Shown piece after piece: positions 1 through 64,000 of a DNA stretch of 64,000 nt. The notes below the pieces were generated by a model. It was not told the origin of the DNA and did no database searches. It saw only the letters and a list, made by a program, of their open reading frames with translations. Source of the stretch: Octopus vulgaris (Eukaryota). Made by a program: the position numbers and the translations under genes. The stretch spans positions 49,724,001 through 49,788,000 of the forward strand of contig OX597831.1 in assembly GCA_951406725.2 (NCBI GenBank), in the 5' to 3' direction. Position 1 is the first letter of the stretch; each line of letters starts with the position of its first letter.

Positions 1-225
1 TACCTATTTCTTTACTACCCACAAAGGGCTAAACACAGAGAGGACAAACAAGGACAGACAAACGGATTAAGTCGATTATATCGACCCGAGTGCGTAACTG
101 GTACTTATTTAATCGACACCAAAGGGATGAAAGGCAAAGTCGACCTCGGTGGAATTTGAACTCAGAACGAAATACCGCTACGCATTGCGCCCGGCGTGTT
201 AACGGTTCTGCCAACTCACCGCCTT
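1..225 (-). mobile_element. tRNA-derived SINE, family A
   Basis: Reverse complement begins AAGGCGGTGAGTTGGCAG...GAGTTCAAATTCC (A/B-box-like) and matches the other copies at 4492, 23520 and 44671. Confidence 0.85.
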
Positions 226-1321
226 GTATTTCTTGCTTTTATATATCGCCTCCTCTTTCGTATTTTCAAGAAGCTTCAGCTACTTAAACACGCAAAACAA
301 CCATTGAGTCTCTTAAATGGTAGTTTTATTTCTCTCCTTTCCTTTACTTTGTTATTAATTCGCATGAACCAACCAATACATTCTCAATCTTTTTTTCATA
401 CGTTTATACATTCCTGCGACGTTCATATCGCTCTTTCGTAAATGTCTAGTGTAAGTTATTCGTTGATTCTACAGAATCTATTATTTAGATATTCTAGGTT
501 GCTAAGGGAGAGCTGGAAAGGGGATAAATATTTCCAAGCCTAGAGTATTAAAATTCTTAGATAACCAGATATCTGCTATCCTATGCAATCCATATCTTTT
601 ATTCGTCTGCCGTGACAGCTCTCCACTTGGCCAACGGAAATCTATGAGTTAATAAAAGCGGCGTCATGTGGTATTTAATTACGATGTTTTCTGAATAGAA
701 GGCCGTTCTTAACGAATTCAAAAATAAAAGATTTCTGGCTAACAACAATTGCCACTAACATAACCAAGGTTTTAATTAAATCATATTGCAACTAGATGCC
801 AGTTAGATATTAATTACTCTAGCTTCAGTAACTCACATTATCTGCAGGATTCATGCAAATTTCAATTAAATATTAAAAAAATTACTATAATTAATTGCAT
901 TTGTAGTTTCTGTAATAAAACATGTGTTCAATGAGTATGTCATAATTCTACCTGAAGAATTTTTATTAAAGTGTTGTAGTGATATGACAGACTCTAATAA
1001 ATTGTGCAATAGCGTTGTTTGTTTCACTCTGAACTTTACGGAGTAAGAAAGAAAGTGCCTACGATTCCAATTCCGGGCGGCCAAGTCGGTTTGGAAGGAA
1101 GGAGAAAGTTAATCTGAAACCAGGATTTTGGCCCAAATATTTGCAACAGAGTGGTCTCCGTTGAAAGTACTCAGGAGCAAGGTGGTGATGGTGGTTAAAC
1201 TAAGAAATTTAAGGAACCACATCATGGCTTGCGACACATTTCAAATCTAACGAGCCTCACTCAGAAGGATTTGATCAACTTGAGGTTGAAGACGTTGTGC
1301 AGTGGCATGTAAATATAATAA

Positions 1322-1540
1322 TAATAAACCTTTCTACTATAGGTACAAGGCCTGAAATTTGGGTGGGGGGAGATAATCGATTATATCGACCCTAGTACTT
1401 AATTGGTACTTAATTTGTCGATCACGAGAGGATGAAAGGCAAAATCAGCACGGCGGAATTTGAACTCAGAGCGTAAAATTAGAAGATAACACGAAGCATT
1501 TTATCCGGCGTGTTTACGATTCTGCCACCTCGCCGCCTTA
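1322..1540 (-). mobile_element. SINE family A, diverged, alternative 3' tail
   Basis: Same head and body as the other family A copies; abuts a (TAA)n run. Confidence 0.75.
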
Positions 1541-1548
1541 ATCATAAC

Positions 1549-1579
<31 letters not shown>

Positions 1580-1599
1580 TTAATAATAATAATAATGAT

Positions 1600-3465
1600 A
1601 ATTTCTAACATACATGCAATGTCGGAAATCTTGAAAGTATGAACGGCTGATCAATTTGAACCCAATGCTTAACATATGCACGTTGTTCCCAGAACCAAAC
1701 AGAGCTTCCGTTATCTCAGTCCACTTCGGGGTGGTTGTCATAGTGATGAAGTAGTCTGGCTTTCCGAACTCTCTCACGAGAGTCATTCCAGCTAGTATAC
1801 AATCCTTGTAAAACTGAGGAGAACCAGTATGTGATGGCGGAAGATGTGATGTTAGACCCTACGGCATTCATATCACCATTTGCAATAGCACCCAGAAGGC
1901 CCCTGATACTCTTCAACATTAAGATGTTTCTGTTGAGTTCTCAGGAAGTGTAATCGATCTTGCTCTATCTTTACATATTGGTTTACTGCATATTGATGCA
2001 TCAGACGTCTACTTTTTATTATGCCATTGAACACATCCTTTTTTTTTTTACCTGAAATCTATAAAAATAAAAGTCACATTCAGTGATATTTTTGCTTCGG
2101 TCATTGTCTTTGAAGAGCACATTCCTCACAGGGAAACAAAAGTACAAAATGAAGGTCATAGCTTCTGTGGATTTGACCAATGTAGTCTAACTTCCCATTG
2201 CCCCCTCTGTATTGCACAATATCCGAAGGTTTAATGTTTGGATTATTGGTATCATATCCCACCATGATCACAGCAACTTCTGTTGCAGTCGGAGTATTAT
2301 AGGTTCTCTCATGGGACCTAGCTGAAATAAGCCGTTTGTGATGACTTATAATAATATCACCGGTAGAACATTTTTCTGATGGATAGTGTTCCTTAATTAT
2401 ATCAATAGCTTGTTTAAAACTTTTTACATAAGGATTGTGCATATGCAGTGCTTCTGCAAGTCTAGCAGGCTGTTCTCATTAACGTCATTGTCAGCTCCTG
2501 TGAATGACAACCTGTTTCTCATCTCATTTTCAATGAGAATGAAATATAGCCGTGCATAGACTGGCTTCCTATTTACTACTGGCAGGAGGCTTTTTAAACT
2601 CTGGTACAACTTTCCTTGAATCTTGAAAGTATTCATAAAAGTCCTACCACCATGTGGTCCAACTGGTGGATTATCCAAGTAAGACCATAGTCAGTAAATT
2701 ATTGTAGTCACTAATTTTGTTCAGAAACATTTGACCGCATAGATTAACATCATAGTACTTAGCTATTAATTCTGAGGGCTTTTTCATCTTTGGAACTTTG
2801 TCATTGCCAATTTTCCCTTTGCTACAGCAGAGGGTAGTTTTCTCAGCACCCCAAAGGTAAGCTTTGCACTCAGGGCATGTTCTGTTAAAAATGCTCCCAC
2901 AGTAGTGCAACAAAAGACTTGGGTTTCGTTCTATTTCATGAAAATCTGCCACATCAACTTCCATAGCCAATTCTCTCAGTGTCAGTTCTTTGCTGACGAA
3001 GTCTTGATTAGTATCGTGCCTGGTTGTTTGCCTGTCGCTGATGAATTTATTACAGCGACGCCCTTTCACTAGAGTCTTGTTTCCTCAGCCGATCAGTATT
3101 TATCCGTGCTTCTGTTTATTGTGATGTTTTCATTACACGGCTTTTCCGTATCCGCAGCTGATTCACATTCCCTCGTGCTTCTCTTTTTGCTGGACTTTCC
3201 ACTGCACGGGTTTCCTGTGTTCTCATCCGATTCGCATTCCTCCATGCTTCTGAATCTTCTGATCTTTCCATTGCACGGGATTCCTCTCTCTTCAGCCGAT
3301 CTGTATTTCTCCGTACCTCTGTTTCCTATGGTGTTTCCACTGCACGGGTTTCTTGCATTCTCCTTGTCTGTTTTCTTCAATTAGCGTCTGTTGTCTTTGC
3401 TCAGCAATCTTTTGGGAACGGGAATTTTTTCGGGAGAGGTTACTGCTCTTTCTTTTTCTGGGCAT
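1600..3465 (-). pseudogene. Helitron Rep/helicase, N-terminal part, frameshifted and truncated after Rep motif 1
   Basis: ATG at 3465 (MPRKRKSSNLSR); 28-aa R/E-rich repeats at 3090-3380; CPECKA...CCSKGK Zn finger; FKIQGKLY..LLP; HNPYVKSFKQA; HERTYNTPTATEVAVIMVG; HRSYDLHFVLLFP; GKPDYFITMTTTPKWTEI (Rep motif 1). These lie in several frames. Confidence 0.9.
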
Positions 3466-4491
3466 AGTGTACTGTTGAAACAGTGAATATTTATAACAAT
3501 TATACAGTGAAATTCAGCTAGCATTTGAGCTAATTTTTCTGAACGGGAAGTTTTCACGGTATTAATTGTAAATATTTACCTTGGATATTTATTTACAATT
3601 ACAAAACTCCCGTTGAACACTATTTGAAAGTGCGATTTTTATGCTGTTGATTTGCTCTAAACGTATTTGACCATAAAAATGTCGGAAATTTAGTATTTCT
3701 TAAGGTAATAATAAAATTTGTCGAACCTATTTTCATGCAATCGAATACGTAAAGTTTCCGAAATGTCCATACTTTTACGCCTGCTATTTCAGAATTCTAC
3801 GCATGCGTGAAATATCAGACGACAGTACATTCAGTAACATCAGACGACAGTAGATTCAGTAACATACACGCAACGATGTAAACAGACATAAGAATAGCTC
3901 AGACAGCCGACAGTATTAAAATAGATCCAATAAATTATATTAACATCTTAAAAAATACTAAATTTCCAACATTTTTATGGTCAAATTCGTTTAGAGCAAT
4001 TCAATAACATAATCCCACGTTAAGACAGTGTTTAGCGAGTATGGTGTAATTGTAATTTTCACCGAAGACTAATAGTCTTTTTTTTTCTTCAAAATGACAC
4101 CGAAAGAACGCAACCAGTTAAGACAAAATGAACTAAGAGAAGTCGTAAATAAATGACAGAGAGATAGAGAGAAAGAAAGTTATCAGAGGTAACATTGTAT
4201 GAGAGAGTGAGTTCAATATGTAATATATAAATATAATGTGAGAGAGAAACATCAAAGTAACACCGAAGGAGACATAGAAAAGAGCGCAACCGGTTGGGAG
4301 AGTTATGAGAAGTAACATTCTCTGCGATTCTGTCAATTACCACTCTTCACACTGCAGCTCTCAATAATACTAAGAGGTAGTAAGCATGAGGAATAGTAGG
4401 AGAGTAACAGAATAGTGAGAGAGGGGCAATTCGTTTTGTCGGAGTTTACTAAACTGGAACCGGACCGGTTAATTTTCGTGAATCTCATATA

Positions 4492-4722
4492 TATTTCTTT
4501 ACTACCCACAAGGGGCTAAACACAAAGGAGACAAACAAGGACAGACAAGCGGATTAAGTCGATTACATCGACTCCAGTGCGTAACTGGTACTTAATTTAT
4601 CGACCCCGAAAGGATGAAAGGCAAAGTCGACCTCGGTGGAATTTGAACTCAGAACGTAATGGCAGACGAAATACGGCTACGCATTTCGCCCGGCGTGCTA
4701 ACGTTTCTGCCAGCTCGCGGCC
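4492..4722 (-). mobile_element. SINE family A, full length, with TSD
   Basis: Flanked by TTCGTGAATC(T/C)CATATA at 4475-4491 and 4723-4739. Confidence 0.92.
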
Positions 4723-4989
4723 TTCGTGAATCCCATATAGATGTTCATACTCTCTCTCGGTACCCACGGATCCTCACGCCAAGTTTGGTCGAAATCGGTC
4801 CCGTGGTTGCGGAGGAGTTTGGTAACAAAAGTTTGACACAGTCACACAAACAGACGTAAACAGCACAGTTATAGTATGAATATAACAAAGACTACTTTGT
4901 CTATTTGAATCACAGAAAGAGATGTAACATTTTTCGAAATCAAACTAAATTACAAAGTAAAGAACAGACAAACATTAGAACATGTACAG

Positions 4990-5550
4990 AATACTGAGCA
5001 ACAAAAGCAGAACCGGAAGGAAGGACAGAAAGAAAAAATATATTTAAAACGGAATATGAAGAAAATATAAGAAGGGGAAATTCCAAAAGAGGAAATCGTT
5101 AAAGAATTTATTGTATGAAATTCTCCATAGACCGGTGAAAGTACTTCTCAAGGGCGAGTCAAAGTATGATAACAACATCGATAAAAGACACAAAACTATC
5201 TGAATCAAAGAATTCTTGAAATAAATGACACTTGATCAAATACAAAAAGACTGTCGTTACATAGAGCGAAAACGATTCTTTGAAAAAAAAAGGAAAAAAA
5301 AAAGCAGTCCGATTCTAATCCCAAACGGTTTTATAGAGCGTAATATGTAAAAATATTACATAAATCAATACTGCACCAAGACAGGAAGAATGAAAAGAAT
5401 ACTGAAGATGTGTATGAACAGTTAATTAAGTAATCATCACGAATAAATTTATTTAAAGTAACGAACACAGTACACAAATATAATAAAAAATATACTTAGA
5501 AGCCACAAAGAACAAACTACTGGTGTGCACCTGTTTATAAGGATTAGATT
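4990..5550 (+). mobile_element. Highly decayed R4/Dong-like LINE fragment
   Basis: Purine-rich; residual peptides KQSDSNPKRFYRA and NTAPRQEE resemble the pre-RT region of RLE LINEs; many stops. Confidence 0.35.
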
Positions 5551-5749
5551 ACTAAGTGCTGGTTAAAATGTTTAACAGGAACATTATATATATATATATA
5601 TATATATACTGTAAATTTAGAGTGAATACTTGATAAGTGTAAGCACCTGTATATGCCAGACAGTGGCAGAGGTGAGAGAGTATATATCAAATATAAATTA
5701 AAAACACGTGTACCGCGATATCCTTTGCGTTCTGTTTTTAATTTATATT

Positions 5750-5789
<40 letters not shown>

Positions 5790-5794
<5 letters not shown>

Positions 5795-6380
5795 CAAAAC
5801 GCCCCCCGTTCAATGGACAGTGCTGAGTTGTCAAACACTTAAACCAAATTTTCTCAAAACAAGTTGTCGGACCGTCCCATAGGCCACTTTGAAAAACACT
5901 GATTTAACCTAAAGTTGAGCAAAAGAAGAAATAAAGACTTTTTTTCTATTCCAAAGAAAAACGATTTTATTCACACAAATATGCAACCGAAGAGTTTAAA
6001 GTACCAGTAATGATAAGGCTGTTATGATAGTCTTTCCTTCCTTCATGCCAAGTTTGAAGAAAATATCTCTTTTGCATCTTACTTTTTTGTTCTCTCAAAT
6101 ATACTGCATTTTGTGGCATTATTTCAAGCCAGCCGGCTTTTTTTGCCCAAACTGCACGTGCATATTTCTCGCGTACGATCGTAACAGCTGATGTAATTGC
6201 GAGTACAAATGCACGTTCCCACGGCTTCATCGATTTTTGTAATTTTTTCAAGACTTATACACGCCCTGATACCGTCGGTATCTACATATCAAATTTGAGC
6301 GCAATCGGATGGCGGATGCCCGAGATCCTAGAACACACACACACACAGGCAGACAGAACGGATCTTATATAATATATATA
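5790..6380 (-). mobile_element. Non-autonomous Helitron/DINE-like element
   Basis: Minus strand reads TATATAAGATCCGTTCTGTCTG-(TG)n...CCGATTGCGCTCAAATTTGATATG (DINE-like core); bounded by (TA)n. Confidence 0.55.
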
Positions 6381-7087
6381 ATAACATAAACCTTTATACT
6401 GTGCCTGGAGTGTTTCCAGAAGCAAGTGGCTAACTGTATGTATACTTAAGACTTCACTACTCTTGGATACGCCATGAAAGAAAGACAAAATATACACGTT
6501 CGCAGTATCCATGGAACCACAGAGGATGGCAGATAGTGGTTAAGCATAACCGTATATATCTGTCTTAGGGTGCTTCCATTTGACTTTTCTATAAGAGTCT
6601 AGAAGTTCAACAAATTATCCAACAAGACAACAGGAGTTTATTTTTTAGTGGGCATGAATTATGCAGAGGTTATCCCATTTCTCATCTTTCAAACTTGTTT
6701 TGCAACATTTCTTCAGACTCTTCACATACTGATTTCAAATCTCGCCGAAGTGTGCCTTGTATCTCCCTCTTTCGAAGTCGATAAAATAAAGTACAAGTGC
6801 AGTACAAATGCCTTTAATTTTCAAGAACTGAAGAGGGATACAGATTGTATAAGTAGGACAATCAAGTATCATCTGTATATGGATTTCTTCAAGTATTACA
6901 TCACGTATGATAAGCAATTATAAACGCCGTTATAAGTAGATATATTCTATGTATAGGCTTGAAAGTAATACATATTAATTCATATATTTGAATCCCTGAA
7001 TTTCTATCTATGGATGTGTGTATGAATACATATGTTCATATCAATTTATATATCTATATCTATGTGATGTATTTATATACACACACA

Positions 7088-7459
7088 CGCTATGGGTAAG
7101 AAGCTTGCTTCTCAACCACATGGTTCCGGGTTCACTCCTAGTGCGTGGCATCTTGGGCAAGCGTCTTCTGCTATAGCCTCGGGCTGAACAAAGCCTTGTG
7201 AGTGAATTTGGTAGACGGACACTGAAAGAAACCCGTCATATGTATATATGTTTGTGTGTCTGTGTTTGTCCCCCCAACATCACTTGACGACCGGTGTTGG
7301 TGTGTTTACGTCCCCCGTACCTTAGCGGTTCGGCAAAAGAGACCGATAGAATAAGTAGTAGGCTTACAAAGAATAAGTCCTGGGGGCGATTTGTTCGACT
7401 ATAGGCGGTGCTCTAACATGGCTGCTATCTAATGACTGAAACTAATAAAAGAATAAAAG

Positions 7460-7461
<2 letters not shown>
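7088..7461 (+). mobile_element. tRNA-derived SINE, family B
   Basis: GGTTCACTCC B-box, CTTGGGCAAG core, internal microsatellite and AAAAGAAT tail; matches 61172-61581. Confidence 0.88.
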
Positions 7462-7506
<45 letters not shown>

Positions 7507-8109
7507 GAGTGGGCATATGCGAATTAATGAAAGAGTACGTACCTCCGTTTAGCTATTTAGGTGTGCATCACCATTTATTTATTTTGTTATCTGTCCGTCT
7601 ATCGGTACGTATGTGCGTACTTATGTGTATATGTACGTACGCATGTATATATGTACATACGTATGTACGTATGTATATATGAAGTCTGAATATTTGAAGC
7701 TAAATCGGACATTCAAATGTCACGGAAAAATATAATTTCAGAAATCTTTATTTTTCTTTCTTTTTTGTTCTGTCTACTTATTTGTAATTTTATTTAATAA
7801 AAATACACTCTGCCGTCGTTCGAAATCAATTATTTTGAATCATTTTTTAAGGCAAATTTTTAATGTCGAATAATAGATAAAAACGTTTCAATTATTATTG
7901 AATTATTTTCATATTCATAGTTCTTATATAAAACAAAGTGTTCTGGATTTAATTTGTTTCGCCTGTGTCAGTTCCCTATTTATATTTCACTTAACATTCT
8001 TTTTCTTAATACTCGTTGTCTGAAAACAAAACTTATTTTCCTTTAGGCTTCGTAATTCTTTTTATGAACTTTAATGAAATTAGACAAGGTAAATTACCTT
8101 TAGTGCAAG

Positions 8110-8335
8110 TGCGTGTGTCCATGGTTAAGGCGTTGGACTTACTATCGTAAGATTTTGGCTTCGATTCCAAGATTGGTGACGCCTTATGTTCTTGAGCAAG
8201 ACATTTAATTTCATGTTAGTCCAGTCCACTCAGCTACATGTGACGGGCCTTCGTCCGTCTAGCGGGGCATGTACGCACCATGGAAACCGGAAAACCGGCC
8301 CTATGAGTCTTTATGACTCGGGAAGGATATTACCT
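8110..8335 (+). mobile_element. SINE family C, diverged
   Basis: tRNA-like head (TGGTTAAG...TTCGATTCC) followed by GTTCTTGAGCAAGACA...CCAGTCCACTCAGCT, shared with 19555-19860 and 58385-58510. Confidence 0.6.
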
Positions 8336-8729
8336 GTCTGCTTCTATATAAACATTTTTCACTTCCCAAGATTTTTATTTTGTTTATGCTTATTGATATT
8401 TCTTACGATTCGCTATGTAATATTAAATTAGTTTTACGCGTATGTAAATTTTGGTGCTAATAGTAAACGTCAATATTTTTCGTATTCATTGACTTAAAAT
8501 TAAGTAAACATTTCTCACTTTCCTAAAAAGGTGGAAGATTTACATATTTCCCGACAGAACAAATAAAAAGATAAGGAACTGTTAGAAAAAGTTTTCTATT
8601 CATCCATTCATCGTCTCGCCTCATTATTATTACATGGGTTGTAGGGGTAGAGTCGTATGACTCCTTCTCCATGTGGGTCTGACAGAAAGCAAAATCATTA
8701 GACTTGCCGATTGAATTTCCATCCATGAC

Positions 8730-9210
8730 CAACTAAGACTACGGTTATTATCCAAACATCTCGTGTTTGGTCTACCCCTCATCTCCTTCCATTTGGCTGG
8801 GTTTGAAAAATCTGTCTTGTGATTCTTTCTTGCGACATTCTAATTACATGCCCATAGTTACATAAACTGTGACCCCTGAATGTGGAGAAGTAGTAGCTTG
8901 ACATGGAGATACTCTCTAATATCCAAGTTACGCACGCTCTGTTAAAAAACATTATTCTAGAAACCCTTCGGAGGACCCTCATTTAGGCCACTTTTATTCG
9001 CGATTGTATTCTTTCGATCATTATCGAACATTCATGTCTTCAAATGAGTATAGGTCCGAAAGCCGAATTGAAGATGGGGAGTTTGGCATTTTTCTAACCT
9101 CTCTTCTTCTGAGGATCGAATACTAGGGCCGGCATATTACTGTGCTAGCACCTGCAATTCTAGCATCTAATTCAGTTTCCAGCTTTCCATCACTCGAAAA
9201 TTCACCCAAG
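8730..9210 (-). mobile_element. RTE-clade LINE 3' fragment
   Basis: FSSDGKLETELDARIAGAS, GHVIRMSQERITRQIFQTQPNGRR and GRPNTR match the RTE ORF C-terminus. Confidence 0.75.
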
Positions 9211-9759
9211 ATGTATTTGTTAGTAATTAACAAACATACAAAAGTACATAAATACAAGCTAGAGGATCAGGAACGAGGCAACAAAAGGTAAAAAAAGTTA
9301 CTGTAATGGAAAGGAGAGAAACCCACGAAGGTAGCTTCTAATAATGGAAAGCAATTTTCACTTTCTTGTCACTTAAATCTCCCCATGTCTCGTACCAATG
9401 AGGCAACCAGAGAGTATTTGCGTACGTGCTCAATGTCCTGGAAATATAAATAAGTCAGTCAGTCAGTCACCGAAACGACACCCAACCACTGGAAAAACAA
9501 CAAAATAATAAAACCTAAAAGAAAGGAATGTTACTTGGGACGATGTATATCAACATACATTATGGCTGGAAGACGTCTGGTCATAGATCTCTTCGATGAC
9601 GATCAACATGAATCCATATATCAACAAGAATTACTAAGACATACCAACTAAGAAACAAATCAAGGAGATCCATTAAAAGATGTCTGAAAATATCAAGAGC
9701 TTGCATGAGAGTTTCTGCTTGATATGTTTAATAATTGAAAAGGAAAACAAACATATAGC

Positions 9760-9925
9760 CGTATGTGAGCTCTGTGGTTAGGAAGCTTGCGTTCCAACCA
9801 TGTAGTTTTGGGTTCAGTCCCATTATGCAACACCTTGGGCAAGTGTCTTCTAATATAGCTCGCCTTGACCAATGCATTGTAAGTGAATTTGGCTCAGGAT
9901 AACTCAGGAATCCCGCTGTATACAC
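9760..9925 (+). mobile_element. SINE family B, 5' half
   Basis: GGTTCAGTCCC...CACCTTGGGCAAGTGTCTTC. Confidence 0.75.
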
Positions 9926-10469
9926 TACGCGCGTGTCGCACACGCACACGTATATATCTATATCTATATCTATAATGAATTAATAAATTAGGAAAACAGA
10001 GATTTATACACCCAGTTTTTTTTATATAGCCAATCACATCTTTCCAGGTACTGACATGGAAAGATGTGATTTACTGTATAATAAAACTTGGATATATATA
10101 TCTGTTTTCCCAATTTATTAATTCAGTATTTCTTCTCTGCCGACAACATGCAGTCTCTATAGAGACATCTGGATTTGCCGAAGTCAGGAACTACCGAAGT
10201 TAGTAAAATAAACAAACACGATTCATCTACTTTAATTGAGGTTAGCCAGAAATGTTAACCGGTAAAAGCGAATACGGTCCCCGCTAAGATTGTATATCCC
10301 TATTTACCAATTTTGGAAATTTACCATTACATATATATATGTGTGTGTGTGTACGTGTGCGGATATACATACCTAATACATATATATTCATACATACATA
10401 CATATATACATGTATATATATATGTATATATGTATATATATATATAAATTTCTGGTACTTTTAAATAAA

Positions 10470-10520
<51 letters not shown>

Positions 10521-10634
10521 AAATATTTTTTTCACTTCCCGAGCGTTAAACTAATAGACCTGTTTGTTGTCTACACCACCTGTCTTTGTCTTTTGTCTTT
10601 TTTGTGAATTCTCCCAATATATGTAGGGAATATA

Positions 10635-10683
<49 letters not shown>

Positions 10684-10895
10684 TTGAAATAGAAAGATGA
10701 ATTTTCTTGTAACAGATTATTCAAAGGTTTAACCGATACCTGGGTAGCAAAAATCACAGCGGAAAACAGCACGGTTGGAGATAAGACCATTTGGTGTTGC
10801 AACCGTGCGTTGGAGCGGATAATTGAAGTTTAATATTATTAGTGAATGGAATAAATGGAGTTGAACGAAGATTGTACAGAATACCTTTTATTACA

Positions 10896-10975
10896 TTCTA
10901 CACATGTTTCGAAGGCCGCAAATTTCCAAATTCTGTTTAAATAAGGGTACCATATTGCGGCTTTCTCTTCAGGGA
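10896..10975 (-). ncRNA. Type I hammerhead ribozyme motif in pLTR copy 1
   Basis: CTGAAGA, stem II GAAAGCCGCAA/TTGCGGCCTTC, GAAAC-ATGT-GTA; stem I is poorly paired in this copy. Confidence 0.55.
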
Positions 10976-11548
10976 AAAAAACAGGAATTCCGTTGACAGG
11001 ACAAAACAAAGCAGAGGCACAGCAATTCGAACGAAGATGCTCCTTAGGAGCCCATGGCTGAACTGTTTATCAATGTACGTTGAAATCGGGGATTTGGTGC
11101 GTTGAAGATATCTACTGGTCAGGCGGCGGTCAGATCTAGTCGGTGGAAGCAAGGGGTGTGGGGATGCTCTGTGTGACCAACACTAATGTTCTTAAGAATA
11201 CTGGGTGTATTTTTGGGGGCGAGACAAAAGCCTCCTATAAGCATGTATGTGTGTGATGGCCTATGTGTGCGTGGTCGCGTGCTGGCGAGGGGGGCTACAA
11301 AATGACCACTGCTGAAAAAACCAGTCAAGCGGCTGAAAGAATTTTTTGTGTTCGTGTGTTCGACTCGGCCTGCTTGTCAAAATTTAACATCGTCAAAGAA
11401 TCCTAATGGCAAATATAGTTCACGCCTAATGGGAGTAATTTCCCCTTGCAAGGGTTATTCATAGATTTCTTAAAAAGCTTTTTCAAAAATTATTTCCAAA
11501 GATTATTTTCATTTTAGTAGGGAAACTAGGTGTTAATTGTCTTAGGTA

Positions 11549-12913
11549 TCATTTATATGTAAGATATGTATGACGCCTCCAATGGGGACATCGAAAAGCC
11601 GACTGTAAAAGACCATTTACCAACCGGTCTCTGGCGAACAATATGTGGAAAAGCTCAAAGATTCAAAGATTGCACCGCCTTCTGCCCCTATCAAATGGGA
11701 GGGCCACCGACAAAATCGACCATTCCAGCCTAAAAGCTGAATTCGCGTTCTTTAAACGCCATATAAGCTTGCTAAGTCCCGTAGCTTGGTATTTATTCAC
11801 GTCGCGAAAAGTTGCGAAATGGTTCGAAATTCTCAAGGCCAATTTTGACGATGAGGCCCCGACATACGAGTAGACATCTGAATCCGTGTAAATCTTGCAT
11901 TGGTAAATGGCATTTCTGATCTTGGAGTTACTCGACAAGAACCTTATTCTATTGGGATTAGCTTCTGATATTAAAACTGCGTTACTGTTACTATATTGAT
12001 TGTGAGAACTGCGGCCGCTTACTACTTTATATTCCTCATTATTAATTAACGGACCAACCCCTGTGTCTTCCCTATCACTGAGAGCGCTGTAATTGCTAGT
12101 ATCCGTGGACCTGCTATTCCCGGAAACGATGCTAAAATTGCTATTAGGACTCTCTACATTAATGACCCGAACAGCGCTCACCTGACTAATACCATTACTA
12201 ACGCTAATGACATCCCCATTACTTCTATCGCTAAACCTATTATTTAATCCCTGGCTGGTACTGAGGTTATCAGTCACTGTACTGGCGCTTTTATCATTAT
12301 TACTGTTATTATTCCTACTGCGCGTTAAACTGGGATCAGACGGAGCTGCGTCCCCGGATAAAGGTGGTAGGGTCTTACTAAGCAGCCTATTATTATGGGA
12401 GGCGATTATCTGGGAAAGGTTTTTTGTGTTGGAGAAAGCTATCCTAACTTTATGTGAATTAACCGTGGAGTAATATTTGGAATTTCTGGGGAAGTTACTG
12501 GCAATGGCCTGTCGAAACAGGAGGGGAAGGTTAGTTCTAATCTGCTTCCCAAAGGGGATTACAAACCAGATATGCTTATTCCTATTTTTATGATGGGTCG
12601 GGAGGCCAGCTCTGACATAAGGGTAGGTGATTCTAGGATGAATAAAGGGTTTTGGTTTAGTGTGACCTCCCCCGGACCGAAAATTATCTATGTTCCCTAA
12701 CTTAGATCCGGAGGTACCTGCTCCAACAATCCCCCCGCTCCCGTCACTACTTAAATTATTTATGTTATTATAGACGGCCCTATCCTGATGACCGAATGGT
12801 GGAATCGGAAGGGCTGGATCAATATATACTACCTTCTGCTTATAACCGGCTTTGGATAGTGCGGCGTTATAAAATTCCGCTTTCTGCATAAAAATGTCGG
12901 CACTAGCGGACAA
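11549..12913 (-). CDS. PLE RT thumb/linker plus GIY-YIG endonuclease (partial), with in-frame TGA at 11663-11665
   Basis: FYNAALSKAGY; HIWFVIPF..IRTN...NFP...VRIAFS..NL.QII.SHN; AIY...YVG...R..NH (GIY-YIG); LSKLIW; WSIL; then CNL[TGA]IFE...LVN...CPH to the next stop at 11549-11551. No true start codon because of the 5' truncation. Confidence 0.88.
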
Positions 12914-13199
12914 GTTAGCGGACTAGCGGCACTGCAGAAAGTGGAATTTGTCTCGCCCCCAAAAATACACCCAGTATTCTTAAGAACATTAGTGTTGGTC
13001 ACACAGAGCATCCCCACACCCCTTGCTTCCACCGACTAGATCTGACCGCCGCCTGACCTGTAAATATCTTCAACGCACCAAATCCCCGATTTCAACGTAC
13101 ATTGATAAACAGTTCAGCCATGGGCTCCTAAGGAGCATCTTCGTTCGAATTGCTGTGCCTCTGCTTTGTTTTGTCCTGTCAACGGAATTCCCGTTTTTT

Positions 13200-13279
13200 T
13201 TCCTGAAGAGAAAGCCGCAATATGGTACCCTTATTTAAACAGAATTTGGAAATTTGTGGCCTTCGAAACATGTGTAGAA
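13200..13279 (+). ncRNA. Type I hammerhead ribozyme motif in pLTR copy 2
   Basis: TTC-CTGAAGA-GAAAGCCGCAA...TTGTGGCCTTC-GAAAC-ATGT-GTA-GAA; 3-bp stem I, GUA site at 13274-13276. Confidence 0.65.
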
Positions 13280-13379
13280 TGTAATAAAAGGTATTCTGTA
13301 CAATCTTCGTTCAACTCCATTTATTCCATTCACTAATAATATATATATATATATATAAAGAGAGAGAGAGAGAGAAAGA

Positions 13380-13566
13380 GAGAATTCACAAAAAAGACAA
13401 AAGACGAAGACAGGTGGTGTAGACAACAAACAGGTCTATTAGTTTAACGCTCGGGAAGTGAAAAAGTCTTTAACGTTTCGAGCCTACGCTCTTCCACAGA
13501 AAGGAACACAGAAAGAAACAAGGAGAGAAAGTAATGAATGTGTAGTGGGTAGCGATCTATCATGGC

Positions 13567-13568
<2 letters not shown>
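13380..13568 (-). repeat. pLTR-like remnant of a second PLE family; inverted partial copy at 10528-10613
   Basis: 86 bp match 10528-10613 in inverted orientation with one mismatch; contains the degenerate hammerhead CTGTGGA-AGAGC-GTAG-GCTC-GAAACGT. Confidence 0.6.
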
Positions 13569-13625
<57 letters not shown>

Positions 13626-14717
13626 CATACATACAACCGCAACTTTTCGGTTCCTTTTCAGAAAAGAAGAGAAATATGTGGATCGAGTTATTCGAAAAAA
13701 AAAAAACTTTCGAGGCTGAAACAAATAAAGCGTAAAAGATAAAGATACGTTGATAGAAAATAATTTCTGAAATATACAATGAAATCAACGCAACTTTATT
13801 TGTAACAAGATCATGTTTTTAAATTAATCAATGTGACTTACACAAGTAGCCATCATAGATAAGGAGATAGCATATAAAAATGTCAAAGATAAGTGCCTGA
13901 TAGTGACAAAAAAGTTATGATAAACGAACTGACGAAGGGTGATTTACATGGTTGATAGCCGTACAAGAAATGGCAGCCAAATATCACCTCAAATGATACC
14001 CTACCGTACTAAAATGATAGATTTCACTTTTAGAAAGGAAGCCTACGAAGAATATAGTATAACGGAAAATGAGACAGGATAGCCATTACTGGAATGTCTC
14101 TGACTATAGATCTAATCGAAACTAATCTAAATTTAAACGCTAAAAGCAACGAGATATAAACACAATAGCGACAACGTCATATATTAAAATCTCTGGGCCA
14201 AAAATATTTTCTGCATCATATCTCAATGACTAAAATAGACAACAAATACCCTTGAACGGTTTTTATAATAATTGCACTGCCCCAGACAGAGGTCATGAAC
14301 AGGAACAGTCTTCTGATATGGTAAGTCTGAAAACCTGAAACTGCCTGGAAAATTAATAGCAGATCATTAATTCCCAAAGAAATCCAAACAATTCTTTAAA
14401 ATAAGGAATTTTATTTTCGGTAGTTTGGGAAGAATGATATTAATTAGAAAGCAATACTGAAATGTATTATTGATAATATGATTAAAATGAGTCTGTGATA
14501 ATCATACGAGAAATATTGATTATAAAATTTTAGTCATGAATAAACATGATTTCTATAAAAATGAAAATAACTGAATACAGCAATTGATTTGCTTTCGATA
14601 AAAGTTTTTTTTAAAAAATTCTCAAGAATTATAGAAGTGCTCCACTTATTATCGTCTGTAAACACCTCCCCACACAAACACACACACACGCGCGTGCATA
14701 AACACATATATGTGCCC

Positions 14718-15003
14718 ATGAGTTCATATGTCCAAATTATAGCTAAGTGTATAGCTATTTATATGTATGTATGTTTGTATGTATGTATGTATGTATGTAT
14801 GTATGTATGTATGTGTGTATGTATATATGTATGTATGTATGTATCTTTCTATTCCTCTACATATCCCTCTACATATAGCATGAGTTCATATGTTCAAATT
14901 ATAGCTAAGTGTATATCTATTTATATGTATGTATGTTTGTATGTATGTATGTTTGTATGTATGTATGTATGTATGTATGACGGTATGTATGTATATATGT
15001 ATG

Positions 15004-15037
<34 letters not shown>

Positions 15038-15090
15038 TGTATGTATGTATGTATGTATGTATGTATCTGTCTATCCCTCTACATATAGCA
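14718..15090. repeat. Tandem duplication with internal (TATG)n
   Basis: CATGAGTTCATATGT..AAATTATAGCTAAGTG at 14718 and 14879. Confidence 0.85.
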
Positions 15091-15868
15091 ACCTATATTA
15101 TCATTATTTATACATACATACATAACATACTGCATACATATATACATGCACATATACATAGCACAAAAGTTCAAATCAGACAAACAGACAAGAAAAAGTA
15201 GCGAATATAGTTTTTAACTCAGGACAATGGGAAGAGTTAGTTATATCGTTTCGGATACTAGCAGTCCTTCAGTTATGGCAAGAGTGGAACTTTTCGCAGA
15301 CGCTAGTCTTTTTTTACTGAGTAAGGCATTAAAAAATTTTCAGTCAGTGTCAAGCTGGCAAGGGGTTTGAAAATTTTAAAATTTTACTTACAGGTAAAAA
15401 AAAACTATCCAACGAGTTTCCACAAAATTACGGTCTCATAAATCCCCTTCACATCACTCAGCGACAATACGATGACACTTTCGAAACGTAGAGCTAAATT
15501 GCTATTAGTTGAGATCGAAGCGAATGGAATTTTTCTTTTGGTTTTTGCCTCAAACGACAATCTCAATACCTCAATCCCTTCACGCAAACGATATGCATGA
15601 ACCATATATCCACAGGTCTGTTTTCTTCTCCAGATATATCTACTTCTTTATCAATAACCAAGAAAGTTTCCATAGAACACAAAACATATCAGTAAAATAC
15701 ACTGACAGTATCTAAGTCTTCAGTTAAGGCTAATGCTCTAAGCTGTGCTGTTATATCTGTAAATCACGTGAGAGAGAGATTAAACGGTATAGATAATGCT
15801 TCTCCTTTCCAACGAAGGCGCACAGATTGGATTTTTAAATCCAATGTAGTATAATATATATAAATTGA

Positions 15869-15915
<47 letters not shown>

Positions 15916-15923
15916 TAAATTGA

Positions 15924-15971
<48 letters not shown>

Positions 15972-16042
15972 CTATATATATATTCACGTATATATTCCTG
16001 ATTGTATAGTACATGCATGTATAGGTGAATATCCATAGACAC

Positions 16043-16095
<53 letters not shown>

Positions 16096-16507
16096 TATAT
16101 ATATAGGTGTAAGTTATCAGAAGCAATTAAGGCTGGATATCACCTCATTTCTAAAAGGATTAGATATGACGTTTGCGAATTAAGTTGAGATGTATCAGTG
16201 TGTGTGTGTGTGTGTAAAAACATTCATATATCTGTGTTTCTGTTTCTTTTCGCCTGTGTCTGTATATTTGCATATGTATATTATGTATGCGTGTACACGC
16301 GCAGTAATACATGTATTTCTGTTTGCTTATGTTTGTACATGTGAAGTTGGACGAACATACTTATAACTTTAAATGTTCATGTGTTTACTTAAGTGTATTT
16401 ACCGTGCGCAAGTAAATTGGATACGTTTCGTGATTCCTGTGCCCACATATGCATTTATATATATATATACGTATAGATGTAAATATACACATATACGTAT
16501 GTATAGA

Positions 16508-16552
<45 letters not shown>

Positions 16553-16569
16553 TATATCATTATATGATT

Positions 16570-17165
16570 GAACGCCACACAACCTCTTCCAAATAAGTTT
16601 TATCTAATCATTCTGATGCGCACTCTATACGATCCATTTACTCTTTCGCCTTTCTCTCTTTTTCTCTCTCTTATTCTTTTACCTCCTCTTCTCCTATTAC
16701 TTTTCTATCCTATTTCTCTGTCATGCTCTCTCCCTCACTCCTCCTCCCTTGCTCACGTGACTCCCACGTGACCGTCGGCTATCTTTCTTTCTTTCTTTCT
16801 CTCGTTGTAGCTGGAACAAGGAAGACGTGTTCTTTTTTGCTTCCTGTCCTAGGATGATTTACGCGTTCGTCACCACAACCTCATTTTGGTTTAGCAACCC
16901 TTCCTGTTTATTTTCACTGTCCTGTTCGTGTTACTAATTTTGATCTTCTGCAAAATCCCAAATTTTATTTAACTTACTTTGCGGGAGCAACTGATTTATC
17001 GAAAGCGTATATTGTTGTTAAATGCTCGAAATACGAGACTAGAAAAACAGCCAACAACTGATGAAGGGTCGTTCTTAATGTTTTTTTTTTGTTTTGCATT
17101 TGTGTCTTTCCATGTTCTCGTGCTTCGTATTTTTGATGTACAAGTTAGTGACGTCCTGTGCCCAC
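16570..17165 (+). repeat. Interspersed repeat, probable PLE pLTR family; homologue at 21865-22320 on the minus strand
   Basis: TTTGCGGGA.CAACTG...TGCTCGAAAT...ACAACTGATG...GGTCGTTC is shared by both copies; (TA)n flanks. Confidence 0.55.
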
Positions 17166-17558
17166 ATATGCATATATATATATATTTATACGTGCAAATG
17201 TATAAATATATACATATATGTATGTATATATGCATAGATATTATTTATATTATATATATATACATATATACATATGTATACACAAGCATATATGTATGTA
17301 TAGATAGATACATATATATACATACATATAGACATACATATATAAATATACATATATATACATACCATATATATATATATGCAATATATATATATATATA
17401 TTTATACATATATATATACATATATATATATACAGTATATGTTTATATATGCAATGTATATATTATATATATATATATATGTATGTATGTAATATTTATA
17501 TGTATGTATATATATACGTATGTATGTATATATATATATATATATATACATACATATC

Positions 17559-17615
<57 letters not shown>

Positions 17616-17628
17616 ATATATATATATA

Positions 17629-17729
17629 AGCAGAAAATTCAACAAAATCTGTTACTCTGAGTTTCTCGTTGCCGTTCGATGAACGGCAACGAGAAACTCA
17701 GAGTAACAGATTTTGTTGAATTTTCTGCT
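17629..17729. repeat. Perfect 49-bp inverted repeat with 3-nt spacer
   Basis: 17629-17677 is the exact reverse complement of 17681-17729. Confidence 0.95.
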
Positions 17730-17803
17730 GCTTAAAATAAAGCATATTACTCTACCATTGGTATTTGAGTACTCTTTTTTCCACCTTGTTTCACATTTAC
17801 TAC

Positions 17804-17845
<42 letters not shown>

Positions 17846-17848
<3 letters not shown>

Positions 17849-19042
17849 GATGTGGTGAATAAACTGTCGTCTACATTATGCAAAAATGAAAATGGCATTG
17901 ACGTCTCATTTTAACAGATATATTTACCAAAATTAAATAAATATATCTTGAAATGCTAGAGAGTAAATATCTTCAATAAAGTCGCCATTGGCTTTAATCG
18001 CGGCCTCTAAACGACTTCGGAATCTCCTGCAACTCTTCTGGAGTTGGTGAATGCTGCCATAATCCTTGCCTTCAGTTTATTTCCAGTGTCACAAGGAGAT
18101 TTGTCGGTCTCTCGCTCAACTGCGCCCCACATAATCAAGGGGGTCGCTGTCTGGGGAAGTAGTTTGCCAGATGTTAGGGGTGATGTGGTTGCAAAAATTG
18201 TCTGCCAGCCATGACTGGGTTCTACTGCTTATGTGGCATGTTGCTGAGTACTGTTGCCATTCACAGGGTCTTCCAGTAGCCACCCTCTTGACCCAGGGCA
18301 GCACTACCTCCTCCAGGCATTTGATTTAAGCTCCCATGTTGAGTCTCAGGCCATGTGGGAAGATGAATGGAGGCATAACGTCGTCAACATTAGTTTTCGC
18401 TATAAACACTATGATGTTGATTTGTATCACTCTCGGTACATGTTTTGGGGACACGGCAAGCCAACGGTTGTTCTCTGTGTTCACCATCTGATCCTGGCAA
18501 AAATGTTTCTCGTCTGAGAAAAACCAAAGCATGTTTGGTTGAAGGGGATGCATGAGTTTGCTCAAAAGCTTCTTAGCGAGGTGTTTCCTCTTGTGCTTGA
18601 TGTATCATCTTGTATGAGATATACTGAATGTCTTCATTCACTACTTGTCTACCGCATAGTATAATAGGGTCAGTTGGACCTGATTGAATTGGAGGGATCG
18701 TAGTCAATCATGGCCTGTATATCAGTAACAATTTCAGGAATTCTTTTCTTACCAGAATTATCAGACTGAGTCTTCCGAGGTGCCGTATCTTCGTAGTCAC
18801 TATTAAACTCATCCAACTCTTTCCGAATCCTCTTCGCTCTCCTCAGATTGACACTAAGATATTCATATTAGAGCTTCTGGTGCGAATGCCAAGCAATACA
18901 GCATCGTGTTTCCAAATTTCTGGCAGAGTGAATTGCGTCATGGTGCTGTTTGTCTTACAGACGGTGATCGACTTATCCTGCTATACTGTGTAGTCGACAA
19001 AATCAAAAACAAAGAATGCGCCAATTTACCCCTCATACACTG
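17846..19042 (-). mobile_element. Decayed Tc1/mariner-superfamily transposon, DD37D (maT) type
   Basis: TA-flanked diverged TIRs (CAGGATGTGGTG / CATACACTG); WFFSDEK; WQQ(Y)SATCH...SPDSDPLDY with 37 residues between the second and third catalytic positions. Confidence 0.85.
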
Positions 19043-19063
19043 TATGTATATATATATATATAT

Positions 19064-19108
<45 letters not shown>

Positions 19109-19294
19109 TGTTTGTGTGTGTGTGTATGTGTGTGTGTGCGTTTGTGTGTGTATGTGTGTGTGTTTGTGTGTGTGTATGTGTGTGTTTGTGTGTATGTATA
19201 TGTGTGTGTTGCGTGTTTGCAAGTGGGCTTTTTGTAATCTCATGAGGGTGTTCATGTGTCGTGTGTTAATGAGCCATGTGTGTGTACATACTTA

Positions 19295-19351
<57 letters not shown>

Positions 19352-19554
19352 ACGCATATATATATGTGTGTATATGTGTGTAATTTATATGTATATATGT
19401 GTATGTATATGTATAATGTATACATTATATTATCATTATATATACCTACAGACAGACAGACAGTCAGGCAGACAGACAGATATATAGATAGCTTTGAATA
19501 TCTATACATAAGCGGAGACAGAGGGTAGAGAAAGAGATTGAGAGATAATACTAC

Positions 19555-19860
19555 TACTGGCACTGGGACGACAGTTCCAGTTGATCCATTCAACGGAAGT
19601 GTCTGCCCGTGGAATTAACGTGCATGTGGCTGAGCACTCCACAGGCACTTTTACCTTTTATGTAGTTCTCAGAGAGTTTCAGCATGTGTGACAAGGTTGA
19701 CCCTTTGCAGTACAAGTACTACTCATTTCTGCCAGCTGAGTGAACTGGAGCAACGTGAAATAAAGTGTCTTGCTCAAGGACACAACGCGTCACTGGGAAT
19801 TGAACTCACGATCGTTAGTGGAATACCCCAACCACTGAGCCATCCGCCTTCACATCAAGC
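19555..19860 (-). mobile_element. SINE family C
   Basis: Minus strand has GAGTTCAATTCCC...GTCCTTGAGCAAGACAC...CTCCAGTTCACTCAGCTG. Confidence 0.7.
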
Positions 19861-20673
19861 AACGAACAACAGATCAATCATGCACATATATCCTTCTAAA
19901 TACGTCATTATCTCAGAGATGTTTTGATTCGTTTGAATTGAACTGATAACGATCTCTTCCTTGAGGTCCATGTCTCACTTATTGAACGGGAAATCCTTCG
20001 TCAGCCAGAGATTTGCATAATAGTATTGATTCTTACTTATGACAGACCTCCATAGAATTTCTGTATCGGTTTGGAATATTGTAGTGGATTGTATTGATTT
20101 CCACTGCTTGGCTGTTACTTATTTCATCCAATTCTGAAGGATGACTGACAAAGATGTAATCGTCATTATTAGTTGTCAGAGCCTAAAGGAACTTATGTAA
20201 ATGGCGAAATACATTTTGCCTCTTGCTCTTTTCTCCTTTACTATTCACCACCACTGTCATCTCCATTGCAACACGTACATTCACGTACACACGCAAATTT
20301 CTAGGCACACAAACACATACATATGTGCATATATGTATGTGTGCGTGTGCGCCCACGCGCGCGTGTGTATGTGTGAGTATACATATAAGGATACCTTTCA
20401 CGTCCTTTCTCTCTCTCTCACTATCTCTCTCCCCCTCTCTCTCTCTGTAAATATGTATGTTATTGACTGTTATTTCCAGCAGGTGGACATACCTAGTATG
20501 TCCTTTGATCAAGTTTAATCCTTCAGCAGCTATTTAATGTTTTTTTTATGTAGGGGTGAGGGCTGCAATAGCCTGTATTATTGATTCTCTTATCATTTTT
20601 AAATTATTACACTAGATAATAACAGATTCAATGATATCTTCGCAAATTATTTTTTCGGGAATTATTTGCTCCG

Positions 20674-20707
<34 letters not shown>

Positions 20708-20794
20708 GATAAACTTACTTGGAAATGCATTCGTAGCGTTCAATCATATAATAATGCAAATAATATATAAATATATATATATATATATATGCAT

Positions 20795-21022
20795 GGTGAT
20801 GGTGGTGACCCCCTTCGGTCAGACACTGACCATGGGTTTGCACCTAGAGAGTTACCCTCTGAGGCACAAGTCTGGGCAAGGTTGTTTTATGGAAGACCAG
20901 CAGTCGCCCATGCATACCGGCCTCCCCACTCCACGTCACCGATGTTGTCCAAGGGAAAGGCAAGGGCCGATACAGCTTGGCACCTGTGACGTCGCAACTC
21001 ATTTCTACAGCTGAGTGAACTG
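20795..21022. repeat. Interspersed repeat, SINE- or RTE-related fragment
   Basis: GC-richer island between (TA)n tracts ending in CTCATTTCT.CAGCTGAGTGAACTG, also found in family C at about 19721-19747. Confidence 0.5.
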
Positions 21023-21062
21023 TATGTATATATGCATATATACATACATATATGTACATACT

Positions 21063-21117
<55 letters not shown>

Positions 21118-21146
21118 TCAAAATAAAAACATGATTCAAAGGATTT

Positions 21147-21236
21147 AGCGGTACATATGTTTCGGGCCTTTATTAGACGGTTTTATAACAATGCATAATT
21201 GATGTAAATGTGTGTCTATGGCCTTCTTCAGCCGCT
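21147..21236 (-). ncRNA. Type I hammerhead ribozyme motif
   Basis: AGCGG-CTGAAGA-AGGCC...GGCCC-GAAAC-ATAT-GTA-CCGCT: 5-bp stem I, palindromic stem III, intact core. Confidence 0.8.
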
Positions 21237-21815
21237 TACAATTACTACTTCAAGGACATATATTACATTATAAGTTTTACGTTGGGGATGCAAATTATCA
21301 TAGTTGCGTACGACAGAGTGGGGCACCAGCACGAAATCGAAGTGAGTCACAAATAGTACTGCCGAAAAAAGATTATTTCACTCCCCTACGACAAAACTAC
21401 GAATCTTTTTTCGGCAATACTATTTGTGACTCACTTGGTAGAAAAAAATTTGGAGGGACATACGAATTCACTTGTCTATATAAATGTGGATATGTTAATT
21501 AGCTTTTATATGTTCCGATGACGCTTGGTCGGAAATATAAGGGGTAAGTTTTCCTAGCATTTCTAGATGTATTTACCGGAATATTATGTTGATAAAGGAA
21601 ATGAATCTTATGATTCTAATCCAGAAACGTACGTCCATAATTAATCGAAGACTGTTTGATTTCATTATTTTTCTTCTTTTTTTTTGCCATATGTGAGTTA
21701 CAAATATTGTTGTCTGTGGAGACATATTTTTGTAGAAAAAGGAAATAGTAGTACTTTGGCTGCTATTTCTAAAATTTTCGGTATGTGGTCAAGCAACTTG
21801 TTGCAAAACCCTTAT

Positions 21816-21864
<49 letters not shown>

Positions 21865-21868
<4 letters not shown>

Positions 21869-22452
21869 TTTTTGGGTACAGGACGTCATAAAACTTAAAC
21901 AACATGAAATAGAAAGGCAAACTTGGGTATACGAGCAAGTAACATAAAGAACGACCACTCCATCAGTTGTCGGTTATTCCTCTACTCCACATTTCGAGCA
22001 ATTAACGACTATATGAGGCTTCGAAAAACAGTTGGTCCCGCAAACCAAAATAAAATTTGGGATTTTGCGAATTTAAACAACAAACCAAACGAAAGCAAAC
22101 AGGGAGGGCCGTTAGGCCAGACGAGGAATATTCTTTGACAAGAGAAAAGATAGGATAAGAGACCGATAAGAATGCATCTGGTCTGTGCAACAGACTGAAG
22201 GAAAAGATAGATGATCACGTGAGGAAAAGAAAGATGGACGACGGTCACGTGTTGAGCAACGAGAGAAAGTAAAGGAGGAAGAGGGAGAGAAAGAGAGACA
22301 GACAGGCAGAAAATGGTAGCTCACATGTGACCATCGTCCATCTTTCTCTTCCTCACGTGATCATCCTACTTTTCCTTCAGTTTGTTGCACAGACCAGACG
22401 CATTCTTATTTGTCTCCTCTCCTATCTTTTCTCTAGTCAAAGAATATTCCTC
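21865..22452 (-). repeat. PLE-type pLTR remnant with inverted partial duplication
   Basis: Homologous to 16570-17165; arms 22123-22248 and 22327-22452 are imperfect inverted repeats. Confidence 0.6.
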
Positions 22453-22589
22453 CACCGTTCACTGGAGTATTGGGCAGTGGTAGCAAACAGCTAGATGGCA
22501 TCCGTCATCAATTGCTGCCTGAATGCCATGCCTTGTTCCATTTTAACTCTGTCCAGGATGCATCGCTTGGTCTTTTTATTTTTCTGGAA

Positions 22590-22860
22590 GGTACGCCTTC
22601 CATTGGTTAGGATAAAATGCAAAGTCGATCTCGGCTGATTTTTTTAAAAATCAGAACGTTTCGTCCGCTTTACGTTGTGATTTGAAAAATTCGCCGTGGT
22701 CGACTTTTCCTTTCATCTTTTTGGAGTCGATAAAATAAGTATCACTGAAACACTTGGATCGATGTAATCGACTTACTCCTTTCCCCAGACATCATGCTTT
22801 GTACCTTTAGTAGAAAGGTTTATTATTATTACTAAGGTGGAGAGCTTAGTAATAATAATA
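22590..22860. mobile_element. Two head-to-head SINE family A fragments
   Basis: GCAAAGTCGATCTCGGC (minus) and GGTCGACTTTTCCTTTCATC (plus). Confidence 0.6.
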
Positions 22861-23519
22861 ATTGTTAGCACTCTTTGGAGAAAATTCATACAAGTAACCA
22901 AAGTTAACTTAGAAGTATTCATGGTTAAATAGAACCATTAAATTCAACGAGAATGTTCGTGATTACCACGTGTAATTAAGGTGAAATATAAAAGTCCAAA
23001 GTGTGAAAATGTGTGAAAATGTCCATATTACATTTGCACCTCCCGCTATAGTCATTTGCTACAATTTACCTAATGTCTATTATAATAGCTAACTTGTCGA
23101 TATAGCGACAGAAATAATTGCATATCACTCCATTCGTGCTAATTACAAATAAGAAGACAGACAGACACATGTTTTAATTGAAATGACTTTATAGTCCAAC
23201 AACTAAATTGGCACAATTTCTTTGTTATTCAGCTCTCTTGTGCGCAATATTATACACATTTGCAAATATTATGGCGATTAATGGTGCACTATTATGATTT
23301 TTCCACGGTGAATAATGTCAGGCTTGTTACGCGCAACGTACTAGCACGATTGTATGCTAAAATTCCGTAGAGTTTTCTCTTCTCATTGTTATTTTCTTCT
23401 AGTCACGCAAATGTTTATATGATTACTAGACAACCTTCCAGCAAATTAGACTCTTAACAAGAAGAATTTCATTAACACTAACACGAATCGTTATCAACAT
23501 CATTATTGTTATGATAATC

Positions 23520-23925
23520 CTTAAGTTGGCGAGCTGGCAGTATGGTTAGCACGCCGAGCAAAATGATTAGCGGTATTTCACCTGTCGCTACGTTCTGAGA
23601 TCAAATTCCGCCGAGGTCGACTTTACCTTTCATTCTTTCGGGGTCGATAAATTAAGTACCAGTGACGCACTGGGGTCGATGTATTCGACTTAATCCGTTT
23701 GTCTGTACTTGTTTGTTCCCTCAATGCTTAGCCCCTTGTGGGCTATAAAGAAATAGGTATTTCACCTGTCGCAACGTTCTGAGTTCAAATTCCACCGAAG
23801 TCCACTTTACCTTTCATCCTTTCGGGGTCGATAAATTAAGTACCAGTTGAGTACTGGGGTCTATATAATCGACTATTCACCTCCCCCAAATTTCGGGCTT
23901 TGTGCCTACGGTAGAAAGGATTATT
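23520..23925 (+). mobile_element. SINE family A, partial dimer
   Basis: A full unit to about 23758, then the body restarts at GGTATTTCACCTGTCGC with a different 3' tail; followed by degenerate (ATG)n. Confidence 0.85.
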
Positions 23926-24204
23926 ATGATAATCGTTATGTTTAGAGTGAGAGTAATGATCATGATGATCATGATGATGATGACATCGATGGCAGTCATG
24001 ATCATGATGACGTCAACGACAGCGACGAGGATGCTGCTGCCAATGATGATGACACTGACGATGATGATAATGATGGTGATCATATTGAGGTTGATAAGGA
24101 TGCTAATGATAATGATGATTATGGTAGACATGATGATGTTGATTTAGTGATAATGATAATGACATCAACGATATTTATGGCGATAAGGCTTAATCCATTA
24201 AGTG

Positions 24205-24535
24205 TTAATTGTTTCAGTCCTATGGATGTAGCCATGCTGGAGCACCAGTTTGATGAATTTTAGACGGACGAATCTATCCAAGTGATAAATTTTTAGAAGC
24301 ATGGAACGTATTCTATCGGAAAGTGTTGCCGAACGGCTAAGTTACTGGGACGTAAACATACCAATACCGGTTATCAAGTGGTGGTGGAGGAGAAACACAG
24401 GCACAAAGAAGCACAGACACTCGCCTACACAAACACACACGCACTTAAAAACACACGCACACACAGACACCCACATACACAGATACAACAGGCTTCTTTC
24501 AGTTTCGGCCTACCAAATGCACTCACATGGCTGGT
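24205..24535 (-). mobile_element. SINE family B, diverged
   Basis: GCCATGCTGGAGCACC...GGCTTCTTTCAGTTTC. Confidence 0.7.
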
Positions 24536-24549
24536 GTTGATACTGTTGT

Positions 24550-24608
24550 AATTATCATGATCATGATGATCATGATCATGATCATGATCATGATCATCAT
24601 CATCATCA

Positions 24609-24639
<31 letters not shown>

Positions 24640-24666
24640 AATTATTAATAAATAATATTATTAATA

Positions 24667-24742
<76 letters not shown>
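24550..24742. repeat. Compound (ATCATG)n/(ATC)n/(ATT)n/(AAT)n microsatellite
   Basis: Directly visible. Confidence 0.95.
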
Positions 24743-24762
24743 GTGGTCAGTCCTCTAAATTT

Positions 24763-24795
<33 letters not shown>

Positions 24796-25041
24796 TTTGC
24801 TCTGCAATCACTTCGACACCTGATATGTGGTACACAGTGCGCCTATTCATGCAACGCCGCTTTAATGAAGAGAGTGGATTAATGTGCGGCACGAAAATTT
24901 CCTCACTATAGACAAATCACATGTATAGGTAGTTCGGCAAAAGCTGAACTTCCATACGCTATTTTCGACGGAAGAGTCCATCATGTATATATATATGTAT
25001 ATGTATATGTATATATATATATACATACATATATATACATA

Positions 25042-25105
<64 letters not shown>

Positions 25106-25109
25106 TATA

Positions 25110-25262
25110 TACAAACAATCCAAACATGAACAAGCAAGAAAAAACAACAGTACGGTGTTATTGGACGCTCAAGAAAGGAAATAAAAGAAAGAGGATATCA
25201 CGTTTTGAGAGGAGCTCTTCATCAGAAATATAGAAAAAGCCCAGGGAAGGGAAGACGGAGAA

Positions 25263-25265
<3 letters not shown>
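25110..25265 (-). repeat. PLE pLTR remnant with mutated minimal hammerhead
   Basis: Minus strand CTGATGA-AGAGCTCCTCTC-AAAACGT (GAAA changed to AAAA), between microsatellites. Confidence 0.5.
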
Positions 25266-25326
<61 letters not shown>

Positions 25327-25351
25327 CACATATATATACATACATACATAC

Positions 25352-25560
<209 letters not shown>

Positions 25561-26657
25561 AATCCACTGAAAGGCTTTGGTCGCAAGGTGCTACGCAGTG
25601 ACATTGCAACCAGAACCATGTGGTTGGGAAGCAAGCTTTTTACCATATAGCCATGCCTGCGCCTATATATCAGTGTGTGTGTGTGTGTGTGTGTAAATAC
25701 CGCGTCTAAAGGCAAATACATAGAATTATATCGTATACCTACCATTTCTAGTTCCTTTCTAAATATTGACTTTTTATATTTTTAATTTTCCTGTAGAAGA
25801 AAGACATGAACATTAGCAATTTTGAGTATGTAAACAGATATGTTAAATAGTGGGCCATACGAAATATATCATTGCGTATATCAATCACCGCTTGGTGTTA
25901 TTAACCATGGTACGATGAGGAAGGTAAGATGTCATATATATAGCCTTACTTATGGCTTCGATGATTAATATCTCAAGTTCGTTCTGTAGCCAATATTTAC
26001 TTACCTTAGCATATTTTCATCTACCTGATTGTAAATAGAATATACGTGGAAGCACTGATTAGTTATGTGAGGAATTTTTGCTATTCTTAAAATATAATTA
26101 ATTATGACTACTTTACAATAATTTATTTTGTAATTTGCGGTGCTGAGCTTAGATTTGTCTCTTATCGAGAGGCATCTAAACATCTTTCGGGTTTCTAGAA
26201 TTAGAAACCAAATCTCCTGCAAATTACATCGTATTCTCTTAAGTAAAATAAAAGAATCATTGATTATTGCTACGTTGAATATGCTAGGACTGAATAAAAA
26301 AGCGAGATGGGGATTTCTTCAATCATAGGTTATCTAAATTAACACTGACATTGTGCTAAGCACGAAAACCAATGGAAATTACAATGGCATTATCAGATGT
26401 AACTGTGATCATAACGCCTTCGTTTAAAAGTTTGTGACATCATAGTTGAGAGGTGATGGTTAAAGAAATGCTTTAATATAAAATTGAAATGAATATATTA
26501 TTATTAAGCTGCGTTTTTGATCGATATCCAATAAATAATAAAAACTTTCATCGAGGCAACATCTTTTTTTTCATGGATATTGGATACAGGTCGAAACTTT
26601 GTTTTTAGCAGTAAGGAGTATTGAAGCTAACACAACTTTCAAACGGCAGGCTTATCA

Positions 26658-26726
<69 letters not shown>

Positions 26727-26763
26727 TCTCATACACACACAGACGCGCACACACGCATACATG

Positions 26764-26888
26764 CACACACACCCTCGCGCTTACACACTCCTCACACACA
26801 CCCTCGCGCTTACACACTCCTCACACACACCCTCGCGCTTACACACTCCTCACACACACCCTCGTGCTTACACACTCCTCACACACAC
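26764..26888. repeat. 29-bp minisatellite, 4 copies
   Basis: CACACACACCCTCGCGCTTACACACTCCT in tandem. Confidence 0.9.
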
Positions 26889-27388
26889 ACTCACACACAC
26901 ATATATATAGATATATTCTTTATATATAATATATGAAACACACACACATTAGTAGAATTAGATTAAAATAGCAATCTATGTATCATACTTGATGCAGATA
27001 CATTACAGGGAGCCTAATTAATTGCAGTATTCGTCTTGAGATAATATGATAATATATCTTATAGGCATACAATGGTAAGTAACACCAAAAAATTTCAGAA
27101 GCAACAAGTCTGTGGCAGTAGATCTGAAGATTCTTCTTAATAATGAAGTACTTTTTCTCGATCCACTGTTGTGTCTACGGATTTGTATACATCACTTTTC
27201 CCTAGAAGCGCCAGCATCAGCTTTGTTGCTACACTTGGGTATAACATTTGAGGGAGAAAATACTGCTTTATCGCACATCAACCTATACGTAAGGTAATAA
27301 TGTTAAAGTTTGGAGAAACACCTTCGATATGAATGTTTTTGCTATCGGGGCGATGTGCGTATAAGAGATGATTTATCTTGCATTGATA

Positions 27389-28671
27389 CGAGGGACGTTC
27401 AATAAGTAATGCCTCTGACCCACTTGCAGTTGTTTGATCTAGCTGAAAGTTTGCATGTGCAATTATTTATATCTCTATAGATTAAGTGGTAAATTACAGC
27501 TCTGTGGTTTCTGATTTACATGTGTCTGAACTGAGTCAAGTGTGAAATGGGGCCTGTTGAGTGTTGAGCAGTGATCCGGTTTTTGTATTTGAAAGGACGC
27601 ACACCATAGGAGACTTTTGATGAAATGAAAGTAACTTATGGTGATGATGCCCCATCATATGATCTTGTAAAACGCTGGCATCGTGAATTCAAACATGGTC
27701 GGAACTCTGTGGAAACAGCTCCCAGATCTGGTCGCCCCCTTCTGCCATTGATGAGGCATCTGTCCGTCAAGTTGAGGCTGCATTTTGGAAGATCGATGCA
27801 TAACTATTCGCCTAATAGCCCATGAGGTTAAGATTAGTACCGGATCTGTGGAAACTATCATTCATGACTATTTGCATATGCAAAAGGTGTCTGCAAGATG
27901 GATTCCCAGGTTGCTCACACCTTTCCAGACGCAAGAACACGTCGAGTGCTCAAGGATGAATTTGGAGATGTGCCAAGAAGATGAGTCAAAATTTTTCAAA
28001 AGACTGATTACACAGGATGAAACCTGGGTCCATCACTCTGATCCAGAGACCAAAGCCCAGTCAATGCAATGGAAGCACCGTGACTCACCTCCTCCAAAGA
28101 AGGCAAGGGTGCAGCCCTCCACTGGCAAGGTCATGCTCACAGTCTTCTGGGACCAGGACGGAGTAATGATGACAGATTTCCTGGCAAAGGATACCATAAT
28201 TACAGGAACCTATTATGCTTCACTTTTGAGAAAATTAAGAGAAGCTATCAAAATCAAGAAGGCGGGGTAAGATCAGCAAAGGCATCCTCCTCCTGCAAGA
28301 CAATGCTCTGGTCCACAACTCGCGTGTCGCCAGATCAGAAGCACAGGCGTGCGGCTATGAACTCCTCCCCCATCCTCCTACTCTCCTGACCTTTCACCCT
28401 CTGATTTTCACCTCTTTCCAGCTATGAAGTTGCTTTTGAAAGGAAAGCGTTTCCCAGATGATGCAGCCATGATTTCTGAAGTCACGTCGTGGTTGGAGGA
28501 CCAAGCTGGGGTCTTCTACAAAAACGGTCTCCAGAGCTGCATCAAACAATGGGAGAAATGCGTAACTCTGGGTGGTTCCTATGTAAAAAAAAATCTAATA
28601 ACAGCGCCAAGTTTCGTTGCTCTACTGCTATGGGAAGTAGGTCAAGGGCATTACTTATTGAACGCCCCTCG
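27389..28671 (+). mobile_element. Full-length mariner transposon (DD34D type), 1283 bp
   Basis: TA TSD; TIRs CGAGGG(A/G)CGTTCAATAAGTAATGCC at both ends. Confidence 0.96.
27547..28600 (+). pseudogene. Mariner transposase, with frameshifts and stops
   Basis: PRSGRP, WIPRLL, ITQDETWVHH, GKVMLTVFWD, LLLQDNA and YSPDLSPSDFHLF, spread over several frames. Confidence 0.95.
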
Positions 28672-28914
28672 TATATAAGTTCTATGGTATTTGACAGCAC
28701 TTCATTTAGTGCCATCCTGGTATTCATCATGCATATCTAATTGCTCATATGTTGCCTGTTTGTGGAGCAATCCCTTTAAAACGCGCATCTCCAACCTGAT
28801 ATTCATCAAGCATATCCCATTATTTTTATATACCTGTTTGCATTGCCATCTTTCCAAGACGAGTCAGTCGTTCATTAGTTGTCTAAAGTTATCAATTTGT
28901 AGCCTGTCTCTTTT

Positions 28915-29312
28915 ACTCGTTTACTCGTTTACTCTTTTACTTGTTTCAGTCATTTGACTGTGGCCATTCTGGAGCACCGCCTTTAGTCGAGTAAGTCGAC
29001 CCCAGGACTTATTCTGTGTAGGCCTAGTACTTAGTCTATCGGTTACTTTTGCCGAACCGCTAAATTAAGGGGACGTAAACACACCAACATCGGTTGTCAA
29101 ACATATACACACAAACATATACACACATACATACATATATACATATATACGACGGGCTTCTTTCAGTTTCCGTCTACCAAATCCACTCACAAGGCTTTGG
29201 TCGGCCCGACGCTATAGTAGAAGACACTTGCCCAAGGTGCCACGAAGTGGGACTGAACCCGGAACCATGTGGTTGGTAAGCAAGCTACTTACCACACAAC
29301 CACTCGTACGCC
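28915..29312 (-). mobile_element. SINE family B
   Basis: Near full-length reverse-complement match to 61172-61581. Confidence 0.9.
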
Positions 29313-29399
29313 TTGTAGCATTCTACTCAAGGTGCACCAAGTTGTATCTCAGATTTACTTTGAAGTCACTGTTATTACAATCAATATATTTCTACTGAC

Positions 29400-30480
29400 C
29401 GAAAAGCAAACTTTCGCTTGGCAGTACAGGATCTTGTGGATCTTGTGATAGAAGCTTCAGTAAGAATAGTAAAATACAGAACTGTAAGTTAAAGGAAATA
29501 TAAGAGATCGAATCACAGCAAGAAATGTATTTGTATAGTAAAAATAAAATGTAAAAGATTTGCAAATGTGAATGATGTTTCATTTGAGTGGCAATTGATA
29601 TCGTAATATAAACAACGAGGTTTACAAAGATATGGAAAGAAACAACTAAAGGGAGATTGTAAAGAAACGGCAATAGTAAATATAAAAGTGCTGCGCAAGT
29701 CATGAAGGAAAGCAACGTGTCTGTTATCAGCCAACATATTTTATTTTTCAAAAGTTTGTTTATGAAGAAATGTTTAACAGATTGAGAATAAAAACGAAAT
29801 AGAGGACAGAAAGGAAAGAAGAATTAATAGTATTAGAGGAGAAAGAAAGATAAAAACGTTATAAGCGAGAACAAGCGAGAAGAGAAATTGATCGTATAGG
29901 TGTTTGAAAATTGGAAGATATAGAAAACGAGAAAGAATGGAAATGCAAAGAATGGAAGAGAGAAATGGGAGGCGGATGTGCGATGTGCGGAGGTAAGAAT
30001 TTCTATCAGTATGATAGAGATAAAATGGCAATGTTGAACTTCTCAGAGCAGCAGCAGAGCAATGGAAGCAGATGATAAGGAAAAGGAAAGGAGACAACCA
30101 CGGAAGTAAGAAAGCTTTCAATGACATAATGAAATAAATGTCAGGGATTCGATACTAAAGGAAAAATTGAACAAATATGATTTTAAATGTTAGCAAAAAG
30201 GTTAATTAGGAAATGGAAAATTAAAAATAATAGCAATACGTTTAAAGCAAGGCAGAATGTAAAGAAATAGCCGCCAGAATTAAACAGTACTACATGTTGC
30301 TATCATATTTTAGCAAGCAACATGTGTATGGAGAAATGATGAATCGGAGCAAAACATAGAATAAAAACAAAACAAAAAAATGGAGGCAGAAAAAGTATAG
30401 AACAAGGCATTTATAGATTTGATGGTGAGAGTAGAGATACCAGAGATATGTAAATATTAAAAGTGCTGAGATGCGAATTA
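29400..30480 (+). mobile_element. Probable heavily decayed LINE sequence
   Basis: Strong purine skew and faint peptides (RITARNVF, KAFID); no continuous frame. Confidence 0.3.
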
Positions 30481-30685
30481 GATGAAAAGCAAAAGCTGCT
30501 GTTCCCGATGGAAAATATGGATACACAGTTTTTCATATATATATATACACCCATATATATATATATATATACATATATACATATAGATAGATAGATAAAT
30601 AGATAGATAGTTAATAGAGAGGAAAGTAGTGTGTGTATATACATAATACATACATACACACACACACATACACACACACACACAC

Positions 30686-30748
<63 letters not shown>

Positions 30749-31959
30749 GCAGATAGTATATGTATAAAACAGGAACTATGCTTTTGCGAATTAGATTTTA
30801 ATTTTAGATACCGCTATAGTTGTGAGTTGACATAAACATTCTTTTGGGTCCCTCATCCTTGACTCAGTTGAGCATCCAAACTGCGGTGGTTGAAGAAAGA
30901 GAGGACTGCAGCAGAACTCAGCTTCATAAACAGATACAACGTAAAATGGTGTGCATGATCGATACACAACAAACTGTCAAATCTCGGAATTGATCTCACG
31001 AATATAAACAATGAAACTAACCACCAGGCCACAGTAGAAACATTACAAAGACAAATATAATACCATGTGGGATATCGAAATTTTCTCTGTACTTTCTGAG
31101 TTCAGATTCCAATGGACTCGACTAAAACTTTCCTATTCTGTACTTGAGTCGATATTATGAATTATATTTCTCTTTCAATTTTGTGGTCATGTATATAGGT
31201 TAGAACGCATTGTTATTGCTGATGTGAAGTTTTCAAAGCTATAGAATATCTAACTAAATCATTTCAAGTCTGAGTTAAATACATCTACGTTCAGAGTACA
31301 AATGCCATCCACGTTAACTTTGATTTCAATCTTCTGGGGTTGATACAAATGAGTTCCATTTCTATACTAGGGTTGGTCAGTATTTATAAAGTCGAAGCCT
31401 GTTAAATATCAGTATTGTGACTGAATTAATTTGTTGATTTATATGTAGGTATAGAATATCCTCCTTCCTGGAGAGGAAATCGCTCTGGTGTAACTAACTC
31501 CGAGTTAATAAAATTTGATAATGATATAATATGACTCGATTAGTACCAAACGAAATTAGAACAGGCAAGATGAACTCAAAATACCGGGTGCATGTTATTT
31601 GGTGAAGTATGCGCAACTGAAAAAGAAATCACCACATTTTAAATCGGAAACTAATGTTATTTTAATTGTGAGAATGCAGATGAATGCATGATCATTTTTC
31701 GTTTCAATATGTTGGGTCTTTCATAAATCCCTTTAGCATGTAAATGATATGTAATATATCCAATTATTTTCTTACACTTTTGTTCATGTATATATTTGAA
31801 TACATTCTCTGCAATTTTTTGTAGCTAAAATATTCCTGAAGTTCACAAATGCCATCAGTCACATAAATACAGCAAAATGTTCAATATAAATACGATCATT
31901 ATTAGCTATAATTGCCTCCACATCATAGGATCAATGATTTTCAACCACAATAAAAATAA

Positions 31960-32460
31960 CAACATTAGGAATATCCCCCACAAACCCTGTAATTGTAGAT
32001 CACCAGATTGCTGCCTCTTGAACAATAGTGCCTGAAAATGAATTAGCGTACAAGGCCAGCATTACAGATTTGAATGGAACAACAAAGAATTTCATGGAAA
32101 GACATGAAATGCCGTCACGGAGGAGAAATATGCGGCATTTGACTTCATTCAGAGATTTGGTTTTTACTTCTAGAAGGTTGGGAGACGTTTGGAGGGTTCC
32201 TGATTAGAGATGAATCTGAGCTCAGCTCTGCAAATTAAAAAAAACGCAAGATACACAATATCTTTATCCCCCATATAAATTGGAGCATCATAGATAAGGC
32301 CAGGAAATATAGGGGACGGGTCAGTAAATGTGAACTCTGCATTATGGAGAAACTAAATATCATGACATCAATAGGAAGCGTTTAAAATATTAGGGAAACA
32401 TCTCCCCTTGCATGCAAAAGTAACAATTTATGCTTCGAAATTACAAACATGACACCGACC
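31960..32460 (+). pseudogene. Decayed PLE (Naiad-like) linker plus GIY-YIG fragment
   Basis: KPCNCRSPDCCLL zinc-knuckle linker, LAYKA and INWSIIDKARKYRGRVSKCELCIMEKLNI. Confidence 0.8.
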
Positions 32461-33254
32461 CACTGTGTCACCCCTCCAACCTGGATAAATGTTTGGACAT
32501 TGTTTGTACACACATTATGCTTTATATGTACTTCGTGCATGAAGGACATTGTACTCCTATGAACTTATGCTGGATTCCCTTACTACAAAGATACTTGTAC
32601 ATAGCATATATTCACGCCATCACATGATTCACAGAAAAATAAATATATGCATATGATCTTATAAATTTACGGCTCCATGAACTAAATTTAGCTTGGAAAA
32701 TCTGTGGAAATCCCATACTTATGCAAGACTGACCCCGAAACCACGTAGATGCAATTTGAACTTTCTAACCACACAGCTACGCTTGCGCCTATGTACAAAC
32801 ACACACACACACATGTATGTATATGAGAAAAATGTTATCACAAAAATGAAAGAGTGTTCAGTGTCCTAAAAAGGGTCAATCATTTAGTAATCCTCTCCTT
32901 TTATCAGACTATACCATATTCAATTCTCTGGAGTGGAACGGATTACAGTATGATCAGTAGACTAGCAAACCATGAAAATCTGAAGCGTAACACTCAACGT
33001 GGGATGGGATTAGATGTGTCATAAAGGCAGCGGAGCGGTGGATTAAAGCTGCTGTGAGAAGGGAGCAGGTGTTATATAAGAATAGGGAGAAGGGGAGAGA
33101 GAGGGACGCTCATTAAGAAACTCAACTAACCATTTCGTTTGTCGGTTTATATCCAGAGTTTGAATTGTCCTGTATATTTTAAGTATTTGCTGTTTCATTT
33201 TGTATCTTTCAATAGTGCTGTTATTGTTTTTGCTGTTAAGATGACGAGCTGGAA

Positions 33255-33455
33255 GGACCACTAGCACGCTGGACCGGACGAAATGCTTAGCAACGTTTCA
33301 TCCGTCTTTTCGTACTGATTTTAAAAAATTCTACCGACGTGTACTTTACTTTTTAACCTTTTGGAAGTTATAAAATAAGTAACAGTCGAGCACTGGGATT
33401 GGTGTAATCGATTAGCTCCCCCACCACACCAAATTTCAGGCCTTACGCCTACACG
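33255..33455 (+). mobile_element. SINE family A, diverged
   Basis: TAGCACGCTGGACCGGACGAAATGCTTAGC...AAATTTCAGGCCTT. Confidence 0.6.
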
Positions 33456-33529
33456 TTATCCTGTAGACCTATGATGGCCGGCATTCAAGCCTTAACCACC
33501 GTGTCTTTTTGTTTGGACATTATGTATAC

Positions 33530-33728
33530 TCTTTCATTTGTTTTCAGTCATTTGACTGTGGCCATGCCGGAGCACCGCCCATAGTCGGGCAAACCAACAT
33601 CAAGACTTATTCTCTGTAAGCCTAGTATTTATTCTATCTTTTGCTGAACTGCTAAGTTACGGGGACGTAAACACACCACCATCAGTTGTCAAGTGATGTT
33701 GGAAGGACAAACACAGACACACAAACAT

Positions 33729-33778
<50 letters not shown>

Positions 33779-33940
33779 GACGGGCTTCTTTCAGTTTCCG
33801 TCTACCAAATCCACTCACAAGGCTTTGGTCGGCCCAAGGCTCTAGCAGAAGACATTTGCCCAAGGTGCCACGCTGTGGGACTGAACCTTGAACCATGTGG
33901 TTCTTAAGCAAGCTACTTATCACACAGCCACTCCTACCCC
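33530..33940 (-). mobile_element. SINE family B
   Basis: Near full-length match. Confidence 0.9.
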
Positions 33941-34409
33941 TAGAACTAAATTATACAAAATATATACACAAGTTTTTAAAGACAGTAAAATGAGATTCGA
34001 CAAATAATTTAGCAGCTAAATTTAACAAGTCGAGTAACTGCATACATTATTTAGTTGTATTTTTATTTGTTTAATTCAGAGAAAAATAAAGAATTAAACA
34101 TTTGCTAGATGTCGCTGGATGTGATTCAGTGGTTGGCAGCTTTCATTCCTCTCACATTATTTATATGAATCACCGAATAAACGAACGAATTATTCTGTCC
34201 TACTTGATGCTAAACATCGCGCTCGGATACTACGCATACAGTTTATCAGTTGCAATCCATCTATTATTATCTAGACTTCTTGCTTTGTCAGTTTGAAACC
34301 TTGTAGTTTATAGCATGCAGATATAAATATTCAAGTAGAAAATATACCAACATAGAAATGACAGATGTTATTGCTAAATGGTACAAGCAACTCCAATTCG
34401 TAACAGTGT

Positions 34410-35022
34410 CGATAATAATTTCTAATTTAGGTACAATACTAGCAATTTTGACGGTATGGAAGTAGTCTGTTCTATCGACGAAGAGTAATTGAGAGGCACT
34501 TTATTTTATTGGCACATATATAATGAAAAGCCTAATTGACCTTTATGATATCTTAACTCAGAATATACATGGGAGTGGATACAACAATGAATTATATCTA
34601 TCACCGATCTACATTTCATAATTTCTGATTCAGACACCACGCTAATAATTTATAGAGAGATATTAGCCGATCAAATCGATTTCAGGTTTTGAAACGTACT
34701 TTATCGTATCGACCCCAGATTTATGAAAGGCCGAGTTGACCTTAGCATTTTTTTTTATATCTCATAAGCACCCGGAGCTATAACGATTCTCTATCATCCT
34801 CTATAACGATTCCTAACATGGGCTCCAAATTAGCAATTTTCGAGGAGGAGATTTTCGAATAAATCGTCCCTAGTATTTAACTGGTATTTTATTTTATCGA
34901 TCTCGAAAACATGAAATGATGAGTTGAACTTGGAGGAATTTAAGCTCAGAACATTAAGAACCAGAATAAATATCACAAGTATTTTCCAACGCTCTAACTA
35001 TTCAGATAATCTACCGTTCTTG
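34410..35022 (-). mobile_element. Cluster of three old SINE family A relics
   Basis: Recurrent ATGAAA(G)...GTTGAC and ACTCAGAA motifs near 34520, 34720 and 34910. Confidence 0.5.
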
Positions 35023-36022
35023 AGAGTTTAAATACTAACACGGGGCATCTATTTACTGTAAATGAGAAAATGTACTATCAATTAAATAGCAAGCTATTGT
35101 CAGCAGAGTTGTCGTTTGAATTCAGTTGCCTTTAAGTATCTATTCATGTTAATGTCGTCTCTAACTCTCTTGAAATCTTAAATTTTCGATGGAAAGGTAA
35201 TTTTATTATGCACTTCCAGAAGCCTCAGGGATCGCACTGAATCATGGCTCTTGCGTAAATCTGAGGAGGGATTTAATCTCCGCGTACAATAACGAAAAAA
35301 GTAAAAGACAAGAACATTAGTGAATAGATATAATTTTCCCAAGAAGTTGAATTCTTCGAATTAGAATACGATCTTCAATTGTATTTTGCTGTTTCATTTT
35401 ACAGCTTTGAACGAGGTTTCCATACACCTAGACTGCAGCATTGACTATGTAATGGATAGAGTAAAACGTCGCTGTGAGCTTAAAATCCAATGAACACTTG
35501 TTTGGATAAAATTCCGTATCATATCGACTTGGATATTTACAGCTTTACATGACGTTTTTTCATTTCTTAACAATAATCATATTCATTTTTGCGCAAGTTG
35601 GATAAATTAAGTTTCATAACCACTACAACAAGGAACACATAAGACAAAAGCAACAGAAAATACAGCCATAGCATTTTAAACACCGATATTTTGTTTATTG
35701 TTTTTATAAATGCCTCTAGTAATTTCTTAATTTAAATATTTTTAAAGAAATAATAGAATATAACTGCAATTCATGAACCACTAATTGAAATAATATTGTT
35801 TAAAAATAATTTGAATTAAAAATTAAAGCTTCCCTGAGGAAAGTGTATTTAAAGCAAACATATTTAAAGTTGTAAATTTGGCTTTTCTTTGCTTTATACA
35901 GAATTGAGAAATGCTAATAACTGACAAATCGTTTAGCGTCCGAAAATTTGTATTATACCACACGACCAAAGTCATTAGTTTTTATACATACATACATACA
36001 TACATACATACATACATACATA

Positions 36023-36063
<41 letters not shown>

Positions 36064-36114
36064 TATATACATACATATACATACATACATATACATACAT
36101 ATACATATACATAC

Positions 36115-36190
<76 letters not shown>

Positions 36191-36963
36191 ATGTATGTTT
36201 GTATGTATACACATATACACATACATATGTACATATACATAAATACAGATTGCCTCAAGGTTCAAATAATTCATTTTCAGTTATATATCAGTGATTGCTG
36301 TGTAAATTGCAATTATATTATTTTTATTATCTCAACAAGAAAATTATAACCTACATCCATGATAATATGTATTTGCACAAAATGTCAGAATATGAGTGAC
36401 GGATATCAATTCTTCTTTAGTGAATCTGGAAGTAATTTAGTGAGTGTTGCTTGATGAGATGGCTGACAATGAATGCATTTCAATATTTGATTTTCCTTTC
36501 CTTACGCAAACTTGATTCTGTCATTGATATTGTTGAAAATACCATATAATTGTAGGTTTGAATAATGGTAGCCATGAGCGATGTTTTGGTCAGACTGAGA
36601 ACCAACACAGGTAGATATTGCTGCTTCGCCATATGTCATTCCTTATTAAGCAGAAATATAATAAAAGACAATGGAAGACTGACTACTTCACCGATATTCG
36701 CAGATATGCTACACACCAGAGCTTACTATCTAACGTCACCATATTTTTTAGAAACCAGAATATAATTTGAAAAGCACAGTCACCGCGTGTTCAAGAAGTT
36801 CGCTTTGCGTCACATAGTTTCGGATTCATTTGAACTGTGCCACTGTGCGGCAGTTTTGTTAGGTATCTTCTAATATAACCATGGGTCGACCAATGCCTTT
36901 TAAGTGAATTTGGTCGACAGGAACTCAGTGAAGTCACGTCAAATATAGATACATAATACATAC

Positions 36964-37039
<76 letters not shown>

Positions 37040-37124
37040 AATATTAGGGAATAAATCCAAATTTACAGGGAAAAATCAGATTTAGGATTGAATCCAATTT
37101 TATAGTAAAATATTATATTATATT

Positions 37125-37375
37125 AATTAGAGACAAAATCACTATTATGCAAATCAAACAAAGAAAGACTTAAGCCAATACATAAAATAATTTATATAAT
37201 TAAATTTAATTAAAATAACCACTACGATCGTTTCGTGTCAGCACTTCTATGAGACATTCTTCAGGTGGTTTCAAAACCTAAAATATAATCAATATTTTTT
37301 ATTATATAAATTATTTTATGTATTGGCTTAAGTCTTTCTTTGTTTGATTTGCATAATAGTGGTTTTGTCTCTAAT

Positions 37376-37376
<1 letters not shown>
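37125..37376. repeat. 76-bp inverted repeat enclosing a hammerhead motif
   Basis: 37125-37200 versus 37301-37376, one mismatch. Confidence 0.9.
37217..37270 (-). ncRNA. Type I hammerhead ribozyme motif
   Basis: AACCAC-CTGAAGA-ATGTC...GACAC-GAAAC-GATC-GTA-GTGGTT: 6-bp stem I, palindromic ACGATCGT stem III. Confidence 0.85.
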
Positions 37377-37420
<44 letters not shown>

Positions 37421-38653
37421 TATATATATACACATATATATATATACATATATATACATATGTACATATATATGTACATACATATATATACATATATATA
37501 CACACATATATACAAACACACATAAATATATATCATTGACTTATACATATATATCATAAGGGTTCTTCTATTTCTTACTGAACAACTCACAGGTGATTTC
37601 TTTACAGTGATCGAATGTTTGTGTTCACATAAGCTCTCACTCCCTCTCTCAAATCGATATTATCGATACAGGTGCACTACGTGCCACATATTAGAACGAA
37701 ACGATCAGACGCCAACGTGAAATGAAGTGTTTTGTCCAAGAACTCAATGTAACCGCCGGTCTGGGAATCGAACTCACGATTTCGCAATCGCGAGTGCAGT
37801 ACCTTCATACACACTCATATACTTTGTGTGCGTGCCTTTAGGCCTGTATTTGTACACCATCATCACCATCACTACCACCATCATCACCACTTGACAACTG
37901 AAGTGGTTTCCGTACGTTCCCATAAATTAGCGTTTAGACTTAAATGGCAGAATTCTAAATACTGTACTAGAATTCCTAATAGAGATGCTGGATTCGATTT
38001 GTTCGTCTAAAATCATTCAAAGGAAGTGCTCTAACATGGCCGCAGTCGAACGACTGAAACCAGTGAAAAGTAAAACATACAAAAGGATTTATGTCATGCT
38101 GTCTTATTTCATCGACGCAGGAAGATGCCGAAAATTTATTAAGATTTGCAGATGTTCCAAGCGGTGTTGAGCCTAATAACAGAATTACTTCCTAGTTACT
38201 TCCTAGCATTCTCACTGAGTGAATTTAACAGCAAATGATTATTGGAAAATATTCCTGAAAAGAGGGAACTATTGTTGACGAGGAAGACATTAACAGCAAG
38301 GAATGGAAATAATTTCCCATTTTTGATCATGCTGACAAGTATGAATAATCGTTTCAATTAATTCAAGATTATCTGTTAACTTCAATTTACACGTAAAAAT
38401 ATTTTTTCACAGTTATTTTCCTTGCTTGACATAAGGTTTTATAATCCATCGATTTTTCTTTCCTTCCATTTCAACCTATTTTCTTCAACTATTTTCTGTA
38501 TCTCGCCTACAGTTGCACGGAATAAAATATATGTAACCCTCTTCGTTTCGTTACCATTTTAATGCACTTTTCATTGCTTCTTTCCATATTTATCTCTCCT
38601 TCCTTACTCGTTCTTCTTATCTCAACGAAAAGCGTACACACACACACACACAC

Positions 38654-38694
<41 letters not shown>

Positions 38695-38698
<4 letters not shown>

Positions 38699-38753
38699 AA
38701 CACACACAAATATATACATACATGCACGCGGGCGCTTACACACAAACACGTAT

Positions 38754-38797
<44 letters not shown>

Positions 38798-38965
38798 ACA
38801 AATATATACATACATGCACGCGGGCGCTTACACACAAACACGTATGCACACGCACACACACACACATACACACACACACACACACAAACACACACAAATA
38901 TATACATACATGGACGCAGGCGCTCACACACAAACACGTATGCACACGCACACACATACACATAT
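38695..38965. repeat. Three tandem units of about 90-100 bp built on (CA)n
   Basis: CAAATATATACATACATG(C/G)ACGC(G/A)GGCGCT occurs three times. Confidence 0.85.
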
Positions 38966-39328
38966 ATACACGAAGAAGAACTTTAGTTCCTAATAAATAT
39001 ACCGACTCACGGCGAGCTTTGGGCATTTTAAATTATGGAGGAGCCCGTCCAACTGCTGGTTTCAACATATCCAACATTTTCAGAGAAAGAAAGGCAAAAA
39101 GAGAGAGAGAGAGAGAAAGAAAGAATGAGAGACAGAGATAGAAAAATGAGCGAGAGAGAGAGAGAGAGGCAGAGGAAGAGAGAAGGAGAAAACCTTCTCT
39201 ACTACTTCACAGGTACACAAATTAACGACTCCGAAAGAAAATGAAAGGCAAAGTCAATCTCGTCGAGATTTGAAGTTGCAGCGCAGAAGCCGATCCAAAT
39301 ATCACATCGCACACGCACTCCCTCTTTC

Positions 39329-39360
<32 letters not shown>

Positions 39361-39851
39361 CGCTGTCATACATACACACGCACACACATGCACACAAATA
39401 TATGCACGTATGTATAAAGTATGTATAAATGTATGTCACATTGGATGTCAGATAAACTGAAACCTGTTACAAGCAACCATGCGATCCGCTACAGGCAACC
39501 ATGTGATCTGCTACAGGCAACTAGAATCGATGATCACGTTGTGGACCTTTTTAAATGTACCAACCAAACCCTGTCTAATTTTGTGACGTTGGACACCCAG
39601 CATGACAAACAAAAACCTCTCAAACGTCGGATAAATAAAAAATGTCAACGTTCGTAATATGAGATCCATAAGAACTGAAGGCATTAAATAATTGTCTGCA
39701 AATACGGATTTCCAGATATAATGTACCTCTAATCGTGCCGCTAAAGTATAGCAATAAATATGTTTGCGTGCATGTGCATGTGCGCGTGTATACTTAAATG
39801 TATGTATGTATGCATGTATGTATGTGTGTATGCATGTGCGTGTGTCTATGT

Positions 39852-39914
<63 letters not shown>

Positions 39915-40444
39915 ACAACAAATTGAGGAACGGCCATAATAGGCCGTTCGACTCACTAGAAGAAGCAGTCAGGGCTTCAACCGCAAATAGTAGTAATTCC
40001 GTAAACAGAGAAAAATTTAAAAAACATTTACCCTGTTCATCTTTAGACAATGCATTGTTTCATCGTTTTTTATTGGTAAATCAGCCTGATTACATTAAAT
40101 CAAGTCAATCTTCCAAAGGCCAACGCAATTCATCAGTAAAGAGGCCAAGAGGCACAACACATACATATATATACATATTTGATGGACTCCCCCGTGGAAG
40201 ACAACGTATGAGCGTTCATCCTGCACAAATAATTTGTTTATAATGATCAAATGTTCGTGTCACGCATTGGCTCACTCTCTCCATCAAATCGATGTTATCT
40301 GAACAGGTGCACGGCGTACCAGGGGTCAGGTGTCAAGGTGATCAAGAACATGGCGCATTATCCGATCTAGGAATTCAATTCACAAGCAGAACACCCTAAC
40401 TATTAGGCTATGCATCCTCACATATACATACATATATATATATA

Positions 40445-40747
40445 TCACACGTGATCACGTGACCGACCAGACCATCAGATGTTGTTACACATCGCTGGTC
40501 ACAATGCGTTCGCATTATTTTAGCCTTCGAATGAAGCCACCCCGCTGGCTAAGCGAGCATGCCAACAGAAGAAAGAGTGGGAGAAAGAGTGGTGAAAGAG
40601 TACAGCAGGGATCACCACCCCATGCCGGAGCGTCGAGAAGCTTTTAGGTGTTTTCGCTCAATAAACACTCACAACGCCCGGTCTGGGAATCGAAACCGCG
40701 ATCCTGCGATCCAAGTCCGCTGCCCTAACCACTGGGCCATTGCGCCT

Positions 40748-40750
<3 letters not shown>
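40445..40750 (-). mobile_element. tRNA-derived SINE, family D, full length
   Basis: Minus strand TGGAGGCGCAATGGCCCAGTGG (A box)...GGTTTCGATTCCC (B box); 3' end CACGTGATCACGTG. 3' fragments occur at 53040-53180 and 57919-58085. Confidence 0.85.
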
Positions 40751-40795
<45 letters not shown>

Positions 40796-41054
40796 GATGA
40801 TTGCTTCATCTTGACAAATAACAGATGATTGCCATCAGCAGACACTCCACACTCTATCACACAACACAATCCCTCCGTTCACGAGCTCTCAGATTACATT
40901 TGAGACCAGCAGCTGACTGACAGGGTTTAACACACAAGTGACAGATATTTCTGAAGGAATGTGTTTTGTGAATTACCATGTCTTTTAAGTCCAGATATTG
41001 TTTTATAACTTTTGTGACACAAGTCGTAAGGGGCGGTTGGTGTTAAAGATTATT

Positions 41055-41085
<31 letters not shown>

Positions 41086-41592
41086 ATCAGTGCATCTGCA
41101 TCTTTATGTAAAATTTACACAGGAGGATGATATGATCGTGGTTGTTGGGATCGAGTATTTCTACTTCCAAGCTAAATGCAATACTACTGGGAGTTTTGTC
41201 AAATTTAAGCAAGTGTGTCAAAATTAACTGAGGTATGAGACTCAAAGAGAATTACCATCAGATGGCTAAGAAAGCAGTTTCGTGGATGCACACTTTGGGA
41301 GGAGGAAGAGAGTAAACAAATGAAAAGAGGTGAGACTCAAAAAATGTTAGAATAAAAAGTGGTAGATAAGATATTAACTAAGGCTACCTAACTCTGAAAG
41401 TGATCGGATGTATGTATGTATGTATGTATGTATGTATGTATGTATGTATGTATGTATGTATGTATGTATGTATGTATGTATGTTTGTATGTATGTCTCTT
41501 CTATTTTAAAATTATTATTAATCTTCTACTGGTTTCCAACAAAGATACAAAGCTCCATTTTTCGGATGTAGTTAACACAGACAAATTCACAT

Positions 41593-42085
41593 TTGGAACT
41601 TGAGAAAGTCTTGCATATTTTTATTGTTCCACTCACAGATTGCAGTTGTAATGTACGAATTAGTCGGTCGATTTCTCTTTCTGAAAATTCCAGTTTATCC
41701 AGACTCTCCTTTAAGTATTTACTAACAAAACCTAGTGCTCCAGTTATTATTGGTATAAATATGAATTCATAGTCTGGATGTAGAAGCTGGAGGTTTCAAA
41801 ACAGTTATCCGTAGATATCCTCTTCCTTTTTTTTTTGATTTTCAAAGAAATATTTATCTCTGCAGGGCAGCAAACCTCTATGATGGTACATACCTTTGAC
41901 GCTCTGTCCTAAACAGCAATATCCGGCCTATTATGCTTAAATTTGACAGATGTTTTGATGGGAATATCCCACCAGTATTCCTTGAGTTGGTGTTTATAAA
42001 TGTATTCCATAATAGAGGGATTTTCTGAGTTTGTTTCAGGACAGTCTATTTTGTTGATTACATTGTAAATTGATTTCGCAACAAC
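41593..42085 (-). mobile_element. R4/Dong-type LINE 3' fragment with restriction-like endonuclease
   Basis: EYWWDIPIKTSVKFKHNRPDIAV*DRASKVCTIIEVCCP...IPIITGALG...GTIKICKTF; a second TIKICKTF copy lies at about 42255-42360. Confidence 0.82.
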
Positions 42086-42116
<31 letters not shown>

Positions 42117-42996
42117 TGTATGTATGTATGTATGTATGTATGTATGTATGTATGTATGTATGTATGTATGTATGTGTTTGTATGTTCTCTTTTTTATCGT
42201 CCTCCTGTTTGATAGTAAGGTTGAGAAGGAAAGCGTCTTGTTTTGCTTATGAGCCTTTAAACATTAAAAACGTCTTGCAGATTTTTATTGTGTCAGTTAT
42301 CGTGAACATTTGTAGCGTTTGAATTAAGGAGTGACATTCTCTCACGATTAACCCGAGTTCAGCCATACATTTTCTCTAGTCTAGTTTGTGCTTATCTTGT
42401 TGCTCCAATAGTAATAGTTATGAATCTGAAACTGTAAATTTATTCTTAGGTAGAGATAGGAATGAACTTATTAGATACAGATAGAAAATCAATTCGGGAG
42501 AGAGAAAGACAAAAGGCTACAACATGGGGAGCATGAAAGCGAAACGGATGACATGGTCAGCATTGGCCAAGAATCAAAATGTAACAGAAACGAGACCAGT
42601 GAAACTTATCTAATAGGAGTTGCTGATTATAAACGTCATACTAATCTTTGTACGTTATCTAAAGAGTTTCGGTTATAGGGTTATGCTCATTTTCGGTATT
42701 TTCATCAAGTTTATGTCTGAACGTTCTTGAATAAAACGAAAATGTTAATTTATATCAAATCTTATAGACCTTTGGCTGGTAATTAAGAAAATTACACTTT
42801 TCTTATCACTATTAAAGTTTAAGAGATACAGTATCATACCTAATTTCGCTTTCTTAAAACTATTTAGAAAGTGAATTGACTCCAATAACGATCACTACAC
42901 AAAGCGAAATTAGTTTTATCATATATATTTACAAAGAATTACTCTTATTAAAAATAAAGGAATTTATTATTATTACTCTGAATTACTATAATTTAA

Positions 42997-43076
<80 letters not shown>

Positions 43077-43141
43077 GTGTATTAGCTTGGCTCGATATAG
43101 AAATAGATCGATAACGCCGGCTGGCCAGCCACAGGCCAGGC

Positions 43142-43214
<73 letters not shown>

Positions 43215-43629
43215 ACAGTATGTGTGTTAGATAGGTATATGTGTATTAGATATGTGTGTGTAACAATATATACATATGTGTGTAGGCGGCGAGCTGGCAG
43301 AAACGTTAGCGCGTTTATATATATCATTTACTAGACACAATACATGTTTTTATGTGCTACTAATAGTTTCATATTTATAGAAAGACCTGAAAGCTATAAC
43401 CATCAGGCACAAACCACATATCATAATGAATTGAGAGAAGAAACGAAATGAGAGAAGGAACGTGAAATGTTCAGAAGGAAGCATATAGAACACGCGGAAG
43501 GTTTGAAAAATGGAAAACGAATAAGTAAAATGTAGAAAGTAGACAAGGTACAAAGAGTTTTCCTCCTCAGACTTTAAATTATAAGGCTGGAAAGATATCA
43601 ACAAGTTTATCAGGTATAAGCAAAATTTT

Positions 43630-44238
43630 CCAATTCTTCAAAGTGTATTTAGATGCATGTTTACAAATACTGAAAATTTCAGACCAAGGGGTCAGTAGTG
43701 AGTGAAGGATCTTAGATCTGAAAAGGATCTGAACTCATTCAGCTAAGCATAGGTTACTTTTATTTGATCCCACAGTATAATATGTGGATTTTTCAGTTAT
43801 TTTCCTCTTAATCACATAAGGTGTTGCGTTAGATTTCGAACCCCATGTGTGGCTACCCAACTTAGTAGCTTTGCTTTTGTCTTTATGTCAGAAGGAGGCT
43901 ATGTGATTAACATAACGATTTTTAAATTCTCCTTCACATAATCCAATATAAGTCTTCTTATCTGATGTATTGTCATCTAGCTTTGCTGTAACTTCTGCCT
44001 CATATATGACAGCTTTAATCCTACACTGTTGGTCAAGTGGATCCTGGGTCATGAGAATAACAGCTGGATTTAGGCTCTTGATATTGATCTGGTGTAATGA
44101 TATTCTTCATATTTGGAAAGCAGCGATATGATAATTTCACAGAACGCCTATTAAATATTTTCTTGTATCAGTGAGTTACTGGAAAGTGTTTGTCTACGAG
44201 TTAAATGCATTTGAGGTCTTTCCCAACATATGAATCTA
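43630..44238 (-). pseudogene. Decayed PLE (Naiad-like) thumb-linker plus GIY-YIG fragment
   Basis: LVDKHFP..KIFNRRSVKLSYRCFPNMKNII; VIYEAEV...TYIGLCEGEFKNRYVNH; SNLCLAE; SEIFSICKH. Confidence 0.88.
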
Positions 44239-44366
44239 TTAGTAACACATAAAAACATCTATTGTGTCTATTAGATAATATTTATCTCTCACCAGATTGA
44301 ACACTTTTTTGTTGATCTTACTATCATAGAACAGAACATTATATATATCAAGATTTACACACACAC

Positions 44367-44420
<54 letters not shown>

Positions 44421-44670
44421 CACACATACACACAACATTTACACATACACACAAATCACTTATACACACATATATGCACGGACATGCATATGTATGTCTT
44501 TTGATTCTTTAATTGTTACGTTAATAACAATTAGTGCTAGTTGTATTTTGGGAATTCATTGATATCATAGATATTTTGAAAGCATTGTCTTTGTAAATCG
44601 TTTCCAAGAGCGTATATTCTATTACGCGCAAAATATTTTAGAAATGCCATAACTATATTTTCGTGAGTGT

Positions 44671-44900
44671 AAGGCGGCGAGCTGGCAGAAACGTTAGCAC
44701 GCCGGGCGAAATGCGTGGCCGTATTTCGTCTGCCGTTACGTTCTGAGTTCAAATTCCGCCGAGGTTGACTTTGCCTTTCATCCTTTCGGGGTCAATAAAT
44801 TAATTACCAGTTACGCACTAGGTCGAGGTAATCGACTTAATCCGTTTGTCTGTCCTTGTTTGTCTCCTCTATGTTTAGCCCCTTGTGTGTAGTAAAGAAA
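44671..44900 (+). mobile_element. SINE family A, full length, with perfect 17-bp TSD
   Basis: TATATTTTCGTGAGTGT at 44654-44670 and 44901-44917. Confidence 0.95.
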
Positions 44901-45357
44901 TATATTTTCGTGAGTGTGTGTGTGTGTGCGCACGTATGTGTATATATGTGTGCGTTGTCTGTGTGTGTCGTGTGTTTGTGTGTCTTTATATGTGTTTTTG
45001 ATGTATGTGCGTTGCAGTGTATTGTGTGCGTGTTGTGAGTGTGTTGCGTTTGTGTCTGAATGCGTCTACATCTGTGGGTATATTTCGACTGTTTGTATGT
45101 ATATGGAGTTATTCCGCATTACATGCATTCGTAAAAGGGAAAACATCTACTTATGATATTTCATATTAAGTGATATCTAATAGGGGAATGACAGGTCATA
45201 CACACGTACACACACACGCACACCCACACACCCACACACCCACACATATATATGTCTCTCTCTCTCTCTATATATATATATATAAACATACATGTGTATA
45301 TGTATATACATACATATATACATATACATACATACATACATACATGCATGTAATATG

Positions 45358-45398
<41 letters not shown>

Positions 45399-45401
<3 letters not shown>

Positions 45402-46025
45402 TATTATAAAAGGCAGATTTTATCTGCCTCCCTTTGTCTCTTATAGAAATCTACAATATAGGATTTCTTCAATTACAATTTACCTAGCATTTTTAAGAGT
45501 AGAATACATCGGGTCGTGCCAGGTCCAGTTTTTCAAATTTCAACCCCAATTAAGCAAAATTTCGAGAAAACTCACATTGTGGTGTGTAAGTGAAGTGCTT
45601 TTCTTAGTGTGGGCTACAGCACACACACACGCACAAACGGAGCGAACTGCTTCACTGATGCTATCACCCTAATTTCTCCTCCTTTCTCTTTGCAAGTGTG
45701 CAACGATTAAAATGAAAGTATTACCTTATGTACCTTAAGGTAATGAAGTGTACCTTAAACCACTACTCAAAAAAAAACAACACAGCAAACAGAAACAAAT
45801 AAATACATAACGATTTACTAAAAACACAATTTCTTCAATTAGAGTTTACCTATGATTTTTCAAAGTACTTCCATTCGGTCATGGCATACAAAATTTCTTT
45901 CAATTTCACCCCCATTTCAGAAAAAATTCGAGAAAGCTAAATATTTTACCATTTCACTCTGCATATTACTCCCACTTCCTATTTACACACATAGACACGC
46001 AAATATATAAATAAAATTGTAAGCT

Positions 46026-46096
<71 letters not shown>

Positions 46097-47358
46097 GTGT
46101 GTGTGAGGGTACGTGTGTGTATGTGTGTGTGTGTGTGCGTGTGTGTGAGTGTGTGACAGGGATGAGCAAGTCAAACTGGTCATCCTTTTTGCTAGATCAC
46201 CTAACATCTAAAGTTATCTCTAAGTAGCAGTCGCCCAAAAGTGTATATAGACACACACATGTATGTATAATGTGTGTGTATATATTTCCATAGAGGTAAC
46301 CATTCACTCCATACAAAGTTATTTAGGACGAATTGGACGAATATAAGATCTAAAGTATATCCAAGTAGCAGAAAGATCGCCCAAAAGTGTATATAGATAT
46401 TTAAACGTATTTATATATTCATCTATACACACATGTATGTATAATGTGTGTGTATATATTTCCATAGAGGTAACCATTCACTCCGCACAAAGTTTTTTAG
46501 GACGGACGAAAATCTTTATATATAAAAGAAAGGTTGTGTGTCTGTCTACTCCGATTTAGATTCCTAACTACTCCCACATTTTACGATGCAGTTTAACCAA
46601 AACCGAGTATCTTATAGTCGTGATTCATATCGAGCCCTTCTGGGTATTAGCGCGCGTCTACGATGAGTCTACGATTTTACAAATAATTTACGATCATTTT
46701 CTCCCATTTTAATGCATATTTTTTAAATAAAGGGAAGTAACTCTCAAACTTCACACCAATATGCGTGCTCATATGCGACGTAATATCACATCAGCAGCAT
46801 TTCCTCACACCCTCCTTGCACTTGGCGAAGGCAAAATACCAGGGGATGAAAATGGTAATATTGCCATCGATTCCATTTGTACCATTGTTAAGACGCCTTC
46901 TGATCTCAGAGATGCAGTGTTCCAAGATCTACAAGCTAATTATCAGAATATGGATTGGATTGGCCAAAAGGCTATACTGGCCCCGAGGAATAAAACTGTT
47001 CACCATATTAATGATGAAATGCTAAAACTCATTCCTGGGGAAGTCTATGTATATCAGTCTATCAATACAGCTCCTGACCCACAGGACGTCATCAACTATC
47101 CAATAGAGGTACTCAATTCCTTTGAGCACCCCGGACTAACACCACACATTCTCAAACTTAAAGTTGGTGCCCCTATAATGCTCATCAGAAATTTGGTTCC
47201 CCCAAAACAATGAAATGGCACACGTTTGATCGTTAAGTCCTTATCTCCCAGCGTAAACTTATATCAATATTTGCCTGAATAATCATCATAATTCAGTGCA
47301 ATCATTAACAGTACTTTCAAGCAATTCAGCCCCGAGCAACGCCGGGCAATTCTGCTAG
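45399..47358 (+). mobile_element. Non-autonomous Helitron (composite)
   Basis: A|TC 5' end at 45399; subterminal hairpin CCCGAGCAACGCCGGG and CTAG|T at 47355-47359; a second 5'-like end at 46513. Confidence 0.8.
46758..47250 (+). pseudogene. Helitron Pif1-type helicase fragment
   Basis: NMRAH, LLALGEG, AILAPRN, YPIEVLNS, LKLKVGAPIMLIRNL, then [TGA]NGTRLIV. Confidence 0.93.
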
Positions 47359-47554
47359 TATATATATATATATATATATTACATATTACAGATAGGGTAT
47401 GCTTTCTATATTGCATCCACGTACAAGCTCTCTCTATACTTTTTAGTTATATTTCTTATATATTTTATACTTATATTTCTTATATATTTTTTATATATAA
47501 TTTTAAAAATATTTATAGAGATATTGTTTCATGGTCTTAAGGCTCATATATTTT

Positions 47555-48110
47555 TTACACATAATTTTTCTGTATTCTACCTTCCATCCTGCATTTTTCC
47601 TGTGCGTATGTAGACGTGTTTACGGAATTTTTTGTGCGCGCGTGTCGATGTGTGCGCGCGTGCGGTTATGCACGTATATAGACGTGTGTGTGCGTGCATT
47701 CGAGTGTATGCGTATATAGACGTGGTTTACTCTTATTGCTTATTTTTTTACACTTTTTACATATTTTTCTGTATTTTGCCTTTAGCCCTAGTTTTTTCTT
47801 GTGCATATGCGTATATAGACGTGTGTATGAACTTTGTCTTAGTGCGCGTGAGTGTGTGTGCGTATAGAGACGTGTACGGGTATATGCGTATATTAGACGT
47901 GTGTGTGCGTGCGTGCAAGTATGTGCGTATATAGACGCGTGTTACTCTTATTGCTTATTTTTTAATACTTTTTTACACATTTTCTGTATTTTGCCTTTAG
48001 TCCTGTTTTTTTCTGATGCATGTGCACATATAGTCGTGTGTATGAACCTTTTTGTGCGTGTACGTGGGTGCGAGCATGTATGCGGGTATGTATATATATC
48101 GTTTTTGGCA
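47555..48110. repeat. Degenerate tandem repeat of about 200 bp
   Basis: TACTCTTATTGCTTATTTTTT and TTTCTGTATTTTGCCTTTAG recur about 215 bp apart. Confidence 0.7.
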
Positions 48111-48769
48111 AATGTGTGGGTGAGCGTGTGTGTGTGGTTAAAGTGAGGGTGGATGGCTATATACATATATGCGCATGTAAGTGGGTGTGCGGGCGCATGT
48201 ATATGTATGGACATGTGCGCTTACTCGATTACTATGAACATTTTTACTCCCTTACCTTTACTCCCTCCTCTTACTTGGCGGTCATTCTAATAGCTCTTTT
48301 GTCTTAATAACGGTCAATCACACAGTAATTTCCCCTTTTTTAACGGTCATTTTCATAAGTACCAGTTGAGCATTGGAGTTGATGTACTCTATTTAACACC
48401 CTCTTCTGTATTGCTGGCCTTTTCCACAATTTGAATTTAACTATAAACTTAACAATTAATCGATGATTTCCGTTTTAGAAGAGTACCATACTAATCAAAT
48501 TTTTACAAGAATAGGGGTGACAGTAAATTTTAAATTTTACGTCTGCTAACCTTCCAGTGTCTAATGAAGGCGACAAAGCCGAAACTTCGAAATCACCCCA
48601 ACCCTCTCTTTGTAAAAATTTATATATATATATATGTATGTGCATGCATGAGTAATTTTTGACATTGGTATGATTTAATCTCAGGGTAGTGACTGCCGCA
48701 ACAAATACTGCTAGGTATTAGTTTTGTGAACTTTAAGGACTGCTAATTTGCTATGGTTTGACTCTTTTA

Positions 48770-48974
48770 CTATTTTATTTGTTTCAGTCATTTGACTGCG
48801 GCCATGCTCGAACACCGCTCGTAGTGGAACAAATCGACCCCAAGACGTGTTCTTTGTAAGCCTAGTACTTATTCCATCGGTCTTTTTTGCTGAACCGCTA
48901 GGTTACGAGGACGTAAACACACCAGCATCGGTTGTCAAACGATGGTAGGGGAACAAACCCAAACCCACAACCCC

Positions 48975-49018
<44 letters not shown>

Positions 49019-49177
49019 GACAGGCTTCTTTCAGTTTCCATCAACCAAATCCACCCACAAGGCTTTGGCCGGCCCGAGACTATAGTAGAAGACACTTGCC
49101 TAAGGTGCCACGCAGTGAGACTGAACTTAGAACCATGTAGTTGGTAAGCAAGCTACTTACTCCACAACCACTCCTAT
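48770..49177 (-). mobile_element. SINE family B
   Basis: Near full-length match. Confidence 0.9.
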
Positions 49178-52100
49178 TGTCTTTTATGATCTCTGCGTAT
49201 TCAATTTATATAATATTGTATTTTAGAGCTTAGTGAAATTGATACGTAAAAGAAAAAGGCTAAAATGTCAAGAAGAAAATAAACGATGCGAAGTGGTCAC
49301 GCCAGTGAGAGAGCCTTCGCTCTGTTGCTAGACCTAAACGAAACAGCAGTTAATCACTATTTGGACAAAAATCGCGATCTACAAATAATTTTACCACGAA
49401 GTATGAGGTCTCTGAAATAGATAAAGTGAGTCTTTGTCACATCTGGGTATTATATGGGAGAAAAGAACAATAATATCAACCAGCAGAAAGGAAACAAAAA
49501 ACAGTAACAACAAAAGGGGCTTTGAAGAAGTTTTTTCACGAATGATAACCATTCTTTCAGATATTTATTCGAAGCTACCGGGGTCTAATTTCGCAGCAAA
49601 TCTAAACCACCTACAGATATGGCTCCTTATATTTATGACAGGTACTGTATTGCTATTCTACTTGTTTTGGTATTAGATAAATGTTATGGTACCTGCAACC
49701 CCTTTCTAAGCGTATAATGGGGAAATAAGTGAAATAAGTTTGAAATTCCGATGCAATTTACTCTCTATAAGTTAACCTGTCTTCGTGAATATTGTTAAAT
49801 AATATTTGTCATTTTCAAGTTTGACAATATGGTTATTATTACAGCAGCTCAAAATTGATACGAATCATAAACTAATGTATTCTTTAATTGGTTTTCTGTG
49901 ATATATAGATGATATTTCATGCATGCTGCCTTTTAAACGGTCTGGCTTTGGAATGGAAACGGTCGTTTGAAGATTCTATCATCTGCAATAACATTTTGAG
50001 ATATACGGGACAGGTTTCTTATACAGAATACTGTTGGTTCATATTTACATTTATTAAATTCTCATCAGAAGAAAAGCGCATAGTTATGTTTGGGTTATAA
50101 ACACACCACCATGTTTCATCACCAGCTCTTAGTATTCGACGTTTTTACTTCAATACACTTAGTTGTAGTTACTCAGCCTATAATACACCTAGGGTCGCCT
50201 TTGCAGACATATTTCTGCAGATATTTCGTGTGGCTCACTACTACATCGATCTCAGTCTAAAATAGTCCGTTTTAAACATTTAACTAAGGCTGAAATAATA
50301 ATAAAAGAGATACCACAGGATCGAATGGGAATACCATAAAGCATTGGAGAATCTTTTTTTTACTCAAAGTACTGAGTTCCAGTCAATCAATAAATGGTCT
50401 GGGGTCGTTAGAGAACTACTGATTACCTGACATCTGCTTTCAGCTTTGTCACTGAAGTTCTAATCTGGACGATATAATAATGCCCTTGAACTACAAAACG
50501 TAGTCTTTAAAGATTTTTTTTATTGTTTGAGTTTGCAGTACTGGGTAGTATAGAGGATTACTGCTAGCCCACGATCCTACAAAGCAGCTGCCGCGTGTGC
50601 TCTCACCATTTTAGGAATCGCTGCAAAGTATCCCTCAAATTGCACGTAGTCATATTTAAAGGTCGCGTTTTCATAGCACTTAGCTATATGTAGGTCCATA
50701 GAATAGGAAGATTGTATGTGTTATACATATATAAAAACGGCGATGGGAAACGACATCAGTGTATGTAAATTCTTCGTATTCCCTGACCGGATACTGAGTG
50801 GAGTAACCGAAGTCTGGTTTCTTGATGTCAAGCGATCTCGTGCAGGTGAGTTTCAAAATACTTAGCAGTAAATTTGCTTGATGTCTATGACTAGGTAGTC
50901 CAATATTTTAACTTCCTGGATATATTATCTTTGAAAATCACATTGAATATTTTCCCGTTTTAGATGCATTTCCTTTTCTCCTTGAGTACATCAAACTACT
51001 ATCAAGTCAATGGTGTATAATCTTTTATATTTGCCACAACTGCAGTGAAATTTTTAGAACGGAAAATAGAACCTATAGTCCGTGAAAGAGACTCGATGAA
51101 AAAGGTACTTTCCCCGGAGAACCTTCGAATCGCTTCGAGCCAGTGGAGAGCTGTAACATGATCGCTCCAAGTCGAAAGTGAAACCTCTAAGCTAACTCTC
51201 TGAGTTAACAAGGCTCACCTACGGAACGCAAAATCATCTAGCAGCTTTTCAAAACCTATATCGAAAGAAATCCAAAAGGAAGGATGTATTGGAATATGCA
51301 GTGTAAAGTGAGATTTAGATATAAGGCAGATATGGCAAAGTCGTCAAAAGCACGGACAGAATGCTTCGCGGCATTTATTCTGAATCTTTGCCTTCCGAGC
51401 TGAAATCTCAATGTTGGCAATTTAGGCTAAATATCGATCCAATTCAGGATCAATAAATATACAGAGCGATGGATTGATGGTGCTGTAAAAATATCAAACT
51501 AGGCGCCTGTGGTATTTGACCTTGCACATTGATTCCTGAGTTCAAATCCCGCCATGAACTAATTGTGTGACTGATTTTATCTATCACACGTGTCGGCTTG
51601 CATGCCTTTAGCGTAGTCCATTAACTTACATATTTATCTACAGTTTGAGAATACGTTCCGTCCTCCTCTCCCGGCAGGCACGGAGGCCCTGTCGAGTGTT
51701 ATCGAACTGCATTCGAATAAAAACGATTAAAAGACGAGAAAGAGTGTTATTAAATATTAAATATTTTGATCAGTGTTTGATACGGGATTAAACAAGTCAC
51801 CAGTTTATATATTTCCTATGTAAACATAAGATAACAAAGTGATGTTAAAAGATATATTATTAAATGATATTTATGTTTTTCTCAAATGTATTAAAAACGT
51901 TATTGAAAAAAAATATATCAAGGTTTACATTTCTTCAATAATACTCACATACTATATACGCTTATGCTTGAATAAGAAACAAGTTCTGTGGGAAAAAAAA
52001 TCGAAAATTTCCTAAAAACCTTTAAAACATGTAGCATAAAATGCGCCATCAAATCGTATTTTTAGATACTGTAACCCAAAATATAACCCTCAACGACAAC

Positions 52101-52492
52101 TTCCAATATAAAGATATAATTTATTAATAATCGATCAAGCTTTGTCGCGGAAAAGGTTATTTTATAGCAGAAAGAATCAGAACATTAATAAAACAAAAAC
52201 GAAAGATTTTATTTACATAAAAAATACATACCAATATACAATAAATCATATGCATACATCTATATATCTATATCTCTATATATATAAGTATATACATATA
52301 CATCCATATATATACATGTATACATATATGTATATGTAAGTAAATATTGATGCCATATATTTACCAACATATGTGCATATATATGTGTATATTTAACCAC
52401 ACATTATTTATACACACACACACACACACACTCATACACAAGCATATATAGATTCAAACAGTTGTACATGCGTTTGTATGTATTTATATATA

Positions 52493-52587
<95 letters not shown>

Positions 52588-52797
52588 GATGTGTAGATAG
52601 ATAGATAGTTCTTAAATAATATCAAAATGTGTATTTGTGAAACACTTTATGCGAGTTATCGGCAACTTGATTAAAAAATATTGAATTTAGGGTGAATGCA
52701 TCTATGTATATATGTATGTACTATGTTTGTATATACATATATATGTATGTACGTGCGTATCAGTGTATGTATGTATTTATTTATTAATGCATGTAAG

Positions 52798-52830
<33 letters not shown>

Positions 52831-52992
52831 ATACATACATAAATAATACATAAATATACATATATGTATACGCAAAATTGCCAGAAATGTATATTAATAG
52901 AAGCAATACAAATATTGTTAAAATGTATAACGGTTTACAAATATATTCCTATAGACTATTTAAGTAATAAAACGATAAATGTATATACATAT

Positions 52993-53027
<35 letters not shown>

Positions 53028-53248
53028 TGTAGTTGTCTGTGTATGTCTCCTTTCGATCAGAAGAGATTGTTGGCGGCTGCATGGGATTGTTCGGAGGTAA
53101 AACGATGTGAAGCGCATTGTACCCAGTGAAGTGTAACAGCATCTAATAATCTTGTAGCTCACGTGATCACGTAACGTGACTTTATCAATACAGATACATA
53201 AAATCACACACACACACACGCACGCACATACACGTGTATATATATATG

Positions 53249-53287
<39 letters not shown>

Positions 53288-53616
53288 GTATATAAAACAG
53301 GGTTTGTGCGTGCGTGTGTTTGTCTCTGTGTGGTGCGTATCTTCTTTATGGATTCGAAAACCGAGTTGCTGATTTTGATGTATGGGGTATCAAAAGATTC
53401 AGTAATCTTTCAGCTTCCAAATAAAGTATGTGTTTTGCACAGCAAAATTTTTTTCCTACAAAAATAACCCCGTTAACCAGGTGAAGGTTGCACAGTTTTG
53501 ATGTTATTTTCGGGTAATATTCTGATTTACTTCTAATCTACACAGCCAATTTTAATGTTTTTTGGTGTCAAAATATGCAGCAATGTACAAGGAGTGTTAT
53601 GAGAGCATTTGTAATG

Positions 53617-54012
53617 CAGGCGTAGGAGCGGCTGTGTGGTGAGTATCTTGCTTCCGAGTTCAGTCCCACTGCGTGGCACCTTGGGCAACTTTCTACTACT
53701 ATAGGCTCGGGCCAACCAAAGCCTTGTGAGTGGATTTGGTAGACGGAAACTGAAAGAAGCCCGTCGTATATATGTATATATATGTATATGTACGTGTGTG
53801 TGAATATGTTTGTGTGTCTGTGTTTGTCCCACCAACATCGCTTGACAACCGATGCTTGTGTGTTTATGTTCCCGTAACTTAGCGGCTCGGCAAAAGAGAC
53901 CGATATTATAAGTACTAGGCTTACAAAGAGTAAGTCTTGGGGTCGATTTGCTCGACTAAGCGCGGTGCTCCAGCATGGCCACAGTCAAATGACTGAAACA
54001 AGTAAAAGAGTA
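53617..54012 (+). mobile_element. SINE family B
   Basis: Near full-length match. Confidence 0.9.
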
Positions 54013-54889
54013 AAACCCTCTTTCCAAAAACCATACTTTTCTGGCACAATTATTAGCAGGTTCTGTACCACCCATTTATGCTTTTTTTTTTCCCTAAAAA
54101 AAAATTTCTTCGGATTTTTGTTTTTTATATAGGAGAATACGATTTTGCCCCAAAATCCCGCTTTCAAAATTTTAATTCCCCCTCTCTTCCCCAATTTCTT
54201 GATTTTTAACTTTTTTTCCCAATTTTTTTAATCGACGTTGAAAAATACAAAAATTACGAATCAGGGAATCTTTTTCTAAATCTTAATTTTTCTGAAAGAA
54301 ACACCCAACCTCCCCCACCTCCCCAACCTCCCCCACCAATCACCTCCCCACTTTCAATGAGCTAAAAACTGCGAATGTTTCAATTTCGTCTGATGTTTCA
54401 CGCATGCGTAGAATTCTACTAAAATAACAGATGTCAAAAATATCAAACCACTACCAGAAAATCTGACTTGCTAAAAACAACAGCTAAATGACATTATTTC
54501 TGAAAAAACGACCCCGCTTTCAGAAAAGCTAAAAGTGAAACATGCGGAGTTTTTAGCTTTTTGAAAGTGGGGAGGTTGGGGAAGGGATTTGAGTGGTCCG
54601 TTAAGAAAAAAATTGAAAAACAAGTTCTTAAGGATTCGTAATCTCTGTATTTTTCTACGTTGATTGCAAGAAAGAAATTCGAATAAAGTTAAAAATTTAA
54701 AAATTAGGAGGGTGAAGGGGAAAAAATTAAATTTTGGGGGCGAAATCCGAATCTCCAATGTCCAAAGCACAGGAACCCGAAGAAAGTTCGGTAAAAAGGT
54801 GGTGGTGGGGGGGATGGCGCAAATGTCAACTCCGACATGCTAGAAACAACAACCACACTACACGATTTCTGAAAAAAACTTCCTTTTAA

Positions 54890-55110
54890 CCCTTTCACTA
54901 CCAACCTGGCTGAAACTGGCTCTGGCTCTGTAATACAAATGTTTTGTTTTCATAAGTTTTGAATTAAAATCTTCCACCGAACCTTAGTCACAATTGATGT
55001 TCCTAACACTAGCTTGATGATAACTAAGTTATTTTACTAAATTTTTTATTATATTTAAAATAATTGAAAGAAACACAAAGCATCTCAAAATAAATATAGT
55101 AATGAAAGGG
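54890..55110. mobile_element. piggyBac-type MITE, 221 bp
   Basis: TTAA at both sides (54886-54889, 55111-55114); TIR CCCTTTCA(C/T)TAC. Confidence 0.85.
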
Positions 55111-55689
55111 TTAAGACTATATCACAAACATGAATTACAAAATAAATAAAGGTCGGCGGAGTTCTGATCGAATCCCGTATTAAAACTCCTCATAACGTTT
55201 ATATTCTTAAGAATTTCCACAAATTTTTTACGATCCTGTCTTCTGCATAATGGAATTAATACGAATTTTAAAAATATCCCCCCCCCCTAATTCCAAAACT
55301 TTACACTGTCTTTCGATTTTTAAAAAACAAATTCGTTTTTTTTTTATATGGACAGTCCAATTCTGTCATTCGTTTTGTTTATAATTTCAAAATAATTTTT
55401 AAAATTCGAAATCAAAATTGTTGCGTGTTTGTGGAAGAGAAAATTATTTATTAACAGAAAATTATGTTATTAAAATAAATTATCTCTAGCATACGTTTAA
55501 ACTGTTGCGAAAAAAAAACAAAACATTTACTTGCAGAGAATTATGTTATGAAAATAAATTGTCTGTAATATACCTTTAGACTTTTGCGAATATAGTATTG
55601 AAACTCCAAATTTCAATGTGATTATGATCTCGCCAGGGGTCACTCTTTTATCTTGGAAAAAAAAAACAGGGGTCTAATTTGTTAGAAAT

Positions 55690-56760
55690 AAAGAGAGAGT
55701 GTGTATTGTGTCATTCTTCCAATTTTCCTGGCAAAGGAAATTTTGCATACTTACAATATATGACAAAATGTTTTGCCCTCTTCAGTGTAGGTAGAATAAA
55801 TATACATGAGATCCTTCTTGGCCGTGTTGTCATATATTGCAAGTGTCTCGTGTATATATATTCTACCAACACTGGCATTCTCGGATTCAGTGAACATTTG
55901 CTGAAGTGCACAGTCTGCCCAAACGTTACAGAGATGGCGCTTTTCACAATGAAGCAAATTTCTTTCCATATACCTTACCTTCTGCAATACGGATACTTCT
56001 GTGGCCTCATTTGGCACCAATTTCTTTACATCCTCAAGTCTCGTTGCTTACTTTTGCATGTTTGCACTCAAAAGCTAAATAAAGTCCTTTTCTCGTGCAA
56101 CTTATTAATATACTTTTATTCATTTCTGAGGCTTTCACCGTTCATCAGCCATCAAGCCACGCATCAGACCATTACTGCTGCTCCATCTCTGCATACCAGC
56201 ATAAACCATTCATTTTCAAGAAGCACAGAGTCCCTATACATTTATGCCAAACTGCCTACATTACTAACCCTGTTTACTCATATCCTTGTATATGTACATA
56301 TACATACAGACCAAAATGCCCCTTTTTTATTCTCTTGGCCTCAACATTGATATAAACCGATATAAAAATGCTTGCGGAAAATCATTATACTTTTGTACAT
56401 GACTTTTTCATTGGAGAAGCTAACGTATGTGTGTTGCTCACAGTTATCAACAAATATTATGGGACGAGTAAGGACAATTTAAGCTCCTACATTTCCCAAT
56501 GTGTAGCCACGGAACTAAGTTGTCAATATTGCTGTATGAGATACCAAAAGATTGATCAATCTTTCGGACACCAGCGTATAATAAGTTTTTGCACAGCAGC
56601 CCTATTTGACTACAAAAATTAACACCAAAACGAGGCTGGGTCGCAAAATTTTGAGGTCATTTTGGAGGCAATGTTACATTCTCCTTTTAATCTAAGCTGG
56701 ACTTGTACATGTTTTTGGTGTCAAAATTTTCTGCATTCTCCATGAGAAATTGACCAAAAA
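55690..56760 (-). pseudogene. Decayed piggyBac-like transposase fragment
   Basis: RFGVNF...LLYAG, IFVDN, EWFMLVCRDGAAV and a Cys/His-rich C-terminus (HCEKRHLCNVWADC) in the expected order; heavily frameshifted. Confidence 0.45.
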
Positions 56761-57040
56761 ACATGTTTATAAAGAAGAGCTGTTTGCTCGATACTCCTCA
56801 TGTGCCGATTCTGCCTAAAAGAAAGGAAAAAATGATACAATGCGGCTGTAGGTCATAACATCAGGGCAACGCCGGGATGCATTGCTGGTATATGCATCGC
56901 TGCGTTCACACTATTATATCCTTGTCTATAAAATTCGAAGCACATTTGACGCTTCCAGTGTTTCTATATGCAAATATGCATATATACATACAAACATGCA
57001 TACATGCATACATGCATACATACATACATACATACATACA

Positions 57041-57076
<36 letters not shown>

Positions 57077-57167
57077 TAAAGACTTAACGGATTTATAGAA
57101 TTATGCATAAACCTACCTGATTTTGCATATTTATGCACATATATTATATGATATTATATATGCATGC

Positions 57168-57238
<71 letters not shown>

Positions 57239-57727
57239 AGTGTCTGTATGTGTGTCGTTTAAAAAGGTGTGTAGAACTGATACAACAAGAAAATCTGTTA
57301 CAATTATATATATATAACCATACAGAGAGCTATACACACATATGCATACACACACACATATGTATCGCACATATTTTCTTGTGCCTGTGTATGTGCATAT
57401 ATGCATAATTATATGCATTTATGTATGCATAAATGTATATATTTGCTTATATGTATACTTCGAACTTTTTTTTAAGAAATACAGATGTATATTCATGAAA
57501 TATTTTCTCTTTCATATATTTTCCTCTTCTGCTTTTCTTTTGTTTATATAAGCTGAAACAATGCTTCACTATTTTGACAGCCATCTGCTCGTTTCAATTA
57601 TTTTTATACTTGAAAAATTTTTCTGCCATATTTTTCTATTATAAATACTTAATTATGGATGATATATTGATACATTTTACCTGCGTGGTATGTGGACACA
57701 TTTATATACACCCATATTTACATACAT

Positions 57728-57884
57728 AGGCGCAGGCGTGGCTGTGTGGGTAAGAAGCTTGCTTCCCAACAACATGGTTCCGAGTTCAGTTTCACAGCGT
57801 GGCACCTTGGTCAGCTGTCTTCTACTATAGCCTCGAGCCGACTAAAGCCTAGTGAGTAGATTTGGTAGACGGAAACGGAAAGTA

Positions 57885-57922
<38 letters not shown>

Positions 57923-58312
57923 GCTGTACTCTTTCGCCACAACTTTCTCTCATTCTTTCTTCTATTGGCCTGCTCGCTTAGCCAGCGGGGTGGTGTCATT
58001 TGAAGGTTAAAACAATGCGAAGCGCATCGTGAACAGCGATGTGTAACAGCATCTGATAGCCTGGTCGGTCACGGTGATCACAGTGATATATATATACATA
58101 TATGTTTGTGTGTCTTTGTCTCCCCCACCACCACCGATGTTCAGATGCTGGTGTATTTACGTCCCCGTTTTTTTCCGGTAAAAGAGACCGAAAAATAAGT
58201 ATTAGACTTAAAAAGAATAAGTCCTGGGGTCGATTTGTACGACTAAAGCTAGTGTTCTAGCATTGCGACAGTCAAATGACTGAACTGAAACAAGCAAAAG
58301 AATAAAAGAATA
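57728..58312 (+). mobile_element. SINE family B with a family D 3' fragment inserted in its internal (TA)n
   Basis: Family B head to about 57882, family D segment at 57919-58085, family B tail resumes near 58100. Confidence 0.85.
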
Positions 58313-58989
58313 ATAACATATTTTATGTACGTGTGTTTGTGTGTGTGTGAGTGTGTGTGCACGTGTGCGTGAGGATGTACCTAACTTAGTGATTAGGGTG
58401 ATGGAATAATGATCTTAAGATTGTGGCTGTGATTCTTGGAGTGAACGATGTGTTGTGTTCTTGAACAAAACACCTCCTTTCATGTTGCTCCTGTAACTGG
58501 AGTCACTTCTGGCCAATTAGACCGTTGAATCTCTTGCCATCTCCCAGAATACAGATGTCCAACGCAATGGACGACATCAAATGCAGATCTACATTCAAAC
58601 AGATTGCGACATCGTAATACCAGCGCAGCTTCGCTTGCCTCATTGCTCCGAGGCGTTGCTAAACATACCACTTGAATTGCAGTGAACAACCTTTTCTTAC
58701 AACCTTTCCCCCATCTTTTGTTGCTTACCTCCCCTTGTTTTCCTTTTCGTTGCTTCCTTGTTGAAGTTATTCTGTTTCTATTTCTCTCGATGAGTTAATC
58801 TCTTTATTCTTTTAATTTTTCCCTTTCTTATTCCATTTGTGCCACTCAGTTTCATTTCATAAGCTGATAATGCATTAGACGGATGCTTTCGAAAAAGAAA
58901 AGAAACTACAACAACAACAAACAAGTCACATGACCATTTTTATAATTGGAAATATAATTTTCTAAATGTATATCAATTACAATATGTGT

Positions 58990-60500
58990 ACATTGAAATA
59001 TTTGAAAACAAATACGTTAGGGGAATAATTTTATTTGCAATATCGTAATAATATGCGTCCTTACAAGAAAAGATATTGACTATTGTGTGAGGGATGATAG
59101 TAGTGGAATGAGACTTACTGGAAGAATGAAGGACACTATCTTCCATCTTATATTTCATCATCGCCATCTGCTTAATGAGCGAAGATCTTACTTGACGTTT
59201 ATGGATCATCATATTTTTTATAGCGCAGTGTAGGTAACTTCTCTTGCAATTTTCATGTTATGTTCATGATTAGGGTGGTTATGAAGAAAATCCTGGTGGC
59301 CTTCATCTATAAGTGCCACCTCTTTAGCAATATTCTTTGCGGGCAATTTACGTGATCCCTTTTGCATTCTCAGCTTGTTCGTAAGATAAACTTTCTCTAT
59401 GTGGCTCATACAAATTAACCACATCATTCTCTATGGTTTCTTCATTAGCAAGTGTCACAATACTTTCTTGAATTCAGTGTAGACTACATATTTGTGGAAA
59501 TTTAGTAAAGTCATGGGCACATTCTGGTCATATATTTCCAAGCACCATTCAATACTAAGAGTCTTTCTTTATCCCAAGGCTGAACTATGTTATCCGCAAT
59601 ATCCATTATATCAAAGGTTTTCAAGAAATCAAAAGCTCAAGATATACCTTGTCTATTAACTGCTTCCATATGATTGTTTCTTACATTAGATATTACACCG
59701 TGATACATTGGCTGGAGTAGAGAGGTTCTCATATTATTAGAAAAGCTGTTTAAATTCACTGTAGGGAGGAGGCTTTGAGCCATGTCTAAATTGGGGAAAG
59801 CATTGTTGTATATATTGTGTCTGGCACTGTACCTTTCTACGGCAGAACAGAGGATGTGTGTGTTAATCACTCTTCGTAAAACCATTTTAGCAATCCATGC
59901 CATATTCTTTGAACGCCAAAACAGAAATAGATTAAATTTTGCGTAATCCTTCAAAGCTCATGGATTTCAGAGAGACACATGATTAGGAATTTCATTTCCA
60001 TTTTATCAGCGACATTTCTTCTTTGCAGAAGTATCAGTGATTTTAAAATCCAGATGTTGGTTTTTATTTTCGAAAAATGAAACTTATCGCAGGAATGATC
60101 TTTCAGAAAAAAATACATTTTCGTCAATATCGTTCTGGTGTGTATACCTGTCCAGTAATAATTTTTTACAGCTTCTCGGTATAATTAGTAGCAACTTGTC
60201 TATCAGTACTGAAGCTTCATCTGTCAGCTTTTATGTTGTGGATATATAAGCGTCTCTTAACCTTTCAGACCAGCCTTTACTAGGAGGGAAAATAATTTTC
60301 ATTAGAAGTTTCACCTTTTTCTGCAAATCATCATAAAAACATTTGGCTTTTGTTTATTGCTATCGTGTCTATCGGCACAATACGTTGAATCCTATCTCTG
60401 ATCCATACACAAAGAGTCTCATTATAAATATCTCATTAAATATTTGAATAAATAAGATGTGAGCATTTATCAGATTTGCTTTTTCAGCACTTGGTTTAAT
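58990..60500 (-). mobile_element. Decayed R4/Dong-like LINE reverse transcriptase region
   Basis: Residual ordered peptides QLIDKV, FDFLKTFD, FILPVSLIPLL and LTYLF correspond to RT motifs; many frameshifts. Confidence 0.5.
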
Positions 60501-61171
60501 TTTTTCTCTACCGTCAAGTATTTTTACACTGTAGACATTGGGCTTTAATGATTTGGTAAAATGGCTCCCGCATCAACCCATTTTAAAGCATCAAGTTTAA
60601 CGTCACGTGCTCTCTGTTTCCTGTCCATTTTCGGACTAAAACCTCCAAATTCACTGCACAGATTATTTCTTTCGCTACATCTTGTATTGTAGGTAAATCT
60701 AACTGCAAAATCGACCAATAATCATCTACAACAATTTCGGCTAAACAAAGTCTGTACTTCTTCCATACCTTAAGGTTAAGGCATTGATCATTCCCCGAAA
60801 CTCCAATTGTTGCTGTGCAGAGTTTAGTTTGCCATCAGATTCCAGATATGTCTAACTAACTTCGTAGTTTCGTTTTTTTATCTACGTGTCGGAAAGACGA
60901 CTGGTAGCTTGCACATCATTTTTAAAATCACCTTCGCATATACCAATATAATTTTTGTTTTTTGATTATTTTATTTTGGAGCAATGTTGGAGCAGTAGCT
61001 TAAACATAAATCACTCAGCTCATCCTATATGCCTGGTCAAATGGGTTAGTTTCTAGGTTTTGACAGTTGCAACTTGAAGTTGGTTCTTGGTGTGACGTGC
61101 AAGTGATACCTTTAACGTTGGAGCAGCAAATGTATGAAACATATTTATCAGTAATTATATTTATACATACA

Positions 61172-61581
61172 TAGGCGTAGGAGTGGCTGTGTGGTAAGTA
61201 GCTTGCTTACCAATCACATGATCCCGGGTTCAGTCCCACTGCGTGGCACCTTGGGCAAGTGTCTTCTACTATAGTCTCGAGCCGGCCAAAGCCTTGTGAG
61301 TGGATTTGGTAGACGGAAACTGAAAGAAGCCCGTCGTATATATGTATATATGTATATGTGTGTATATGTTTGCGTGTCTATGTTTGTCCCCCCAACATCG
61401 CTTGACAACCGATGCTGGTGTGTTTATGTCCCCGTAACTTAGCGGTTCGGCAACAGAGACCGATGGAATAAGTACTAGGCTTGCAAAGAATTAGTCCTGG
61501 GGCCGATTTGTTCGACTAAAGTCAGTGCCTCAGCATGGCCACAGTCATATGACTGAAACACGTAAAAGAGTAAAAGAGTAA
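61172..61581 (+). mobile_element. SINE family B, full length
   Basis: GGCGTAGGAGTGGCTGTGTGG (A-box-like), GGTTCAGTCCC (B-box-like), (AAAAGAGT)2 tail. Confidence 0.93.
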
Positions 61582-62111
61582 GTACATACAGATATACATG
61601 CAACACACACGTACAAACACACACACACTTACAAATGGACATGCATATATACATATATTACTGGTGCTATAGTAGTAAGTTTTACAATGCCGCGTTCGTA
61701 TATTAAGATCTGAAGCTTTTTAAACACGCACGAACAATCACAAATCACACAAACACATGCATAGATACATATATGTAAGTGTATAAGGAAATACAGAAGG
61801 TTCTGTATGCAATGAAAGAATAAGAGGGTGAGAGAAAATGTGAGAAACAGATTGCAAGAAATACAAATGCGCGTAGAATTGTGTCTGACAATGCGTTTAT
61901 CGCTAGACAAGTAAAAACAAAGGTTGTTTGTGTGACCATTTATGCCGTGGAAATTAACGTCCGAAAATTGGCTTCGTCAAAATAAGTACCAGACTGACGT
62001 AAATCCTCGGGTTGATATCGTCGAGTAAAGCTTTGAAGGTGGTACGGCACCATCATCCCAGTATCGTGACAGAAATAAGTAGCAGAATAAAATCTTATAC
62101 ACACAAACACA

Positions 62112-62186
<75 letters not shown>

Positions 62187-62211
62187 ACACACACAAACAC
62201 ACACACACACA

Positions 62212-62243
<32 letters not shown>

Positions 62244-62533
62244 CAGTGGAATTCGAACAACATGGCCATATACATATGTGTATTATATATATGTATATAC
62301 TTATATATAAAGAGAGAAAGAGAAAGAGATTGAGGGAGAGAGAGAGGGGAGGGATACAGAAAGAGAGCGAGTGAGAGAGTGAGAGAGATAGAAGAGATAT
62401 ATAACGATTAGAGAAAGAGAGAGAAAGAGAGAGAGAGAAAGAGAGAGAGAGAAAGAGAGAGAGTGAGAGATACATATATACAGGGATATATTTATTCACG
62501 TATATAATTTTCACGTATATGCAGGTGTATATA

Positions 62534-62602
<69 letters not shown>

Positions 62603-62752
62603 AGGGCAAGACCGCTAGGTAGTCGGCCGTATGCTAGAAATAGATCACCAACGATCAAACTACAAAGAATGTTCTCTAGAGGAAAATTCAGCGAAACACC
62701 AGAACAATTAGGCGGGCAAGACAGATGAAAATTATATAAAAGAGCAGAATTA

Positions 62753-62830
62753 ATCACATACCGGCGGTTTCAACTATTAACAAAAGAATTACTTACATAA
62801 TCCAAATGTCCGTAGTTTCGTCAGTGCGAT
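62753..62830 (-). ncRNA. Type I hammerhead ribozyme motif, copy 1
   Basis: ATCGCA-CTGACGA-AACTA...TAGTT-GAAACC-GCC-GGTA-TGTGAT; all three stems pair. Confidence 0.85.
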
Positions 62831-63283
62831 CGTTCCGACAAATGTAATTTGAAAAAACTAACCACAGCTTTCTGTGTCAAAACAGACACGTGTTTAGTTT
62901 TACCGATTACATTAGGGATAATTTCAAATGTCTTAGTTCTAGCGCGCTAAAAATTCCGAAAGCGAAGAACTGCAGTAAATAATTTACTGCGGTTAGTGCT
63001 GTCTATTATAGAACATATTAATTTCAATATTTAAATAATGAGGGAGATAAATTAATATCAATTTAAAACCAGTAGCCTAGCATACAAAATTCTGAAAAAT
63101 CAGAGAAAATTCTAATACATGTGTATATTCAAAGGCCAAGACCACTAGGTAGTTGGCCGCATGCTAGAAATAGATCACCAACGATCAAACTACAAAGAAT
63201 GTTCTCTAGAGGAAAATTCAGCGAAACACCAGAACAATTAGGCGGGCAAGACAGATGAAAATTATATAAAAAAAACAGAATTA

Positions 63284-63361
63284 ATCACATACCGGCGGTT
63301 TCAACTATTAACAAAAGAATTACTTACATAATCCAAATGTCCGTAGTTTCGTCAGTGCGAT
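63284..63361 (-). ncRNA. Type I hammerhead ribozyme motif, copy 2
   Basis: Identical by eye to 62753-62830. Confidence 0.85.
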
Positions 63362-64000
63362 CGTTCCGACAAATGTAATTTGAAAAACTAACCCCAGCTT
63401 TCTGTGCCAAAACAGACATATATTAATATTTGAAGCTTTTTAAACAATGAATCTAAGTTTCACGTCGCCAATTATTCAAATGACAGACGTAGAAATGTAC
63501 CGTGATTAAGCAAAAAAATTCTCATTCATTGAAATTTCATTGGTTAGAAAATGCTCGTTTGAAATCCATCATCCGTTCATTTATTCAACTTTATTCACCG
63601 AACAGTTGATAAGTCCTTGTAAATCCATCTTTTCATAATTTTCTCTATTACGAGTATAAAATTTGTACATACAAGTAAAACAGCTATTAGTTATGAAGTT
63701 TTACTCTTAATGGATATAGAATTGTTTTCTCTTTAATTATGTCCTTGATTCAGTTCGTGTCAAATCCTTATGTGGAAAATAACCTATTTTAGCCTGTAGC
63801 TGGTTGAAAATTTCAGCACAGATAAACGAACAAAATTGAAAATTTTAAAGTAAATTGACATATTGAAGAGCAGTTTAACTGCAAATGAGCTATATTATAG
63901 ATTATATTCCAAGGTAAATCTAATAACTTGTATGTATTACCGACCCTTAGATGAAGTACATTATTTCGAATTTCATAATAGTTTACATTTGTTTCATTTA

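Follow-up and report, generated by a model that had tools for sequence, protein, structure and literature searches.

The window, a 64,000-nucleotide stretch of Octopus vulgaris DNA, carries on its minus strand an insertion (62594-63418) that consists of 1.55 units (825/531) of a 531-nt retrozyme, truncated on the 5' side at unit position 402. The insertion is a single arm of 825 nt, primed at the first of two fixed end points described below (E1, unit position about 165-175), and at this 3' end it passes into its target, a (TA)n microsatellite (62527-62593). The upstream (5') 295 bp of the insertion (63124-63418, minus strand) recur as its downstream (3') 295 bp (62594-62888, minus strand) with 97% identity and a period of 530-531. 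The preliminary description of this DNA had reported direct repeats of about 295 bp at a spacing of 531 nt and an end in (TA)n, and both were borne out, the distance from cleavage site to cleavage site being 531 nt. Between the repeats there are 8 substitutions and two indels of one base each; 3 of the 11 mismatches in the alignment belong to the flanking TA tract, outside the repeats. Wherever the repeats differ, one of them agrees with the majority of the family and the other carries a rare base, and these rare private variants are split 4 + 4 between the repeats, with two at CpG. The substitutions therefore look post-insertion, and this pattern suggests that they are most likely neutral mutations that arose after the insertion. 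They had also been thought to miss the ribozyme: all 8 do lie outside it, at a bias short of significance (p about 0.08, calculated by hand for 8 substitutions and a ribozyme of 80 of 295 nt).

The 5' end of the insertion adjoins a 28-nt stretch (63419-63446, plus strand) that is a near-copy (26/28) of 61699-61726 and has no other occurrence in the genome. A larger transposed block, with the 28 nt as its target duplication, was considered and rejected, as the intervening DNA has no donor and is single-copy in the part tested. Among 25 testable single-armed loci of the family, the present one alone had a comparable copy at its junction, and the stretch is most likely a one-off templated filler.

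Two type I hammerheads and a predicted monomer

Each repeat contains, on the minus strand, a CUGACGA core, a 46-nt helix II arm, GAAA, a 3-bp helix III with a GCC loop, GUA and a 7-bp helix I; helix II itself has 5 bp and is lengthened by two further stems. Hammerhead 1 (63283-63362) has its core from 63355 and GUA at 63292-63290, and its helix I can be extended to 63368/63276. Hammerhead 2 (62752-62831; core from 62824, GUA at 62761-62759) has the same sequence. Hence, the claim of two complete type I hammerheads holds, with the CUGANGA core, GAAA, NUH and helices I-III all present in type I order. A strict descriptor matched three times in the window, twice in the insertion and once at 40136, and had no match in 100 dinucleotide shuffles. 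An Rfam scan of 54000-64000 returned no hammerhead at E≤1, a miss that is likely due to the long insert in helix II. In the minimum free energy fold of the hammerhead, helix II is kept and the core is paired otherwise; the active ribozyme fold is predicted to lie 2.4 kcal/mol above the minimum, both alone and in the circle. The motif predicts self-cleavage after GUA, which would delimit a monomer of 531 nt with 33.7% GC (62759-63289, minus strand). Folding of the circular monomer gave a predicted -132 kcal/mol, with z = -6.1 relative to 40 shuffles, and the antisense gave -108, so the monomer RNA is predicted to be strongly self-paired.

The third match to the descriptor belongs to a second, unrelated hammerhead (element at 39910-40145, minus strand), with a CUGAUGA core at 40136, GUC at 40046, a 6-bp helix I, a palindromic helix III and (TA)n about 135 nt downstream; the element looks like a short, truncated copy of Penelope type or of a retrozyme. 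Yet another type I hammerhead, from a further family, was seen as an inverted pair beside a Neptune fragment (L100 3043-3290, the place of L062).

A dispersed family without coding capacity

We searched the 2.8-Gb genome with the monomer and obtained at least 115 matches on many contigs, with 77-98% identity, from the 40 scored of 2414 candidates. One 30-mer of the unit had 411 exact matches in the genome, and a control had 0. The first 100 of the 411 merged into 79 loci; by this measure roughly 320 loci, as a lower bound, would have the exact 30-mer. A check for further tandem copies had been proposed, and it is this dispersed family that the 411 matches revealed. Of the 79 loci, 67 are nearest to a 545-nt subfamily and 12 to the 531-nt form of the window; the two references are identical at 472/527 positions. 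A second motif had 503 exact matches and picks up more diverged sister families as well, at 75-85%. Most copies are 0.1-1.5 units long, and the longest that we found (L009) has 2.94 units and three hammerheads.

The longest ATG-started frame has 26 aa, in the element as in the circularized unit, in agreement with the earlier remark that there is no convincing open reading frame. Among 13 window open reading frames searched against Pfam, the frame overlapping the insertion had no match. Elsewhere in the window, Pfam matched a mariner-type Transposase_1 fragment (27776-28267) and a fragment of a Pif1 2B domain (46731-47210), which by inference is Helitron-like. An abundant SINE-like repeat (58086-58320 and 61336-61588) is also present in many flanks of the family loci.

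We collected 56 hammerhead copies from 41 loci, 55 of them distinct. Helix II occurs in three different sequences, each able to pair; the changes in helix I are in register, and the cleavage site may be GUA or GUC. Over 31 base pairs, 92.5% of cells are paired and 11 pairs have double changes; helices I and II covary, and helix III is conserved without double changes. The pairing score exceeded that of all slid controls and none of 500 shuffles was as high; since the shuffle ignores relatedness and the structure was taken from one member, it is the swaps at subfamily level that count as real evidence. These swaps indicate that the ribozyme is maintained by selection at the level of the family.

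Two fixed ends and two-armed insertions

We analyzed the ends of 123 arms at the 79 loci, taken in chromosome order. Of these arms, 110 stop at one of two points, 49 at E1 (unit 160-180) and 61 at E2 (unit 252-277; alignment overruns were recounted by hand), and 94/123 pass into a microsatellite on the 3' side. Their 5' ends are scattered. Arms often lie back to back: 35 such pairs comprise 29 E1+E2 (3 of them read by hand from split alignments), 1 E1+E1, 0 E2+E2 and 5 irregular ones, and 29 E1+E2 among 30 regular pairs departs from an even split with p = 3e-8. Both points fall within a conserved structured module (unit 95-263; window 63027-63195, minus strand), E1 in a small AC-loop hairpin at about 63115-63125 and E2 at about 63027. 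The stem fold of this region is conserved across 36 sequences, with double changes at 6/27 pairs, and we infer that the module is where reverse transcription starts. An anole Penelope protein extends both DNA strands from two internal starts, which define the genomic tail and sit in an AC-rich stem-loop (PMC11167929). Two internal 3' ends (the tail), inverted arms and a microsatellite target, the hallmarks of mobilization by Penelope, are thus all present in the octopus family.

We also looked at whether 5' ends accumulate at the cleavage site, as they would if reverse transcription ran off cleaved linear RNA. Eight ends lie near the site against 3.1-3.8 expected (p 0.015-0.04), but they fall at the AT-rich positions 3-8 with TA microhomology, and one alone is ≤2 nt from the site itself; we therefore dropped the run-off reading.

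The end points also bear on whether the window locus is a one-off local tandem duplication, or a satellite-type expansion, of a single-hammerhead insertion. Its repeats differ by 3%, and Penelope termini have been proposed to undergo local amplification (bioRxiv 10.64898/2026.07.22.740005). However, copies longer than one unit exist at many loci, fixed 3' and variable 5' ends are the geometry of reverse transcription, and the 4 + 4 private variants between the repeats speak against it as well. The preliminary description had named a one-off duplication of an ordinary Penelope terminus as one outcome that would undo its reading, and the dispersal of the family with ends of Penelope type goes the other way. 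We regard local duplication as largely refuted already and as extremely unlikely.

A candidate Penelope partner

A search for GIY-YIG sequences gave at least 148 matches from the 150 scored of 6136 candidates, many of them intact 781-aa frames with reverse transcriptase (RT) and GIY-YIG domains and a CxxxxCxxC linker, which is a mark of the Neptune clade (PMC8557442). A young Neptune-like family (L084-L091) has such an intact 781-aa RT-GIY-YIG frame and, overlapping it on the upstream side, another frame of up to 479 aa without a clear Pfam match; a motif scan of its terminal repeat found no canonical hammerhead. A second Neptune-like family (L138-L166, 27 loci) stops either at a short end or, 40 nt further, at a long one, both in (TA)n, and 8/8 of its two-armed copies combine one short with one long end. 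In the 3' UTR of this second family, about 130-170 nt before the 3' end, a minimal hammerhead-like motif with a U3-A8 core, a 2-bp helix II and a palindromic helix III could be read by eye; a minimal variant of the U3-A8 type has been described (PMC4209133).

At one locus (L021; G000:C9:12648397-12649620) a Neptune-like 3' arm is fused directly to a retrozyme arm. The Penelope part is the last 490 nt of the L138-L166 family, 96-97% identical to its best relatives, and is followed at the junction by about 20 nt of unit sequence and then by a 1.3-turn unit arm; (TA)n lies on the outer sides and no microsatellite at the junction. The simplest reading of this arrangement would be a template switch within one insertion, and a deletion between neighboring insertions is possible. 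L021 is one chimera among about 150 loci viewed, and it pairs the short end with E1, unlike the one-of-each pattern. A second candidate chimera, L024, was set aside as ambiguous: its Penelope fragment is old (arms 77% identical) and its unit arm ends at position 60.

We asked whether the unit could be the pseudo-LTR of an autonomous Penelope family outside our sample, with the copies as 5'-truncated termini. Its ends do behave as Penelope ends, Xenopus retrozymes are related to pseudo-LTRs (bioRxiv 10.64898/2026.07.22.740005), and about 70 loci were viewed of the 6136 GIY-YIG candidates. On the other hand, arms longer than one unit enter another unit and not an open reading frame, and the sampled termini are unlike the unit, one having the minimal U3-A8-type motif and one no motif in the scan. 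By blastn, the unit and the Penelope termini of those approximately 70 candidates shared short AT-rich words only. By tblastn, four Penelope proteins matched just 3 of 83 loci (the L021 chimera, the old fragment at L024 and a distant match at L023) and 1 of 79 loci that overlap the 83 (L224, a separate match beyond the TA tract). No fixed junction between an RT/GIY-YIG frame and the unit was found in these 83 and 79 overlapping loci, and the proposed check for a unit joined to a Penelope frame thus turned up no copy with the unit as its terminal repeat. Given that the sampled termini share no real homology with it and that arms of more than one unit pass from one unit into the next, the unit, as far as sampled, does not appear to be an ordinary Penelope terminus, and we consider the pseudo-LTR explanation very improbable. 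The original idea of a retrozyme mobilized by Penelope elements is supported by the dispersal of the copies, their lack of a reading frame, the covariation in the ribozyme, the ends of Penelope type and the one chimera that includes a Penelope arm. A Neptune-type Penelope enzyme is the likely inserter of the retrozyme, judging from these features, and the partner family is a candidate only.

The template of reverse transcription

The preliminary description had pictured the insertion as about 1.55 turns around a circular RNA. The length agrees (825/531 = 1.55 units) and a circle fits, as does an uncut linear multimer. Of 62 arms that reach the cleavage site, 54 continue through it, so the template is either a circle or a multimer that stayed uncut; from a cleaved linear monomer, no cDNA could be longer than 175 or 263 nt. 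Among 110 arms, 23 are longer than one unit and one goes past the cleavage site a second time. Minor alleles at non-CpG polymorphic sites are common to successive turns in 45/69 cases and to opposite arms in 58/78, and their sharing between loci is 12.7%. Ordered differences between turns (35 pairs) did not recur, with 13 in the same order and 15 in reverse once two alignment-end columns had been dropped (31 vs 15 before). Together, the allele sharing and the absence of an ordered recurrence fit one homogeneous template. Identity within a locus is about 96% and no higher than to the best other locus, and hence "one molecule" is indistinguishable from "one homogeneous source".

These data have to be weighed against a model with the same family and the same Penelope enzyme in which the template is an uncut linear multimer, or results from tail-to-head template jumping, circles being absent or incidental. 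For the anole Penelope in vitro, RNA that is not processed serves as the main substrate and cleavage is unnecessary (PMC11167929), octopus arms are mostly short with that single double crossing, and arrays reach the 2.94 units of L009, all of which suits a linear template. An array copied in this way would shorten with each round, yet more than a fifth of the arms (the 23/110) exceed one unit, and the 40 best-scoring places of the 2414 candidates include no long array. The lack of recurring order between turns and the compensatory changes that keep the ribozyme fold further argue against it. We therefore judge a linear template unlikely, and equally so its corollary that the hammerhead acts at another step or rarely. 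Xenopus retrozyme dimers were cleaved in vitro in 1/9 cases (bioRxiv 10.64898/2026.07.22.740005). Overall, the arms favor circular RNA, which was probably the template. A circular template would regenerate loci with two hammerheads despite 5' truncation.

None of the sequencing runs on record as RNA contains the unit. Four runs that we guessed to be RNA hold contig fragments of family members (11-24 of 30 bins, without joints), in a form that is strandless and blind to cleavage and circles. Contigs of three runs (X2, X3 and X5) contain a 42-nt piece like unit 1-42 (window 63248-63289) within unrelated sequence, which begins at or near the cleavage site.

Discussion

We propose that the insertion at 62594-63418 is a 1.55-unit copy of a non-coding retrozyme, that the RT-endonuclease of a Neptune-type Penelope element placed it into (TA)n and that its template was probably a circular RNA; we hold this account as a whole to be probable. 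A locus with two hammerheads would be transcribed on the minus strand, and cleavage after GUA is predicted to free the 531-nt monomer; its ends would then be joined into a circle by a host ligase such as RtcB, as demonstrated for other retrozymes. To judge from the ends of the copies, the Penelope protein would nick (TA)n and prime inside the RNA at E1 (about 170) or E2 (about 263); both DNA strands may be extended, one from E1 and the other from E2. Copying would run back past the cleavage site and round the unit to a variable stop, a course that can be seen in the DNA. At the window locus the E1-primed arm of 825 nt would have regenerated two hammerheads, and the 5' junction appears to have been sealed with the 28-nt filler, likely copied from 870 bp away. 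A more specific proposal is that a Neptune enzyme copies one circular retrozyme RNA from two starts at once on both strands of the cut (TA)n, and that L021 is the fossil of one reaction in which both RNAs took part. This we put forward tentatively, as quite possible if short of probable.

A role of Penelope elements in copying animal retrozymes back into DNA has so far been proposed from co-occurrence and sequence relatedness and not shown. The 531-nt family offers testable specifics: its two starts are mapped and lie within a conserved RNA module, its two-armed insertions follow a one-of-each rule that a resident Neptune element also obeys, and one chimera suggests a candidate for the partner. 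Penelope proteins can be assayed in vitro (PMC11167929), and a circular and a linear template could be compared directly in such a system. If two-start copying of a circle, with L021 as its fossil, is correct, the actual partner family would be named and there would be direct genomic evidence that animal retrozymes are mobilized in trans by a rolling-circle route, with no terminal sequence in common. The class of retrozymes is known, so the added value of the window locus is modest.

As far as its sequence can tell, the 531-nt family is an animal non-LTR retrozyme, a class already known, and works like a non-autonomous Penelope element. Animal non-LTR retrozymes as described (PMC7229834; bioRxiv 10.64898/2026.07.22.740005) are likewise non-coding and of low GC, consist of head-to-tail units with a canonical type I hammerhead each, have no LTR and a structured monomer, and co-occur with Penelope elements. 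The corresponding traits of the octopus family are tandem hammerhead units (two, or three in L009), a GC content of 33.7% and dispersed copies, and the window copy has the two units with complete hammerheads that the preprint uses as its criterion (bioRxiv 10.64898/2026.07.22.740005). The unit of 531-545 nt is above the 170-400 nt of the circles shown in 2020 (Cervera and de la Pena, PMC7229834) and within the span of 51-972 bp given by Li, Clavereau and Pollet 2026 (bioRxiv 10.64898/2026.07.22.740005). The octopus family differs in its long three-stem helix II (46 nt), in copies of mostly 0.1-1.5 units instead of long arrays, and in being known from DNA alone, whereas circles have been shown for the retrozymes to which it is likened. 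In the available text of PMC7229834 and bioRxiv 10.64898/2026.07.22.740005 we found no description of two fixed ends with two-armed insertions. Our literature search found no paper on cephalopod retrozymes, the supplements of PMC7229834 and the preprint aside, and the main text of a 2026 octopus repeat annotation does not mention ribozymes.

At first sight the locus also resembles plant LTR retrozymes, whose two hammerheads sit in direct repeats (about 300 bp) that flank a short unique stretch. Those elements have a type III hammerhead, true LTRs and a 4-bp target site duplication, whereas the octopus hammerhead is of type I and the "repeats" form a partial tandem whose 5' ends vary, and there is no 4-bp target duplication; on the hammerhead type and the variable 5' ends we rejected this assignment. 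An autonomous Penelope-like element was rejected as well, in view of the missing fixed junction between an RT + GIY-YIG frame and the unit.

The endonuclease-containing (EN+) Penelope elements of the Neptune clade (PMC8557442, PMC11167929, PMC4209133) resemble the octopus family in several ways: they occur as partial tandems and as inverted arms truncated on the 5' side, insert into microsatellites, may have a 3' tail that lies between two internal starts, and have a hammerhead near the terminus. The 531-nt unit differs from them in having no RT or GIY-YIG frame and no homology to the sampled termini, in a tail of about 90 nt against 30-40, and in a hammerhead that is canonical where theirs is minimal.
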